Source of the DNA: Neophaeotheca triangularis
Lineage: Eukaryota
Direction: 5' to 3'
Length of the DNA: 64,000 nucleotides
NCBI GenBank assembly: GCA_054600435.1
Contig: BAAIJX010000008.1
Span: forward strand, 558,001 to 622,000
Part shown: piece after piece, positions 1-64,000 of the stretch
How the letters are laid out: each line of letters opens with the position of its first letter
How positions within the stretch are numbered: position 1 is the stretch's first letter
Made by a program: the position numbers and the translations under genes
The notes under the pieces: generated by a model
What the model saw: only the letters and a program-made list of their open reading frames with translations
The model's database searches: none
What the model was told of the DNA's origin: nothing

Positions 1-571
1 GCTGAACCAGCGAGGCTAAGAGACTGGCGCATGATGGATCTGGCTCTTCTCGGGTGCCTCGGAGGAAGTCTGTCAGGATGGAGACGTTGAGATCAGGGTT
101 TCGCTCCAAAGAATCTTGAATGGTGGCAATCTAGCCAGAATTAGTTTCTGCCACTGAGACCGCTGGAACAGAACGACCTACCAATTCATGCTCAGCCTTG
201 CCGATGTATAGCGTCGACAAGTAGATTCTTCTCTTTGCTCCAGCTATCTTTGTCTGGAAAAGGGAAAAAGTTAGTTTGGGAATAGGCTGTAGAGGACGCA
301 CTCCGCATACCTTTAGCGTCTCGAAAAACTCGGTAGGAGTCTTTAAGATCTCTATGTTATCGGCAGAGACATCAAAGCGAGGCGAGAGCTCATCAAGCTC
401 ACTGCTGAGGCTTGCTAGAGGAGAAGTAGGGGATGCCATGGTCGTTGGCTGTGACGCTGCACTGGCCGTGCTCGCGCATCGCTTTGGTAGGGAGACATGT
501 TGTCTGTATGAGGGAGATTGAGAGAGTCGGCCTACAAGCCGGAGACAGCTTGCGGGGCGTCGCGTTATCAT
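1..571 (-). CDS. PGS1: CDP-diacylglycerol--glycerol-3-phosphate 3-phosphatidyltransferase, mitochondrial (5' part; runs off window)
   Basis: Arg/Ser-rich presequence MITRRPASCLRL, then PRFDVSADNIEILKTPTEFFETLK / KIAGAKRRIYLSTLYIG typical of PGS1; GT-AG introns at about 255-311 and 131-182. Confidence 0.88.
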
Positions 572-764
572 CGCATCGTGAAGCAGATGAGCCGAAAGAG
601 GAAGTGATGTTGCTGTTCCGGCTGCGGAGTTGGGGAGTGCCAAGACATCAGCTTGCGCTCGCTTTGACCTCGTCGCTGGTGGTATGGTGACTTCGACTTT
701 CACGGCATTGTTGATCTCGCCTTCTAACTACTGAACACAGCCTCACCTGCCACCTCAGCCCATC

Positions 765-1468
765 ATGTCGACGATTATGCGTACCCTCCGCAACTTGCGG
801 AGCATCGGCATCAAGGTGGGCACTTTGGGAGATGTTCCGCGCCGCCGGCCGCAACTAACATAGGACAGGAATACGCCCACCAAATGCAGTACCAGGGTAT
901 GCGCAGGCACACAAAGTAGTAAGAGAATGGACAGAGGCTGAGAGCAAAATAGGCGATACCAAGCGCGGCACCTTCATCGCCATGGACCGATACGGCAATA
1001 AATACTTTGAGAATCTCGAGGAAGAGCTGCCATGTGAGTTGGAACGGAAGAGTACAAATGAGATACGCAGGAATGGCAGAATCTGACATGGATTTGCAGT
1101 GAGGACGCGCTGGGTGGACTACAAGGACAAGGAGTACGATCCGTCGCAGATAGAACCCGGCTGGTAGGCTTTCACCAAGACCCACGACTGTCCGCTTACC
1201 GGGGAGAAGCTGACTGAGATGTAGGCACGCGTGGATGTCCTACATGGTCGACAAGCCCCCGTCCGAGGACCCGATCATGCAGCGCAAGATCCGTGCTTGG
1301 GAGCCAACGGAGCACAGGCCTGTACTCACTGGTTCGAGGTCGGACTACAAGCCTTACAGCACGTATGTCATGTACCATCAAGAATCCCCATGCAGCGGTG
1401 GATCACTGACGTAAAACAGGGTGAAGAACAAGTACACGCCATGGCAGCCTGTTGCTGCGCCGCGATAG
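765..1468 (+). CDS. NADH:ubiquinone oxidoreductase subunit NDUFA12/B17.2 (6 exons, absent from ORF track)
   Basis: Splicing 5 GT-AG introns by hand gives MSTIMRTLRNLRSIGIKEYAHQMQYQGDTKRGTFIAMDRYGNKYFENLEEELPLRTRWVDYKDKEYDPSQIEPGWHAWMSY...VKNKYTPWQPVAAPR*; motifs D-YGNKYFE, RTRWV and EPGWHAW. Confidence 0.92.
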
Positions 1469-1633
1469 ATGGAGCAGCTTTGCGTGTTGGGTTTGTGGCG
1501 TTGAAGGAGCAGGATGGGGTATCAGATGTTTAGTCGACTGTACAGATGAGCTTCTATCGACGTCTTACATCCAAGCAGTGAATTCCCAAGCATTTCAAAA
1601 CGCACTTCTGCGGTTCACAAGGTAAGATGGCAC

Positions 1634-2083
1634 CTAAAACTGCCTCCCTTCAATCGTCGTACATCCAGGTGCCATCTCCTCGAGCTTCGTCCGGAGCTCT
1701 GCGTTCCACTTCGCAGCCACGCGCTTCGCATTGTCCGACTCGACATTGGGTCCAATCTGCGTCACTTCCCCATCCATGAGAAACTCCCCGTGCGCCCCCT
1801 TGCCCACATTAGGCCCAATGGCCTGTGCCAGTAGACGACCGCCCGTTGCAGTTGTACGGCCAATAGTAGAATAAGCTAGCCCAAGGGCCAGCTGGCCAAC
1901 GTACGAATTCACATCCCTCATGATGGTGCTCCTGCAGAATCCGGGCGTCATAATGTTGATAATGACCTTTGACTTCTCATCGTCGACGGGGAAAGCCTCC
2001 GCCAGCCGCTTGCACGAGAACGTGAGGAGGATTTTGGTCATTGTGTAGCTGCATTCAGACAAATTAGCACCGCCCCAACGTGA

Positions 2084-2133
<50 letters not shown>

Positions 2134-2172
2134 TTTTATAAAAAAAAAAAAAATTTTTTTTTTTTTTTTTTT

Positions 2173-2218
<46 letters not shown>

Positions 2219-2239
2219 AAAAAAAAAAACCCCCCCAAA

Positions 2240-2286
<47 letters not shown>

Positions 2287-2973
2287 AACTCATGTTGTTT
2301 GAACTCACCGCTGCCACATCCACTCCCTTGACTCGGCCTCATCATTCAACTTCCCCCAAAAACTCCCCTCAGTCTCCAACTCTCTCAAATCAGCCACGAA
2401 CACAACATCACTACCCACGAAACTCAACCTCCCCGACAACCCAGTCTCGCGAGCACTCGCCTGCAATATCGGCAACAGCAAACAAGCCAGCAACATCGTA
2501 CCGGCCAAATTTGTAGCAACGGTAGCTTCCACGCCGTCGAAAGTGCGCCATTCCCGGCTAGCCATACCAGCATTCAGGCACGCGGCGTCGAGTCTGTCGA
2601 GTTTGCTCGCGCGCTGGGTAAAAGCCTTGATGGAATCGGGTGAAGCCATGTCGAGTTGCCATACTTCCACTGCGGTTTCGCCCGCGCCGTTGGCAACGAT
2701 GTCTTGTCGCGCGGTTTCGCCTTTGGTGGTGTCGCGGACGGCTAGGATGACTTTAGTGGCGCCTTGGTGGGCTATGTGGCGGGCGGCTTCGAGACCGAGA
2801 CCTAGGGTTTTCGTTTAGATGGGGAGTCGTTGTTGGGGATGCCGGGGACGTGCTGGCTTGCCTGTGTTTGAGCCCGTGACGATGACGGTCTGTTTGGAGA
2901 AGCTGTTGGGGAACTCTGGGATTGTTTTGAATTGGCTGCGGAAGAACTTGGCGAGGTAGGAGGGGATGGCCAT
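1634..2973 (-). CDS. Short-chain dehydrogenase/reductase (retinol dehydrogenase-like)
   Basis: TGSNTGLG Rossmann motif across GC-AG intron 2802-2861; LDMAS, NAG and catalytic YTMTK after intron 2049-2308; PGFCRS. Confidence 0.88.
2085..2284. repeat. About 200-bp tract of alternating poly(A)/poly(T) inside the SDR intron
   Basis: Directly visible A and T homopolymer runs plus a short C run. Confidence 0.95.
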
Positions 2974-3933
2974 TTTTGGTGCTGAGTTGATTTGAAGATT
3001 TGAAGAGGACACTAGGTTCTGCTTGCAATGTGTAAGTAGTCTTGAAGGTGTGGTGGTGGTTATTCGAAGCAAATTGAGCACGATTAGGGGTTAGATGTTA
3101 GTGTGTTTATCTACAGTATACATGTATATGTTCTGGGCCTCGGCGTGGCCGATGAGGAGATGTCGGCGTAGGATCGGGGCTAAAGTCTAACATGCAGAAG
3201 GCTAATCAGAGATAGTATAGTAATATATGTTCATTGTGCCGATCCGCCTAACTCATATAACTCTGCGGTCCAATATGGACATGTATCACGATAAGAAGCG
3301 TCGAGGTGAATATATATGGCTCGACCTTGAAGCTTCCTGTGAGTCTTCGTGTCACTGCGCTGGTGGGAAGCTTCTTCCAAGATCAAGCTCCACCACCTGC
3401 ATCCTCCTACCAGACTCCAGTATTGCAACTTCTGTCCTAGCTGCTCATCGCATGCTACTGATTCAGCAGGATCGCAAAAGAGATGCGGAGGAAGTGTGCC
3501 TTCGTGAGCGACGAACACCTCGTTAGTGACCCGCTCACCGCCAGCGACGTCCACAGATGCGTTACGTCCGTCCGAACAACGAACATTCCCTTGTACAAAT
3601 CACCCAGTTAGAATGGAATCATCTGAGTCCTGACCTCTACCCGAAAGGTTAGGTGACGACTTTAATCTACGGAAGGCAGTCTGCGTTGGCAGCCTTCGTG
3701 TATTAGGTCGGCCATTCAATGGATATCTATTTAGTTCCGTGATTGATCCCCTCTTACCTTACCTTCTCCCCCTTCTTACACGCCACTTTAACCCTGTCTA
3801 AGCATCACCGGAAGTACCTTGAAGCATAAGTCTCTGCAATCTACTCATCATCACACTGGCCAGGGGTCATGCGGAGTCATACGGTCTCTCAGCCAGTCCA
3901 CAACAGACACTCAGAGAGTCCACTCGAAGAAAG

Positions 3934-4798
3934 ATGTCGGGACCACGCCGTCTCGTTGTCACCGGTGCCACGGGAAAACAAGGAGGAGCCCTGATCTCGC
4001 ACTTCTCTCCCAACCTTCGCAGCCCTTCGAGATCTACGCTATAACCCGCAATAAGACCTCAAAGTCCGCCCAGACACTCTCCAGCAATGCAAACGTCCAC
4101 ATCATCGAAGGAAACTTCGACCGAGCGAAGGACATCTCCCACCAAGTTCCGAACCCCTGGGGTCTCTCCTCCATGACAACCCCTATGAACGCCAAAACCG
4201 AAGAGCGGCAGAGCGAAGCCATGACAGCGGCAGACATGAAAGCAGGAGTCCAATACATCGTCTTCACGATCAGGGGATCGTGGCGGTGACGACAAAAGCA
4301 TGCCAATCCAACCGGCGTGCCGCACTTCGCCAGAAAGTTAAACATTGAGCAAGACATTAAGTCGAGTACGATGCCACATGGAGGTTCCTCCGACCGGTCG
4401 CTTTCATGGAGAACATGAGCGACGACTTTGTTGGGAAAGGTTTCGTGAACATGTGGCGGCTAAGTGGACTCGATAGACCGCTGCAGCTCATCAGTTCCAA
4501 GAATATCGGCAAGGTTGCGGCCGACGCTTTCTTGCGTACCAACAGGCCGGAGCACCGCAATCAGGGTGTATCACTTGTCGGAGACTCGCTCTCATCCTAC
4601 GAGGCGGCGAAAGTGTTCCCAGAGGAGCTTGGCATGGAGTTACGGCGGTCTTACGACTTTGTCGGGCGGGTTCTTAGATGGGTTCTGCACGAGCCATTGG
4701 GTATCATGTTTGACTGGTTTACTACGGAGGGTTTTGGCGCCGATCTTGAGGCGATTGAGGCGAATAGGGAGATGTTTCCTTTTATGATGGATAAGTAG
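3934..4798 (+). pseudogene. NmrA-like NAD(P)-binding protein, frameshifted
   Basis: MSGPRRLVVTGATGKQGGALI, then frame changes are needed near 3998, 4270, 4300 and 4372 to join AITRN, DRGG, PTGVPHFA-K and FLRPVAFMEN segments; no splice signals explain the shifts. Confidence 0.8.
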
Positions 4799-5179
4799 GA
4801 GAGTTGAGGAAGCAGTGAGGGGGAGGAAGTATGCACCAAGAAATGCGCATCTGAGCGTCGATGGCTAGGTCAGTAGTTAGTTGTCTGTAACAAGTACCTT
4901 GGCCTCATTCCCATCGATTCGATGTCGTTTAATAGTTGAAGGATTGGACATGTCTCGTGCGCGACTGTGACTCGAATGTGAATGCCACTGCGAGACATTG
5001 CACATCACCCGGGCAACGACGATATAAACAGACGTTTTCCGACTTCAGACATTGAAAGAAACCTTCAAACCACCACATTGCCTTACGCCGCACCCTGCAT
5101 ACGCCCTTCCACATCACAAACCCCGTCAAATCCGACAAACCAAGAGAATCGCTCCAAACCTCCAACCAAAGACCGCAAA

Positions 5180-5701
5180 ATGTCCACCAGCAACAACACC
5201 GCCACCATGACGAACCCCTCCACCACCTCCGAGACCTCTCAATCCAGCACCAACACGGACACTACAACCAACCTTTCCCCCCTCCTCTCCGAAACCGAAA
5301 CCAAGCAAAACCCACAAACCATGGCCCACCACCGCCAAGTGCTGGAGCAGAAAATCGCCGAGAACAACAACCAGAACGAGCACGAGTACATTAGCCCCTC
5401 GGACGCAATCATGAGCCCCGCGAGCCAGAAATTGGCGGGGTTCAAGCAGAGGCAGATTTCCAAAGGGTGAGTTCGCCTAGCTATCGATTCCATACCTTTA
5501 TCTTGTGATGATTGAAAAGGAGGGGCTTTGGAAGGAAGGGTTGAGGGCGTTGGTTCATGCGTGCTGACTTTTGTGTATCTGTGTAGGGGCAATTCGTCTA
5601 CCGCTAGGAGCTTGTTTGCGAAGCAGATGAGTGGGAAGGAGAATCTGGGACAAGAGCGCGGAGGGGAGAAGAAGAGTTTGGAGGAGGGACTTGGGGGTTA
5701 G
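5180..5701 (+). CDS. Spo12-family protein
   Basis: YISPSDAIMSPASQKL motif; intron about 5468-5586 (GTGAGT...GCTGAC...TAG) joins to ARSLFAK tail. Confidence 0.8.
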
Positions 5702-6207
5702 GTAGTCTGGCTGGAGCTGCGTGGGAAGAGGCTGCGAGTCACACGACAATGGGAACGGGATGAGGGCCAATGCGGATCTGATCTTGGGGAAGGCGTTTTT
5801 GGAGTTCACTTGGGCACACTGGTGGGAGGCAAATGATACCAAGGCATCGACCTCTGAAGACCTGGGAGGACTTTTTCTTTTTATTTCCCTTTTCTTTCTG
5901 GTCTCGAGCTTTGGATTGGAGTGGCACGGGGGGTAAATGGAGAACTTTCTTTCATAGTTTTTGCGGCTAACAATGCTACCGCAAGAAGAATGCTATACAC
6001 AGCACAATTCGACGCTTCGCCCAAAAGCAAGTCCACCCTTCCCGATGTCCATTCAGAGAACGCCTTACAACTCCATCATTGCGCCAAGTAACGCTATACG
6101 CCGCAGGTCGTGCGTAATGTACATGAGCGGTGCGTATTCGGCAGGACTGAGCCCCCTCTGAAAGCCTTTACACTCAACAAGCATCACGGACAGGAAGACA
6201 TGACCGC

Positions 6208-7831
6208 TTAGTCGCTGTCGTCGTCGTCCTTGGCACCACCCTTGGAAGCCTTGCGCTCCTTCTTCTCCTTCTTCTTCTTCTTCCTCTCAGCCTTCTCCTC
6301 GGCCGTCTCGCCTTCGTGCTTACGCTTCTTCTTGCTGCTGTCATCGGCAGGTGCCGCGACCGGCGCAGGTGGGACAGGCTCGGCCATGTCGATGTCCTTG
6401 GATGTTGGCATCTCGTTGCCCTTGCCTGGGATACCCTCCTTGACGGGCGCAGACTCAATGGCCGCACCAGGAACGGTCTGGTTCTTGAGGTTGCTCTCAC
6501 TCGTTTGCGTAGGGTCGTTGAAGTCTTGGTACTCCTTCTTCCACTGAGCCGGAGTCACCTCATTCGCCCGACCGTACTTGTCGAGCTTGCCAGTCTCTTT
6601 CATCTTCTTCTTCTCGGTCGCGACCGGACCCATACCCCATCTCCTTGGGTAGAGGTCACGCTCCATGATACACCTCTTCACCTTGGCGACGACGCCGTGG
6701 TCACAGCTGGAAAGCTCGACCGTCGACATCTGGGCAATGGCCAACGCGATAGCTTCTCCCTTTGTGGTAATCAAAACAACCTCCTCGTGGACCTCGATAC
6801 CAGACTCGTAACGCAGCAGACCGGGAATCATAAGCTTGGCACCGTAGCAGACGGCGTTAACCGCGCTGTCCTTAACCACAATGCGCTTGTAGGTGGTGAG
6901 GAGCGTCTCGAGGGGCTTGACAACGTGACGCAGGTAGCTCTCGTCACGTTGGTTGTCCTGCAGCCACTGCGCATCCAGCACATCATGCAGGGTGACCATG
7001 CCATCGCCCTCTTGCATCGCACCCGAACGGACACGCCTCAGCTCTTGCATGTGCGCGCCTACTCCCAGCAAAAGACCAAGATGGACACAGAGTGTACGGA
7101 TGTACGTTCCAGCTTCGCACGAAACCCAGAAGACAGCCAACTGACGATCATTGTCAAACTCGTAGAGCTTGCTCTCGTGAATAGTACGGATACGCAATTG
7201 ACGCTTGACGGCGGAGATGAGCGGCGGCCTCTGGAACAGAGCACCCGTGAGAGTCTCCAAAGCCCTGGCAAGCTGCGCCTCGCCTCCTGGCAGCTTATCA
7301 TGCAGACGCAGAACAGCAACGTACTCTTTACCGGCACCCTGCTGACTCTTCACCAAACGCGTCGCGCGGTCGATACAGACGATGAGACATCCTGTCACCT
7401 TTGGATCGAGCGTACCAGAGTGGCCGGTCCTGTCGACACGAAGGATACGCTTCAGCCAGGCGACGACTTCGTGGGAAGATGGGTTCGAGGGCTTGTCAAG
7501 GTTGATGACACCGGACGAGATGTACTGTTTGAGTTCACGGCGGAGGGGCGTGCAACCGGCGGGGATGGGTGTGAAATGACCGGTGCGAACGAGAACTAAG
7601 AAGGGGTGGTCAGTAAGGACAGTCGCGAGCAAAATGTGGGCTGCGCTTTGGCATGTCTGTCAAGGGCATAACGTGACTGAAATCCCCAGCACCCTTAGTA
7701 AATGTGGTAAACGTACGCTGATCCCAATTCTTCAGTAGAAGAGGCCATCCGCTTGTGTCGATGGAGGGCGCAGTGGCTTCTGGCTTGATAATCTGCTCCT
7801 CGCCGTTGTCCGACTGCTTAACGAGCGCCAT
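6208..7831 (-). CDS. CBF5: H/ACA snoRNP pseudouridine synthase (dyskerin)
   Basis: [32 protein letters not shown] domain, Lys-rich tail; intron 7596-7716. Confidence 0.97.
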
Positions 7832-8213
7832 CTCGGCTGGTGGTGCTCTGATTTCCGCGGGGCTATGGGGACCGCGCAATTAGCATGCACCAGTATATGC
7901 GACTGGTATTGCTAGAAAACGATTTGTGCGGGCGGCGGTAGGTTGTGTGCGGTGCGGTGCTGTGCGGTTCAATCTTCGTTCACAGAAGCTTTGAAGCTGT
8001 ATCAATTTTCGCCAGAGCTCGGCTGAGCTTCCGCAGAGGAGTAAGTTTGAAGGAATCTTGGCGGAGCTTTGGTGCCTGAGGCATGAGTAAATGAAAGTCA
8101 ATAATTCATGGCGTGGCACATGGACGTAAGGTTTGCGAACAGGGTCTTCAGATAGTCATTCTGTACACTGCCTCATGATTACGTACGATCCAACAATCTA
8201 CACGTCCCTACGG

Positions 8214-10436
8214 TCATCGTCTGCCCTCACCTCCTCTACCCTCTTCATCATCTCCTTTGCTCTTTGTCTTACTCGTGAAGAAATCACCCAAAGTAGCACT
8301 GAAGCTCCTGGAACGACCTTCCACACTCCCAACTGCAACAGGAGTCTGATTCTCGTCAGCGAAATCAACCTCTCCGCTAGTGATTGAGTGCCGTTTCGGC
8401 ATCGGAGCCGTCACTCTTCTCGAACCCACAGAGGTTGCGGTGTTGTTGCGTTCCAAGGGCGCCCGGCGGTAACTACTCCTTTGCCGCATGTTAGGCGGCG
8501 GATTCCCGCGACGTAGAGAGTCTGCGACTATGGCGCTGAGACTGCTGCTCAGTGGGCTCATCAGCGGTCCGGGAAGGATGCCGGCTATGCTCTGGCGGCT
8601 GATGATGCGGTTACTGCCGCCTGTGCTAGGCGCCGCAGCGCTCGACGGATCAAGGTGTGCTTGCGATGCTCGGCGCCGTTGGCTCTGCGGAGTTGTGGGT
8701 AGTGTGTCGCGGCTCGATGAGGGAGTAGTGGTGTTGCGGTTCAGAGGGGTACGTGGTGGACCGGCTGCAGGCTTGGGAGAAGGATGTAGGGTGGGTATTA
8801 CCGGCATCGATGTTGTCGCATGCATAGGTGGTGCTTGGCCCGCGCGAGGTTTGCCATCATCCTGTGGGAGGTCTGACGTGGACTTTGTGTGAATAGAGGA
8901 CAGGTTCGCTGCGCTGACGTTCTCTGTTGGAGCCTGGTTTGATACGGCCTCGTTCTCATTCAAACTGAACAAGGGCGTCGGTGTTGAGGCGGCTGTAGGC
9001 TTTTGCTTTGGTGTGACAGGTGGCGAGCCCGTTGACGATTTCCGCGAGTCTGAACGGCGGGCTATGGGCTTCCTCTCGCCTTGAGAGGAAGCGAATGAAG
9101 CTTCCTGGTGAGGCGATGCATCACGTTCCCGGATCTCCGGCTGCACCCCTTCTTCGTCCACCAAGTCTACGGCATCCTCTTCCTCTTCCTCGCCTTCGTT
9201 TTCTTCGTTTTCTTCCCCGCTATCTCGTCCCGAAGTGATGCACCAAACCCCAAAGAACGTTAGAGCGCACCCACCAACAAATTTTGCTGCATCTCCTGCA
9301 TCCTGGCGCTCAAAATCTCGGTATAGAATTGCAGATCCAACAATGACTGAGATGGTGAACATTACAAATTGCGTGGGTATGACCATAGTAGCGTTGAACC
9401 TCTGTAGAGCCCGGTTCACGTACTTGATCTGCATGACGGCAGTAAAAACCAAAACGACAACCAATAGGTAAGTGATCGGGAACGTCACCACTCTCCAGAT
9501 GGTGTTGGATAGGAGGGAAGCTACGCCTTTGGTCGATAGCGCCGTGTAACCTCCGTACAATCCAACCAGGCCAATATCGATCATGATGGTCTTGTGCCCG
9601 TACTTGTTGCTCAAGAAGCTCAACACAACGATCAAGAAGATGGTGATTCCCAGGTACGTTTCAAACTCCCATCGCGTGATGAGGTGCCAGATCTTGTTGG
9701 GTCCGAGTCGCGGGTTGCTGTCGCTAGCACTCAGCACGACGGTGACGCAGCCCCCAATGGCTACCAACACACCCAATCCGTCTCGCCAGCGGAAAGTCTC
9801 GTGCAGCATCAAGGGAGCAATCAAGCAATTGGAAACCAGTGCCACCACACCCAGAGGCGAAACAATGGAGGCAGGCGCGAAACCGTATGCCAGGAAATTC
9901 CCCGCCTCTCCCACAGTCATCATACCTATTCCCAACCACCAGTATGGCGACTTGAGGTAAGACTTCTCTTTCTGGCCTCCTTGTTCCTCCTCTCCCTCAC
10001 CATCCTCGCCCTCCTCGTCATCCTGCAGAGACCTCTCTCGCGGAATCAAGGGCTGGCTCTCGCCCTCGTCCTGCAGAGAATAGTCCCCCTTCCCGCTCGC
10101 CCCGCTACCTCCAGCGTTCTTCCCAGCCCTTCTCTCCGCCACAGCCTCTTGCACGGTCCCATACGAGCCATTCCCACCACCAGAGCCCCTCAAGTCCCGC
10201 CCTGACCCATTTGACTTCTCCTCTTCCCCCGCTTTCTCGCTACTCAACCGCATGTGCGCATACCGCTGCGTGTTGAGCGCAAAGGAGATGAGTACGTTGC
10301 CGCATATCGCCGTGACTATGCCTATCAAACTAGAGCGAGTTTGGGCTTGGGAATCGTCGCCGGCGGTGAAAACGAGGTCTGAGGAATTTGGAACTGAGTG
10401 CGAGTACGGCGGCCCGCTCGAGGTTGGAATATACAT
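8214..10436 (-). CDS. NIPA/DUF803 family magnesium transporter
   Basis: YLKSPYWWLG...GEAGNFLAYGFAPASIVSPLG, multiple TM helices, disordered C-tail. Confidence 0.9.
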   Translation of the reverse strand: MYIPTSSGPPYSHSVPNSSDLVFTAGDDSQAQTRSSLIGIVTAICGNVLISFALNTQRYAHMRLSSEKAGEEEKSNGSGRDLRGSGGGNGSYGTVQEAVAERRAGKNAGGSGASGKGDYSLQDEGESQPLIPRERSLQDDEEGEDGEGEEEQGGQKEKSYLKSPYWWLGIGMMTVGEAGNFLAYGFAPASIVSPLGVVALVSNCLIAPLMLHETFRWRDGLGVLVAIGGCVTVVLSASDSNPRLGPNKIWHLITRWEFETYLGITIFLIVVLSFLSNKYGHKTIMIDIGLVGLYGGYTALSTKGVASLLSNTIWRVVTFPITYLLVVVLVFTAVMQIKYVNRALQRFNATMVIPTQFVMFTISVIVGSAILYRDFERQDAGDAAKFVGGCALTFFGVWCITSGRDSGEENEENEGEEEEEDAVDLVDEEGVQPEIRERDASPHQEASFASSQGERKPIARRSDSRKSSTGSPPVTPKQKPTAASTPTPLFSLNENEAVSNQAPTENVSAANLSSIHTKSTSDLPQDDGKPRAGQAPPMHATTSMPVIPTLHPSPKPAAGPPRTPLNRNTTTPSSSRDTLPTTPQSQRRRASQAHLDPSSAAAPSTGGSNRIISRQSIAGILPGPLMSPLSSSLSAIVADSLRRGNPPPNMRQRSSYRRAPLERNNTATSVGSRRVTAPMPKRHSITSGEVDFADENQTPVAVGSVEGRSRSFSATLGDFFTSKTKSKGDDEEGRGGEGRR

Positions 10437-10874
10437 TATGTTTCTGTACGGTGGTATGTTTCTGGTCGAAGGATGCTATCGCGTTGGCATGGTTGGTAGT
10501 ATCCGCAACGAGCAATTAGGGCCTGGTCTAGCAAGTTATCGGTTCTGTGACAACGTAGTAGATGTACAAAGTAGCCAAGTCATCTACTGTACATAGAATA
10601 ATAAGGTATCGTGGTCTTCGATGATGTTGTTGTTGTTGCTTCTTCTTCACGATGCCCGCCGGACGCGGCCCAGAATCTGCCATGACGATCACTCGCAGAT
10701 GGCACCCGCGCCCTCGGTTCCACTGGCCGAAGCTTCCACTTTATTATCCGACACCACTGTATCTTATCGCGGCCACATGAATAGCACCCGGTATTCAACT
10801 CTCTATATCTACCTTTATCTAGGCAATCTTGCGGTTTATATACGTGAATTCGTGTCGTCTAATTTTCGCGGACG

Positions 10875-12572
10875 TCAGGTTTCTTTCGCCTCTTCCTCCC
10901 CTTCCTCCAAGCCAGGCAATCTGGACGCCCGTTCCTTTTCAATTGCCTGGTTGGGTCCTGGTATCAACCCCCACGCCCCCTTGCCAATGGCCTCGCCCTG
11001 GTGCTTCACCAGGATGCCAACAGCAATGGGACCGACAATTGTATTGAGCAGGATGGCCCAGATCGCCGTTAAAAAGCCAGCCGAAGAAACGTAGGGTGTG
11101 TTATTGTACCCAATCTCGACAATCAAGAGCCCAATTTCACCTCGTGCAACCATCGCCATTCCAAGCAGCAACCCAGGCGCTATGGCGCGTTTGGCAGCCT
11201 TTTCGTGCATCTCAGAACGCTGTGATCCCCTGCTTTCAGCCCTTTGCAGCTCTGGATCCTCATCGGCAGCTTGCACGCCATCCAATTGTTCTTTACCGAA
11301 GCGGTTGACCAGCGGCTTGTCCTTGAGAGCCCATAGCGGAATCCACATACCAACGATGAACTTTGCGAACAGCATCAAGACGCTGTAGACTACACCGTGC
11401 CAGATGGCAGTGCCTGTCCACAGGTCCAGGAAGGGAATCGCGAAACCTATGCTAGCGAAGAATAGAGGCTCGAGCACGTACTTCTGAGCATCCAGGCAGT
11501 AACACTCGAAAGTGTGTACGAAAGTAGGGCTCTTCTTCTTTTCGTTCTCGCCTTCTTCTCTGCTCAACACGACGAACGGTCCCTCGGGGTGTTTCGATGG
11601 CAGGTACGTTAGGAACGACCCAGCCAGGAACGACCCAAAGAGTATAGACGTTCCAGCGTATGCCGCTATGGAAATGAAGGCGCACAAGACCAGAATCATC
11701 AGGACAATGTTCGACAAATGATCGAACTTTGCAAACCGGCGCTCGATGAACTTCCTGAAGAAAGGAGCGAAGACGTACTTGGTCAGAAGCGGAGTGAGGA
11801 TTGCCATGAGCGCCGAAGCCAGTATAGGTCTTCCGATGAGCCAGCCGAGATTGGCACCGCCTCCGTCGGCAAGGGAGCCAAGTTCGTGAATAACACTAGA
11901 CATAACCAAGCCAGTCACATCGTCTATGACTGCAGCGGATACAAGGACAGCGCCTACGCGGGTTTGACTCAAGTCTACGGTCTTGGAAGCACCAGCTATA
12001 ACGGCGAATGTCGTTCCCAGGCTTGTTGCCGAAAGCGAGGCTCCAATGATCTTTACAAGGTTAGCGAACGTATCTGACAAGCATCGTAGAAGATACTCAC
12101 AAAGGTCTCAACAGCGCCATAACCGTAGCCAAGATACAGTAAGAGGTAGCTGAGTCCGATCGGCGCAATGACGCCCGTACCAGCACCCATCATACTAAGA
12201 GAAAAGTTCGCACGCAAGAGATCCATGCGTGCAGTCAGACCGCCCTCGAAGATAATCAGGATCAAGCCGATGTAACCCAAGTAGAGAAAGGTCTCCTGCC
12301 AGTTCGTTTGGAGTATGTCGGCTAAAGGCCTGCCGTAGATGATGCCGACAGCTATGTTTCCGATGATGCCGGCTTTGATCGTCTTCGAGCTGATTTTCTC
12401 GAATAGCCATAGAAATGTGAAGAACGATACTATGATCAATATGTCGACGACTGTTGGGGGTTGCTGTCAGCGATGCATACTCAGTCTGTGGTGTTTCGAA
12501 AATGCACTCACTTCCCGGCTCCTCATACTCCAAGAACCTTTGGTCCGAAGTACTTTCGGACTCGCTGGCCAT
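10875..12572 (-). CDS. Na+(K+)/H+ antiporter, CPA2-like
   Basis: GYIGLILIIFEGG, AAVIDDVTGL and GMAMVARGEIG motifs; two introns near 12452-12514 and 12050-12100. Confidence 0.88.
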
Positions 12573-13776
12573 CTTTCCAGCAGCAATTTACTATTGTCTT
12601 GCTAACCAGATTAGCTCCGACTTCTGACTTGGTATGGATCGGGAGCTGCTGAATGCCAATGCGAGATCTGCCACAGATCTGATGCTTGGATAGCTAAGAC
12701 TTGCTTGGTTGTCTCGCTTGGCCTGTTTACACCCAAGATGGAGAAGGCCGGATGGCGAACGATGAATCCTTTTTTGTCGGGGTTCAAGAGACACGACCAA
12801 GCTCATGTGATAACACGATACCTCGCGGGTTACTCGTTTTTTTGGGCGTAAGGCATTGTTGTGAGGTGCGATGGAAATGTATGACGACAAGTCATGGCGA
12901 ACCTTAGGTGTACAAGAAAGCGAAGCGTGAAGATTTGAGGCTTGGTTACGATATCATCGCCTTGGCAGTTTTGCGGGTTTCCTCTTGGCCCGCTCAGTGG
13001 GACGAGCTTGGCGGTAGATCAAAACATCTTGTCAGGTGGTTTTGCTGAGCCCAGCAATAATTCTTTGGTCAAGGAGCATGAGGCTATTCTCTACCCCTCT
13101 TCTAACAGGAGGTAGGTATGCCATCGTAAAAGGTTGGGTGGTGCGTTGCGAGCGCATGGAGCCCAGGCAACCCAGCTATGTTCGGCCTTGTCAGCAAGAC
13201 ATTCCCGCTTCGACCGATGGCAGCCGAAGGAAAATGTCGCGGCAGGTCAAGCGAGCGTCGTTGCCTACAGCAGCACAGGTCTTTTCCACAACGAATCTCA
13301 CCACGAATACTTCTTCTTTCTCAAGGTTCTCCTTCCTTTTCCTTCCCTTCATAGTACCATAGGTCAGCAAACTTTCACCGGATCGTCTATCTGGGTAGTC
13401 TCACCCAATGTGGCATGCATTCCGGTACCTCGACATCGGCTCCAGGACCTCCATCAAGGCTACCGGATCTTCCTCCGACTAGGATGGCCCATATCAATAC
13501 TAGGCTTTCACCCCTGCCGACGGTTGCCCTCAATCAAATTTCCTCTCGGGCAGCAACATGTCAGCCGACTTTGTCGCCCCGGCTCGGTAGGGAAGGACCG
13601 CAAGGAGGACTTGATTGATGGCCTGCTCTTGCAAACTCTGGTCTATCGACGGCTTAACAGAACGCCCCTTGACTCTTTCGACGCGAGGGTAAGCTTCTTC
13701 GCGGCTCAAGTTACAGCGCAGAGTATCGGCGCATGAGATGGCTGAATTCATGTGATGGTAGATACAGCTATCGGCG

Positions 13777-14547
13777 ATGCCTTTGCCCTCCCTTTCAATC
13801 GTTCGGTCCAACCATCTCACTGAAGTTGAACGGTCTTGGGTAAGAAACAGTCAAGGCCGTGTCAAAGCGATATTTGACCATGGCGCCCTACTTCAAGTTG
13901 AAGTAGAAAATTACGACAACACACCTTTTAGCCGAAAGTACCGCTTGAAGTCACTCGATCTAGGCATGCCGCCGCTACTGCTCTTCGCTTCTGGATATGA
14001 AATTCTCCCTAGATTGATGCATGAAACAGCGAACGCGGTTGCTACGAACTATATTGCTTCAACCGCGAATACCGCCCAAGGTTCGGATTTGATTCGGGAG
14101 CGCTCGAGGACGGAGAGTAGCGTAGAGAGTTCTTCGTCTCTGCATGGCGATAAGCTGGCAGACCGCCAGCGATGCTACCCTCCCAGAGTCCCTACATACT
14201 ATGCCCGGAGCGTCGAACCAACGACTCCACCGCCGGCGACGGCTGCCCTGAAGAGATCCCTGCGCCGACAGACAACCTTGGGTAGCGCTGTCAGGTACGC
14301 ACCAGCTGCGGAAGTGTACCTGACAGAGGAAAGCAGGGAGATACGGTTCATGCAGCACGAGATGGAGAAATGTCGCGTGAACAGCTGTCGTAACTTGCAC
14401 ACCCACGCATACTGCACCTCGGCCTCGCTTGTAGATGCTCAAACGCTGCGAAGAGCCAATCACATGGCTCGGGCTCTTCCCCACGATCTTGGCTTGACAG
14501 GCTCTCTACCCGCAGGTTTACGTTTGACTTCGACACTACTACGGTGA
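13777..14547 (+). CDS. Hypothetical orphan protein, possibly with an upstream exon
   Basis: 256-aa ORF; a GTAAGC...TAG intron at 13689-13761 would join it in frame to an upstream open frame; no family recognised. Confidence 0.3.
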   Translation: MPLPSLSIVRSNHLTEVERSWVRNSQGRVKAIFDHGALLQVEVENYDNTPFSRKYRLKSLDLGMPPLLLFASGYEILPRLMHETANAVATNYIASTANTAQGSDLIRERSRTESSVESSSSLHGDKLADRQRCYPPRVPTYYARSVEPTTPPPATAALKRSLRRQTTLGSAVRYAPAAEVYLTEESREIRFMQHEMEKCRVNSCRNLHTHAYCTSASLVDAQTLRRANHMARALPHDLGLTGSLPAGLRLTSTLLR

Positions 14548-15853
14548 TTGGAACATGCAGCAATAATTAATACTACCTTGGCAACTGCATGATTTGCACT
14601 CTCCCTTCCTCAAGAAGTAGGTGAATGTTCCTGCGCTATCTCTTAGTGTTCGCACGCGCGACTCTCCTAGCGAACCTTATCAGCGTGCTATGGTCGGCCG
14701 GCGGCGGGCCTGCGCTCTGTCTTGTCCTCCTGCAAAAGAACAACCACATGCACGCAGGGCATGCATCGAAGCAGAAGGAACCGAGCGCGTGCGGAGAAAT
14801 TTACATTCGGCCCGCTCCTGTGAGATAAGGTACGGGCCTGCATACCACGGGTTTTCGACTGTAAGTGGTCAATCGGTGTCAGCGTAGCACATCATCTGGG
14901 TATCTTTCCTCCCTCCATGGCCTCGAAGATCTGCAAATCACGGGACGGACGGGAGAGCATGGCGTGTCTCAAGGCAAGCCATATCGTCTGGCTTTGGAGT
15001 CTAAGGTCTTTGTTGGGTCGAACAGCTGCCACTCGACGAGCGCCAGCACGCCAAGGCGTGCCTGAGACTGCCGTTGATGCTTCGATAATCGCACGCTTTG
15101 AACAATCTCTTGCACAACCAATCATCTTCCTAGCGCCGTCTTAAGAGATGGCTTATACTAGCATGCGTCCACAACCTGGCTTCACTAATTACCTGCAGCT
15201 TGAGGATAGCCCGCGCTTTCACGCCAACAGTTGTACTCACCGGGCAGTATGACCTGCTTGTCGCCTCCTTGGGCCGGCAGGCTTGCTGTTGCCGAAGTCC
15301 ACTTTCATTCAGCCCTGGGACGTTTCCTTCGACGATCCCTGGCATCAATCAACCAAGACACGGCCCATGCTAACGCTTGTGGGTAATCCAAGAACAAAGA
15401 GCTTCACGCCTTCTTCGCCCTAGTCATGCATCGCCAGCAACATTATCTCTTGGACGAGCTGGAGATTATACCTCTGGGCAAATTGCCAATGAGGGCGCTA
15501 CAAGACCTAGTCTTTGTTTTTGATAATGGGACATGCACACCTTCCCTTCTTGGGGATATCTCCTTCGTCATGTGCTGCTACCCATGGTTGGTGGAAGGAC
15601 TAAGGTCCTGATACATCCAAGCGATCGACTGAATGCAACCATGGACGGAGCAATATGGTCGCCAGCACATGGCGGACTTGCTCGACTGATGAACTCGACG
15701 TCTATAAGAAGGGGCAGCTCCTCGTCCAAAGTTTGAATTCCAGCAGCCACCAAGCCAGCAAGAAGTTGAACTCGCTCTTGTCCTCTATTCAAGGAATACC
15801 ACTCGCTCAGAAATCATCACTCGTTCAGAACACCCCGTTCGCTTTATCTCAAC

Positions 15854-17230
<1,377 letters not shown>

Positions 17231-17900
17231 AGTGGATTTGATGGGTTTAGATGGGAATGATTACGTTCGATAGCCGGAATCCCACAAGGGTGCTTGGATT
17301 AGGGGTTTGATGAAGGATGGATGATGCTTTCGATTTACTTTCTTCTTGGGTCGCAGGTTGTCGATAAGTTTTCATATCTGTGTCAAAGTCATTGCAAGGT
17401 GTAAAAGTCCATCTTGTCATGTTATCAACAACGCGAGTGTTCTTTCCGTCATGAGCTTCGCGCACGTCTCGGTACCGAAAGTGCCCTGATGCGCGACCAC
17501 ACTACTTCCCGCAGCTCCCACCGCTCGGCGACTTCGTTGAATAGAGAAATAATACCTTGCGGATGTACTCGAATAACCTCTGTATTCCTTTACCGTGTGC
17601 GACCCTCAGTATATTTGTGCGACGTGCTCGGAGGCTTTGATAGGGTTCGAGTTTGAGTGGCAAGTCTGAGAAACCTCCAGCATTATGAAATACCACCGTG
17701 TTGATGACAACTCTGTGAAGGATCTCAGTAATGCGGATGCGGAACTACTAGTTTGTGCTCGGAGAACCAAAAGATACAGTGTTTTCAGGGAGTACTTCGT
17801 TCGCGGAGCATGGACAATTGACAGGCTTAGGGATGCATCCTGACCCACATGCTGGAATGTTTTAACATTATGATTAATTTTACACATTGTTTCCGTATCA

Positions 17901-17996
17901 GCCGGGGTAGCTCAATCGGTAGAGCGTGTGGCTCTTAATGAATCATTAGATTCAGAGATTACCTCAAGGTCGTGGGTTCGAGCCCCACCTTCGGCT
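17901..17996 (+). tRNA. tRNA-Lys (anticodon CTT) with 23-nt intron at 17938-17960
   Basis: Cloverleaf: acceptor GCCGGGG/CTTCGGC, D arm GCTC/GAGC, anticodon 17934-17936, GGTTCGAG T loop; T-run terminator at about 18001. Confidence 0.93.
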
Positions 17997-20900
17997 TCTC
18001 TTTTTGTCCTTTTATTCTCCCAATTTCGGAACGACGCTGGACGAACGGTGTACATCTCTATGCTTTTACTTTTTGCGCTCCAGCTTCTTCTGGAAACGAG
18101 AGGTACAACCTGACAATGAGATGTATGTTTTTGCAAAGATCATGCACCATGAGTGCTGCGTACATCCACTGCCAGAGACGGCAGGGGACAAACAAATTGT
18201 CCGTCCGCCTACGAGTCGGACTATGCGGAAGCTTAGAGCACCGATCCTAATATCAACGAGATCCTTACTTATCCCGACTTGCCCGACTGTATTCCGATTT
18301 TGAGGTGCTGATTTATTTTTTGGAAATGGCAGTTCGATCCGGTACTTCCGAGGCAATCGTGCCACCGAGACAGGCGATCTCCTTGCATACTGCACCTGCA
18401 GGCCAGTGGGAGGTCGGCGTTTAGGAACGGAGGAATGATAACAAAGCAGCCATCCCTGTGTTAAGACCTCCTATCGCCGCGCGTTCCATAAGTCGACGTC
18501 GGTCTGTATGCATACCTATATACCGCCTTTGTGCTACCCAGGCGAGCTAGGGTTGAACAATATCATCGCTTCGCTACGGAGGTATAAGCCAAGCCATCCA
18601 TCAGCTCTGTCCCGACATCAGACCTCCAAAAAGCTTCGAGTACCACGACCTAAGTCCACACACATGAGAAAGGCATCACCACGAAAACCTCCCCGTCAGG
18701 CAAAAATAAAAGTAAATAAAAAAGTCAAGACTGCAGATCCGGCGGCAAGCGGCATTGAGCGCAGAATGCACATGTTCAGCATCTTGACAAAGCACCGCCG
18801 CAAGAGCACCGACAGCGGCACCGCGAGCAGTCTCAAGTCTTCGCACTCGTCGCCCGACCGAGACTTGCTGGACGCGACTCTGCCCATCGCTCCCCGCGAC
18901 GACGACGACAACATGATGTCCAAAGCGCGCGAGATGCGGTTGCTTTCAAAGTGCAAGCGACGAGCGGCGGCCGAGAGCGGCAAAGCCATGGCGCAGGGTG
19001 GATGATGGGTAGGATGAGCAGCCGCGATGCATACCTACTGTGGTGCGATGGCACTGGGCTGGAAGCAGCTTTTTGAGCTGTCGAGCCCGGACAGCGAGCT
19101 GTAGGGCCAGGTTGCCGGTGACTTTTTGCGAAACCCATGCTCGCGAGTCCGGTGGCATGGTTTCCTCTTCAGTGTACGAGTGGATGGGCTCGTGTTCCGC
19201 ATAAGTAACGTCAATTGTGCCCTTTTTACGACTGAAGAGCTCTTTCGACGGTGCCTATGCCAATCAGTAGTGTGCAGCGTGCAGATGTTTTTTTGGGATG
19301 ATCTCATGCTTCTTTGATGGACGTTTTGAAGAGCCCGGGATGCTGTCGACGGAGTTGCTCGGTACGTTTGAGCAGGCGCGAATTGCATGTTAGGGACAGA
19401 CTTTGAAGTCGCTTGTTAGTAACTTAGGGGAAGACGGTGCTTGGGGGGGGGGGCGTTTCAAGAGGGGTCGGAAGGATGTATGTCTCAGTGTTGCTTTTCC
19501 AGACTAGGCAGGGAGGAGACAGGTGGTTGGCATGATGTAACGCAGTAGCGAAGGATTTGTTGGAAGAAGACGAATTGCTGACTACTTTTCTTCGTCAGCG
19601 TTTCGCTCTCTCTTGAAACGCCATGTGCTGATGGCTTGCGATTGGAGCTTAGTTGGCTGTGGAGAGCGGTGGAGTAGAGCCTGCGGTGATTTGGAGGTGG
19701 AGCCTGGAGTTCAACATCGAGGCGTCGTAGTCAATTATTAATGGCTCTCGATATCGTAAAGGTTGTCCCGAGCATGGCCAGCAAATGTTCTAGTCTGTCT
19801 GCTAGGCATATGGCCAAGTGTTAGTAGTAGCCATGGTAGCTCTTTAGTCGTAGCTACAGGAGCAACTCATGCATAAGGTGTCGTTATCTATATACGTGGT
19901 ACTATTTTTCGATAGGGGTATAGTACTATGTAGTATTATAGATACCTACTACAGGTACGGCACTACCTTATGAGAAACTTGAGGCGGAAGACGGCAGCGT
20001 TTTGGATTTCGTGATCGACGCGCAATGCTTCGCCTGGGCGAGACAGCGGGAGGCGCCGTGATAGAGAAAGTCGCGGCCGAGAAGGGCTTGGACTACTACT
20101 AGAGTAGTATAGTCGGTCCGCCACGCGTGTGCATTAGCCAGCCCAAACGACAACACATCTACTCTACCACAAGGTCCACAACCCTTTACAACCTAACGTT
20201 AATAATAATATCTTCTTAATTTCTTACGCAACGGAGCTCGCTCTCAGCATACAGACCGAGCACCTTCTGACTTCTGCCCGCTCTGCCCTCATGCAGATTA
20301 GCACACCATACTCGTCAACACCCCCTCCCCCTCCCCCTAGCTCCTCCACGCTTCCCTATCCTAAATTCCTCCCACGCCACGCCCTCCTCCGCCGAAATCC
20401 CATTCGATAGCCCCACTCTCACAATGCACGGCGCTCGAGCTTCGACGGCTGTTTTCGTATCGACATGTGGGCTCCTTTTGCAGTCAATCGCCCGGGTTGG
20501 ATACCAGTGCTTCGATCGATCCATGATAATAATAAGTTGGGCTTCACCCCCCTCGATTCGTATATAGGCGCCGATGCTACCCCATGGCAATTCTCTGAGA
20601 CGGTAGGTAAGGGACAAAAAAGTCTCGACCTCTTTCTCACTCACTTTTCCTCAAGTCTGCAGATACATCCGCCTGCCAACAATACCGCCGAAGCTTATCT
20701 CATACCACCACTCTCCACAGATAGGAGGGTAGGGTACGTTGACCGCTCTCGAGTCATACTACCGCAGTCTCTGTGCTACCTCTATGTAAGTGTTCGGCCT
20801 GCTTTTGTTCTTGTCACCCATCACGGTATCCGATCTTGTAAGCTCACACAGGGACATCATATAGCTCTGCGACCTTCTCGCCAGGACGTCCCGAGACTTA

Positions 20901-21089
20901 CCTACCCGCGCACGGCTTCTTCGTACTACATTCCTGCTCCCCGCCCAGCCGTGCCCAGCGCCCAACGTAGATACCGACTAACGACCTCTTCGAATCGATC
21001 ATCGGTCCCTTATCAGTATCAAACCGATCAACGTTCTTGGGTCAGGATAGCAGCGTTGGAACCCGACGTCGACTTCCTCGCCGCGGCCA

Positions 21090-22297
21090 ATGGCCTCCCA
21101 CAACCGGTCACAATCACAAGGTCGGAAGCAATTGCCGGCCCACGCACGAGCCTCGAAGCCACCGCCGCTACATCGTAATCGTCATAGCTATAACCATGGT
21201 CATGGCCATGGACATGGGCATGGACACGGGCATACGGCGGGCTCGACGAGGCCAGGAGGGGGTTTGAACAAACGGCACAGCAATACTGTAGTACCGCAAC
21301 GACCGAAGCCGAAGGAGCAAGAGGAGGAGGAGGAGGACGACGACATGGCGAGCTTCCTCCAGTTTTGGTATGCTTTTCGGTAGTGAGGGTGCAGCAGTCG
21401 GCCGAACTGACCGAACGATAGCACGACCTGCGAGAAGCAAATCGTAACCCCGGACAACACCATCCTTTACTGCTCGGAGTCGTAAGTCGAGAGTCGAACG
21501 AGTCATCTTCCCGATCGCAAAAGCTAACAAATCTCTCCAGATGTCGAAGGAGAGACGCCTCCAAGCCTCCCCACAACTCCCTCCAATCACCCCCAATCAC
21601 TCCCTCATCCATTGCCGACTCGAACTCCTACTTCGACATACCCACCACAGACATCATGCCCCAAAAGTCCCCAACAGTCCTCCGCCCCCCCACCTCAGCC
21701 TTCTCCGACCTCTCCCTCTCGCAACCGAGCTCCCCAGAAGACCGTCCACCCGCCGGCTTTGGCCGTCGCGACTTCCCCGAAGCCACCGACTACCTATCCC
21801 AATTCCACGCCACGAGCGCGCCGCTGCAAGCCCCCCACCGCGCCCGCAACAACAGAAACTCGGCCGACAATTCGAACCTGCCGTCGCTCATCCACTCGCC
21901 CTCGTCCTCGTTCGGCACCGCCGCCTCCGTGGCCTCGACCCGCCCCCAGATCCCCTCGCGCTCCAACCCGCTCTACTCCTCCTTCCACAACGCCACCAAA
22001 TCCATCGATCTCGTCAACCCCTTCCTCCCCACCAGCGAGCAGCAGCTCCCCTCCTCGGCGAGCGCGGCAGATAGCGCGGGTAGTCTCAAGAGCGGGGCGA
22101 GCGTGCAGACGGCTTTCCGCGTCGTCGAGAGCGAGGATATGTCGTACGAGAAAAGAGCTAGCGGGAGTCGGAACCAGGACGGGGCGGCGAGTTTGAAGAA
22201 CTTGTTTGGCGAGGCTATTCGTGGCTTGCCCAAGGAGCCGGTGAGGTTGCGAAGGGCTTCGGAAGTTGGGACTGCGGAGGGGAGTTCGGGGTGGTGA
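21090..22297 (+). CDS. Ecl1-like (life-span regulator) Cys4 zinc-binding protein
   Basis: Introns 21368-21421 and 21482-21540 give FCTTCEKQIVTPDNTILYCSESCRRRD, continuing in frame into ORF 21656-22297; start could instead be ATG 21345. Confidence 0.8.
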
Positions 22298-22607
22298 TAT
22301 GTGTGTGTTGGAACTTTTTTCCTTTATTTTGTTCCGACTTACGTGTAGCGAGCGTGGTGCTAGCTAGCATGGGCTGGGATTAAAAGCGAGCGTGGCTTTT
22401 GAACTTACCGAGGCGTTTTCGGGGGCGAAGAAAAATAACAAGGGCATGGGATCGCATTGGCGTTTAATTTTGGGCAGGAAAGTCGCGCCTTGCGAGGCCG
22501 CTGACGGGTATATACCTTTGACGCATTGTTTCCAAGCATCCACCACCACTTCGGTCTAAGTTAGATATCACTGAGCATCAAAGCCTATGACGACCAACGG
22601 AAGTATC

Positions 22608-24101
22608 TCAGAGAGAACCGCGGCGCTCGGCAGAAAGGGAAGCAGCGGCGCCGTTCTTGTCTGCCTTGCGCTGCTCGATGCTCGACTTGCTAGTCTCTGC
22701 CGTCGTCTCCACATCGTCGGTGTACGGGTTTTGAGGACCCGGCTTATTGTCCACCGTCTCGCCTTCGTCCAAGTAAGCTCGCGCCAGCCGTCGCTGATCC
22801 ACGCGCCTGCGCCAAGGAATGTAAAGAACGGCCGCCAGGGCGCCGAAGACCACAAAAGACCCACAGATGGAAGCGCCGATGATGTCGTAGTGGTCGCCCG
22901 CGGCTTCGACGCCGCGCCAGAAGGGACCGTGCAGTTTGGGCGCGACGCTCAGGATGAGTGTGAGGAGCTGGATCACGCCCACGATGAGCGCCACGACCAC
23001 GGTGATGGCCGTCAGGACGCATTGGTAGTACAGCACAGCTATGGAGTCTTTGGCTAGGCGCGCGGAAGTGTAGAGACTCATCATGGCAGCGCCGTCGGTG
23101 GTGTCCAAAAGGCACATGCCGGCCGTGAAGAGGATGGGGAAGATGAGAATCAGCCAGACGGAAGTGCCCTTGGCCGCCTGGATGGAGGAAATGCCCAGTA
23201 GTGCGATTTCGGAAGACGTGTCGAAACCGAGGCCGAACAGCACGCCCAGCGGGTACATCTTCCACGGCCGGTCGATGAGCTTGAACATTTTCTTGAGCAG
23301 GTGGAACATGCATCCGCCGCCCTCGAACTTGAGCTCTGGGGTTCGCTGACCAATGGGTGTGGCTGTGGCGGCTTGCAATTGTCGATAGAGCCGGAGCAAA
23401 ATGTAAGCGTTCATGAGGCCTAGAACGATCAGAAATGCTGAAGATACGGAGGAGCCGATGATGCCGCCGACTTCTGAAAAGGGCCCAAAGCGGTCTGATA
23501 TGGCTGCTGAAGACGCGGCGACGACTATGGAGGTGATGATGACGATCGTGGAGTGACCCAGGGAGAAGAAAGTTCCAACGGACACCGGTTGCTGGCCAGC
23601 TGCGACGAGACGCCGGGTCATCAGGTCAATCGCAGAGATGTGATCTGCATCAAGGGCATGTCGAAGGCCCAGAGTGTAGGCCAATACAGCTGTCGAGACT
23701 AAGCGTGGGTGGAAGTGCAACACGATGGCACTAGCGATCCATACCAGGACGTTTACGATTAGCAAGAGGGCAATGATGGCCACCGCAGCTCCTGGCAATC
23801 TTCGCAGTAAAGGCGTCCGTTCATGATATTGCTTGGCCTTCGCGAGCATACCAGTCGTTGGTAGTTGTCCAAGCGTCCCTTCTTCATCCATGTCTGAATC
23901 GTGCGACGTGTCCGCTAGCAGTTGGTGGTCTTGCGCGCACTCTGCTTCGCAAAACGTTGGTGCTGCGATTCCCAGCCAGTTGTCGGTGTTTGCTGTGGTC
24001 TTGATAAGAGAATCTTCCAAGTCTGCCAGTGGGGTTTCGATTGGTGGGGCTTGAACAGCAGTGGGGCGTCGCAGCTGGCCGTATCGTCGGCTTGTCGCCA
24101 T
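22608..24101 (-). CDS. High-affinity nickel/cobalt permease (NiCoT/NicO); true start may be a downstream Met
   Basis: Signature RHALDADHISAID, FFSLGHST and LFGLGFDT. Confidence 0.95.
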   Translation of the reverse strand: MATSRRYGQLRRPTAVQAPPIETPLADLEDSLIKTTANTDNWLGIAAPTFCEAECAQDHQLLADTSHDSDMDEEGTLGQLPTTGMLAKAKQYHERTPLLRRLPGAAVAIIALLLIVNVLVWIASAIVLHFHPRLVSTAVLAYTLGLRHALDADHISAIDLMTRRLVAAGQQPVSVGTFFSLGHSTIVIITSIVVAASSAAISDRFGPFSEVGGIIGSSVSSAFLIVLGLMNAYILLRLYRQLQAATATPIGQRTPELKFEGGGCMFHLLKKMFKLIDRPWKMYPLGVLFGLGFDTSSEIALLGISSIQAAKGTSVWLILIFPILFTAGMCLLDTTDGAAMMSLYTSARLAKDSIAVLYYQCVLTAITVVVALIVGVIQLLTLILSVAPKLHGPFWRGVEAAGDHYDIIGASICGSFVVFGALAAVLYIPWRRRVDQRRLARAYLDEGETVDNKPGPQNPYTDDVETTAETSKSSIEQRKADKNGAAASLSAERRGSL

Positions 24102-24110
24102 TAAGGCACC

Positions 24111-25656
24111 TCAAATCGGCATCGACGTGGACCCCCTAGAAAATTTAGCATACTTTGCGACACAAAGACTGGCGTTGGTGCCTCCAAATCCAAAGCTGTT
24201 GGTGAGAGCTGCCTTGACTTCGCGTTCTTGCGGGTGATTTGGCACATAATTACAATCGAATTCGTTTCCGGCTTCTATGTTTCCAGGTCCCGAAGCATCC
24301 CCAGCTCGATTGAGGTTTATGGTAGGAGGTAGGACGTTCTTCTCTAGTCAGATAGATTTTTGCAAAGACAGTTGAAGGTAAACTTACATCGCGAACAGCC
24401 AGAATGGAAAAGATTGCTTCGACGGCTCCAGCGGCGCCTAGCAGATGACCCATGGCACCCTTGGTACTACTGATGTTGATATCTGCACTGCTCTGCTTGC
24501 CGTGCTCACCCAGCATCAGTTGCTTGATTGCTCGATTCTCAGCGGCATCGCCCAGTCGAGTAGAAGTAGCGTGGGCGTTGATGTAGTCTATGCCTCCGGG
24601 CGGGATGGCCGCATGGCCGAGTGCACGTTTCATAGCTAGGTATGGCCCGTAACCATCAGCTCTAGGGGCTGTCATGTGGTGTGCATCTGAAGACAAGCCG
24701 TAGCCTTTGATTTCGGCGTAGATGTTGGCGTTTCGTGCTTTGGCATGCTCGAGCTCCTGATTCGTATGTCAGTGTGTGCCTAGGAGACATCGAGGAACAA
24801 CTAACCTCAAGCACTACTACTCCTGCACCCTCGCCAATGACAAATCCTGCCCTCTGCACGTCGAAGGGTCTTGAAGCCAGCTGAGGTTGGTCGTTCCAGT
24901 CTGTAGCTAGACTTCTGGCTCGTGCAAACCCAGCGATCGCAAGAGGATGTATGCATGATTCTGCTCCTCCTGCCACCATCACATCCGCATCGCCGAACGC
25001 AATGAGACGGGCAGCGTCTCCGATAGCATGGAGACCGGTAGTGCAAGCGGTCGTTGCGGCGTGGTTAGGCCCTTTAAAGCCATAGCGTATGGAAATGTGA
25101 CCAGCTGCGAGGTTGATGAGTAGGCGCGGGACAAACAAGGGTGAGACTTTGCGGTAACCGCCTTCATGGAAGGCGACAGAAGTGTTGTACGCTTCATCAA
25201 GGTTACCGATGCCTGAGCCGATGGTGACGCCTGTGGCCTCCAAGTCTTCCTCGGAGGTCGGATGCCAGCCAGCATCGTCAAGAGCTTCTTGCGCAGATGC
25301 TACAGCATACTGAGCAAAAAGAGCCATTTGTCGCTCGTCCTAGGCGATCGTAAGCATCGGATACGAAGTGTTAATGGCCTGGTACCTACGCTGGCTGGTA
25401 GCCAATCCTGAGCTTGCCATCTGCCATGTTGTCGTGAGCCCAATGGCACGCAGCCGGCGACTTTACTTGGTAGAGCCTGGAAACCATCGCCCTTGTCGCG
25501 CGTGGAGACGACACCAGAACGGCTTTCCAGGAGGCGCTGCCATGTCTGCTTGATGCCTGTTCTAGTTAGCCAGGGACCACGTTTTGATTGATGCGTTGAC
25601 GTACCAGCGGCAAGAGGAGTAACGGCACCGAGACCAGTCACTACGACTCTTCTCAT
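24111..25656 (-). CDS. CEM1: Mitochondrial 3-oxoacyl-ACP synthase
   Basis: [36 protein letters not shown] and NSFGFGGTN; 4 introns. Confidence 0.93.
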
Positions 25657-26108
25657 AGCGACACACGACAGAAAATTATCGACCTAGATTTAAAAAGGTG
25701 ATGTATCCATGTATGAAAACGAACTCCGTCCCGTCCGTATACTTATATGCAGGCAGCAGGCGGCAGGCAGTCCGTCCGTGCAGGCAGCTGCGATTGGATT
25801 CGACATTTTGAATTTGTATAGAAAAGACTGTAATAAGAACATGTCGAGGCCAAGAAGATGACCGAACGAGTATACAACACAAACCGAGTCCTTGAGAGGA
25901 TCTATCCACTCCGTCTAGAGCACCCGTTTCATAATGTAGAGTTGTTGTATTCATTTCACTAACGGTTACCGTCACGTGTTTCTCTCTCTGCAACGCGACC
26001 AAAGCACGCTAGTAAAGCTTATGGCGGCATAGCTTCACGCTTCCAGAATCTCGCATTGAGACTCTACCTGAACATTCCTACGACACTCTCCTCTTCCGCA
26101 ACCTAGTT

Positions 26109-26114
26109 ACGCGT
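26109..26114 (+). promoter_or_regulatory. Putative MCB element (ACGCGT) upstream of PDS5
   Basis: Exact MluI box about 85 nt before the ATG, plus ACGCGA near 25993; cohesin genes are typical G1/S MBF targets in yeasts. Confidence 0.35.
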
Positions 26115-26196
26115 TTCCAGAGACCGCAGCGCCGAGGACGATAGTCTTCCACTGCTTGATCTTCTAACTCGGAGACAACGTCCCACACATGTCAGT

Positions 26197-29100
26197 ATGG
26201 CACGCGCGACGCGGAAAAGGGCAGCAAGCCCAGATCGGGAGGAGCAGCAGGCTGGGGCCCAAGATATGAACCAGGATCGCGTAGGAGGCCTCCAGATGGA
26301 CGAAGCGCTCTCATGGCGCGCTGGCAAACCGATCCCGGTCAGCGAACTCTTGCGCCGACTCAAAGCCTTGCACGAAGAGCTCAGCACCATGGACAATGAG
26401 GAGGCAGACCGCGAGACGCTCGTCCCCAAGGCGCAAGAGCTGGTGGGCTCACAATTGCTGGATCACAAGGACAAGGGCATCAAGGCATATGCGATGCTGT
26501 GTATCACTCAGATGTTGGCGCTTCTGGCGCCTGATGCGCCGTACAAGGAGAGCCAGCTGAAAAACATCTTTACACTCTTCGTTTCCGGAATCATACCTGG
26601 ACTTTCGAGCCCGTCAGACCCTTATTATCAACAGTATCTGAGTGTTCTCAACTCGTTTGTGGAGTTCAAAAGCATCATGCTCATGCTCGACATTCCCGGA
26701 TCCGAGACGCTTCTGGTAAATCTATTCTCGAACTGCTTCGACGTTCTTTCGGGCACGTCCAAGGCAGGCAGTGGAGAGCGCGTCCCGAAAAATATCGAGT
26801 ACTACCTGTCTCGCCTGCTCTGTACGCTGACTGAAGACTGCGACACATTACCGAACGGCGTTATCGACATAATCCTCGCCCAATTCTTACGAGCGGACCC
26901 GAAGACTTTGTCGTCGACTGGCAACAGACAGGGAGATGGCCAATCATTGGATGCGTTACGGGACTTCTTTCCAGCCTACAACATGGCACGTTCCGTCTGT
27001 AACAACAGCGCTGAACGAATGACGACTTTCATTGGACAGTACTTCAGTTCTGTCTTACTTGATGCATCTGACGCGATCCAGAACGGAAAATCTGCTGGGA
27101 AATCGAAAAGAAAGAAGCGCACTAATGACGACAGCGACGATGAGATGGAAGATCACCCGTCAACACCGCCAGCTGAGCACGATGTTCGCGAGATTGAAAA
27201 AGCACATCGCCTCATGCGTGAACTGTGGAGAGCCTCACCAGATGCGATCCAGTCGATCGTGCCACATCTGGAAACGGAAATGGTCACAGAGAATTATTTT
27301 GTGCGCTCTCTCGCTGTGCAAACCGTTGGCGACATGATAGCTGGCATTGGTGCTGCCGGACCGCCTCCTCCGCAACCACTCGACCCTATAGCGTATCCTT
27401 CGCCAAGCCTCGAAGACTCTGCGCCACCAGTAGACCAACCCAGCGTTCTTTTGGTACCTGCAGCGCCCCACGCTTTCGCAGCAAGGCATCCCACACTGTA
27501 TCAAGCATTTGTTCAACGCCGTAGTGACCGTTCAGGGCCTGTGAGGGCTGCATTTGCTGCTGGTATTGGGCATGTAATACTGACCTCCGGTGGCGGCAAG
27601 GGTTTAGACAAGGACCAGGGACTGCAACTCCTGCAATACATGACCGAGATGCTATTGGACACCGATGAAAAGGTACGACTGTCTGCCGTACAGTCACTGA
27701 GCCGCTTTGGCTACCATGACATGGTGGAGAAACTCGGCCAGAACGGCGGAGTTTCCGATGAGAAGTCAGTGCTCCGTACGCTCGCGGACCGCGTCAAAGA
27801 TCCTTCACACAACGTGAGAGTGGCCGCCATTGATCTCCTTGCGCGCTTGTGGGGCGTCGCAAGTGGCGCCATCGCCGAAGGTAGCGAGAGGATTCGAGAG
27901 CTATTTGGTGCAATCCCGTCGAAGCTGTTAGACTCACTCTATGTCAACAATCGGGACATCAATGCGACCGTTCAGCGAGTGTTGTACGAACACTTGCTCC
28001 CCGTGTCTTACCCACCTATCAAGGGCGCAAAACGTGCAGAGGGCGATTCACAGAGAGCTCAGACAAGTCAGGGGAAAGACGGTGCCACAGCGCCAGATCC
28101 AGATACCATCCGCGTGGAACGCATACTAACACTTGTGCGGGACCTCGATCAGCGGGCAAGAAAGGTCTTTTTTGCTTTGCAAGCCAAACAGAGCCAAAAC
28201 GCCAAGTTTGTGGAAGCCATGCTTCAAGCCTCGGAGCAGGTGCACAGTGATTCAGCCGAGAAGAGCGAGAAAGAAGCACAGAAAACACTCGAAGGCTACA
28301 GCAAGAAGCTCGCGCAATTTCTACCCGACCCAGCACTGGCCGAAGAACACCTTCGGACTTTCATGAAGCACCATGATCGCCGTTCGTTTCATCTTGCCCG
28401 CCTCACCATGGACGCCGAGAGCGATTACCGCAAAGTCGTCAAAGCTATGAAGGAGATCGGGACTCGAGCTGAGGGCGCTCCAACCGGCATTTCTGCAGCA
28501 GTGGAAGAAGTTATCCTGCCCGTTCTGCGTTGGGCGGGCGTTTTAGTTTATAACCGGAGCCACGTGCCTCCCATCATGAAGATCTCCAACACCGACCACG
28601 GGGGTTTGGGGGCTACCGCCCAAGAAGTCATGAAAGAAATTTCGGCCAAGGCCCCTGAAATCTTCAAAGTGCATGTGCAGGAGCTATGTCAGGCACTCAC
28701 TGCTCAAATCCCATCTGCAGAGAGCAGCAATGATGCAAACGCAGTCGATACCCTCAAAGCCTGTGCAGGATTCGCGCGACGATTCCCAGACGACATGCCG
28801 AAGGACCGTAATTTCAACAGAGCTATGGTTGCATTTGCCTTACATGGGAGCCCGCCAAAGGCAGCGAAGCACGCAGTCACCGTCATTGTCTCCTCCGCCA
28901 ACAAGAAGGAAATGTACGTCCAGGAAATCGCCAAGACATGCATAGATGGTTTCGAGTACGGCTCTGACAGCTTCCTGACGAGGCTCGCCGCAATCAGCCA
29001 GCTCAGGTTACTTGCGTACTCTGAGACAGAGAGCAAGGATGAGGCTATCATGACTATTGCGGCTAGCGAGGTGCTAACTAAAGTTCGCACGCCGCTCAGC

Positions 29101-30609
29101 GACACAGACCCGAACTGGTCCGACGAAGTCGACGAAGACCTCAGCGCTAAGCTGTGGGCTCTGAAGATCCTTGTGAACGGCCTCCGCGGCCTTGCCAGGA
29201 CGTTCACTTCTGCAGACAGCACAACTGAGGATGGCCACAAAGCTTTGAAAGACGCCGCAACACCGGTTTACCGGCTTCTCAACACCCTCATTGAACGAGA
29301 AGGCAACATCTCCAAGACGGAGAAGAACCCCAGTCACCACAAATCCCGCCTACGGCTAGCCGCAGCCACCGAACTGCTCAAACTCTCTTGTGTTCGCTCT
29401 CTCGAGCCTATGCTCACTCCTATCGACTTCAACCGATTGGTGCGAGTGGTTCAAGATGAGATTCCCGAAGTACGCTCCTCTTTCGCTGTAGCATTACGGA
29501 AGCACCTTGGTCAAGGGACTCTCAACATTCGGTTTTACAGTCTGGCATACCTGTACGCGTTGGAGCCGGTGAAGGAGACGAAGGAGGCCATGATCACATG
29601 GCTCAAGGCTCGATCGGCCCACTTCGCAAAACGCAAAGAACCTGTGATCGAGTCAATCTTTGCACGATTCCTGAGCCTGCTCGCACACCACGTGGACTTC
29701 TCCACGGAAGCGGGAGACCTGGAAGACATGGTGACGTACATCATGTTCTATCTCAAAAATGCGGCTACGGAAGCGAGCATCCCGCCGATCTACAGCATTG
29801 CCCAGAAGATGAAGTCTGTGCAGGATGGCATTAACCCGGAGAAGAGTGAGCACCTGTATGTACTCTCCGACCTCGCTGAGGCAATCATACGCCATTATCA
29901 GGAGATCCAGGGCTGGAGCATCCAGATCTATCCCGGTAAAGTCCGGCTGCCGTCTGGCCTGTTCGCGTCTCTGCCCAGTCATGCCGTGGCGCAGGAGATT
30001 AGTGAAAAGCGATATGTGCCCGATGAACTCTACGAGAACATCGAAGACCTCGTGAAACAGAACCTCAAGACGAAGAAGCGCAAGGCCGAGAGCTCATCGA
30101 ACAACGCGGCGAAGAAAGCGAAGACCGAAGGGAAAGCTGGGGGTACGACTCACAAGAAGCTCCCAGTCCGAAAGTCTTCCAAGCCGACAAAGACACCCAA
30201 GAAGAAGAAGACGGAGGAGGCTGTGCCTCCTTCCGAGAGGCGCAAGAGTTCCCGCGCCGCAAAAGCAACCAACTACGCTGAAGAAGACGATTCTGAAGAC
30301 GACGCCGAGCTCGAACGCCAACAGTGGGCAGTCGAAAAGGAAGACGCCGAGGAGGAAGAGGAAGAAGAGAAAGCAGACGAATCTACGCCCCCAACTAGCG
30401 ATCCTCAAGTCCCCGGCTCTGCTTCCCCGACCACGAAGAAGAAGCAGCCGGCTTCCAGCAAGAAGAAACCCCCAGCGCGACGCGCACCATCGAGGCGAGG
30501 CAAAATGGCCGAGAAACCGAAGAACAAGGAAAAGCAGGTCATGGATACACCGACCGATTCGGATGAGGAGTTGAGTGACGCGCCAAGCGATGTTGACATG
30601 GCAGATTGA
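26197..30609 (+). CDS. PDS5: Sister chromatid cohesion protein Pds5 (BimD/Spo76)
   Basis: 1470-aa HEAT-repeat protein; ELLRRLKALHEEL, LLAPDAPY and LYVLSDLA motifs; charged tail. Confidence 0.95.
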   Translation: MARATRKRAASPDREEQQAGAQDMNQDRVGGLQMDEALSWRAGKPIPVSELLRRLKALHEELSTMDNEEADRETLVPKAQELVGSQLLDHKDKGIKAYAMLCITQMLALLAPDAPYKESQLKNIFTLFVSGIIPGLSSPSDPYYQQYLSVLNSFVEFKSIMLMLDIPGSETLLVNLFSNCFDVLSGTSKAGSGERVPKNIEYYLSRLLCTLTEDCDTLPNGVIDIILAQFLRADPKTLSSTGNRQGDGQSLDALRDFFPAYNMARSVCNNSAERMTTFIGQYFSSVLLDASDAIQNGKSAGKSKRKKRTNDDSDDEMEDHPSTPPAEHDVREIEKAHRLMRELWRASPDAIQSIVPHLETEMVTENYFVRSLAVQTVGDMIAGIGAAGPPPPQPLDPIAYPSPSLEDSAPPVDQPSVLLVPAAPHAFAARHPTLYQAFVQRRSDRSGPVRAAFAAGIGHVILTSGGGKGLDKDQGLQLLQYMTEMLLDTDEKVRLSAVQSLSRFGYHDMVEKLGQNGGVSDEKSVLRTLADRVKDPSHNVRVAAIDLLARLWGVASGAIAEGSERIRELFGAIPSKLLDSLYVNNRDINATVQRVLYEHLLPVSYPPIKGAKRAEGDSQRAQTSQGKDGATAPDPDTIRVERILTLVRDLDQRARKVFFALQAKQSQNAKFVEAMLQASEQVHSDSAEKSEKEAQKTLEGYSKKLAQFLPDPALAEEHLRTFMKHHDRRSFHLARLTMDAESDYRKVVKAMKEIGTRAEGAPTGISAAVEEVILPVLRWAGVLVYNRSHVPPIMKISNTDHGGLGATAQEVMKEISAKAPEIFKVHVQELCQALTAQIPSAESSNDANAVDTLKACAGFARRFPDDMPKDRNFNRAMVAFALHGSPPKAAKHAVTVIVSSANKKEMYVQEIAKTCIDGFEYGSDSFLTRLAAISQLRLLAYSETESKDEAIMTIAASEVLTKVRTPLSDTDPNWSDEVDEDLSAKLWALKILVNGLRGLARTFTSADSTTEDGHKALKDAATPVYRLLNTLIEREGNISKTEKNPSHHKSRLRLAAATELLKLSCVRSLEPMLTPIDFNRLVRVVQDEIPEVRSSFAVALRKHLGQGTLNIRFYSLAYLYALEPVKETKEAMITWLKARSAHFAKRKEPVIESIFARFLSLLAHHVDFSTEAGDLEDMVTYIMFYLKNAATEASIPPIYSIAQKMKSVQDGINPEKSEHLYVLSDLAEAIIRHYQEIQGWSIQIYPGKVRLPSGLFASLPSHAVAQEISEKRYVPDELYENIEDLVKQNLKTKKRKAESSSNNAAKKAKTEGKAGGTTHKKLPVRKSSKPTKTPKKKKTEEAVPPSERRKSSRAAKATNYAEEDDSEDDAELERQQWAVEKEDAEEEEEEEKADESTPPTSDPQVPGSASPTTKKKQPASSKKKPPARRAPSRRGKMAEKPKNKEKQVMDTPTDSDEELSDAPSDVDMAD

Positions 30610-31148
30610 GTGTACGCACACTGGTGCCGAATTCGCTATGAAGAGATACCCGCGAAGATTACGATTTCTTTGTTGCATCATGGGCATGGAACGGGTCGAT
30701 ATGTTTGTATGCTATTCACGCTCCAGCGATGGCGCTCAGGAGGGGTCGGGAGGGATTTCGTTGATATTTGTGTTACTCCACGTTGTTGCTAGTGGTACGA
30801 TAATCAACGATGTTAATATCAACTTACCTACCTACCTCGTATCGGCAGCGATAGTTTCTCTATACACGTCGTGTTCGTGTCTTGGAATGACTGTCATCGA
30901 CTTCACTTCGTATGCAGGTTCAAAGTGCCCCGCAAAGGCTGCAGGTACAGCGTCTTGGCGCTCAAGCATGTCCTTGCGTGTAGCAGCAATCATCGCGAGG
31001 CTCAAGATACATAACCCCATTATTACCCGTACACATTTCCTCCATTCCTTTCCTTCATACTAACACAGCTCTCCTTCTCGATAGCGATACCCTCAAAGGC
31101 AATACGTACCCGCCTTTACCGCCGAGAGCGGCTCCACCATTCCCCAAC

Positions 31149-32535
31149 ATGGGCTCGTCAATTGACCTTTCCGTGGTGGGACTGAAGCTCGACAACGACA
31201 GTGCGAACTTCCATCGTGACACAATAGCAGACTTCCTGGGGCGTAGACACAAGAGCTTTCCAGGCGCACAGCCGGTGAGCTTTGCGCGTCACCACCTAGA
31301 CGAGCTGAAGCGAACAGAGTACGCTCGCCCACACGCCCTCAAATGCGCCGCTCCAACGAGAGCCCTGACTGACATCTCCCAGATACTACATGTGCGAGAA
31401 GACCGACGGTATCCGCTGCCTCCTATATATGACCCAAGGCCCCGACGATCAAGGCATTATCGGCGAGACGCAGTTCCTCATCGACCGCAAGAACGACTAC
31501 TACCGCATACCCAATGGATGGCTACATTTCCCACCCTTTGAATGGAAAAAGAATGGCACACTCGCCAACTACAATACCAACACAATTCTCGACGGTGAGC
31601 TCGTGCTCCAAAGGCTCCCCGACGGCTCGCAGCGCAAGTGCTACCTCATCTTCGATATGCTTTGCTTCGACGGCAAGAGTATAATGGATCGCAAGCTCGA
31701 TGTCCGCCTAGGCAAGCTGCAAATGTTCATCTATCAGCCGTATCGCGAGTTTGCCAAAGAGAACCCACAAGAAGTTGAGGTGCAGCCTTTTCATGTCGAG
31801 ATGAAGTCGATGGAGTTTCCCTATGGGACGGAGATGATGTTCAAGGACAAGATACCCACTCTACCACACGGCAACGATGGCCTGATCTTCACCTGCCGCA
31901 CCACACCATACGTGGCGGGCACAGACCCTCATATCCTCAAATGGAAGCCGCCGCACGAGAACACTATCGATTTCAAGCTCCAGCTTACAGAGTTTCCGAC
32001 CATCGAAGACGAGGAAGGTGTCTACGAAGACTTCGACGCGATCCCAGGCTTCGAACTCCTTGTCAACCACGGCAACGGCAAAGACGAGGTCTTCGCAATT
32101 CTTAGCCTCACGACCACGGAGTGGGAAGCGATGAAAGGCATGGGCCAGCAGTTCGACCACCGCATCATCGAGTGCTACCGGGACAACCGGTCGCAGCAAT
32201 GGCGGCCCAAGGTCGAGGAGGACGGGACGCCGCGGTTCCGAGATGACAAGAAGGACGCCAACCACATCAGCACTGTCAATAGCGTTCTGGAAAGTATCGA
32301 GGATGCCGTCACAGAGGAGGATTTGATTGCGCACGCGAGTAAGATTAGGGAGGCGTGGAAGGAGCGCGAGCGCGCCAAGAAGGCCGCTGAGGCCGAGGAG
32401 GCCAAGAGAAGGCATGCTGCTAGGGCTCAGCAGCAACAGAAACAGCAGCAGCAGCAGATGGCGAATCAGAGGCCACCGGTGGCTGCGGCTGCAGATGGAA
32501 TGGACGACGACGATGGTCCTAGGTATGAGGACTGA
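31149..32535 (+). CDS. CEG1: mRNA capping enzyme, guanylyltransferase subunit
   Basis: FPGAQPVSF, active-site KTDG, LDGELV, DGLIF, LKWKP and RDDK-DAN; intron 31319-31382. Confidence 0.96.
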
Positions 32536-33141
32536 GGAGAGATATATGCTTGTTTTGGGTACAAGGCAAAGTGGGCGTTTTTGGAGACTTTGGAGACGGA
32601 CGATACCCCTTGGAGCTGTTGATGTAGTTTTTCCTACTCGAATTGGATACAACAGAATTTCGAGTTCTCACGCGAAACCTTTCCTTCACGCGAAACAGAT
32701 CGCACTTGTTCGATGGGCGTTGGCCCGCATTGAGCGAGCGTGCGCTGAATTTGTCTTTCACCTAGCACGCCCTCTAAGCCAGCCCCGTTGCCAGGCTCGG
32801 GATAGCTCGGCTAAACTGGCTCGGTTTCGGGTTCCTCGGAATGACCAGAGCTTCCTTTTTGACTTTGATGTCGTCTGACCACATCATCACACTCAGCCCG
32901 GCCGGGGTGACGCGAAGAAGAAGGTGGCTGAAGGGGCTGTGTAAGACAGGAGCTGAAGCTGGAGCTGGAGCTGGAGCTCGTCAGTTTGTCGTGGTGGGAC
33001 ACGATCTCACGTAGTTGCCCTTTAAAAGTGCTCTTCGTGGGCCGCGAAGGTAGGTCTTGAAATATTTCACCTCTCTTAGAAGTGTTTTCAAGCGACATTG
33101 AAGCTTTTCTTTTTTTGACGGTCGAGACAAAACGACCCGCA

Positions 33142-33789
33142 ATGAGTGGCTACTCGAACCAGGGTCCGCCTCAAGGCGAGTATGGCGGCTATCAGCAAGG
33201 CAGCGGCTACGGCTACCAGCAAGGTGCACCACAGCAGAACTATGGAAACTACCCGCAACAAGACTACGGAGGCCAGGCACCATACCGGGGCAACGAAGGT
33301 GGCGGTCAGTCTTACTACAGCGAGCAAGCCTCTTCGCAGCAGTACCTTCCACAGACAGGCTTTCAGGACAGGCAACACTACCCGCCACATGATCAGTATG
33401 GTAGCCAGTATCCGCCACAGCAACAACAGCAACAACAACACTACAGCCAGCACCCACCACCAATACAAGATCAACAAGGCTACGCGCCTCAGCAGTATGG
33501 CGGTCAACCGCCACCACCCGGTTATGGCCAGCAGATGGCACCTGGCCCGGAGGGCGAGCGTGGGCTCTTGGGCGCTCTAGCTGGTGGCGCGGCCGGTGGC
33601 TTTGGAGGTCACCAGATGGGACATGGCTTTCTTGGGACGCTTGGGGGTGCTTTCGCTGGGCATAAGCTTGAGGACGCTTATAAGAAAAAAGACAAGAAGC
33701 ACAAAGGCGAGGGCAAAAAGCACAAGAAGCACAAGGAGAAGAAGAGGGGTGGGAGTGGGAGCTCGAGTTCGTCGTCTGATTCTGACTGA
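33142..33789 (+). CDS. Gln/Pro/Tyr/Gly-rich protein with glycine-zipper segment
   Basis: Low-complexity QYPG N-terminus, GERGLLGALAGGAAGG...GTLGGAFAGHKLED, K/H-rich tail. Confidence 0.75.
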   Translation: MSGYSNQGPPQGEYGGYQQGSGYGYQQGAPQQNYGNYPQQDYGGQAPYRGNEGGGQSYYSEQASSQQYLPQTGFQDRQHYPPHDQYGSQYPPQQQQQQQHYSQHPPPIQDQQGYAPQQYGGQPPPPGYGQQMAPGPEGERGLLGALAGGAAGGFGGHQMGHGFLGTLGGAFAGHKLEDAYKKKDKKHKGEGKKHKKHKEKKRGGSGSSSSSSDSD

Positions 33790-33872
33790 GGTTCAAAGTT
33801 CTTTCGTAGCGAGTGTTCATGTTGCTTAAATTGAATTTGTTTTCCGGTCAATGGCAAGCTTGAGTTGCGCAT

Positions 33873-35162
33873 TCAAACTTCGTAGACCAAGCACTCTTCC
33901 CCAGCAACTCTACCAGGCGTACACAGCTTCTCCCAACGCCCTTCAATGCCTTTCTCGCCTTCGATACCTTCGCCCCAGACCAGCCCGAGGCCTCTCAACC
34001 CGCCTCGTTCTACAAAGCGCTCCCACACATCACCTAAGTGCTGATGTACCTTCTCAGCCCCGAGTTTTGCGGCAGCAGCATCCAACAGCGGCGAGGTATT
34101 CATCCGCACCCACCCAGCCTCCTTCGACATGGCCTGCGAATTCTGCACCAATCTCTCTAACTCCTCTTGAGAATAGATCTTTGCTTCGCCGCCGATAGCA
34201 ATGACCATTGTTTCAATCTCAGGCATCCGCTTCTCCAGAGCAGCAAGCAAGTCTTGCAAGGCATTTCCCCTCGCCCCAAAGTCTGCGATCACGACTCTTC
34301 TCGGCTTGAGCCCCTCAACCCAAGCCATCATATCTTCGCTCGAGGACTCAGCATACCCAATCGTCATAGACGGGTACTCCGCCCCCGCCACAAGATCCGC
34401 GCTAACACCGGCCGTAACCGCCAGCAATCCCAATGGTTTCAGGCTTCTCTCTCTCTCATGCAGGAAAGCGTCTATGAACGTCCTAGCGGTCCTGTCGCCA
34501 GCGGAGAGCGCAATGACAACGGCTTCGCTCACGTCGGCGTCAGCAGCCGTCCATCCGCCATCTCCCGCGGGATGGATGGGATCAGGGCCAAGGACGTATT
34601 GGCTCAACGCAATCCCGGCCACACTGACGGCACCGACGTTGGCTTGGAAAGCTAGCGTGTCGAGCTCTTCTTGGGGGAGCGACTCGAGATCGGCCGTGCT
34701 GAGAGATTGTGGGCGGTAGACATTGTATAGCGTCATGAGATGTTTCCGATGCTCGCTGGTCTCCTGCCAGCTTCCCGGCGGCTCGCTTGACTTGAGTTCG
34801 AGGTCGAAGGGCGCGCCGGAGGTCGGCCAGAAACCCCAGAGGAGTGAGCCGGGTTGCAGGTTTGCGATGTTGCTTGAGATGATATGCCCGAATCCCCACG
34901 CGGGAACTATGCCATAGTCCTGAGGGTCGTTGAAGGGGGCTGGGAGGGTCCGGGGCAGAGGGAACGTGGACCACCAGCCAAGGAAATCTCCGAGACGGGC
35001 GTAAGTCAGGTTGTTGGAGGTCAGGCTAATGAGTGCTGTGCGGACTCTGACGGAGTTTGGTCCCAGCGGAAGCTGATCTTTGCGGGAACCGAGATCGTAA
35101 GAGACGGTACTGTGATCTTTGTTGTTTTGTTTGGACACAACGTGCACTTTGCCTTTGGACAT
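33873..35162 (-). CDS. DUF2855-like protein
   Basis: LTSNNLTYARLG...WW-TFP, YGIVPAWGFG and WGFWPT motifs; intronless; first ATG at 35162. Confidence 0.75.
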   Translation of the reverse strand: MSKGKVHVVSKQNNKDHSTVSYDLGSRKDQLPLGPNSVRVRTALISLTSNNLTYARLGDFLGWWSTFPLPRTLPAPFNDPQDYGIVPAWGFGHIISSNIANLQPGSLLWGFWPTSGAPFDLELKSSEPPGSWQETSEHRKHLMTLYNVYRPQSLSTADLESLPQEELDTLAFQANVGAVSVAGIALSQYVLGPDPIHPAGDGGWTAADADVSEAVVIALSAGDRTARTFIDAFLHERERSLKPLGLLAVTAGVSADLVAGAEYPSMTIGYAESSSEDMMAWVEGLKPRRVVIADFGARGNALQDLLAALEKRMPEIETMVIAIGGEAKIYSQEELERLVQNSQAMSKEAGWVRMNTSPLLDAAAAKLGAEKVHQHLGDVWERFVERGGLRGLGLVWGEGIEGEKGIEGRWEKLCTPGRVAGEECLVYEV

Positions 35163-35619
35163 CGTGTTTTGCTGCGAGGCGTTGCTACTCAAGATTGATG
35201 GTGGAAGAGAAACTCAAAAATGCTCAAGGATGGAAGCCGACAATGTCACTTACATGACTGTCATCTGGGCGGAAAGTAGCTCACTTCTGTGAGTCACTTA
35301 CACTGCCAGCCGGGCGCCTACCTGTGACTGAACATGTCATGAATGAAGATGTGATGACGATATAGTCAGCAGAGCTGCCTATCTGCATGGGCTGCCGGAT
35401 CCTTCGGTCGGATCCTACCTATAGTCCACGAGTCCTATGGCTGACGCAAACCCGCATGTATGTGGGATACGGTCAAAATGAGGATACTGGTGAGCCAATC
35501 TACGATTTTACAAACCAAACCATATCTATCCCATGAAAAGAAATGTCGTGATCTAACCACCTCCCTCTTATCTCGATCTTGACTTCAAGGCCTACATCCT
35601 ACATGCACCCCAGCGTCCA

Positions 35620-36095
35620 ATGGCCTATATCTCATTGACCCTCTGGCGAACGGCGAAGAGATCACAGTTGTGTCTAACGCCAGCATGACAGCCACAATTT
35701 ACAAGTATGCAGCCCGCAACCTTCTGATATCCTACATCGCGGGTCTTACGGGCACACTCTGCGCGGTCTGCCTCGGCCTCGTATCATTCGGACTCAACAG
35801 GTAAGAGCTACGAAAGTAAATCCAGCAGCATCGCACCCGCTACGCAGATTCCTACGGTAAGGTTTCCGCTTCTCTCATCTCCTAGTTGCAGCTTGTCACG
35901 CGGCCCCTGACAAAGTGATTATAGATGGCGCAGACGCTCCGCCGGCTTCCTGTGGGTTACCCAGTTGCTAGGACGCACGGGGCAGGTTTTGATTTCGTTT
36001 TCGAGAAGGTTGGTTTCGACGATGACGAGGCGCGAGGGCAGAAGCCGCTGAGTGGCAATCTGTTTGAGCCGTATCGGCGGATGCACAGGTCTTGA
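35620..36095 (+). pseudogene. C-terminal relic of a fungal membrane-protein gene
   Basis: IYKYAARNLLISYIAGLTGTLCAVCLGLVSFGLN, frameshift near 35800, then GKSYESKSSSIAPATQ, then canonical intron 35857-35924; no N-terminal part seen. Confidence 0.55.
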
Positions 36096-36225
36096 GATAC
36101 CTTTCTGCTATGATGTTTAACTGGTTAATGGGCGGCATCCGCGGACGGACGCCAGTGCTCATAACTCCTTACTACCGCATCTGTGTCCAGCCAATTCGCC
36201 TCACTCGGCCGCAGACACATGGAGG

Positions 36226-38337
36226 CTAACCGGTGCACCTATCCCAAGGCTCCCAAAAAGGCAAACCCATGCCCTCAAAAACCCTCCTCTCAGCCTCACC
36301 CATGGTCTCAGCATTCCCACGCCAGCCAAAGGCCTTCCTTCCGTCTTCGCTCCAACCCTCCACATCCACGACCTCCCCATTGCCTCTATCCCTCACCCCG
36401 CTAGAATCAAACTTCCACCCTTTGACATTCTTCGCGTACCTTCTCAGATCCCGCTGGAAGGTAGTGCCACTGCTCCAGCCAGCAACGGCACAGCCCACAG
36501 TCCGCCAGGGAGAGATAATGATATCGACGCGGCGGTGAATGTTGGGGTTCTTCGCCTTGGGGTTTGCCGCCAAGTCTGCTTCCTGACTAGGCCACCGGGG
36601 ATCTTGCCAAACTACCAGCGCTTTGTCGAGAGTGTCGAAACCATGACCCCCACCTCCTGTCCGGAAGGGTAGGGTCTGCTGGCCGCGGTTAGTGGAATTG
36701 AGGGATAGGAGAAGGGTGTGCGTGATCCAGCCTTCTTCTTCGAGGCTGGCTACGATGTCGTTGACAATGTTCAAAGTTTGCTCTTCGTCTGGGTGGGAGA
36801 CTACGATGTCGACATCGCCACTAGCATCTTTGCCGCGTCGATAGCCTCCCACGAGCATGGTTTGGATGCGATCGTCCCGTACTTTGACGGCGTGCTGGTG
36901 GATGATGCGGGCGATTTCTTCGACCTCAGCGCGTGGGATTAGATCGAGAAACTCGTCGTAGTACTTCACACCGATCTGCTGTACTCGCGAGAGAGTAGAC
37001 CAGCCGTATTCCACGATATCGTCCAGCTCTCGCCAACCACGATCGTAGTAAAATTCCCGAGCCGTGGTCGCACCAACACCCCAGATTTCGTAGAATAGCC
37101 GGAGAATCTTGAGATCTTCGTCGGCCTCTACATCTTCAACCGCCTTGATCTGGCCAGTATTCGTCCACTCCACAAACAAATTTGCAATCTTTGCGTCGCA
37201 ACCCGGCAAAGCCAGAATCTCCCTAGGATTGCTAACCTTGTAAGGATACGCAGCTAAGCTTGCAATGCTGGTGCTGTAAGCTCGAACGCCAATCTCATCG
37301 TTTGTCAATAGCCGGGCCGTTTTGATGGTCTTCAAAAGCTTGATGAAAGGGTCGTTGGGATTGTTCGCCGGAGTCGGTCGTTGGCAGGCGTACTTAATAC
37401 CTGCCTTCACCCACTCTGGCATTTCCGGCAACTCTTCAGATTGACCAGCATCGTACTCTGAAGTCGTGGTTTTGAGAAGATGCGCATACTGGCTGTCGTT
37501 GCCTTTGCCAGCGGACCAAGATGCATTGCCAGTAGCAGACTTGCCGCCGAAACGTCCGAACTTGCGTTTCGCAAAGTTGTCCCCTTTTGGCGGATGATTG
37601 CTGGCATCTTCCATTGCTCGCTCTAGGACATGGTCGACCTTGGGCTTCGCTGCGACCGCTTTCTGTGAGCTTGTGGAGATTGGCTTCTTCGGATTGATCG
37701 GAATAGCTTGCTCTTTTTGTAGAATCAAACTCTCTGGCTTCGGAGTACGCCTGCCTTGGTAAACGAGAAAATCGTCCAAGGGAAGGCATCTCCCTGCCCT
37801 CTTCGATTCCTCAAACCAGGCGATTTTGACTACCTTGATGACGTCCGTCGAAGGCCCTGACTGCGCGTGAACGGAAATTGGCTCACGTTGAGTAGCACTT
37901 GTTTTGCTCTCGTCTTCCGAAGCCGTGCTCTCATCGTCGATGACCAGAGCTTTCGCCTGCCTCGAGCCCAATCCAGGTCCCTGGCTATGTTTGCGCTTCT
38001 TCGTTGCAAGCTCTGTAGTACTTTCAAGAGTAGAATGATCAGTGACTTCAATATCTTCAGTCCAGAGTCCTTTCGCCCTCAAATCGAGCTTGATCCTAGG
38101 TTTCTTGACCGACTTGGTAAGCACGACCTTTGCTTCATTTGGATCGTAAGTCAGGGGTACGCCAAATTCCGTGAGCTCGTCCTCAAGCTCATGCAAGTCA
38201 TCGGTCTCGAAGTGGGTAGCCGAGACAAAGACGGGTGGCAGATCCTTAAGGTCCAGCTTGTGGATAATTCGCGGTCCTTGATCGCCGGTAACAGGTGTAG
38301 CCTCACTATCGACACCATCCATATCTGAGATCGTCAT
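36226..38337 (-). CDS. X-family DNA polymerase (Pol4/mu-like) with N-terminal BRCT-like region
   Basis: VGGYRRGK...GDVDIVVSHP, RRVDII, GWSSGTTFQRDLRRYA and HhH WGVGATTA. Confidence 0.93.
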   Translation of the reverse strand: MTISDMDGVDSEATPVTGDQGPRIIHKLDLKDLPPVFVSATHFETDDLHELEDELTEFGVPLTYDPNEAKVVLTKSVKKPRIKLDLRAKGLWTEDIEVTDHSTLESTTELATKKRKHSQGPGLGSRQAKALVIDDESTASEDESKTSATQREPISVHAQSGPSTDVIKVVKIAWFEESKRAGRCLPLDDFLVYQGRRTPKPESLILQKEQAIPINPKKPISTSSQKAVAAKPKVDHVLERAMEDASNHPPKGDNFAKRKFGRFGGKSATGNASWSAGKGNDSQYAHLLKTTTSEYDAGQSEELPEMPEWVKAGIKYACQRPTPANNPNDPFIKLLKTIKTARLLTNDEIGVRAYSTSIASLAAYPYKVSNPREILALPGCDAKIANLFVEWTNTGQIKAVEDVEADEDLKILRLFYEIWGVGATTAREFYYDRGWRELDDIVEYGWSTLSRVQQIGVKYYDEFLDLIPRAEVEEIARIIHQHAVKVRDDRIQTMLVGGYRRGKDASGDVDIVVSHPDEEQTLNIVNDIVASLEEEGWITHTLLLSLNSTNRGQQTLPFRTGGGGHGFDTLDKALVVWQDPRWPSQEADLAANPKAKNPNIHRRVDIIISPWRTVGCAVAGWSSGTTFQRDLRRYAKNVKGWKFDSSGVRDRGNGEVVDVEGWSEDGRKAFGWRGNAETMGEAERRVFEGMGLPFWEPWDRCTG

Positions 38338-38763
38338 GTCCTTGAGATGTCGACCACCGAAACTACCCTAGCCACTGCCGTGCTGGCTCACGTGTCTGTT
38401 CTATGCCGCCGCTTTCTCTTTGCCCATTGAGTAGTGGACCAAGGTGAACAATATGACATGTTATGAAATGCGCCGGCCTATAGACATGCGCGATGGTATG
38501 CAACGAGCAGTGGGAGAAGAGAGCGCTTTGTTTCGAGGAAACACTCGAGGCTCGAGGATTCGAAACGCTTGGACCTCCCCGCCGCTTAGTCATGAGACCA
38601 CCCCAGAGTGAATGCAGGTGAGGTCGGGTGTTGAAGACCCCCATGGAACAACCAAACCCACCACAGAACTTTCTTCTACACCAAAGAGGAGAATAATAAA
38701 TCATTTTCCGCGAACGCGCTACTACCGGCCGGACTTGTTGTAACGTGACCGCCACACTCAAGC

Positions 38764-39249
38764 ATGGCAGCAATCCAAAGAAACACGCCAGCGCTGCTAG
38801 GTAAACAAATCGTCATCTTCAATCCAGTCAAATGAAGCGATCGCTAACACTGAGTCCCAAGCGCGCATCGAAAAACACCGCGACGACCTAATCAAGCGCT
38901 ATGAATCCCTCCTCAGCCTCGCGGCAGTGAACCGAACCGACCGCAACACTACCGCCACCATCCAGTACCAGATGCAAGTCGAGACGACAGGACTTGTACG
39001 GAACAGACTCAAAACTCTCAGATCTTCAATTCGCACGTCCGCTAACGATAAAACGTGCAGATCCGCGCGGCGGAAGATTTGCAAGACCTCATCCGCCAAC
39101 TACAAGAAATGTGGCTCTTCGGACACCTCGACACCAAAAGCGACGAGAAACTGCAACAAGCTACGGGCGAGAAGGTCAAGGAAGTCACGGAATTGCTGCA
39201 ACAGCTCGCGCGCACGCAAGAAACCAAGGCCGTTACGGGGACTACATGA
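38764..39249 (+). CDS. MED22: Mediator subunit Med22
   Basis: Two introns (38801-38861 and about 38996-39060) give ...YQMQVETTGLIRAAEDLQDLIRQLQEMWLFGHLD. Confidence 0.82.
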
Positions 39250-39303
39250 AACCCCTAAGACTCAACACCTTCTCCGCCACAACCGACAACCCGAATCTCT
39301 CAC

Positions 39304-40595
39304 TCACAGATGGCTCTTACCGCCAAAAACAACACCCTCAACCCACTTCTGGATATGCTCGTTAGTTTCCGCTGGCGTATGCCACAGCGCCCAGTGATCG
39401 GCGTGCACCTCTGCGCGCGTAAGATTCGGGAAGCTCTTTTCCATGCCCTTGCTCATTTCCGGCTTGAGCACGCTGTCCTTGGTGGCGCAGACGAAGAGGG
39501 TGGGCTGCGCGATGGTGTTGCGGCGGGCGGCGGGGATTTGCTGGTCGTCGTCGAAGTTGGGCTTGCGCGTGCGGTACCAGTTGCACGGGCCGTGGAGGCC
39601 GTGGCGCTTGAAAGCGGTGACGTAGTAGTCGAGTTCCTGTTTTCGCGGGAGTGGGGTTAGTGGAGCGTTAAGGTGTGGATCGGGGATGTTAGGGCAACTT
39701 ACGGCTTCGCTCAGTAGAGGCGTCATGGTGACTTCTTCATCCAGAGCGCTCAATCTCACACCCTGTTCGGGGGAAAACATGGGTCTGCCACTCTTGGGCT
39801 GTCCACCGTAAACGCCCTTGAGGAAGTTGCGGATCTTGTTCTCATCCAGTCCAATGGCTTTCTCAACGACTTGTTCCTCACTGCCCAGTTGCAGCTGGTA
39901 GCCGAATTGTGGCAAAGGCCCCTTGACCATGACTTCTGTCGGGATGAACTGGTCATGCACCGCCATGTAAGGAGTGCACACGCTGACAACGTGGCTGATG
40001 AGATCGGGATACCATTGCGCAGCGCGGTAGACGACCATGCCTCCTGCTTAATCATCAGTCGTGCCCGAATCAAGAAACCCGGCTCATACTCAACCCACCC
40101 CAATCGTGACCCATGATGATAATCTTCGGGACATTCAGCTCAGCAGCCAACGCAGCAATGGCATCGGCGTGGAACTTGAAAGTGTAACTCTCGACACCAT
40201 CGGGAGCGTCCTATATCCTCCAAGTTAGCAAAATCCTCTCCCGTCGCAAACCTCGCGACCAGATAGTTGAAACTGCCACTCACGCTCTCATTGTACCCCA
40301 TGCAATCGAGCGCCACACACCTCAGCCCCTGGCCCAACAGCATGGGGATCTGGTAGCGCCAGGCGAGCGAAATATCCGGCCAACCGTGGATGAGGAAGAC
40401 AGTGCCACGCTGGGGGCTGCTGGGTTTGGCGTCGAGATAATCTGATCCAAAGGGAAAGTTTCAGCAATCGCAGCCTTTCCGGCGTACGTCTCGAGCGGGC
40501 TCGAGGAAATAAAACCTACGCCATTGCCGGCCATTGAGCTTTGTGTACTTGTGCTCGACCCTCTTGTCGTCGGGCGTGATCTTGTCGACGGCCAT
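39304..40595 (-). CDS. Alpha/beta-fold epoxide hydrolase-like protein with PTS1-like C-terminus SHL
   Basis: HGWPD, GHDWGG nucleophile, NWYR and HWAL motifs; multi-exon. Confidence 0.9.
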
Positions 40596-41199
40596 GTTGA
40601 CTGTTGTTGGTTACTTGTGAGTATAATAATGCGGTCTCAGACGAACAACTTGTGTCGTTGATCGTTTCAAGTTTGTTGTACAGACTTACGAGACGTTAGA
40701 AGAGAGTTGATATAGGGCCGGTTAAGCGTGCCCAGAGTTAACAGGGACCTCGGCTGTAGGGTCCACGCTTCATCCGGGATGCCCAACATTACGCAAATTG
40801 GTCAGAGCTGCTTTTTGGGAGGTGCAGGGTAATAAGTGATAAAGTACTAGCGACGGGTCAAGACTCGGCGAGTCATGCATTCACTACCTGACCAGTTACC
40901 GAAGGAGGTAAGGTGGATGTTCGCGCTACGGCCGAAGGATCGTCTTCTCACGTCATATGAACAGTGAAGTCGTCCAAGGCTTGGCATACCGTTCGGTACG
41001 GACGTACAAATTATTCATGCACGAGTCTTTAGGTGTAGGTAGGAGAACAACTCCCCTCTCTTATCTTACGCGCGGTGTTCAAAAGACCCCTGGATCTCAT
41101 TGGACTCCCACCTGCGCCAAGAACAACCGGGTATCATGAAGCAAACGCTCATCCTCCAGCATACAACCCTTTTCCCTACGAAAGCTCCAGTCATCTCTC

Positions 41200-42438
41200 C
41201 TAGTAGATGAGCGTATCTTCGTCGCCCTCGTACACGTGCTCAGCATTCTCCTCTGCGTGATTGTCGTCTTGCTTGGCATTCTCGCCCTGTCCAGAGACTG
41301 CCCTGTTGCCATCATCCTTACACACGGCAGTGTCACCCGAATCACCCGCAACGACGTTCTGCGTTGGGCCGTTGAGGGGCATCGCCGGCTTGGACGTCGC
41401 TTCTAGGTGAGCCCCTGAATCTTGCTCCGCCATGTGCACAATACCATTGCTAGGTGCATCCCCGCTCTGATCCTGCCCTGTTGCTGCAGGGGCACCACCC
41501 CCGTCCCCAGCACTATGCTCTCCACCGGAAACCCTCGCATCTCCGTTTTCCATAGCTGGCTTCTCCACTCCACTCGTCTCCCCATCAAGCGCAGCAAGTG
41601 CATCCAGCTTCTTCGACTCAAACTCCACAACCTCTTTATCAATCTCCCTCTGCGCCTCCTCAATCTGCTGCGCAATCTTCTCCTCCTGCTCCGGCGAGAG
41701 CTCATAAGGTCGATAAGACAGCTTTGGTTCAGCCTCCGTCCACAAGAAATTTGCCCCATGCAGCATGCTACAATGTCTCGTCTTCATAACCTCCTCGTCC
41801 ACAATAATCTGCTCCTTGCGCCTGTGAATCTTAAGCTTCTCGTAATTTTGAACTCGATCCTCGGCCTCTTGCGCCTCTCTCTTCTCTCGCTCTTCCTTCT
41901 TACGCGCCTCGAGTTCTTGACGCCGCTTGCTCTGCCTGTCTGTGCTCTTGCCCGCTATGGTGCCGAAAGCGGCGCCGAAGAGTCGCTTGTTGCGCTCGTT
42001 CGGGTCGACGGTCTTCCTGACGCGCTTGGGAAGGTCGAAAGGAGTGGAGGAATGCTGGAGTACGGATTCCTTGCGCGCGGGCGAGGGAAGCGCGACATCA
42101 TGCGATCCTGTGCGATCTTGGCCTGGAGCGTCGCCCTCTGCTTGCGGCGGCGCATCTTCTGGACCAGGGCTGGTACGCGCTCGCTTATTCTCTTGCTCTG
42201 GTGTTTGCGATTGCTTGCGCTTCGTGCCATTGGGAGGGGATCGGGTTTCGGGGGCTTTCTCGCGATCGGTGTGAAGTTCACTGTCATCAAGCTCTTGGTT
42301 AATACGATCGAGTTGAGTGATAAAGGCAGCTTGGTGATCCTCGTACTCTTTCTTACGTTCTTCCTCTGGCCTCGAGTCCAGTCTCTCTACTTCGTTCCAG
42401 TCCACGAGACCCGGAGTTTGAGGCTCTTCCGCAGCCAT
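41200..42438 (-). CDS. Pinin/SDK/MemA family protein
   Basis: ERNKRLFG, coiled coil and FLWTEAEPKLSYRPYEL motif. Confidence 0.82.
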   Translation of the reverse strand: MAAEEPQTPGLVDWNEVERLDSRPEEERKKEYEDHQAAFITQLDRINQELDDSELHTDREKAPETRSPPNGTKRKQSQTPEQENKRARTSPGPEDAPPQAEGDAPGQDRTGSHDVALPSPARKESVLQHSSTPFDLPKRVRKTVDPNERNKRLFGAAFGTIAGKSTDRQSKRRQELEARKKEEREKREAQEAEDRVQNYEKLKIHRRKEQIIVDEEVMKTRHCSMLHGANFLWTEAEPKLSYRPYELSPEQEEKIAQQIEEAQREIDKEVVEFESKKLDALAALDGETSGVEKPAMENGDARVSGGEHSAGDGGGAPAATGQDQSGDAPSNGIVHMAEQDSGAHLEATSKPAMPLNGPTQNVVAGDSGDTAVCKDDGNRAVSGQGENAKQDDNHAEENAEHVYEGDEDTLIY

Positions 42439-43375
42439 TGTTTTTGGAGGATGGATTACAGGTGTGAGGTACGTGAGTGAGGGTGTAGGGTGAAGCGACA
42501 CTCAAATGTAGTCGGTAGGCAACCCGGTCGAGCCGTGTACACTTGCCTCTTGGATAGCTACCATACTAGGCCGATGTCGGGCCGAGAGAATGCCGATACC
42601 AAACACTTCCAATTACTCATCAAAGCTTAGGTATCTTTTTGCTTATTGGATAGGTAACTTGCCTACCTGGGTAAGTGTAATAAGATAGGTACTCGATGAA
42701 CATGTGTAGACGATAAGGAAACATCCCGAATTCACATTGTCTCTGTCGAACAAAAAGAAAAAAAAAATGGATGGGATGAGCGGCTGTGCACTCCTCAAGA
42801 CCTTAACCCCTACGAAAACGGCACACTCCAATCCTTAGGTACTCTTATACCCCTTGGGCCACACGCCATTCTTCAGTGCCGGCACATCTACCATCTCCAT
42901 TGAACGCGGGGATAGCAGAACATATCTGTTTAGCTAGCTACCTAGGTATGCTGATTGCTGACTGCGTCGCGTGGTGCCTTTCTGCGACTTGCCATAAGGT
43001 ACATTACCTCAAAGACAGTAGTAGTCTCGCATCGCCTTCCTCGAGTAGCTTCATGTCCCGTCCGACCGGATTGGGCAGGATGCCTTTGTATGGATAACAA
43101 CCTAGCTCTCAACTCCGCTACATTTTGTAGATTGATAGGAGGAAGTCTGACCCATGCATCTCATTGCTCAAAGCACAGCGGGGTCCGTGCCCAAGCCGGC
43201 CGGCGCAAAGTGAAGTCCACCTCCAGTCCCAGTTGCCGATCCAACTTTCAAATCGAGAGACCTTGAACCATCTCGTCTCAATCCAAACAATGTCTCCCTC
43301 ACGAGGCTAGCCTAAGACTCCAAATTCCCTTACACCCATCGACCCTCGCATCTGTCTCGCCAAATCCCCGCCGAA

Positions 43376-44518
43376 ATGGCCGCCTCCTTCATCCCCCGCG
43401 CAGCCTTCCCGACCCAACTGAACCTCCCCCGCTCCTACTACCTAGGCCACCACGCCGCCGGACTCGCCAAAATGCGCACGCTGCTCGCGCAAATCGACCT
43501 CATCGTCGAATGCAGAGACTACCGCGTGCCGCTGACGAGCCGCAACGCCATGTTCGAGGACTCGCTGGGCGGCAGCGGGGTAGAGAGATGCGTGGTTTAC
43601 ACGAAGAAAGATCTGGGGACGAGCGGTGGGAAATTGGAGGGGGAGAAGATGGTAAGGCTTCTTGTCGCACTAGATGAGTGCGTTATGGACGGATGAGCTG
43701 ATACAGTTGTCTGTTGCCGGCGTCAGTAGAGACACGACGTTCTTCGCGGCTGGCATGCGCCCACGCCCGTGCTGTTTTCCGACCATAAAAGCAAGCGCGA
43801 TCTTTCCGGTTTACTCGGCTTCTTACGGCGAGCTTCGAAGGATAGAAATGCTTTGACGGGCTCACACGTCATGGTCGTCGGCATGCCGAATGTGGGAAAG
43901 TCCTCGCTACTGAATGCATTGCGAATGGCCGGTGTGGGCAAGGGCAAAGTCGCACACACGGGAGCACAGCCGGGGGTCACGAGGAAGATTGCACGTAGTG
44001 GGGTGAAGATTATTGATGGCGAGAAGGAGGCGGGAGGGGGGAGTGATGTGTATTTGCTGGATACGCCTGGGGTGTTTGTGCCCTATGTGCCTGACGCGGA
44101 AACTATGCTCAAGCTGGCGCTGTGTGGGAGCGTCAAGGATACGGTTGTCAGCCCCACGACGCTGGCGGATTACTTGCTGTTCCAGGTCAATTTGCGGGAC
44201 CCGGTGCTTTATGGCGAGTACTGCGGGCCGACGAATGATATTATTGAGTTGCTGGAGGCGGTTGCGAGGAAGACTGGGAGGTTAATGAAGGGTGGGACGC
44301 CTGATGTGGAGGCTTGCGCACTTTGGATGGTGCAGAGGTGGCGGCAAGGGTTACTGGGGAGGTTTGTGCTGGATGATGTGAGTGAGGAGGGGTTGGAGAG
44401 GTATAGGGAGGAGGAAGTCGGGAGGGGGACGAGTCTGAACCAGGCGAGGAAGGCCGGCAAGGAGTTGGTCAGGGCGCGGAATAAGGCGAGGAGGGGTAGT
44501 GCTGCTGAGGATGGGTGA
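43376..44518 (+). CDS. MTG1: Mitochondrial ribosome assembly GTPase
   Basis: Circularly permuted GTPase: ECRDYRVPLTSRN, TKKD, GMPNVGKSS, PGVT and DTPG; intron 43652-43729. Confidence 0.92.
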
Positions 44519-45628
44519 TGACGGGACGTTGAGCGTGAGATTGATGATGTGACTTTCGGAAAGCGAACGCAGTATGACCGGCCGCCTCCTGAGCCTTTCA
44601 TCACCAATCAGCTCTGGCAGAGCTTGACTCACGCATATGCTGAAGCCAATGTCAAGACGAACCATTCACTGCTCTTGGTCGAAAACACAGCGGCATGATC
44701 GAGATGCGCGCTCGCTGTTTTTGCCGAATGCGGCAAAACCACAACCCGCCTATTGCGCAAAACCACTCCAAGCAACCATACAAAGCAACGCTGGGTACGC
44801 CGCCTTAAAGCTACAACGTACGTTTTAAGATGCCCTCGAAAGCCCCTAGCGAGCTATGCGATCTCAGGATACAAGCCGGAGCAATAGTCACAGTGTTAGA
44901 ACAGTCGACGTCCAAAATATACAAGCCGACCGCTATGGACTGATGGGTGTTCAACTGCAGCGTCTCTTGTCACTTGGCAAGACCACCCATCTACTTTCTA
45001 GTTATGCACCTCGCTCGAACTTTTGCACAGATGGATAGGAGTGACGAGACTGATTGGAGCTACACCGGACGCATCCCATGGGGGGCCTTGGAGCGGGGGC
45101 CTTTGGCAGGGGTGCCGTTGCTTACGCGTGCGAGTTTCGTTCTCGCTGGGGCAGGTAGTTACTCTGTTATTTCTGGGTGCTGGGTTGTCGTCCTGCTGTC
45201 ATATTGAGACTGTCACGAGGCTTATGCATTCAGTTCTCCCAGCCGGAAGTTATGGCGGGCACGCGATACCTATGTAAAATGTACGAAGCGAACTTCACCT
45301 CAGATGCTAGCGGGCTTACGCACGGATCGCACGACGGCTGGTGCGTGCCATTCTTAAGTATAACTGTAACTCACAATGTCATGATGGTTTACAAAGTGGA
45401 GAAGATTGCAAAGAGTAGAGTAACAGAGTTGAGAACTGCGTATGTACCCTTCCAAAAGCAACGCGAGGCAGCAGGAGATACTAGGGGGCAACCGCTCACG
45501 AGAGCCCAAACAGCCGCACAAGGAGGGGAGAGCGGCAATCTGACCCTAGGCAAAACATCCAAAACCTAGCGTAGCGCATCCTTTTCGTCGAAACAAGCAC
45601 AAGAAAGCTTCTCGGGTCCGCGTTGACC

Positions 45629-46912
45629 CTAATCGCTATCCTCCTCGTCGTCATCGCTCTCGGCAGTCTCCAGCCACTCGATGAATTGCTCGGCGCTCTT
45701 CCTGACCTTCTTGCTGGTCGACAAGTCAACGTACTTCTTGCTAGCCTTCTTGCCCCAAGCCTTGAGAACGTCCTCGCTAACCAAGTCGTTCTGGTAGTAC
45801 TGAATCAAGATGCCGGAAACTTGTCCGATGAGCTCGGGCTTCTCGATACCGACGAAGCGCTCCGTGCCGCCCATGAAGGCCTTTTCGTGGCGCTCTGACG
45901 TGATCATCTTCTTGAGCATAGCGGCGCGCTGGGGGATCTGCTTGATGATTTTCTCGTCGAAAATAGTCTGCGCGAGCACCTGCACCGTACGGTGCTTGCT
46001 CTCAATGCCAAGCTCCTTGGCCTTGAGGTAGATGTCCACGTCCTTGACGTTGGCGACGCCACCTTCTTCAGTAGCCTTCTCCTCAACCCACTTGCCAAGT
46101 TCGTCGTAGGCGGAGCTGCCCTTGTCTTCGCCGTCCTCGGCATCGTCGCCGCCGTCTATAGCGAGACTGGCCTTGAGATCGTCGGGGAGGGCTTTGGCGC
46201 GAGCCTTGATGGCTGCCTCGGACATGTCGACGGTCCACTCAATCTCTTTCTCTTCGGTTGGCTCGAGCTCCTGGGCTTCGGCGTTGATACGGCGGGTGAG
46301 TTCGTCGTCGCTACCGGCGTCCACATCACCGTTCTCTTCGGCCTGGTCGGAGTCGCCGCCGGAGCCGGAGCCAGAATGGCCGTTGGCATCGCCTTCAACA
46401 GCGGTACCGTTCCTCTCTGCCTCCTTGCGAGCCTTGCGATCGGCTTTCTTGGTAGACTTGTCCTTCTTCCCCTTCTTCGGTGCGTTCTTCAAGATGAAGC
46501 CGGAGAGTTTGTGGCGCAGATCAGGGTGAGTGCGCTGGCCGCAAGCTTTGCAGTCGAGGATGATGTCGCCGTCCTTGATGTTGACAACGGTCTCAGGATT
46601 CTGGCAGCTGCCGCAGAGAACGAACTTCTTGATGAAGCCGTCGAGGTAGTCCTGGAGCTTGGAGGCTTCGTGGGCACCGTTGATGATCCAGCGGTCGTCC
46701 TTGGGGTCAATGTTGGTCTGCGCACCCAACTCGAAGCCAAAGTACTTGATCACGTAGTTTGGAGGGCGACTGAGCTGATCGGCAACGTTGGACAAGTTGG
46801 TGATGACGGTCTTGATACCATTGCCCTTGCCCTCAACCTTGGAGCGCAACTTCTCCATCTTGTAGCGGTAGAAGGGGTCGGCGACATCGCGGCGAATGTT
46901 GACATTGGCCAT
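45629..46912 (-). CDS. TIF5: Translation initiation factor eIF5
   Basis: DPFYRYKM, GKGNGIKT, C2-C2 zinc motif and W2 domain FIEWLETAE. Confidence 0.97.
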   Translation of the reverse strand: MANVNIRRDVADPFYRYKMEKLRSKVEGKGNGIKTVITNLSNVADQLSRPPNYVIKYFGFELGAQTNIDPKDDRWIINGAHEASKLQDYLDGFIKKFVLCGSCQNPETVVNIKDGDIILDCKACGQRTHPDLRHKLSGFILKNAPKKGKKDKSTKKADRKARKEAERNGTAVEGDANGHSGSGSGGDSDQAEENGDVDAGSDDELTRRINAEAQELEPTEEKEIEWTVDMSEAAIKARAKALPDDLKASLAIDGGDDAEDGEDKGSSAYDELGKWVEEKATEEGGVANVKDVDIYLKAKELGIESKHRTVQVLAQTIFDEKIIKQIPQRAAMLKKMITSERHEKAFMGGTERFVGIEKPELIGQVSGILIQYYQNDLVSEDVLKAWGKKASKKYVDLSTSKKVRKSAEQFIEWLETAESDDDEEDSD

Positions 46913-46951
46913 GGCTGCGGTGTTGGCTCGGTGTGGCGGATGGCGGATCGG

Positions 46952-47239
46952 CTAGAATGGCGTTTCGAAGGCTGCGGGAGTTACGAAATGGTTGTGGTGG
47001 TGATGGTTGACGAAGGTCGCGTCATAAAACATGCGCGGTAGTAGTAGTGACAGGGTATGCCGGGCTACGTTTGCTGATGTCTCGAAAGTGATGTCTCTTT
47101 CAACTTGTCAACGGACCTTCTTTTAGACGGCGAGTCAATCGTTGGTGGAATGTTGGCGGTTACTACAAGGTCTCCGTAGCGTACGGAATGGCTGCTGTTG
47201 CACCGGGGGTTCGAAAGCGTTGACGGAGGACGAATACAT
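46952..47239 (-). promoter_or_regulatory. uORFs with poor-context AUGs in the eIF5 leader
   Basis: tgaATGt (47239), cgcATGt (47032) and tttATGa (47025) versus optimal gccATGg at the main start. Confidence 0.7.
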
Positions 47240-48197
47240 TCACTCTCGCCCTTGATGCGGACTGTGACGGGTGTGGTGTGAGTAGGTGGGCCGGGAGGCG
47301 ATGGAGGGGAGGTGGTGGTGGTGGTGGTGACCTGGGGATGGTGATAAGAAGCGGCGGGGGCTTCTTGTGACGGGGTGTGCCTAGGTAGGGTTGTTTGTGA
47401 TGGGTGTTGTGGTGAGTGGCAAACGTGTAGTGTTTGCAGACTGGTGGTGGTGAAAGAGTTGTGATGCAGGCCGTTGTGATGGAGGAAGATGAAGTGTGTC
47501 GCTGCGTGGGTCGAAGAAAACCTCGTCAAAGGCCGGGCGGAGGCGTAACATATTCGTGCACGTCCCACAAGACTTCTAGTTACCGCGGAGCCGGGATGCG
47601 AATAATAAGTAGTAATTAATATTAATAATACAAGTATTTGCCGGCCGGACTTGGAAAGAAAAATAATGATAAATATCAATGCCTAAAATACCAAAAAAAA
47701 AAAAGCACGTATAATAACATACAATATTATTGACCTAGTTCAATTACCTGTTCAGCTTCCAGGCGGGCAGCAATATTTAACATTGTTATATGGCCACGCT
47801 ATCGAGAGACTAACGAGACTGCTCGAGCTTTAGAGACACGACGACGCTTAGTGTATGCTTGAATAACTAGGTATATCCCGTCTGCCGGTAACACTCTGTT
47901 CATTATAAATATATTATAGGACGATAGTTGTTAATCATGGTATCTCGACAGTACAAAGATAGGTATATCCAATGCCTCTAGCCAACGCCGGACCTCAAAT
48001 GGACGTCTACTGTAATTACTATGTATTGGTAGATTGATAGCAACCGTCGTCCAAGAGACCAAGCCAGCCGTCATCGGCACCGAGAAACTACCTAGGCAAG
48101 GTAATCCATCCATTCGCTCTACTTTCTTTTCCACTACTAAATACCGTTACCAGGTCTCATCTTGCCAACATAGCCATTCTCTGTGACTCCCTTGACC

Positions 48198-49811
48198 ATG
48201 GCACCACCGAACGTAGACTATTCTCTTTACCTCGTGACGGACTCGACGCCAGCCATTCTGGGCGATAAAGACCTCGTCAGCGTGGTCAAGGCTGCAGTTG
48301 AGGGCGGTACGTATGGCATGCCTGCAAGTTAATTGGAGCACCAAGCTAAGAGTTGCCTAGGAACCACCCTTGTGCAGCTACGAGACAAGACATCAGACAC
48401 GGCAGAACTCATCCAGATAGCCAAAGAGCTGCACAAAGTCTGTCGTGCCGCCAATGTACCACTCCTCATCAACGACCGCATTGATGTCGCCCTCGCAGCC
48501 GGCGTCGAGGGCGTCCATATCGGCCAAGATGACATGGACTTGCAATCCGCGCGCAAAATCTTGGGCCCGGACGCCATAATAGGCGTGACAGCAAATTCCG
48601 AAGATGAAGCCCTGGAAGCCGCGCGAGACGGCGCCGATTACTTAGGTCTTGGAGCAGTCTACGCAACGCAAACCAAAGAAAACACCAAAGCAGTTCTCGG
48701 CACAGCAGGCGTCCAGCAAATTCTAGCCTCACTAGCGAAAAGTGGCTACAGCAAGATTAAAACCGTGTGCATCGGCGGCATCAACGCTTCCAACGCGCAA
48801 AGAATCCTATATCAAACCACGTCCCCCGAAAAGAAACTCGATGGTGTCGCAGTCGTGAGCGCCATCATGGCAGCCCCGGACGCCAAAAATGCCTCTCAAA
48901 ACCTCGCACACTTGCTAACTCAACCCCCACCCTTCGCTCCCTCCCCCTCCCCGCAGACCTTAACCCCCGCAACCATCAAAACCCAAGCCCCCGCGATACT
49001 CGCCCGCCTCGCCTCCCAAAAACCCCTCTCCCACAACATGACCAACCTCGTCGTCCAAAACTTCGCCGCCAACGTCGCTCTCGCCGTCGGCGGCTCTCCC
49101 ATCATGTCCAACAACGGCCTCGAAGCCGGCGACCTCGCAGCCTTTGGCGGCGCCTTAGTAATCAACATGGGCACCACGACGCCCGAAGTGCGCGCCTCGC
49201 ACCTGCAAGCGCTCGCAGCCTACAACGCCGTCGGCGGGCCCGTGGTCCTCGATCCCGTAGGCGCGGGAGCCACAGAAGCCCGGCGCGAAGGCGTGCGAGC
49301 CCTCCTCGCCGGCGGCTTTTTCGACTTGATCAAAGGTAACGAGGGCGAGATCCGCACCATCAGCGGTGCGCGTGGCGTCAAGCAAAGAGGCGTCGACTCG
49401 GGCACCTCGCAGCTTACGCTGGCGCAGCGCATCGAGCTCGTCAAGACCACGGCCGCTGCACAACGCAACGTCGTTCTCATGACCGGTAGCGTGGATGTCG
49501 TGTCCGATGGCAAGCGCACTTTTACTGTCGCCAATGGTCATGAGTTTTTGGGTGAGATCACCGGGACAGGGTGTACGCTGGGTACGACGATTTCGGCTTG
49601 CTTGGCTGTTGAGAGGGAGGACAAGTTGATGGCGGCGCTGACTGGGATTCTCATGTATGAGATTGCGGCCGAGAGGGCTGCGGCTAGGGAGGTGGTGCAG
49701 GGGCCTGGTACTTTTGTGCCGGCGTTTATTGATGCGTTGTATCAGATTCGGCAGGCGAATGCTGGTGGAGATCATAGCTGGGTTGAGGCCGCGAAGGTCG
49801 AGGCGGTCTGA
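48198..49811 (+). CDS. THI6: Bifunctional thiamine-phosphate synthase / hydroxyethylthiazole kinase
   Basis: VDYSLYLVTD, QLRDK, INDRIDVA, HIGQDD, then LDPVG, KGNEGE and ITGTGC; intron 48307-48360. Confidence 0.95.
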
Positions 49812-50469
49812 TGGTCGAGATGTTCCTCGGAACTAATTGGCCAGAAAGAAGAGGGCAATTAGCCAATCTCCGGAACGTTAACATCGATCCACATCACGTG
49901 CTCGATCCTCCTGTCTCCTACCTCTACTGCTCGTTCCTCGTCTTCGACGAGGTGCTAGTCGCAGCATTATTAGTAACTCTTTGCTATACCCCATGGCGCG
50001 AATCCCCCTTTCAAAGGTGCTCCAAAGAGAGCCACACCAAGGGGCAAGAGTTTGCGGCCAATCTTGAAGACAAAGCCATGTTAGAATATCAGAGTGGCCT
50101 GAATGGTGGGAGCCAATACGTTGTAGAAGTCGACGTTGAGATCACTCTTGATTCCGCGGACTCATTAAATTCTTGAGACCTAAAAATGTAAACGACAGTT
50201 ACACAAAGGGAAGGACGGGCGGAAACTGGTAGATTGTAGCATCTCTTTCCAACGAAAGGAGCCTAACGACTGGGGCGTTTTGATTCCCATCAAACCACAC
50301 TTCAGGAGCGACGCAGCAGTGTCTAAGCGGTATGGTCAGCCAACGTTAAAAATCCAGAAACCACCACCTCCCTTTCCACTCCACAGCCGGCCGACCCATT
50401 CCTTCCTCTTACACAGCCCAGCAAGCACCCACACATTCATCGCCACCCAGCTTCCCACGCCTAAACCCT

Positions 50470-50691
50470 CTACTTCCCTCTCCTCCCTTGCCGCCCCGGC
50501 ACATACGCCCGCGTAGGCGCCGAAGGCCCCCTCGTCGACCTCGAAGTACTCGAGGGCAAGTCGCTCTCGAGATCCCTGTCCCGTCTACTGCTTGGGCTTC
50601 CGAAACCGCGGAATGAGAGAAAGGCGATCAGGCCGAGGACTGCGACGAGGACTACTACGATGATGACGATGACTTGGTTTCTCTGGACCAT
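50470..50691 (-). CDS. Small single-pass membrane protein (73 aa), orphan
   Basis: accATGg context, C/A-rich leader, about 20-aa hydrophobic helix, basic tail. Confidence 0.5.
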   Translation of the reverse strand: MVQRNQVIVIIVVVLVAVLGLIAFLSFRGFGSPSSRRDRDLESDLPSSTSRSTRGPSAPTRAYVPGRQGRRGK

Positions 50692-51381
50692 GGTTTGCGG
50701 GAGCCCGGCTGATGGGCTCGAGGTCGTGGCCGGATTGCTGTTTGGTGTTGGTGTGGTTGTGGTTGGGTTTTGGGCACTTGCTAGATGCGTTTTGGGGGAA
50801 GGCGAGCGCGCTGCTGTTACTCAGTAGGTGCCTGGGTTTTGAGAATGTCGAAGATGATAGCAGCGTAGGGATTCCCAGCCGTCATTGTTGTAGACGTGAA
50901 GATGTGGATGTGGGCAGTCGGCTCAGGACTAGAGATGAGATACACAGGTACAGATTACATGCATCTAATTAAATCGCTACCTAGCAAAGAGCGGCAAGCA
51001 TGCGTGTCGTTGACGCCGCCAGCGCTTCAAAAGCGTGCCACATGATGGAAAGGATGCCAATGCTGTCTGTAGGTGAGGTAGGCTTGTCCTGCGGCGAGCT
51101 TGCCAGGGATACTATTATTGTTGAGAGGTCGTGTATATATCTAGGTGTCCCCGACGGCTCTGGTGATAGGTAGGTATCTAAGGTAAGTACTATGGTATAG
51201 GTGTTTTCGCCGCGCCAAGCTTATAACAGGCGACCGACTCAGTTCCGCGGATACTTAAGTAAGGTACCTTACCTTATACATGCTGGAGGCGACATGCCTA
51301 CATAACATAAACAACCTAAACTCGCGTTGTGACTGCTGACTGCGACTGCATGCCTGGACAACCTCAACCTTCCACGCCATC

Positions 51382-53178
51382 ATGTTGACGACTCGAAAAA
51401 CAGCCGTCTACGCGGTTGTCTTCATCGCCCTGCTCTTTCTGTACCTCGAGTTCTTCGGACCGCATCAGCAGTCAAGGCCATACTTTACCGGCGGTGAGCC
51501 TAAGCTCTATCGACCGCCACCCTCACCTCAGACAAACAATGGAGCTTTCAACTGGGCCACACTGGAGCAGCATCATCCCGTGACATCCTATCACCCGTTG
51601 CCTACTGCCGGCAGCACAGCTCTGCCACGGATACAGCACGTATTCCAGGCGCCGGATAGCACATCTGCCAAGGTACGGCAAGACCGCGCAAAGAAAGTCA
51701 AACAAACCCTCGAGCGGTGCTGGAGTGCTTACCGTGAACGAGCCTGGCTTGCAGATGAGCTCACGCCCATCTCAGGCTCAAAGAAGACTACCTTTGGCGG
51801 CTGGGCCGCTACTCTAGTCGACTCACTCGACACCCTCTGGATCATGGACATGAAGACGGAATTCTGGGAAGGTGTCAACGCCACTCTCGCAATCGACTTT
51901 TCCGACTCGTCCATGGATCTCATCAACATTTTCGAAACGACAATTCGCTACTTGGGCGGCTTCCTGGCTGCCTATGATCTCAGCGGTGACCAAAGACTGC
52001 TGGACAAGAGCGTGGAACTTGCTGAGATGATCTACCACGCTTTCGACACCCCCAACCGCATGCCAATCACCCGCTGGAGAGTCCATGACGCCGCCGAAGG
52101 CTTGATGCAAACCGCTCCCAACCAAATCCTGAGCGCGGAAATCGGCTCTCTAGAGCTCGAACTCACCAGGCTTTCTCAAATCACAAACGACCCGCGTTGG
52201 CACGATGCTGGAAAGAGAGTAATGGACGTGTTCGATGAGCAACAGAGCCGCTCGAACCTGCCAGGAATGTGGCCACTGGCCGTGAATGCTTTTGAAAGTG
52301 ACTTTAGCTCTGGAACCACTTTCACCTTGGGCGCCATGGCTGATTCTCTATATGAATACCTCCCAAAGATGTATTCGCTCCTGGGCGGCTCCGAGCAATA
52401 CAAGAAAATGTACGTCGACTCGATGGACGCTGCAATCAAGCACGCGCTATATCGACCCATGCTCCCCGACGGCGCGGACGTCCTCATGTCAGGGCCCGTC
52501 CACGCAGATTCCCCAGCGGAAGCCACGACCATGCCCGAAGGCCAGCATTTAGTATGCTTTGCAGGAGGCATGTTCGCCATGGGCGGCAAACTGCACAACC
52601 TGCCCGAGCACGTAGAAATCGGCCGGAAACTCACAGACGGTTGCATCTGGACCTACCACAACAGCGCCCTAGGCATCATGCCGGAGACGTTCGCAACCGT
52701 GGCTTGCAAGGACAAAACCAAGTGCGAGTGGGACGAAGCACAATGGGAGGCCGAAGTGCTAGCACGCGCAGATCTCCCGGAAGGCAGCGCAGCCACGGGC
52801 AAAGAAGTCGCGGAACGCCGTCGCTTGCCAAAAGGCTTCACGGCCATGAACGACCGGCGCTACGTGCTGCGGCCCGAAGCCATTGAGAGCGTCTTCTACC
52901 TCTACCGGATCACGGGCGATGCGGATTTGCTGGAAGCCGCGTGGACCATGTTCGAGGCCACGGAGAAGCACACGCACACGGCGATTGCGAACGCCGCTAT
53001 TGTCGACATGAGCGACCCTGCCGCGCCGAAGAGCGATAGTATGGAGAGCTTTTGGACTGCCGAGACCCTCAAGTATTATTACTTGACTTTTAGTGAACCT
53101 GAGCTTATTAGTCTGGATGAGTGGGTGTTGAACACGGAGGCGCATCCGTTCAAGCGGCCTGCTGGTGGTGGTGGATGA
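51382..53178 (+). CDS. GH47 class I alpha-1,2-mannosidase, type II membrane protein
   Basis: TLVDSLDTL, FETTIRYLGG, ADSLYEYL, LRPEAIES, ESFWTAETLKY and NTEAHP. Confidence 0.96.
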   Translation: MLTTRKTAVYAVVFIALLFLYLEFFGPHQQSRPYFTGGEPKLYRPPPSPQTNNGAFNWATLEQHHPVTSYHPLPTAGSTALPRIQHVFQAPDSTSAKVRQDRAKKVKQTLERCWSAYRERAWLADELTPISGSKKTTFGGWAATLVDSLDTLWIMDMKTEFWEGVNATLAIDFSDSSMDLINIFETTIRYLGGFLAAYDLSGDQRLLDKSVELAEMIYHAFDTPNRMPITRWRVHDAAEGLMQTAPNQILSAEIGSLELELTRLSQITNDPRWHDAGKRVMDVFDEQQSRSNLPGMWPLAVNAFESDFSSGTTFTLGAMADSLYEYLPKMYSLLGGSEQYKKMYVDSMDAAIKHALYRPMLPDGADVLMSGPVHADSPAEATTMPEGQHLVCFAGGMFAMGGKLHNLPEHVEIGRKLTDGCIWTYHNSALGIMPETFATVACKDKTKCEWDEAQWEAEVLARADLPEGSAATGKEVAERRRLPKGFTAMNDRRYVLRPEAIESVFYLYRITGDADLLEAAWTMFEATEKHTHTAIANAAIVDMSDPAAPKSDSMESFWTAETLKYYYLTFSEPELISLDEWVLNTEAHPFKRPAGGGG

Positions 53179-53478
53179 GAACTGTGGAAGAGGAATAATT
53201 TTAGATGACGACCAGTTAATTAATCTCAAAGGCTTTGATCAACCTCAGCGCTCGGATGGATGGAATCAATGCCAAATGACCTGCCTTCCGCGAATGTGCA
53301 GGAAGAAAGATATCGAGTGCTTCAAGTGCCCTGGTCAATGCCAGCAGCATCGGCTGTTAAAGAAGGAGGGTTATCCTAAGATCTGTCGTTGCGTAAACGT
53401 AGGAGGTAGACAAGAACCCTCATAGCGAACTAATCGAATAATTCCCAAGCAAATCAGCCCTGTAAAAAAACCTCCCCC

Positions 53479-54814
53479 TCAAAGCCTCGCTCTTGCCCTC
53501 TCCCCCTCCAACCCTTCCCTTACCAACCGCCCAACCAACCTAGCACAGCCAATGGAATTCTGATACCCCGCCCCCGCATGCCCATAAGCATGCACCACGC
53601 TCCTACCCCCGACAAACTCGCCCTCGACCCTCGGACCCCCCTCCCTCCCCGGCCTAAGCCCACACTGCACGCTCACGACCTCGAACCCGCCATGCGGCAG
53701 CAACAGCTCCGGCGCGAGAACTCTTGCCCCCTGCAAAATCTTGTCCGTAGCGTCGGCATCGACCGCCTCGCTCCAGTTGCCCACTTCCTTGGTGCCGCCG
53801 AGAATCGTCGTCCCCGAGCCCGGTCGCGGGATGCAGTAAGCCACGTAGCCGTCACCAAGGCGCGTGCGAGTCGCGGAAGCTTCGCCCCTCACCAGGACGG
53901 TCTGGCCGCGAATGGGGAACATGGAAGTGTCACGGCAGAGCTTGGCGGCGCCGAGGCCGGTGGCGTTGACGTAAAGATCTGCGACGGGTCTGTTGTGTTG
54001 GGGAAGGAGGGTTTCAATGGTTTGAAGAGCGTGGGTTAGCCCGGAGGAAGTGGGGAGGCGTGTTTTGATGACTTTGGCTCCGGCGGTTAGGGCGCGGTTT
54101 TGCAGGTAGAGGAGGTATTTGGGGACGTTGATGGCTGGGGCTTGGCAGACGGCTGCTTGGGTGATTTGGGGGGAGTCTGGGGGGCAGCGGGCGTTGTAGC
54201 TTGCGATGGGTTCGTGGGAGGGAAGCAGGCTGCGGAAGTCGTGGACGTAGGGCGTCCACCAGAGGGTTTCGGTCGAGGGGCTGTCCCAGAGGTCGTAGGA
54301 GTCGTACATCTGGGGGATTTGTTAGGGAATTGAGTATGTAGTTGAAAGTAGGCCTTTGGCGATTGGTACTTTGATCCCCATTTCCCCTTCCCTGCCCTGT
54401 CGCTTTTCGAGTTGGAGCTGCTCGGTCCAATAGTCCAGCGTTTGAACGTCCCAATCGCAGAGAATGGGCTCGTCAACCGAGGCATGAGTCCTCCAATGTG
54501 CGCCTGCCCTACCAAAGATAAAAGTCAGAAAAGGACAAGTTTCTTGACATGGAACGAAGTCTTGAGGAAGCTGCTCAATCAAGCTTACCACGGAGAAGTA
54601 TATTCGATGCTGCTATCGCCTGGGACATGGGCCGCAAGTATCGTCACATGGTAACCATCTTCCGCGAGCATGACGGCAGAAGTCAGACCTGTGACTCCAG
54701 CGCTACGGTATGCGAGAGGGGTTAGGTTAGTCATGCATGTTGTTTGTTTCGAATAACCACCACTTTTGCCAGGGGGGCTCACCCTAGCACAACGACGTGC
54801 TTCTTTGCTGACAT
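53479..54814 (-). CDS. D-amino acid oxidase family flavoprotein with PTS1-like C-terminus ARL
   Basis: VVVLGAGVTGL, YTSPWAGA, PIRGQTV, GLRPGR and HAYGHAGAGYQNS; 3 introns. Confidence 0.92.
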
Positions 54815-55399
54815 TGTTGAAGTAAACAGTATAGTAGGATAGTAAGGTAGACACCCATGGAGGTGAATGATTTGCCTGCAGTTTGCAGTTTGCAGCTGAA
54901 AGAGAGGTCCGGCTCTTGGAGAGCGGAGTCACACCTTTATATAGCAGATCGAGACTCGGCAGCGCCAAGAATACCTACCGATAGTACATGCTATGTAGGT
55001 AGATAATACAAAACAGCAACATCACCAGCATAATCCTACAGACGAAGATCGATGAAAGGTCACCCTACAGAGAAAACATATTTTCCGTGCATTCAAAACT
55101 ACGTACGGAGCCTTGCATCAACCCACCCGCCAGCACTAATTGCCACGGTCATGATATCTACAAAGCCCTCCATCCGCAATCGCAATTGCAATGCAAAAAA
55201 GCACAACCCATTTAGACTCCACAAGAGACAAGTGGACCTCCCATGGGTATCTGTAGCCACTTGCGCTCAACAAACGCCTCGCTTTGACAGGTTCGTAAAG
55301 ACAAGGCAACGATCTTAGCGGCGCAATGTAATGGTCTGAACCACTTAGGAACAAGCTGTTCGGCCCACTCTGAGCACCACATCAATCGTCACTTGTACA

Positions 55400-55421
55400 T
55401 GTGTGTGTTGTGTGTGTGTGT
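55400..55421. repeat. Imperfect (TG)n microsatellite
   Basis: tgtgtgtgttgtgtgtgtgtgtg just past the stop of the RING-PHD gene. Confidence 0.8.
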
Positions 55422-55426
55422 GCAAC

Positions 55427-57522
55427 CTAAGCTGCAGAGCCAACCTCGTTAGTACCCTTGTTGATAGACGCGACCATCTTTGCCACCTCTTCGCCAGCGG
55501 TGGTCTCCAACTTTTCCTTCTCGGATGAGTTGGCAAGCTGACTAGCATCACTCACAAGAGCGTACAGCTTGCGAGAGACGTCGCGGTTAATGTCAGTGTA
55601 CTGCTCTACGTTGATCTTGCTGGCGCGGTGGAAGGGTTTCAGAGCCGCTTTGACCATCTGCTGGATGTCCTGTTTGGCGTTCAAGGGCAGGTCGCGAGAT
55701 GGGGAAGAAGAATCGGCGCGTGGTCGCTTTGGGGGTGACTGCTGCTGAGCTTGGCGGCCGCGCTCCACTTTGTCCTTTTCGATGTTCTGATTGTAGGTCT
55801 TGGTGACGTCATAGGCATAGGCGGGCAAGACGCACGAAGAGAGTGGAGGCGAAGAAGGACCTTGGGGTGGGGGCGTGACTGACATGGCACGCGGGGTGGC
55901 CTGGCCAGAAGACATCGGGGAGCGCGCGCGAGAAGAGTTGGCCGGCGAGTACTGGCCATTAGCACCTTCGGAAGCGGCGGGCGACGAGGCGGCACCCGAC
56001 ACCGGGTTGCGCTCGACTTCCTGGAGTAAGGATGAGAGAAAGCTGGGTCCCTCCCCGTTGCGCTGGGCCGCCGTGGTGGACGATTCAGCCTGAGCATTAC
56101 CATCGGCGGTGCGACGAGGGCGCTGAAGACGAGGCCTCTTGAGCTGCGGCTGCTCGGCTGGCCGCGGCTCGGAGGGAGACGCAGGGGAGGCAGTGGCCTT
56201 TCTCTTGCGGGCAGATGACTCGTCAGTGCTGGTATTGAGAGTGCGGGCCTTGTCGAAGGCGTTCCAGGCACGTAACTCGTCCTGAGACTCTGGGTTAGGG
56301 ATGACGGTGGGCGCGGCTTGGCGAATGTGAGGGTTGGCGACGGCACGAAGGCGGGCAATGTTGCGACTTCCCTGGCGGCTGGCGACCTGCAGACGTCTCT
56401 GCCAGCGACGGGACTCCACGCGTTGCTCCTCGGTACGAGTCTCTACGGTATCGTCGTTATCGTACGGGAAATCCAGATCGAAGTCGAGGCGGCGAGCGAC
56501 GGTGTCCCAAACACGGTCCCACTCATTGTCGGTGCGGCGACCACGGCGCGTGGAGGTCGTGCCAGGGCGACGAGAGTGGCGGCCGCTGCGGGTGAGTCTA
56601 GGCAAGACACCATCATTCTCCAGGCTCTGAAGACAGTTGGCGCAGTAGTAGAATTCGGTCGCCTCGTCCATGCCCGAGCAGTACATGTGGACCCTAGTGT
56701 CGCAGCCTTCGCAGTGCATGGTTTCCTGATCCTCATCGATGTTACCGCATACGGCACAAGGCTCCCAAGTCTCTACATCAACCAACTCATCTTCATCAAC
56801 AATCATGGTGGGGTCAATCTCAGCCTGCTGTCGCTTGTCCTGGACGGCATAGGTATGCTCGACGGGACCTCCCTGGTACCGGCTGAGGTGAACCTCATTG
56901 AAGGTGGTGCGGCATGAGGGGCAACTATTGGCACGGTCGACCCACGGCTTGAGACAGACTTCGTGGAGGTAATGCTGGCAAGGTAGGAGGTAGGCGATGG
57001 TTTCGGGATCATCTTCGAGTTTGATGCTGGAACAGCCCGGGTTAGCTTGCTACTTGATTGAGTAAAGTCATCCACAGGCTGGAGGCCTCTCTAGGCCACC
57101 CGACACTGATGCAAAAAGAGCTGGGTGACAGCCTCACCTTCCAAGCTTATTCGGCGAATATTCTTCAAGCCGTCCAAGAGAGGAAGCGATACCCAGCGAG
57201 GGTAGCCGTGTGCGGATGGGCTGGAGAGGCCTCCAGAAGCTTTAGCGCATCGAGTACGGCAAGGCGTGGCGGGATGGGGATGGTATGATCGATCTCGCTC
57301 ATGGGTTCAGGTGAAGTACCTTTGCGTGTTATCGCCGTTCGACTTCAACTTGTCGGCGCCATCGATGGTGCCGACGGATGTAGACGCAGCTTCAATAGCG
57401 GCGGCGTCGGGAGCTCCCGGCGAGCGGTCAGTGTCGATGGAGGTGCGCAGCTCGCTGAGACACACGATGCACTGCTCCGCCTCAGCAGGCATGTCGGTGG
57501 CGGTGGTGGGCGTGTCTGTCAT
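55427..57522 (-). CDS. RING-H2 + PHD finger protein with C-terminal SRI-like domain (Asr1/PHRF1-like)
   Basis: CIVC in exon 1 and CQHYLHEVC...CPSC in exon 2, joined in frame by intron 57027-57319; PHD CAVC..CEGC..H..C..CANC; VKAALKPF...YTDINRDVSRKLY. Confidence 0.87.
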
Positions 57523-58453
57523 GCTTGATACTTCCCCTAACAGTCACAGCTGACAACGAGAGAAGTTGCGCACATGCGCAGCGGGTGGTGATTGTTGTTG
57601 AAGATCGCAGGAGAGAGGGTCTGGAAGTGTGGAAGAGTGAAAGGTGTAGGTCGGGTGTGGGGTTCAGCAGCTTGGGCGATTTATACGTGCATCAGCCAGT
57701 CACGCTAGCGCCTCGGACAGCTTAGCTAAGGCGCCTAGTCTCGATTCGGAAACGACGATGACGTGGAAAGGCAAAGGTCGTGACTGGACAGTCTTGGAAC
57801 AGAGGACAACGAAGTCAACTTGTTGCCTCGGGGAAAGTATTGCTTTGAGAAGTTGTCTTGCCGGGTCCCGCAATGAAGTCTGTACCGCCAACAGAGTGAA
57901 GCAGAGCGTTGGTGACGCGGCGGAGGCAGCCTCGTGCCATTCAACGGGTCGGCGTTCTTCACAAGCAGAATTTATCCCTCTACGGCAGCGGTAAACCTTG
58001 GTTCGAGTTGGCCGTGAGGACATTACAGGCCTTCAGTTTGTCCCACCGACCTGGATGAACAGTGGGTGTTGCTTTGTTGCTGCCGACCTTGCACTTGACT
58101 TGCCCATAACTATTTACAGCCTTACCTTCCTTGAGCGCGTGCGCACTTTCTTATAATTCTTCGAGTAGTGTGGCGGTTCGACGAGCGCAGAGGTGCTGGC
58201 TGCTCAGCCGTTTCGAGTACGCTTCGGGCAGATGCTACAAGTGCAGTCCAATTCTCATCACATCACACGGGCAGGTCGCAAACTCGGTTTCGAAATTGGA
58301 GGCTCGAAGGTTTTGAGGTTCGAAGGTTTGTCATTCGTATAGCATCCGTGCCGGCCCTACTGGATATTCGCTTGAAAAGCCCAGCCAGCAACGCAAAATG
58401 TTGCCCATTCGCAGTCCTCCGTGCACATCAATAACGCCAATGCACAATCCCCC

Positions 58454-58998
58454 TTAAACCTCAGCAATTTCCCTCAGACGCCTGATAGTTGACCTTGTGG
58501 CAGCGGCAGCGGGGGTTCTGCAGGAGTCGAGACGTGTCAGTCATGTCCTGTTTTGGCTCGAGGCTTGCAGTCCGAAGGCTCATTCATGGTGGAGAGGTTA
58601 TAGAACGTACGCGAGGGTGTAGGCACCACCAGCAACAGTCTTCTTGCAGGAGTTGCAGTTCCAGATGCCGACAGAGTGACGCTTGACAGTGTTCTTGCCG
58701 CAGAAGGTGCACATGTAGCGGGCGTGCTGGGTGATTTCCATCTTCTTCACCTGCTTGCGGAGGGAGGCGCCGTAGCTGGAGTCTCCGTCAGTACGCCGTA
58801 TTCACATCTCATTGTCGCCAATGGTAGGGTTCGCTCAAGGCGGTGTCGTCGTACCGTGTGCCATATTTACCGGTCACGCCGACCTCTGAGGTGGTTTGTC
58901 AGTATTCTGCTTCAATTCGTGTCGTCTGCAGACAGGACGCTGTCAAGGCGCCTGTCGAATGATGGTGTAGTTGACATACTCTTGGTGCGCTTCGTCAT
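58454..58998 (-). CDS. RPL43: 60S ribosomal protein eL43 (L37a), 4 exons, absent from ORF track
   Basis: [44 protein letters not shown]...[13 protein letters not shown]...[10 protein letters not shown]. Confidence 0.96.
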
Positions 58999-59460
58999 CG
59001 TGTCGGTATTGTTTGTTGGACGTTGACGATGAAGTTGGAGTCGCTATCGCAAAAGGTCAAAGTCGTTCTCTTTGCGGGCTTAGGTGTGCGCGGTGATTTC
59101 ACAAACCTCGCTAGCTTGGCTTGGCATAGATGTTGGCCTAAGGCATCCACGGACAAAGTTGCCAACATCACCGACCATGACGGCCGACAGACGTCCTCGG
59201 CCGTATGCCCATTTCGAGCAAACAGACTCGCATCAAGTAACGTAAGGCACCTATCCCGTCGCGTACCTTATATAAAATAGGAGGAAGGTAGGCAGCCAAA
59301 CTTGGTCTCTCCTTCTTGCAGTGATTGCCAGCCCAGTTTCAACACTCCTCGCTATCTCCCAAATCTCCCGCACCCCCCTCTCTCTCTCCCGGATACCACC
59401 TGTCCACCGCCGTTGAGGCTACATAGTAACACTACCCTCTCGGCTACGTCTTCAGCAGCC

Positions 59461-60717
59461 ATGTCTCAAGGCGAACGACTGTATGAGTGCATTGTACTGG
59501 GCGCCACAGGCTACACCGGCAAATACACAGCCGAACACATCACCACCCACCTCCCCACCGATTTCAAATGGGCCATAGCCGGCCGCTCAGAATCCAAACT
59601 GCAGACTCTCGCCAACGATCTCAAACACCTAAGCCACAACCGTCAGCCCCCTAGCATTGAAGTCTGTCAACTCGACAAGGCCGAGCTCCTCGCCCTTGCC
59701 AAGAAAACCAAAGTCCTCCTCACGACAATCGGTCCCTACCACCTCCATGGCACCCCTGTCCTGGCCGCCTGCGCGGAAACCGGAACCCACTACGTCGATG
59801 TCACCGGCGAAGTTCCCTGGCACTACGAAATGGTGCAAAAATACGACGCCGTAGCCAAATCTACCAACGCAATCATTATCCCGCAAAACGGCATCGAGTC
59901 CGCCCCCGCCGACCTGCTAGCCTGGGCAATGGTACAACGCATCCGCAGCGACCTCGAAACCGGCACAGGCGACTGCATCGTCTCTCTTCACGACATGAAA
60001 GCCGCGCCCAGCGGCGGCACGCTCGCCACCGTCCTCACCCTCTTCGACACCTACAGCCTCGCCGACTTCAGAAGAACACAGGACCCTTACTGCCTCAGCC
60101 CCATCACCCCACAGTCCACAAATCCCTCGTCGCCAGTCTCCTGGACCGAACGCCTAACGGGTGTCCGCTCTGTCCCCGACCTAGGAACCCTCACCGACAG
60201 CCTCTCCCGCCCGGCCGACGTCCCCATCATCAACCGCTCTTGGGCGCTCATCCAAAAAGGCACCTACTACGGCCCCTCCTTCCGCTTCCAAGCCTACGGC
60301 CGCGCCCGCAACTTCCTCCAAGGCTTTCTCACTCATCTAGCCCTAGCCCTCGGCGTCTTCGCACTTATCCTCCCACCGGTACGCTGGCTACTCCTCCGCT
60401 TCGTCACGCAAGCGGGCGACGGCCCCACCCGCGAATCCGTGAAATCCGATTTTGCAGAGTGGCGCGCCATCGCGCAGCCGGATACGAATCCCGCTGATAC
60501 GACGCTGCCGCGCGCGCACGGTAGGATGTATTGGGGTGGCGGGTTGTACCATTTGACGGGCGTGTGTTTGGCGGAGAGTGCGCTGGTGCTTGCGAGGGAG
60601 AAGACGTGGGCGCATGAGTTGGGAGGCGGATTGATGACGCCGGCGTGCCTGGGGGAGCCGTATGTGGAGCGTTTGAAGGAGGCGGGGCTGAAGTTGGAGA
60701 CGAGGATGAGGGGGTGA
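59461..60717 (+). CDS. Saccharopine dehydrogenase-like oxidoreductase (SCCPDH-like)
   Basis: IVLGATGYTGK, AIAGRS, GPY, HYVDVTGE, SGGT and GGLMTPA. Confidence 0.88.
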   Translation: MSQGERLYECIVLGATGYTGKYTAEHITTHLPTDFKWAIAGRSESKLQTLANDLKHLSHNRQPPSIEVCQLDKAELLALAKKTKVLLTTIGPYHLHGTPVLAACAETGTHYVDVTGEVPWHYEMVQKYDAVAKSTNAIIIPQNGIESAPADLLAWAMVQRIRSDLETGTGDCIVSLHDMKAAPSGGTLATVLTLFDTYSLADFRRTQDPYCLSPITPQSTNPSSPVSWTERLTGVRSVPDLGTLTDSLSRPADVPIINRSWALIQKGTYYGPSFRFQAYGRARNFLQGFLTHLALALGVFALILPPVRWLLLRFVTQAGDGPTRESVKSDFAEWRAIAQPDTNPADTTLPRAHGRMYWGGGLYHLTGVCLAESALVLAREKTWAHELGGGLMTPACLGEPYVERLKEAGLKLETRMRG

Positions 60718-61190
60718 GGTGGGTGAAGTATCTTTTCGGGGGAACGCTTGGATAAGGTTTCCAAAGTAACTTAAGGCCTTGAATTGGAAGCTTAGCTAAG
60801 CGCCCAACTATTCTACAGTGACCGTTGCAAGAACGATAGGGGGTATCTTGTCTCTCGCTACATCCCGCTCTTGCCAAAAAAACGCTCCCATGTAAACGCC
60901 TCGCTAATACATTCGTGTCCTGCTCGTATGTTGTAATCATCGGCTGCTCCGCCCTCCATTCCTCGATTCAAATAAGCCGCTGTTCAGGCGTAAGGGTTTC
61001 CAAAAGGCAGTGGCAGGATGGGAGCTTTCTGCCGCGGCCTTGTAAACACGGTCTGCGAAGTGGCCACCGAGTCCGACGTCATGATACTGCATGGTTGCAC
61101 AGACATTGGAGCCAATTCGCAGGGTGCCATCCCTCCTTCCACTACCATATCGACACGGTTAGTAATAGGTTACGACTGGTTCGAGTGATA

Positions 61191-62544
61191 TCACGCAGCA
61201 CCAGAAGCGGCGCTGGCTTTCCTGCTCGGGGCCGGAGCCATCATGCTGCGAGCGCCGGGGACCACACTACCTCTGCGAGCGTGGACGACGCCTTCGTTAT
61301 CGACAGTCGGGCCAGTGGGCGCGGAACCAGGCGTCTGAACGGTCTGGCTACCAAAGAAGCCTCCGCCCGCACTAGCTGTGGTGGTTCCGCCTCCAGCACC
61401 ACCACCTCCTCCACCTCCTCCAGATGTCCCCGTGTTGCCATTCGCAGCCAAGCCGAACAAGTTCCCGTGTCGTCCGTTTAAAGCGCCGGCTAGCATGCTC
61501 TTGAAGCGTACACGCTCGGTTTTGAGCTTCATGGGGACCTTGGGCGCCTTCCACAATGGCGCTCCGCCCCAGTTCTTTTTTATAGCTGCCATGACCGCAT
61601 CTTTCTCTTCCTCGCTGTCCACGGGCCCGGTGTCCACGTTATCATCGTCCGGGTTCGGCGCGTTGGCGTCGAAAGCCGCTTTCTGCCTCTCAGCTTGATT
61701 TTTCCGCTGGTACTCCATGAGCAGCTTGTCGTAAGGAGCACTGCGGCCGGGAACAGCGCGCTTCGCTCCCATGCTGTGGGACTTGCACGTGAGACTGCGT
61801 GCGCATTGGCCGCCCTGAGGTAGCTCGACACCGCATTGCTTCTCGACGTCGACGGGGGCTTTGGGGCGCGAGACTTTGGTCTTGTCGTCCTTTTTCTTCT
61901 TCTTCTTGACTGGTCCGTCGCCCTCGACATCTTCGGCTCTGCGCTTCTTGCTGCTGGTCTTGGAAGCCGTCTTGCTGGTCTCGCCCTCTTCCTCTTCGTC
62001 GCTGTCGCCCGCGACGCCCTTCTCTTTGCGCGCTGCCGCGTCGCGGGCGTCCTTGGCTTCCTTTTTCTTACGCTGTTTCTCCTGCTTCTTATTAAGGCAG
62101 CCTTCGATGTGCTTGGGCATGACATGCTTGCTGACGGCGCGCTTGCAGTGGTTGCATTTCAGGATCTCGGGCTTGTCGGACATGGGCCGGTTGGTGGGAA
62201 AGGCTTTAGCGATATTGGAAGGGATTTTATTGACTAGAGATGTGGTGCGAGCGGTTTTTGGGACCTTGTTGCCAGTGACTTCCGAGTCCCAGTTGCCGGG
62301 GTTCTTTACTTTGGGAAGGCTCTTGAGGACATCCTCCTTGAGCGCGATTGGACCGTCGCGCAGGTCGTCGAATACGCCTGATATTTCATCGCTACCTCGT
62401 TTCGTCCCAGCGACGGGGGCGGGTGCTGCGAGCGGGAGGGTCAGTAGGGTCTCTTGAGGTAGCCTGGGGTGTGCTTCTGTGGGCTGGGTCCCATTGACGA
62501 GGGGTTGCAGGCTTACTCTTGCGACTGGTGCCGTTTGGCGCCAT
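61191..62544 (-). CDS. SGF73: SAGA deubiquitination module subunit Sgf73 (ataxin-7 family)
   Basis: CNHC...HIEGC zinc finger; SCA7 domain QCGV...CARSLTCKSHSMGAKRAVPGRS; intron 62426-62516 restores the N-terminus. Confidence 0.93.
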
Positions 62545-62603
62545 GTTGCTGTTGTTTCTATGTCTTCACACGCAGTTGATATACAAATTAGGGAGAGAGT
62601 GAC

Positions 62604-62619
62604 AGAGAGAGAGAGAGAG
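62604..62619. repeat. (AG)n microsatellite upstream of SGF73
   Basis: agagagagagagagag visible. Confidence 0.8.
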
Positions 62620-62894
62620 TGTCACAACGCGACAGCACTCGGGCATGTGAAGGTGTCGGGTCGACGTGGGCAGCTGCTTAAGTCCACGCTTAATCCCGCG
62701 CTAGGACTTAACATCGTCCTTTCCTATTCGGGCAATCTTCGCCTGAGGCATCTTTCACTTCACCATCTGCCTTCGCCAAGAGAAGCACAACGTCCCATTC
62801 ACATGATCTCAATAAGAAGAGCACAAACTTGCAAGTCACCCGCCGACAATGCCTGGATAAAGGCTTTCCAGGAGTTCATGGATCCGCCGACAGT

Positions 62895-64000
62895 ATGCCT
62901 CTCCTGACTTCTAGCACCGAAGATCGCAACGCCATCTTTCAACACCTGAAGCCACCGTGCGTGGGTCTCAGCCAGGCAGCCTTGTCCTTGAGCAGCCACA
63001 GACCGAATATTTTGAGCGTGACGGGGCGCCTCGAAGGTCTTCTCGACACTTTAGAAGTTTTAACGAAAGATCGAAACAGCTTGGACCTCAAACTCGCCGA
63101 TTATGCCTTCTTTCCTCTTTCGCAGGTTCTCAAAAACAGCCAGAAACTGTCGATACGGCCATTGGAGCTGACGCTACAATGCCTGTCTATCTTGATCCAG
63201 TATGGCTGGGGCTCGAATATCCAACACCAGCTGGCTGGTCAGCTTCTCATCCTGTGCACTCTTATGGCCGACAAAAAACCCCAAGGACTAGGTTTCCAAC
63301 GCTCCTCCGATGAACTTCAACTAGCTGCGGTCAACTGTTTACGCCATCTTTTTGAACATCTCGTAGGCACCTCGGAAGGTCGACAGGTCTTCATTGGAGA
63401 TGCGAGCGTACCTCAACTGGGGCAGACTCTTACGGTTATCCTGGAAACAATCGAACAAGGGCCATCTGCTGAGCTGCAACGTTCCGCTTCGACGGCACTT
63501 GCCGGACTATTTAATTGCATCGATGATCGCGAGTTACTCGCAACGTTTCTTCCCGGCATAGTCTCAAAACTTACATCCGTTCTCAAGCCTCAGACAAAGC
63601 AAAGACGAAATCACGAGGTTCTGGTTGACTGCTTAAACACCCTAAAATCCCTCCTTGGATCGCTGCTCAACGATGATGCTACGGCGTCTGTGCGAGCCAA
63701 GGGCCCCATCGTCGAACACTTTCGAACGGCAACTTCTAAACGCTCTGTGATCGATGTTACATGGCTAGAGACTGCAGCCACGAAGCTCAAGCCTGCTCTG
63801 GCTAACGCAATGCACTTGAAGGACCACTCACGCAATGATGTGAGGCAAAGCTTGGGCGAAATGTGTCTTGTACTGCTCTCAGAATGTATAGCTACGCTAG
63901 CCAACGTCTCTACTATGGCTGCTGAGGTCTTGATCATTCTTGTATCAGAAGCCGAAGAGACGTCTTTGAAGGACAAGATCGTCGCGCTTGCTCAAACGAA
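62895..64000 (+). CDS. TTI1: TEL2-interacting protein 1-like HEAT protein (5' part; runs off window)
   Basis: Open frame to window end: FQHLKPPCVGLS, LADYAFFPLSQVL and FLPGIVSKL. Confidence 0.8.
   Translation, partial: MPLLTSSTEDRNAIFQHLKPPCVGLSQAALSLSSHRPNILSVTGRLEGLLDTLEVLTKDRNSLDLKLADYAFFPLSQVLKNSQKLSIRPLELTLQCLSILIQYGWGSNIQHQLAGQLLILCTLMADKKPQGLGFQRSSDELQLAAVNCLRHLFEHLVGTSEGRQVFIGDASVPQLGQTLTVILETIEQGPSAELQRSASTALAGLFNCIDDRELLATFLPGIVSKLTSVLKPQTKQRRNHEVLVDCLNTLKSLLGSLLNDDATASVRAKGPIVEHFRTATSKRSVIDVTWLETAATKLKPALANAMHLKDHSRNDVRQSLGEMCLVLLSECIATLANVSTMAAEVLIILVSEAEETSLKDKIVALAQT

Follow-up and report, generated by a model that had tools for sequence, protein, structure and literature searches.

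The gene described here lies on the reverse strand of the window, i.e. the whole 64,000-nt stretch of Neophaeotheca triangularis DNA that was analysed, and its coding sequence is split by a long intron (Table 1). Joining position 57320 to 57026 keeps the reading frame and, as read from the sequence, forms a serine codon from AG of the first exon and C of the second. Splicing also assembles a RING-H2 finger, with CxxC supplied by exon 1 and the CxH..C..CxxC half by exon 2, and a PHD finger follows. The sequence-only reading had named this a RING-PHD gene, and the identification was confirmed: Pfam zf-RING_2 (32.3 bits, cut-off 27.3) and PHD (24.2 bits, cut-off 24) both exceeded their thresholds, in agreement with the PDB profile matches of the exon-2 protein, which were the RINGs of AMFR/HRD1 and PHD fingers. 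The same reading had described the protein as binding the Pol II CTD. The sole basis for this is a weak, sub-threshold Pfam match to SRI (E 0.15, 12.8 bits vs a cut-off of 23.5), and the candidate C-terminal SRI-type domain gave no PDB match.

A search with the exon-2 protein found 313 homologues (E ≤ 0.001). Named proteins among the best 120 of these 313 belong to Dothideomycetes, with a top identity of 73%. Five RNA contigs of this organism, 161–258 nt long and derived from 4 of the 5 RNA runs that contain small shares of the window, cover exon positions only and span no joints.

Table 1. Features of the RING-PHD gene and its intron (window positions; minus, reverse strand).
Feature	Position	Strand	Remarks
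Exon 1, coding part	57320..57522	minus	ATG at 57522; contains the first RING CxxC; 3' end AAAG, phase 2
Intron splitting the RING finger, 293 nt	57027..57319	minus	GTACTT ... CTAAC ... CCAG
Donor 1, GTACTT	57314..57319	minus	weak, no G at +5; weakness conserved
In-frame TGA, 10 nt downstream of exon 1	57307..57309	minus	stop if the internal donor is used and the upstream part retained
P1 5' arm, long-range stem	57210..57236	minus	contains CTCCAG (57226-57221); MFE, RNAalifold, pair counts
Candidate 83-nt cassette	57138..57220	minus	inside the P1-closed domain
P2, small hairpin	57190..57204	minus	5 bp, 5-nt loop; read by eye from alignments
P3 hairpin, nearly invariant	57136..57187	minus	basal stem predicted to pair the G/GU of the internal donor
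Internal 5' splice site, AAG/GTGAGG	57132..57140	minus	GTGAGG = 57137-57132
P1 3' arm	57079..57106	minus	MFE, RNAalifold, pair counts; self inverted repeat by blastn
Branch-point motif CTAAC	57041..57045	minus	14 nt before the acceptor; GCTRAC aligned in most loci
Final acceptor, CCAG	57027..57030	minus	sequence reading
Exon 2	55427..57026	minus	second RING-H2 half, PHD finger, long low-complexity region, conserved C-terminal domain
TGA ending the frame on cassette inclusion of the 83-nt segment	56803..56805	minus	frame of the ORF 56803..57090
RNA contig of this organism, run X4	57469-57629		5' end of exon 1
RNA contigs of this organism	56300-56425, 56551-56808, 56658-56906, 56786-56995		exon 2

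The sequence-only reading had proposed that the intron hides an 83-nt cassette exon whose inclusion shifts the frame. All the sites that it listed were found where it had placed them: the branch-like GCTAA at 57245-57241, CTCCAG ending at 57221, the segment 57220-57138 and AAG/GTGAGG at its end. Reading the sequence likewise gave 99 and 111 nt for the two sub-introns, and inclusion of the 83 nt does result in a frameshift and a premature stop at TGA 56805-56803. The weakness ascribed to the first donor goes beyond chance, as this site reads AAG/GTA with no G at +5 in all 27 loci that carry exon 1. As to the intron being several-fold longer than the others in the window, the check covered one neighbour, which measures 93 nt (58610-58518); a census of the window's introns by regular expression gave no more candidates than shuffled sequence and was hence uninformative. 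Orthologous introns measure 198–335 nt.

Relatives of the gene were collected in a scan of metagenome contigs, which yielded 80 loci. The AHLLPC anchor was present in 74 of them, and the regions between CxxC and this anchor fell into 57 distinct ones. We counted 32 regions as intron-bearing, including the window itself, the contig L039 and three contigs cut at their 5' side, and 24 short regions as uninterrupted ORFs. Three of the latter (L003, L007 and L031) are spliced transcripts of intron-bearing species in which donor 1 is joined to the final acceptor; in L003, the entire 281-nt intron of L026/L004 has been productively removed. The remaining 21 distinct short loci are distant relatives without the intron, at most 45% identical to named proteins where this was measured. 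Best named protein matches liken the intron-bearing loci to Cladosporium, Oleoguttula/Extremus/Friedmanniomyces, Dothistroma, Aureobasidium, Neodothiora, Dothideomycetes sp. NU457/NU459 and Myriangium, with Teratosphaeriaceae among the groups matched. The element also occurs in Aureobasidium pullulans (L028 and L029), a tractable species that is not a pathogen. Judged by these matches, it has been preserved in several dothideomycete orders.

The sequence-only reading had suggested aligning the orthologous intron across Dothideomycetes, and this comparison bore out one half of the proposed exon. The 5' splice site hidden in the intron, GTGAG or GTGAC, was found at the homologous place in each of the 31 distinct intron-bearing loci (GTGAGG in 26, GTGACG in 4 and GTGAGA in 1). 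The three bases in front of it are AAG in 23 loci, GAG in 4 and ATG in 4 (L013, L028, L029 and L032), and the sub-intron running from it to the final acceptor is 73–134 nt long. The acceptor fared differently: a YAG directly after the left P1 arm occurs in 13 of 20 loci only.

Column identity was calculated over 20 aligned loci of Mycosphaerellales and Cladosporiales type, with RING codons taken from 19 of them. Mean identity was 0.94 in the 5' strand of the P3 hairpin (22 of 23 columns at least 90% identical) and 0.89 in its 3' strand together with the donor (23/31). The two arms of the long-range stem P1 reached 0.81 (5') and 0.83 (3'), each with 10 of 19 columns at or above 90%. For the spacer between the left arm and P3 the value was 0.46 (2/34), and for the spacer after the donor 0.66 (1/24). 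RING codon positions 1, 2 and 3 scored 0.94 (30/36), 0.96 (32/36) and 0.68 (4/36), respectively. The internal donor and about 50 flanking bases are therefore under constraint as tight as that on codon positions 1 and 2, and, by this alignment, the internal donor is the best-conserved part of the intron.

We considered whether the conserved block is coding and rejected this. Many database proteins whose models read into the intron share the window's short intron peptide, yet they do so in different frames, which indicates that nucleotides rather than a protein are conserved; in addition, indels at the tip of P3 are not multiples of three. A micro-exon in Pseudocercospora was also set aside. It appears in two gene models as an in-frame insert of 11 residues, and one of the two also lacks part of the RING. 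We take both models for gene-finder artefacts, a view that is unproven.

A relative, an Aureobasidium-like fungus, does splice from the internal donor, as shown by two of its contigs, L031 and L039, which are 98–99% identical. L031 represents the productive form, with donor 1 joined to the acceptor. L039 represents the internal-donor form: the 125 nt that follow donor 1 are retained, and exactly 73 nt (GTGACG to ACAG) present in the genomic locus L032, 95% identical, are missing. In this retained form the frame is shifted and a stop follows 11 nt into exon 2. Thus, both donors are used with one common acceptor in one Aureobasidium-like species, the evidence for the internal one being a single contig from a single relative. 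In all 26 loci compared, use of the internal donor with retention of the upstream part gives a premature stop, located in the retained part in 23 and just inside exon 2 in the other 3.

L039 bears directly on the proposed cassette. The only alternative transcript recovered proved to be an alternative 5' splice site with retention of the upstream sequence, not an exon included between two introns, and a junction of donor 1 with an internal acceptor was found in none of the 80 loci fetched. The acceptor that the cassette needs is missing from L008, L034, L017, L076, L030, L013 and L002, i.e. 7 of the 20 aligned loci, and is thus not conserved. Nor is it accompanied by a canonical branch motif. 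The usual branch consensus is YTRAY. No such motif precedes the window's 99/83 site, where the branch candidate is CTAAA, and among relatives it stands before 5 of 72 candidate internal AGs, in 5 of 23 loci. Still, a true poison exon spanning 57220-57138, spliced through CTCCAG and the internal donor and ending at the stop 56805-56803, has points in its favour: its splice sites exist and are accompanied by a good pyrimidine run, the sub-introns would measure 99 and 111 nt, most aligned loci do carry the YAG after the arm, and a premature stop would result from almost any internal AG. Its acceptor also lies within the 5' arm of P1, so the same fold would gate it, and the two forms may coexist. 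We regard such an exon as unlikely overall; it is possible in this organism, and by the alignments it would not be the conserved feature. The conserved, structure-masked alternative donor, which appears undescribed in the literature searched, is better supported than the cassette.

Recursive splicing would use the same site in another way. The AG in front of the internal GT would serve as an acceptor for donor 1, and the regenerated donor would then remove the rest of the intron. The sequence AAG/GT or GAG/GT, found in 27 of 31 loci, is what such a scheme would need; the 4 loci with ATG/GT do not offer it, and the conserved block contains no canonical branch motif upstream. L039 moreover reflects the opposite order of events, and its transcript is not resolvable into a productive mRNA. 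We consider this explanation highly improbable and return to a choice between two donors.

Predicted RNA folding places the internal donor within a closed domain. In the minimum-free-energy structure of the window's intron, 57236-57210 pairs with 57106-57079 around the internal donor (whole-intron z -2.1), and RNAalifold applied to 19 sequences returned the same long-range stem, P1, together with P3. Single-sequence folds predict an enclosing helix of 15–24 bp in most loci. In L032 (Aureobasidium namibiae-like), L024 (resembling Dothideomycetes sp. NU457), L027, L013 and L002, this helix is built, in such folds, from unrelated arm sequences. The place of P2 is occupied in other loci by hairpins of different sequence, and as seen by eye it is empty in one Cladosporium-like subgroup.

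Base pairs were counted in a covariance-model alignment of 20 strong forward matches, which are related loci whose fit to the model favours the structure. More distant loci (Aureobasidium, NU457-like and others), which scored 16–19 bits, lie outside these counts and were folded singly. The search also returned matches on the reverse strand because the core of P1 is nearly palindromic. In this model-fitted alignment, 94.8% of cells pair, vs 29–45% when the partners are slid. Double-sided changes occur at nine pairs, 8 belonging to P1 and 1 to P3, and the covariation score was reached by none of 500 shuffles. P1 has undergone compensatory changes. Little covariation is seen in P3 because this hairpin is almost invariant.

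Folding energies gave a more uneven picture. Compared with dinucleotide shuffles, the long-range stem stood out clearly in 6 of 15 loci (matched by at most 2 of 100 shuffles) and weakly in 4 (7–14 of 100), and it did not beat them in 5 (L002, L028, L027, L080 and L056). P3 alone was no better than many shuffles, with z of -1.0 in the window and -1.5 to -2.0 in three relatives; two distant loci gave +0.3 and +0.85, and one locus reached -2.4. Predicted accessibility was lower for the internal donor than for donor 1 in 22 of 23 loci, with a median unpaired probability of 0.21 vs 0.53. Taken at the level of prediction, RNAalifold, the pair counts and accessibility all point to a conserved RNA structure that pairs with the proximal donor.

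The domain of about 160 nt, closed, built of several helices and containing a near-invariant hairpin, would also suit a separate stable RNA, for example an intronic snoRNA or some other small RNA processed from the intron, in which case the donor-like motif would belong to that RNA. Rfam 15 contains no family matching the gene's strand at 56800-57600 at E up to 10, and reading the sequence revealed neither C/D nor H/ACA boxes. Since L039 was spliced at the motif, which has the form of a canonical donor, we give this explanation very little credence.

More serious is the idea that the structure does no switching. The intron could be an old one, long and structured and possibly derived from an introner-like element, whose stems constitutively shorten the distance between donor and branch point and silence a cryptic donor that arose by accident. 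Introner-like elements of Dothideomycetes are described in PMC3609843 and PMC4457414 as long introns with stable predicted structures, longer than regular introns according to the former. P1 would indeed draw donor 1 near the branch point, and the distant relatives without the intron, 21 distinct loci, each present one uninterrupted ORF. A constitutive structure that tames a splice site predicts the same sequence picture as a switch in all respects but one, the strictness with which the site itself is conserved. A cryptic donor of accidental origin would be expected to decay, whereas here the donor and its flanks are tightly kept. Introner-like elements, according to PMC3609843, are also multi-copy (hundreds of copies) and degenerate fast, in contrast to the single orthologous site held here over several orders; the element occurs once in the 64-kb window and once per locus in the 473,491 bases searched. 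We therefore think a purely constitutive role distinctly unlikely, though less so than a separate RNA.

The best reading, which we hold to be probable, is a structure-gated choice between alternative 5' splice sites, one of which yields an unproductive mRNA. The anatomy of the intron, its conservation at the nucleotide level, the compensation within P1, splicing from the internal donor by a relative and the stop in each locus have been shown. According to the proposed mechanism, two 5' splice sites would compete for a common branch point and acceptor. Splicing from the weak upstream donor (57319) would give the productive mRNA. The strong internal donor (57137) would, with the same branch point and acceptor, define a fungal intron of normal size, 111 nt. 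Its use would leave 182 nt in the message and bring in a stop 10 nt past exon 1, so that the truncated product would retain no more of the RING than its first CxxC, and the mRNA would be a likely target of nonsense-mediated decay (NMD). Since the internal donor is strong and donor 1 weak, productive splicing would need the internal donor to be hidden. P3 would hide it by pairing its G/GU, and P1 would loop out the whole domain of ~160 nt and thereby bring donor 1 nearer to the branch point.

If this is so, the level of functional protein would be set by how readily the fold forms or is held, either co-transcriptionally or through a bound factor. Release of the fold would direct splicing to the internal donor, or perhaps to the cassette in some species, and the reading frame would be truncated. 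The element therefore looks like a built-in switch on gene output. We infer that the choice of alternative donors operates in N. triangularis as it does in the Aureobasidium-like relative; the choice would be regulated rather than constitutive, and the internal-donor product would probably be removed by NMD.

The closest known parallel to this arrangement is found in fungal introns with TPP riboswitches. As outlined in PMC5882874, these are introns of 200–400 nt in the coding region, with two donors (S1 and S2) that share an acceptor and are separated by a stop; a conserved, structured RNA element hides S2, and use of S1 gives the working mRNA. Some involve long-distance pairing, and the types include Type I in NMT1 and a predicted Type III in internal coding introns. 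Our intron shares this layout, with a stop separating its two donors and a structure predicted to sequester the proximal one. No TPP aptamer was found, however: of the 4 weak matches that cmscan reported for 56800-57600 (E up to 10), all lay on the other strand and none was TPP. The hosts also differ, with thiamine genes there and a RING-PHD gene here, and so does the position of the structured domain, which encloses S2 in our intron and lies downstream of S2 in the riboswitch introns.

Other systems share parts of the picture. With poison exons and NMD-coupled unproductive splicing the element has in common a conserved non-productive choice that leads to a premature stop, and intronic sequence far more conserved than neighbouring silent sites; it differs in relying on an alternative donor with retention, not on a cassette. 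The plant 45ABC element of RBP45 genes is, according to PMC13485355, a conserved structured pre-mRNA motif associated with alternative splicing of its host. Both cases link such a motif to the splicing of its own gene, while kingdom, sequence and host gene differ. The RING-PHD protein has no known RNA-binding domain, and self-recognition is thus not evident.

In the literature searched, we found no earlier description of a structure-masked donor in this RING-PHD intron, and none of the 15 fungal motifs covered by the available text of PMC5640933 lies at such a gene. A Zymoseptoria tritici gene annotated 'PHD and RING finger', ZtIPO323_043800, which may be an orthologue, was flagged for differential isoform usage in 10.1101/2023.04.26.537486; there, the isoform switching was unconfirmed on the authors' manual inspection.

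What might act on such a switch is suggested by the contrast between its two stems. P3 stays near-invariant while P1 drifts and compensates, which is the pattern expected of a specific binding surface; so constant a hairpin in the aligned loci hints at a specific partner. A bolder proposal, which we put forward as doubtful, is that P1–P3 forms a new fungal sensor RNA, binding a ligand or a protein, which would be the first outside the TPP class and would set the choice between a productive and a dead-end transcript in a chromatin- or transcription-linked E3 gene. Candidate signals could include a metabolite, temperature, the rate of Pol II elongation or the encoded protein itself, working via the transcription machinery.

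To our knowledge, deeply conserved splice choices under structural control are few in fungi, and most of them are TPP riboswitches. The intron described here adds a logic that can be tested: its productive donor is weak, its masked decoy is strong, and use of the decoy would bring in a premature stop. It also has a practical side. Public models of the gene disagree at this spot; the element explains that disagreement and provides annotators with a rule for correction. Should the element prove responsive to a signal, it would represent a new class of regulatory RNA.

The cores of both arms of P1, the long-range stem in the RING-splitting intron, consist of a near-identical self-complementary word. 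Because the two cores are nearly the same word, the covariance model built on P1 and on P3, the hairpin that pairs the internal donor, also scored the opposite strand (19–29 bits).

In the distant lineages (loci L024, L036, L080, L032 and L027) a conserved AGACCTC lies downstream of the internal donor and can pair with donor positions +3 to +9. The main-group counterpart of this site is the P1 3′ arm. Together, these two observations hint that the arm takes part in two mutually exclusive pairings. When the alignment was inspected by eye, we also saw a C-rich motif, CACCT or CCACC, recurring 6–20 nt past donor 1 in many loci. Its complementarity to AGGTG in the internal donor makes this motif a candidate alternative pairing partner for that site.

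Features of the intron and of the neighbouring gene (window coordinates)
Feature	Position	Strand	Remarks
P1 arms	57079-57106 and 57210-57236		
C-rich motif	57295-57313, same place in other loci	-	CACCT / CCACC; alignment, by eye
Neighbouring gene	58480-58800	-	
Neighbouring-gene intron, 93 nt	58610-58518	-	GTACGT and CTGAC motifs

The neighbouring gene presumably resembles a zinc-ribbon ribosomal protein of the eL43 type.

Judged from the sequences compared, the intron together with its element is lineage-specific, since the RING halves stand without an intervening intron in 21 distinct loci of distant relatives (in the range L037–L079). Where measured, identity of these intron-less loci to named proteins was at most 45%.

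Public gene models of the orthologues P0017, P0020, P0022, P0047, P0103 and P0108 conflict at the RING-splitting intron. In four of them (P0020, P0022, P0047 and P0103) it is translated wholly or partly. Two Pseudocercospora models carry an insertion of 11 residues out of the conserved block around the internal donor, and one of the two also lacks part of the RING.

Two short contigs, L002 and L004, contain the entire intron. Their sample-series identifiers are close to those that yielded the spliced contigs L031/L039 and L003, and both may be unspliced transcripts. If they truly are, the intron would often be retained.

Follow-up and report, generated by a model that had tools for sequence, protein, structure and literature searches.

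Conserved, structured cis-regulatory RNAs are, to our knowledge, very rare in the nuclear introns of fungi, the known cases amounting to TPP riboswitches plus a few candidate motifs. The locus described here raises the question of why a single fungal intron should fold into a long hairpin around a splice donor, and what that fold does for the gene. The intron lies on the minus strand of the window, by which we mean the whole 64-kb stretch of DNA that was analysed. A preliminary description had reported a hairpin at positions 57079-57236 and interpreted it as a lock on both splice sites of a cassette exon. We find that this hairpin forms the outer stem of a conserved RNA fold, located in a single intron of a RING/PHD-finger gene of Dothideomycete fungi, and that a second donor enclosed by the fold probably decides between a working and a dead-end message.

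The host gene and its intron

The gene contains a single intron of 293 nt (57027-57319), which splits the RING finger, as judged from the Pfam RING match and the orthologous intron. According to the open reading frames and the sequence, exon 1 (57320-57522, with the ATG at 57522-57520) stops in phase 2 (...CAA AG) after coding for the first Cys-x2-Cys of the RING finger. Exon 2 (55430-57026) supplies the rest of the RING-H2 finger, together with a PHD finger and a long C-terminal part. The match to the Pfam RING profile starts at position 15 of the 44 in the profile, which falls on residue 9 of exon 2, and the exon junction Q/SIKLEDD agrees with the ..KSIQTDDE.. of the orthologues. Domain searches of the host protein returned RING and PHD only; the C-terminal part matched nothing in Pfam or PDB, and the same comparisons recognised no RNA-binding domain.

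The upstream donor, S1 (AAG/GUACUU, GU at 57318-57319), has no G at +5, and the A of a branch-site-like CTAAC (57041-57045) is located 15 nt upstream of the AG of the acceptor (57028-57027). An in-frame TGA four codons into the intron (57307-57309) is predicted from the reading frame to end translation of every message in which the 5' portion of the intron is retained. On the practical side, the intron trips gene annotation, being mishandled in two of the five named gene models inspected. The Extremus antarcticus model drops the RING finger, and the Cladosporium fusiforme model translates the intron element as protein.

The intron contains a stable terminal stem

An inverted-repeat search recovered two minus-strand arms, at 57213-57236 and 57079-57102, each 24 nt long, 88% complementary and 110 nt apart. 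Read by hand on the sense strand, these 5' and 3' arms form stem P1 with 21 Watson-Crick pairs, one G-U pair and two mismatches, that is, 22 of 24 positions, exactly as first drawn; P1 is likewise recovered in the fold and in the consensus structure of relatives. The 158-nt element that the arms delimit folds at -76.2 kcal/mol, compared with -53.6 +/- 4.1 kcal/mol for its shuffled counterparts (z -5.52; none of 200 dinucleotide shuffles was as good), in agreement with the stable fold that had been proposed. The isolated P1 duplex of the window sequence is worth -41.3 kcal/mol. Without the arms, the inner 110 nt are no more stable than their shuffles (z -0.72 for the sense and -0.93 for the antisense strand), and the single-sequence folding signal in the window is that of the terminal stem only. 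Of the rod of about 160 nt originally envisaged, the terminal stem therefore stands, whereas a continuous inner rod does not emerge by energy alone from the window sequence. In a second strain of the same organism the intron differs by three substitutions and a 5-nt deletion, all of them outside the 158-nt element.

The element is single-copy and conserved at one orthologous site

Both protein motifs that flank the intron were found in 42 orthologous metagenome loci, and in 31 of these a long intron occupies the same phase-2 site, yielding 23 distinct intron sequences of 198-301 nt. By protein identity the loci include Extremus antarcticus (100%), Aureobasidium pullulans (99.6%), and A. namibiae-like sequences (91-94%), and further ones are Friedmanniomyces endolithicus-like (92%), Cladosporium-like (70-77%), and Oleoguttula-like (71%). 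Every significant nhmmer match in 276,764 nt (54 loci plus the window) was this intron, and a CM search of 182,005 nt gave no further match beyond it. Within the window, a separate scan (seed 10, arms of at least 16 nt, loop of at most 300 nt, low-complexity seeds omitted) identified the 158-nt element as the sole inverted repeat. A pattern made from the arms, allowing up to three mismatches, matched the two arms only in the 64 kb, with two or more matches in none of 100 shuffles; the exact or degenerate arm pattern had no match in the metagenome collection. In the DNA searched the element is single-copy and does not behave as a multicopy MITE, a possibility that the preliminary description had itself raised.

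A related reading is that the intron is the relic of a mobile element, either a MITE or a Dothideomycete introner-like element. The arms would pass for terminal inverted repeats, and introner-like elements are described in PMC3609843 as long, stably folded introns in Dothideomycetes such as Cladosporium fulvum and Mycosphaerella graminicola, a description that a 293-nt intron with z scores of -5.5 for the element and -2.24 for the whole intron fits. We regard this origin for the present element as most improbable. It has no target-site duplication, the flanks (..AAAGCTT before the element and CCTGTGG.. after it) being without a direct repeat; there is one copy in 64 kb; and in 31 of 42 loci, across distant genera, the orthologous site is not empty but carries the intron, whose core is conserved in Cladosporium-, Teratosphaeriaceae- and Aureobasidium-like loci. 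The account in PMC3609843 presents introner-like elements as recent gains that degenerate quickly, unlike the conserved core seen here. The intron itself may have arisen from a mobile element in the distant past.

Covariation supports an outer stem in the sense RNA

The RNAalifold consensus comprises P1 and inner helices, with positions -6 to +3 of an internal donor lying in helix 2. In a MAFFT alignment of 14 distinct sequences, 94.7% of 486 cells were paired, and double-sided changes occurred at six pairs, as against 2.3 +/- 1.1 in shuffled alignments (2 of 500 as high) and one to four with the partners slid. A second alignment, of 16 sequences fitted to the structure by the CM and including L001 and L004, both outside model building, was 93.6% paired and contained 11 such pairs, as against 4.0 +/- 1.3 (0 of 500) and two to five when slid. 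In the structure-fitted alignment compensatory changes fell in 9 of the 17 P1 pairs, and double changes in 1 of 12 pairs of helix 2 and 0 of 4 pairs of helix 3; these two helices carry little covariation because they are almost invariant. The outer stem is conserved and covarying, and so passes the check that the preliminary description had set for its arms; the inner rod is near-invariant.

Complementarity of the upstream and downstream segments reached z < -3 in 13 of the 23 introns, and in 11 of the 23 none of 300 shuffles was as good. Four loci (L001, L004, L014, and L028) have different arm sequences at the equivalent position. Arm complementarity was not significant in L001, L004, L010, L027, L034, and L036, and whole-intron folds reached z <= -2 in only 10 of 21 cases.

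The 158-nt element folds about equally well from either strand (antisense -77.8 kcal/mol, z -5.95), and in most relatives the 3' arm is a perfect 14-nt palindrome. Both features would suit an element acting in DNA, in which two palindromic sites for protein binding (CTGGAGGCCTCCAG-like) form a pair that serves as an enhancer within the intron or as a cruciform. Such a reading is scarcely credible, since complementarity is kept in lineages with quite different arm sequences, and the asymmetry between G-U and A-C cells points elsewhere. There are 51 G-U cells versus 7 A-C cells, so that the paired share is 94.7% when the sense strand is read and 85.6% for the antisense strand, and this excess favours the sense RNA as the conserved strand. 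CM scores are 105-167 bits for the sense and 13-40 bits for the antisense strand, a difference of about 100 bits. That the hairpin is a structure of the sense-strand pre-mRNA, as originally supposed, is borne out by these two measures.

A near-invariant inner rod pairs with an internal donor

Inside P1, the strand UCGCUUCC (57182-57189), which we call the anti-donor strand, pairs with the internal donor region in a rod fold of -17.6 kcal/mol in the window sequence. This pairing of UCGCUUCC with GGAAGGUGA is the same as helix 2 conserved among relatives, in which 97% of alignment cells are paired. An apical hairpin, CGGC-UU-GAA-loop-UUC-GCCG (57152-57172), is present in the window fold and in the consensus structure; its loop differs in length among relatives, in some being lengthened into a helix, and its GAA/UUC is swapped for GAG/CUC in L004 (alignment pair 197-220). 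Among the inner helices of the preliminary description these two hold up, whereas a third, between GCUGGGU and ACCCAGC, falls away: the complementary 7-mers exist but are unconserved and absent from the sense-strand minimum free energy fold. The inner rod, GGACGGCUUGA ... UUCGCC ... GCUUGGAAGGUGAGG, is near-invariant. It contains three CUUG repeats as well as purines that are unpaired and conserved, and its unpaired nucleotides are invariant among the aligned relatives.

Strong conservation of unpaired nucleotides is also what one would expect if the intron hosted an independent stable RNA, such as a snoRNA-like molecule, a small RNA precursor, or another noncoding RNA, whose own function maintained the sequence; a stem of 20-24 bp could then be a processing signal. 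We consider this very unlikely, because the most conserved part of the element is a splice donor, used as a donor in L035, and because Rfam offers no match for the element or in relatives. At E <= 1, no family matched the element in the window region or the six orthologous loci searched, and with the intron alone at E <= 10 only chance lncRNA and sRNA rows of 10-12 bits appeared, with no TPP. The Rfam comparison suggested for the hairpin thus assigned it to no family. Only one snoRNA model, sR38 (17.7 bits, E 0.4), appeared at all; its match, at 56990-57046, is on the other strand and falls outside the element, and relatives have none.

Two competing donors and their RNA products

The internal donor, S2 (GGAAG/GUGA, 57134-57142, GU at 57137-57136), appears from the orthologues and from its use in L035 to be the strong donor of an unproductive isoform. 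Its motif, [AG][AU]G/GUGA[GC]G, is present in 23 of 23 orthologous introns. The upstream donor is likewise AAG/GUA.. in all 23, with a G at +5 in none. A G at +5 is normally preferred at 5' splice sites, and in the window the internal donor (AAG/GUGAGG) is closer to consensus than the upstream one. In the main clade the internal donor lies 98-111 nt from the acceptor. Its use is predicted to leave an in-frame stop in 21 of the 23 introns and to shift the frame in the other two.

That the GUGAG donor is buried, as first proposed, agrees with its place in conserved helix 2. The donor's partner in the main clade is an upstream ACUUCC-type strand, and L027, L028, L031, and L034 have an additional downstream partner, AGACCUC. 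Across 9-nt donor windows, median predicted pairing is 0.78 for the internal donor versus 0.44 for the upstream donor. Accessibility does not separate the two donors cleanly, because pairing is predicted for the upstream GU as well (median 0.94 with 30 nt of exon included). In silico, P1 as such is not the mask, since blocking it leaves pairing of the internal donor at 0.70-0.99 in all eight introns tried.

Two other roles for this region were set aside. Two-step (recursive) splicing through AAG/GUGAGG is disfavoured by the missing AG in L004, L010, and L014 (AUG/GU), by the want of a branch-site-like motif upstream of the site, and by its position inside a helix. A protein-coding alternative exon does not fit a spacing of conserved blocks that varies by 5, 6, 14, 15 or 18 nt, nor the stops that occur.

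Contigs were taken as transcripts by their shape: their ends are gene ends, and GT..AG segments account exactly for how they differ from the genomic loci. Three of the six such contigs from relatives (L013, L017, and L020) are fully spliced, two (L018 and L001) are unspliced, and one, the Aureobasidium-like L035, joins the internal donor to the normal acceptor and retains the upstream part of the intron. Use of the internal donor is thus seen in one contig, from the lineage with the weakest helix 2. RNA of the window organism supplies exon pieces (X5, 56551-56808; X6, 56658-56906; X4, 57414-57667), with no joints and none across the intron. The gene model and the spliced contigs of relatives support the view, already taken in the preliminary description, that the message from which everything is removed is the productive one.

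The poison cassette exon previously assigned to 57220-57138, with both splice sites locked in the hairpin, fares differently. Its CAG (57223-57221) does lie inside the stem, in the 5' arm, with a CTAAA 21 nt upstream and the GUGAG donor 83 nt downstream, and both sites are paired in the window. Of these sites the donor is conserved and the acceptor is not, the CAG being absent at the aligned position in 5 of 15 aligned sequences (L022, L025, L023, L012, and L036). No contig has an upstream junction into such an exon; the only alternative junction, that of L035, is an alternative 5' splice site. An exon of 83 nt would, in addition, shift the frame. A cassette exon is very improbable on this evidence.

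A proposed model of structure-gated donor choice

Taken together, the locus has two donors, a covarying structure over one of them, and both products, the last in relatives only. We think it reasonably probable, though well short of assured, that this single-copy conserved RNA domain acts as a splice-site selector, gated by its structure, through which the gene's output is set. Use of the upstream donor at 57319 would give a functional mRNA, and use of the internal donor at 57137, or retention of the intron, would leave an in-frame stop in the message. In the folded domain the internal donor would be held in a helix with its complementary upstream strand, and P1, by looping out the 158-nt domain, would bring S1 to about 120 nt from the branch site instead of 277 nt; the entire intron would then be excised. 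If a factor bound the domain, or if the domain were to open, the internal donor would be exposed and could outcompete S1, yielding the dead-end message. We infer both that the state of the fold controls donor choice and that this choice is regulated.

A simpler account would make the stem a constitutive splicing aid, a zipper that makes an over-long intron effectively shorter and keeps a cryptic donor hidden for good, with neither sensing nor regulation. P1 reduces the 277 nt from donor to branch site by 158 nt and contributes about 20-30 kcal/mol in all eight introns tested. Complementary segments located between 5' splice site and branch point are described as aiding splicing of yeast RPS17B (PMC2536676), and half of the transcript-like contigs are fully spliced, as a constitutive aid would have it. 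Yet a merely cryptic donor should decay, and the internal motif does not vary across the 23 introns while its partners differ by lineage; the upstream donor has been kept without a G at +5 in the same 23; the unpaired nucleotides of the inner rod are invariant; and RNAs using the internal donor or retaining the intron were assembled in relatives. We therefore hold the constitutive account to be unlikely and prefer a selector that responds to its state of folding.

What might open such a selector is a more speculative matter. The inner rod could be a sensor, either a small-molecule aptamer or the site of a specific protein that toggles donor choice, but we rate this as rather doubtful. A protein so sensed would possibly be linked to the pathway of the gene's own product. 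Self-regulation by that product is pure conjecture, because RING and PHD are the only domains detected and the C-terminal part has no match in Pfam or PDB. If the sensor reading were true, it would place a chromatin/ubiquitin-type regulator under this control over a large part of the Dothideomycetes.

Comparison with known systems

In yeast RPL30 a 5' splice site is embedded in a structure that is conserved and has an internal loop rich in purines; occupancy of this structure sets splicing, and the product binds its own transcript. The present element resembles such autoregulated introns in holding a 5' splice site in a conserved structure, and differs in that its host protein has no recognised RNA-binding domain. 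With the yeast zipper of RPS17B/RP51B, as described in PMC2536676, it shares complementary segments that shorten the distance from 5' splice site to branch point. What sets it apart from that zipper is that a competing donor, itself conserved, and a rod of invariant sequence lie within the stem, and that the stem is conserved across several Dothideomycetes genera. Introner-like elements, in the account of PMC3609843, are also long introns with stable predicted structure in the same fungal class, and they number in the hundreds, nearly identical to one another although the genes that carry them are unrelated; their donors are canonical and their decay is fast. The element here is instead single-copy in the DNA searched, sits at one orthologous site with a conserved core, and has an upstream donor without a G at +5.

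A full-text literature search returned no description of the element. The main text of Li & Breaker 2017 (PMC5640933) mentions neither PHD, zinc finger, ubiquitin, nor Dothideomycetes, and contains "RING" only inside an author's name. The significance of the element lies in its being long, deeply conserved, single-copy in the DNA searched, tied to a single gene, and built around a competing splice donor. That donor at its core therefore provides a clear hypothesis, testable in the tractable Aureobasidium pullulans or Cladosporium.

The closest parallel in layout is provided by the fungal TPP riboswitches, which, as outlined in PMC5882874, act on alternative 5' splice sites, Neurospora NMT1 representing Type I and a predicted Type III residing in internal introns of 200-400 nt. 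These riboswitches, as presented there, and our element alike have two donors, a stop (or, for TPP, a uORF) between them, and one acceptor; a conserved, structured domain of the intron pairs with the proximal donor; use of the distal donor gives the working mRNA, and freeing of the proximal donor gives, or in our element would give, a dead-end message. With introns of 198-301 nt the element has the Type III layout of PMC5882874, a likeness of architecture only. It differs in having no match to the TPP aptamer model in Rfam, in a host gene without a link to thiamine, and in a domain that encloses the proximal donor rather than lying downstream of it. Should the ligand of the rod be a small molecule, the element would be the second riboswitch-like class, after TPP, to switch splicing in eukaryotes.

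Position and fold of the hairpin

The gene on the minus strand comprises two exons and a sole intron of 293 nt (57319-57027; GUACUU...CTAAC...CAG). Exon 1 (57522-57320) encodes the first Cys-x2-Cys of a RING finger, and exon 2 (57026-55430) encodes a PHD finger and the remainder of the RING-H2 finger. In exon 2 the match to the Pfam RING profile begins at residue 9, with profile position 15 of 44. The spliced junction, Q/SIKLEDD, aligns with ..KSIQTDDE.. in annotated orthologues, and thus the functional message is the one from which the entire intron has been removed. The protein relatives are Dothideomycetes, the top match having 73% identity and named species at most 54%. Gene predictors mishandle this intron. 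Among five public models of named orthologues that were inspected, two (P0072 and P0020) are affected: that of Extremus antarcticus is without exon 1 and the RING finger, the missing exon being present upstream in 100%-identical metagenome loci (L004-L006), and in that of Cladosporium fusiforme most of the intron, conserved element included, is translated as protein.

The preliminary description of a long intronic hairpin is confirmed. The arm sequences occur as described on the minus (sense) strand, and the reported pairing of about 22 of 24 positions was resolved by hand count into 21 Watson-Crick pairs, one G-U pair and two mismatches. An inverted-repeat search returned the same arms (57079-57102 and 57213-57236, 24 nt each, 88% complementary, with a 110-nt spacer). 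The 158 nt so delimited (57236-57079) fold at -76.2 kcal/mol versus -53.6 +/- 4.1 for 200 dinucleotide shuffles, none of which was as good (z -5.52), and the antisense strand folds likewise (z -5.95). The inner 110 nt without the arms do not outperform shuffles (z about -0.7 to -0.9), so in the window sequence only the terminal stem, P1, exceeds chance. In a second strain of N. triangularis (run X3) the intron differs at four places: 5 nt are missing at 57050-57054, shortly before the branch site, and there are three substitutions, two of them at 57065 and 57068. None falls in the hairpin, which is identical, at most a weak hint of constraint. Elsewhere in the window, about 200 nt (2085-2285) consist almost entirely of homopolymers (A ~45, T8, A14, T ~60, C7, A ~50), either an odd low-complexity tract or a long-read assembly artefact.

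A mobile origin was considered. In the 64 kb the arm motif has no site besides the two arms, a separate scan revealed no other inverted repeat (arms of at least 16 nt, loop of at most 300 nt), and the single copy in the window has no target-site duplication. The element also occupies the orthologous position in distant genera, and a MITE is very unlikely. Further copies were absent from 276,764 nt of related DNA and, by covariance model, from 182,005 nt; the arm pattern had no matches in the metagenome collection. Rfam searches returned no family at E <= 1.

Conservation of the intron and its structure

Scanning of metagenome contigs with protein alignment yielded 54 orthologous loci, and in 42 of these the protein motifs on either side of the site were recognisable. 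The motifs are 353-518 nt apart in 31 loci, each of which has a 198-301-nt intron inserted at the identical phase-2 site. They are 153-285 nt apart in the other 11: seven, which are distant homologues of 36-45% identity, lack an intron there, and four are transcript-like contigs. By protein identity, the intron-bearing loci include those of E. antarcticus (100%), Aureobasidium pullulans (99.6%), and A. namibiae-like (91-94%), Friedmanniomyces endolithicus-like (92%), Cladosporium-like (70-77%) and Oleoguttula-like (71%) fungi. Together with the window, L012 and L027, these loci represent 23 distinct intron sequences.

Common to the introns are a ACUGGAGGCCU-type 5' arm, a central block ACUUCCAC-CUUGGACGGCUUGA-(variable loop)-UUCGCCG-AU-AGCUUGGAAG/GUGAGG, and a CUGGAGGCCUCCAG-type 3' arm. 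Spacing between blocks varies by non-multiples of three, which argues against a coding element. The upstream donor (57319-57318 in the window) is AAG/GUA.. throughout, with G at +5 in 0/23, and an internal donor (57137-57136), [AG][AU]G/GUGA[GC]G, is present in 23/23. RNAalifold predicts an outer stem P1 of 17 pairs and, in agreement with the proposed burial of the donor, pairs positions -6 to +3 of the internal donor with an upstream ACUUCC strand; beyond this helix lie CUUG with UAAG, CGGC with GCCG, and an apical GAA with UUC. Three CUUG repeats (UCUUGG, GCUUGA, GCUUGG) fall within invariant blocks of the inner rod (57146-57178 and aligned blocks), and an invariant unpaired GA adjoins the CGGC/GCCG helix; these could be a protein-recognition feature.

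Pairing holds in 94.7% of the 486 cells of a MAFFT alignment (14 distinct sequences), and six pairs changed on both sides versus 2.3 +/- 1.1 in shuffles (2/500 as high; slid partners, 1-4). A covariance model built from this alignment detects two introns outside its training, L004 (66 bits) and L001 (47 bits), whereas its scores for the two Aureobasidium introns are low (17 and 16 bits, E 0.04-0.06). When 16 sequences are aligned to the model, a procedure biased towards the structure, the alignment is 93.6% paired and contains 11 double-side pairs versus 4.0 +/- 1.3 (0/500; slid, 2-5), nine of them in P1. The inner helices are almost invariant. Outside the main clade (L001, L004, L014, L028) the domain is closed by quite different arms, and a further complement of the donor motif GAGGUCU, AGACCUC, lies downstream in L027, L028, L031 and L034. 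The internal donor stays constant while its pairing partners change. Complementarity between upstream and downstream segments exceeds shuffles (z < -3) in 13/23 introns and is not significant in L001, L004, L010, L027, L034 and L036. The fold z of whole introns is modest in half, reaching -2 or lower in 10/21, and predicted accessibility does not cleanly separate the two donors. G-U cells outnumber A-C cells (51 versus 7), pairing is 94.7% sense versus 85.6% antisense, and model scores are 105-167 bits sense versus 13-40 bits antisense, indicating that the structure is a property of the sense RNA.

Splicing outcomes

Several contigs stop at gene ends, and three (L017, L018, L020) map to one 52-kb genomic contig (1951-4194, 1925-4221 and 1936-4201), differing from genomic loci by exactly GT..AG segments; on these grounds we read the gene-length contigs of relatives as transcripts. 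The whole intron is absent from L013, L017 and L020 and retained in L018 (99.96% identical to genomic L033) and L001. A single contig, L035, joins the internal donor (GGAUG/GUGACG) to the normal acceptor, keeping the first ~125 nt of the intron. Across the main clade the acceptor lies 98-111 nt from the internal donor. The predicted internal-donor product has an in-frame stop within the retained part in 21/23 introns (TGA at 57309-57307 in the window) and a frameshift in the other two. The preliminary description stands as to a real, conserved, donor-burying structure with productive removal of the whole intron, and fails as to a cassette exon (57220-57138), which at 83 nt would shift the frame.

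Many orthologous introns carry an in-frame stop no more than 4-7 codons past the upstream donor (RYFT*, RYMT*, RYRT*, RYTT*), in a conserved CACCU-like stretch within their first 15-25 nt; selection might have favoured such stops for ending the translation of unspliced messages early. The 198-nt intron of A. namibiae-like loci (L014, L015, L032) is entirely open and in frame, so retention would add 66 residues in the first RING loop without a stop. Retention of the 206-nt A. pullulans intron would break the frame.

A proposed mechanism and its relatives

We propose that RNA structure gates a choice between two 5' splice sites. The internal donor is the better match to the donor consensus. In the folded state it would be occupied by its complementary strand, and P1 would loop out the 158 nt, leaving ~83 + 37 nt from the upstream donor to the branch site, such that the entire intron is removed. 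Opening or binding of the rod would expose the internal donor, whose distance from the acceptor is typical of introns; this donor would then take over, or the intron would be retained, giving a message with a stop. The isolated rod has a predicted energy of -17.6 kcal/mol and P1 of -41.3 kcal/mol, and blocking P1 costs 20-30 kcal/mol in 8/8 introns. When P1 is blocked in silico the internal donor stays masked; distance and insulation are likelier roles for P1 than masking. Unpaired nucleotides in the rod are invariant, which suggests that they are recognised by something.

The finding amounts to a new RNA domain, intronic and deeply conserved, of a functional kind already known. Full-text literature searching found no published account of it, and searching the text of the Li & Breaker paper on fungal motifs by term gave no mention of such a gene. 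Introner-like elements are described as occurring in hundreds of near-identical copies, spread over unrelated genes, and as having canonical sites and quick decay (PMC3609843). The window element is unlike these typical multicopy, fast-decaying elements, being single copy in the DNA searched and located at one orthologous site, although an ancient origin as one is conceivable. Among working systems the nearest parallel is the TPP riboswitch of fungi, which acts on alternative donors and whose "Type III" layout is described as internal introns of 200-400 nt with a stop between the donors (PMC5882874). Both systems have alternative donors with an intervening stop, and the domain described here differs from the TPP aptamer.
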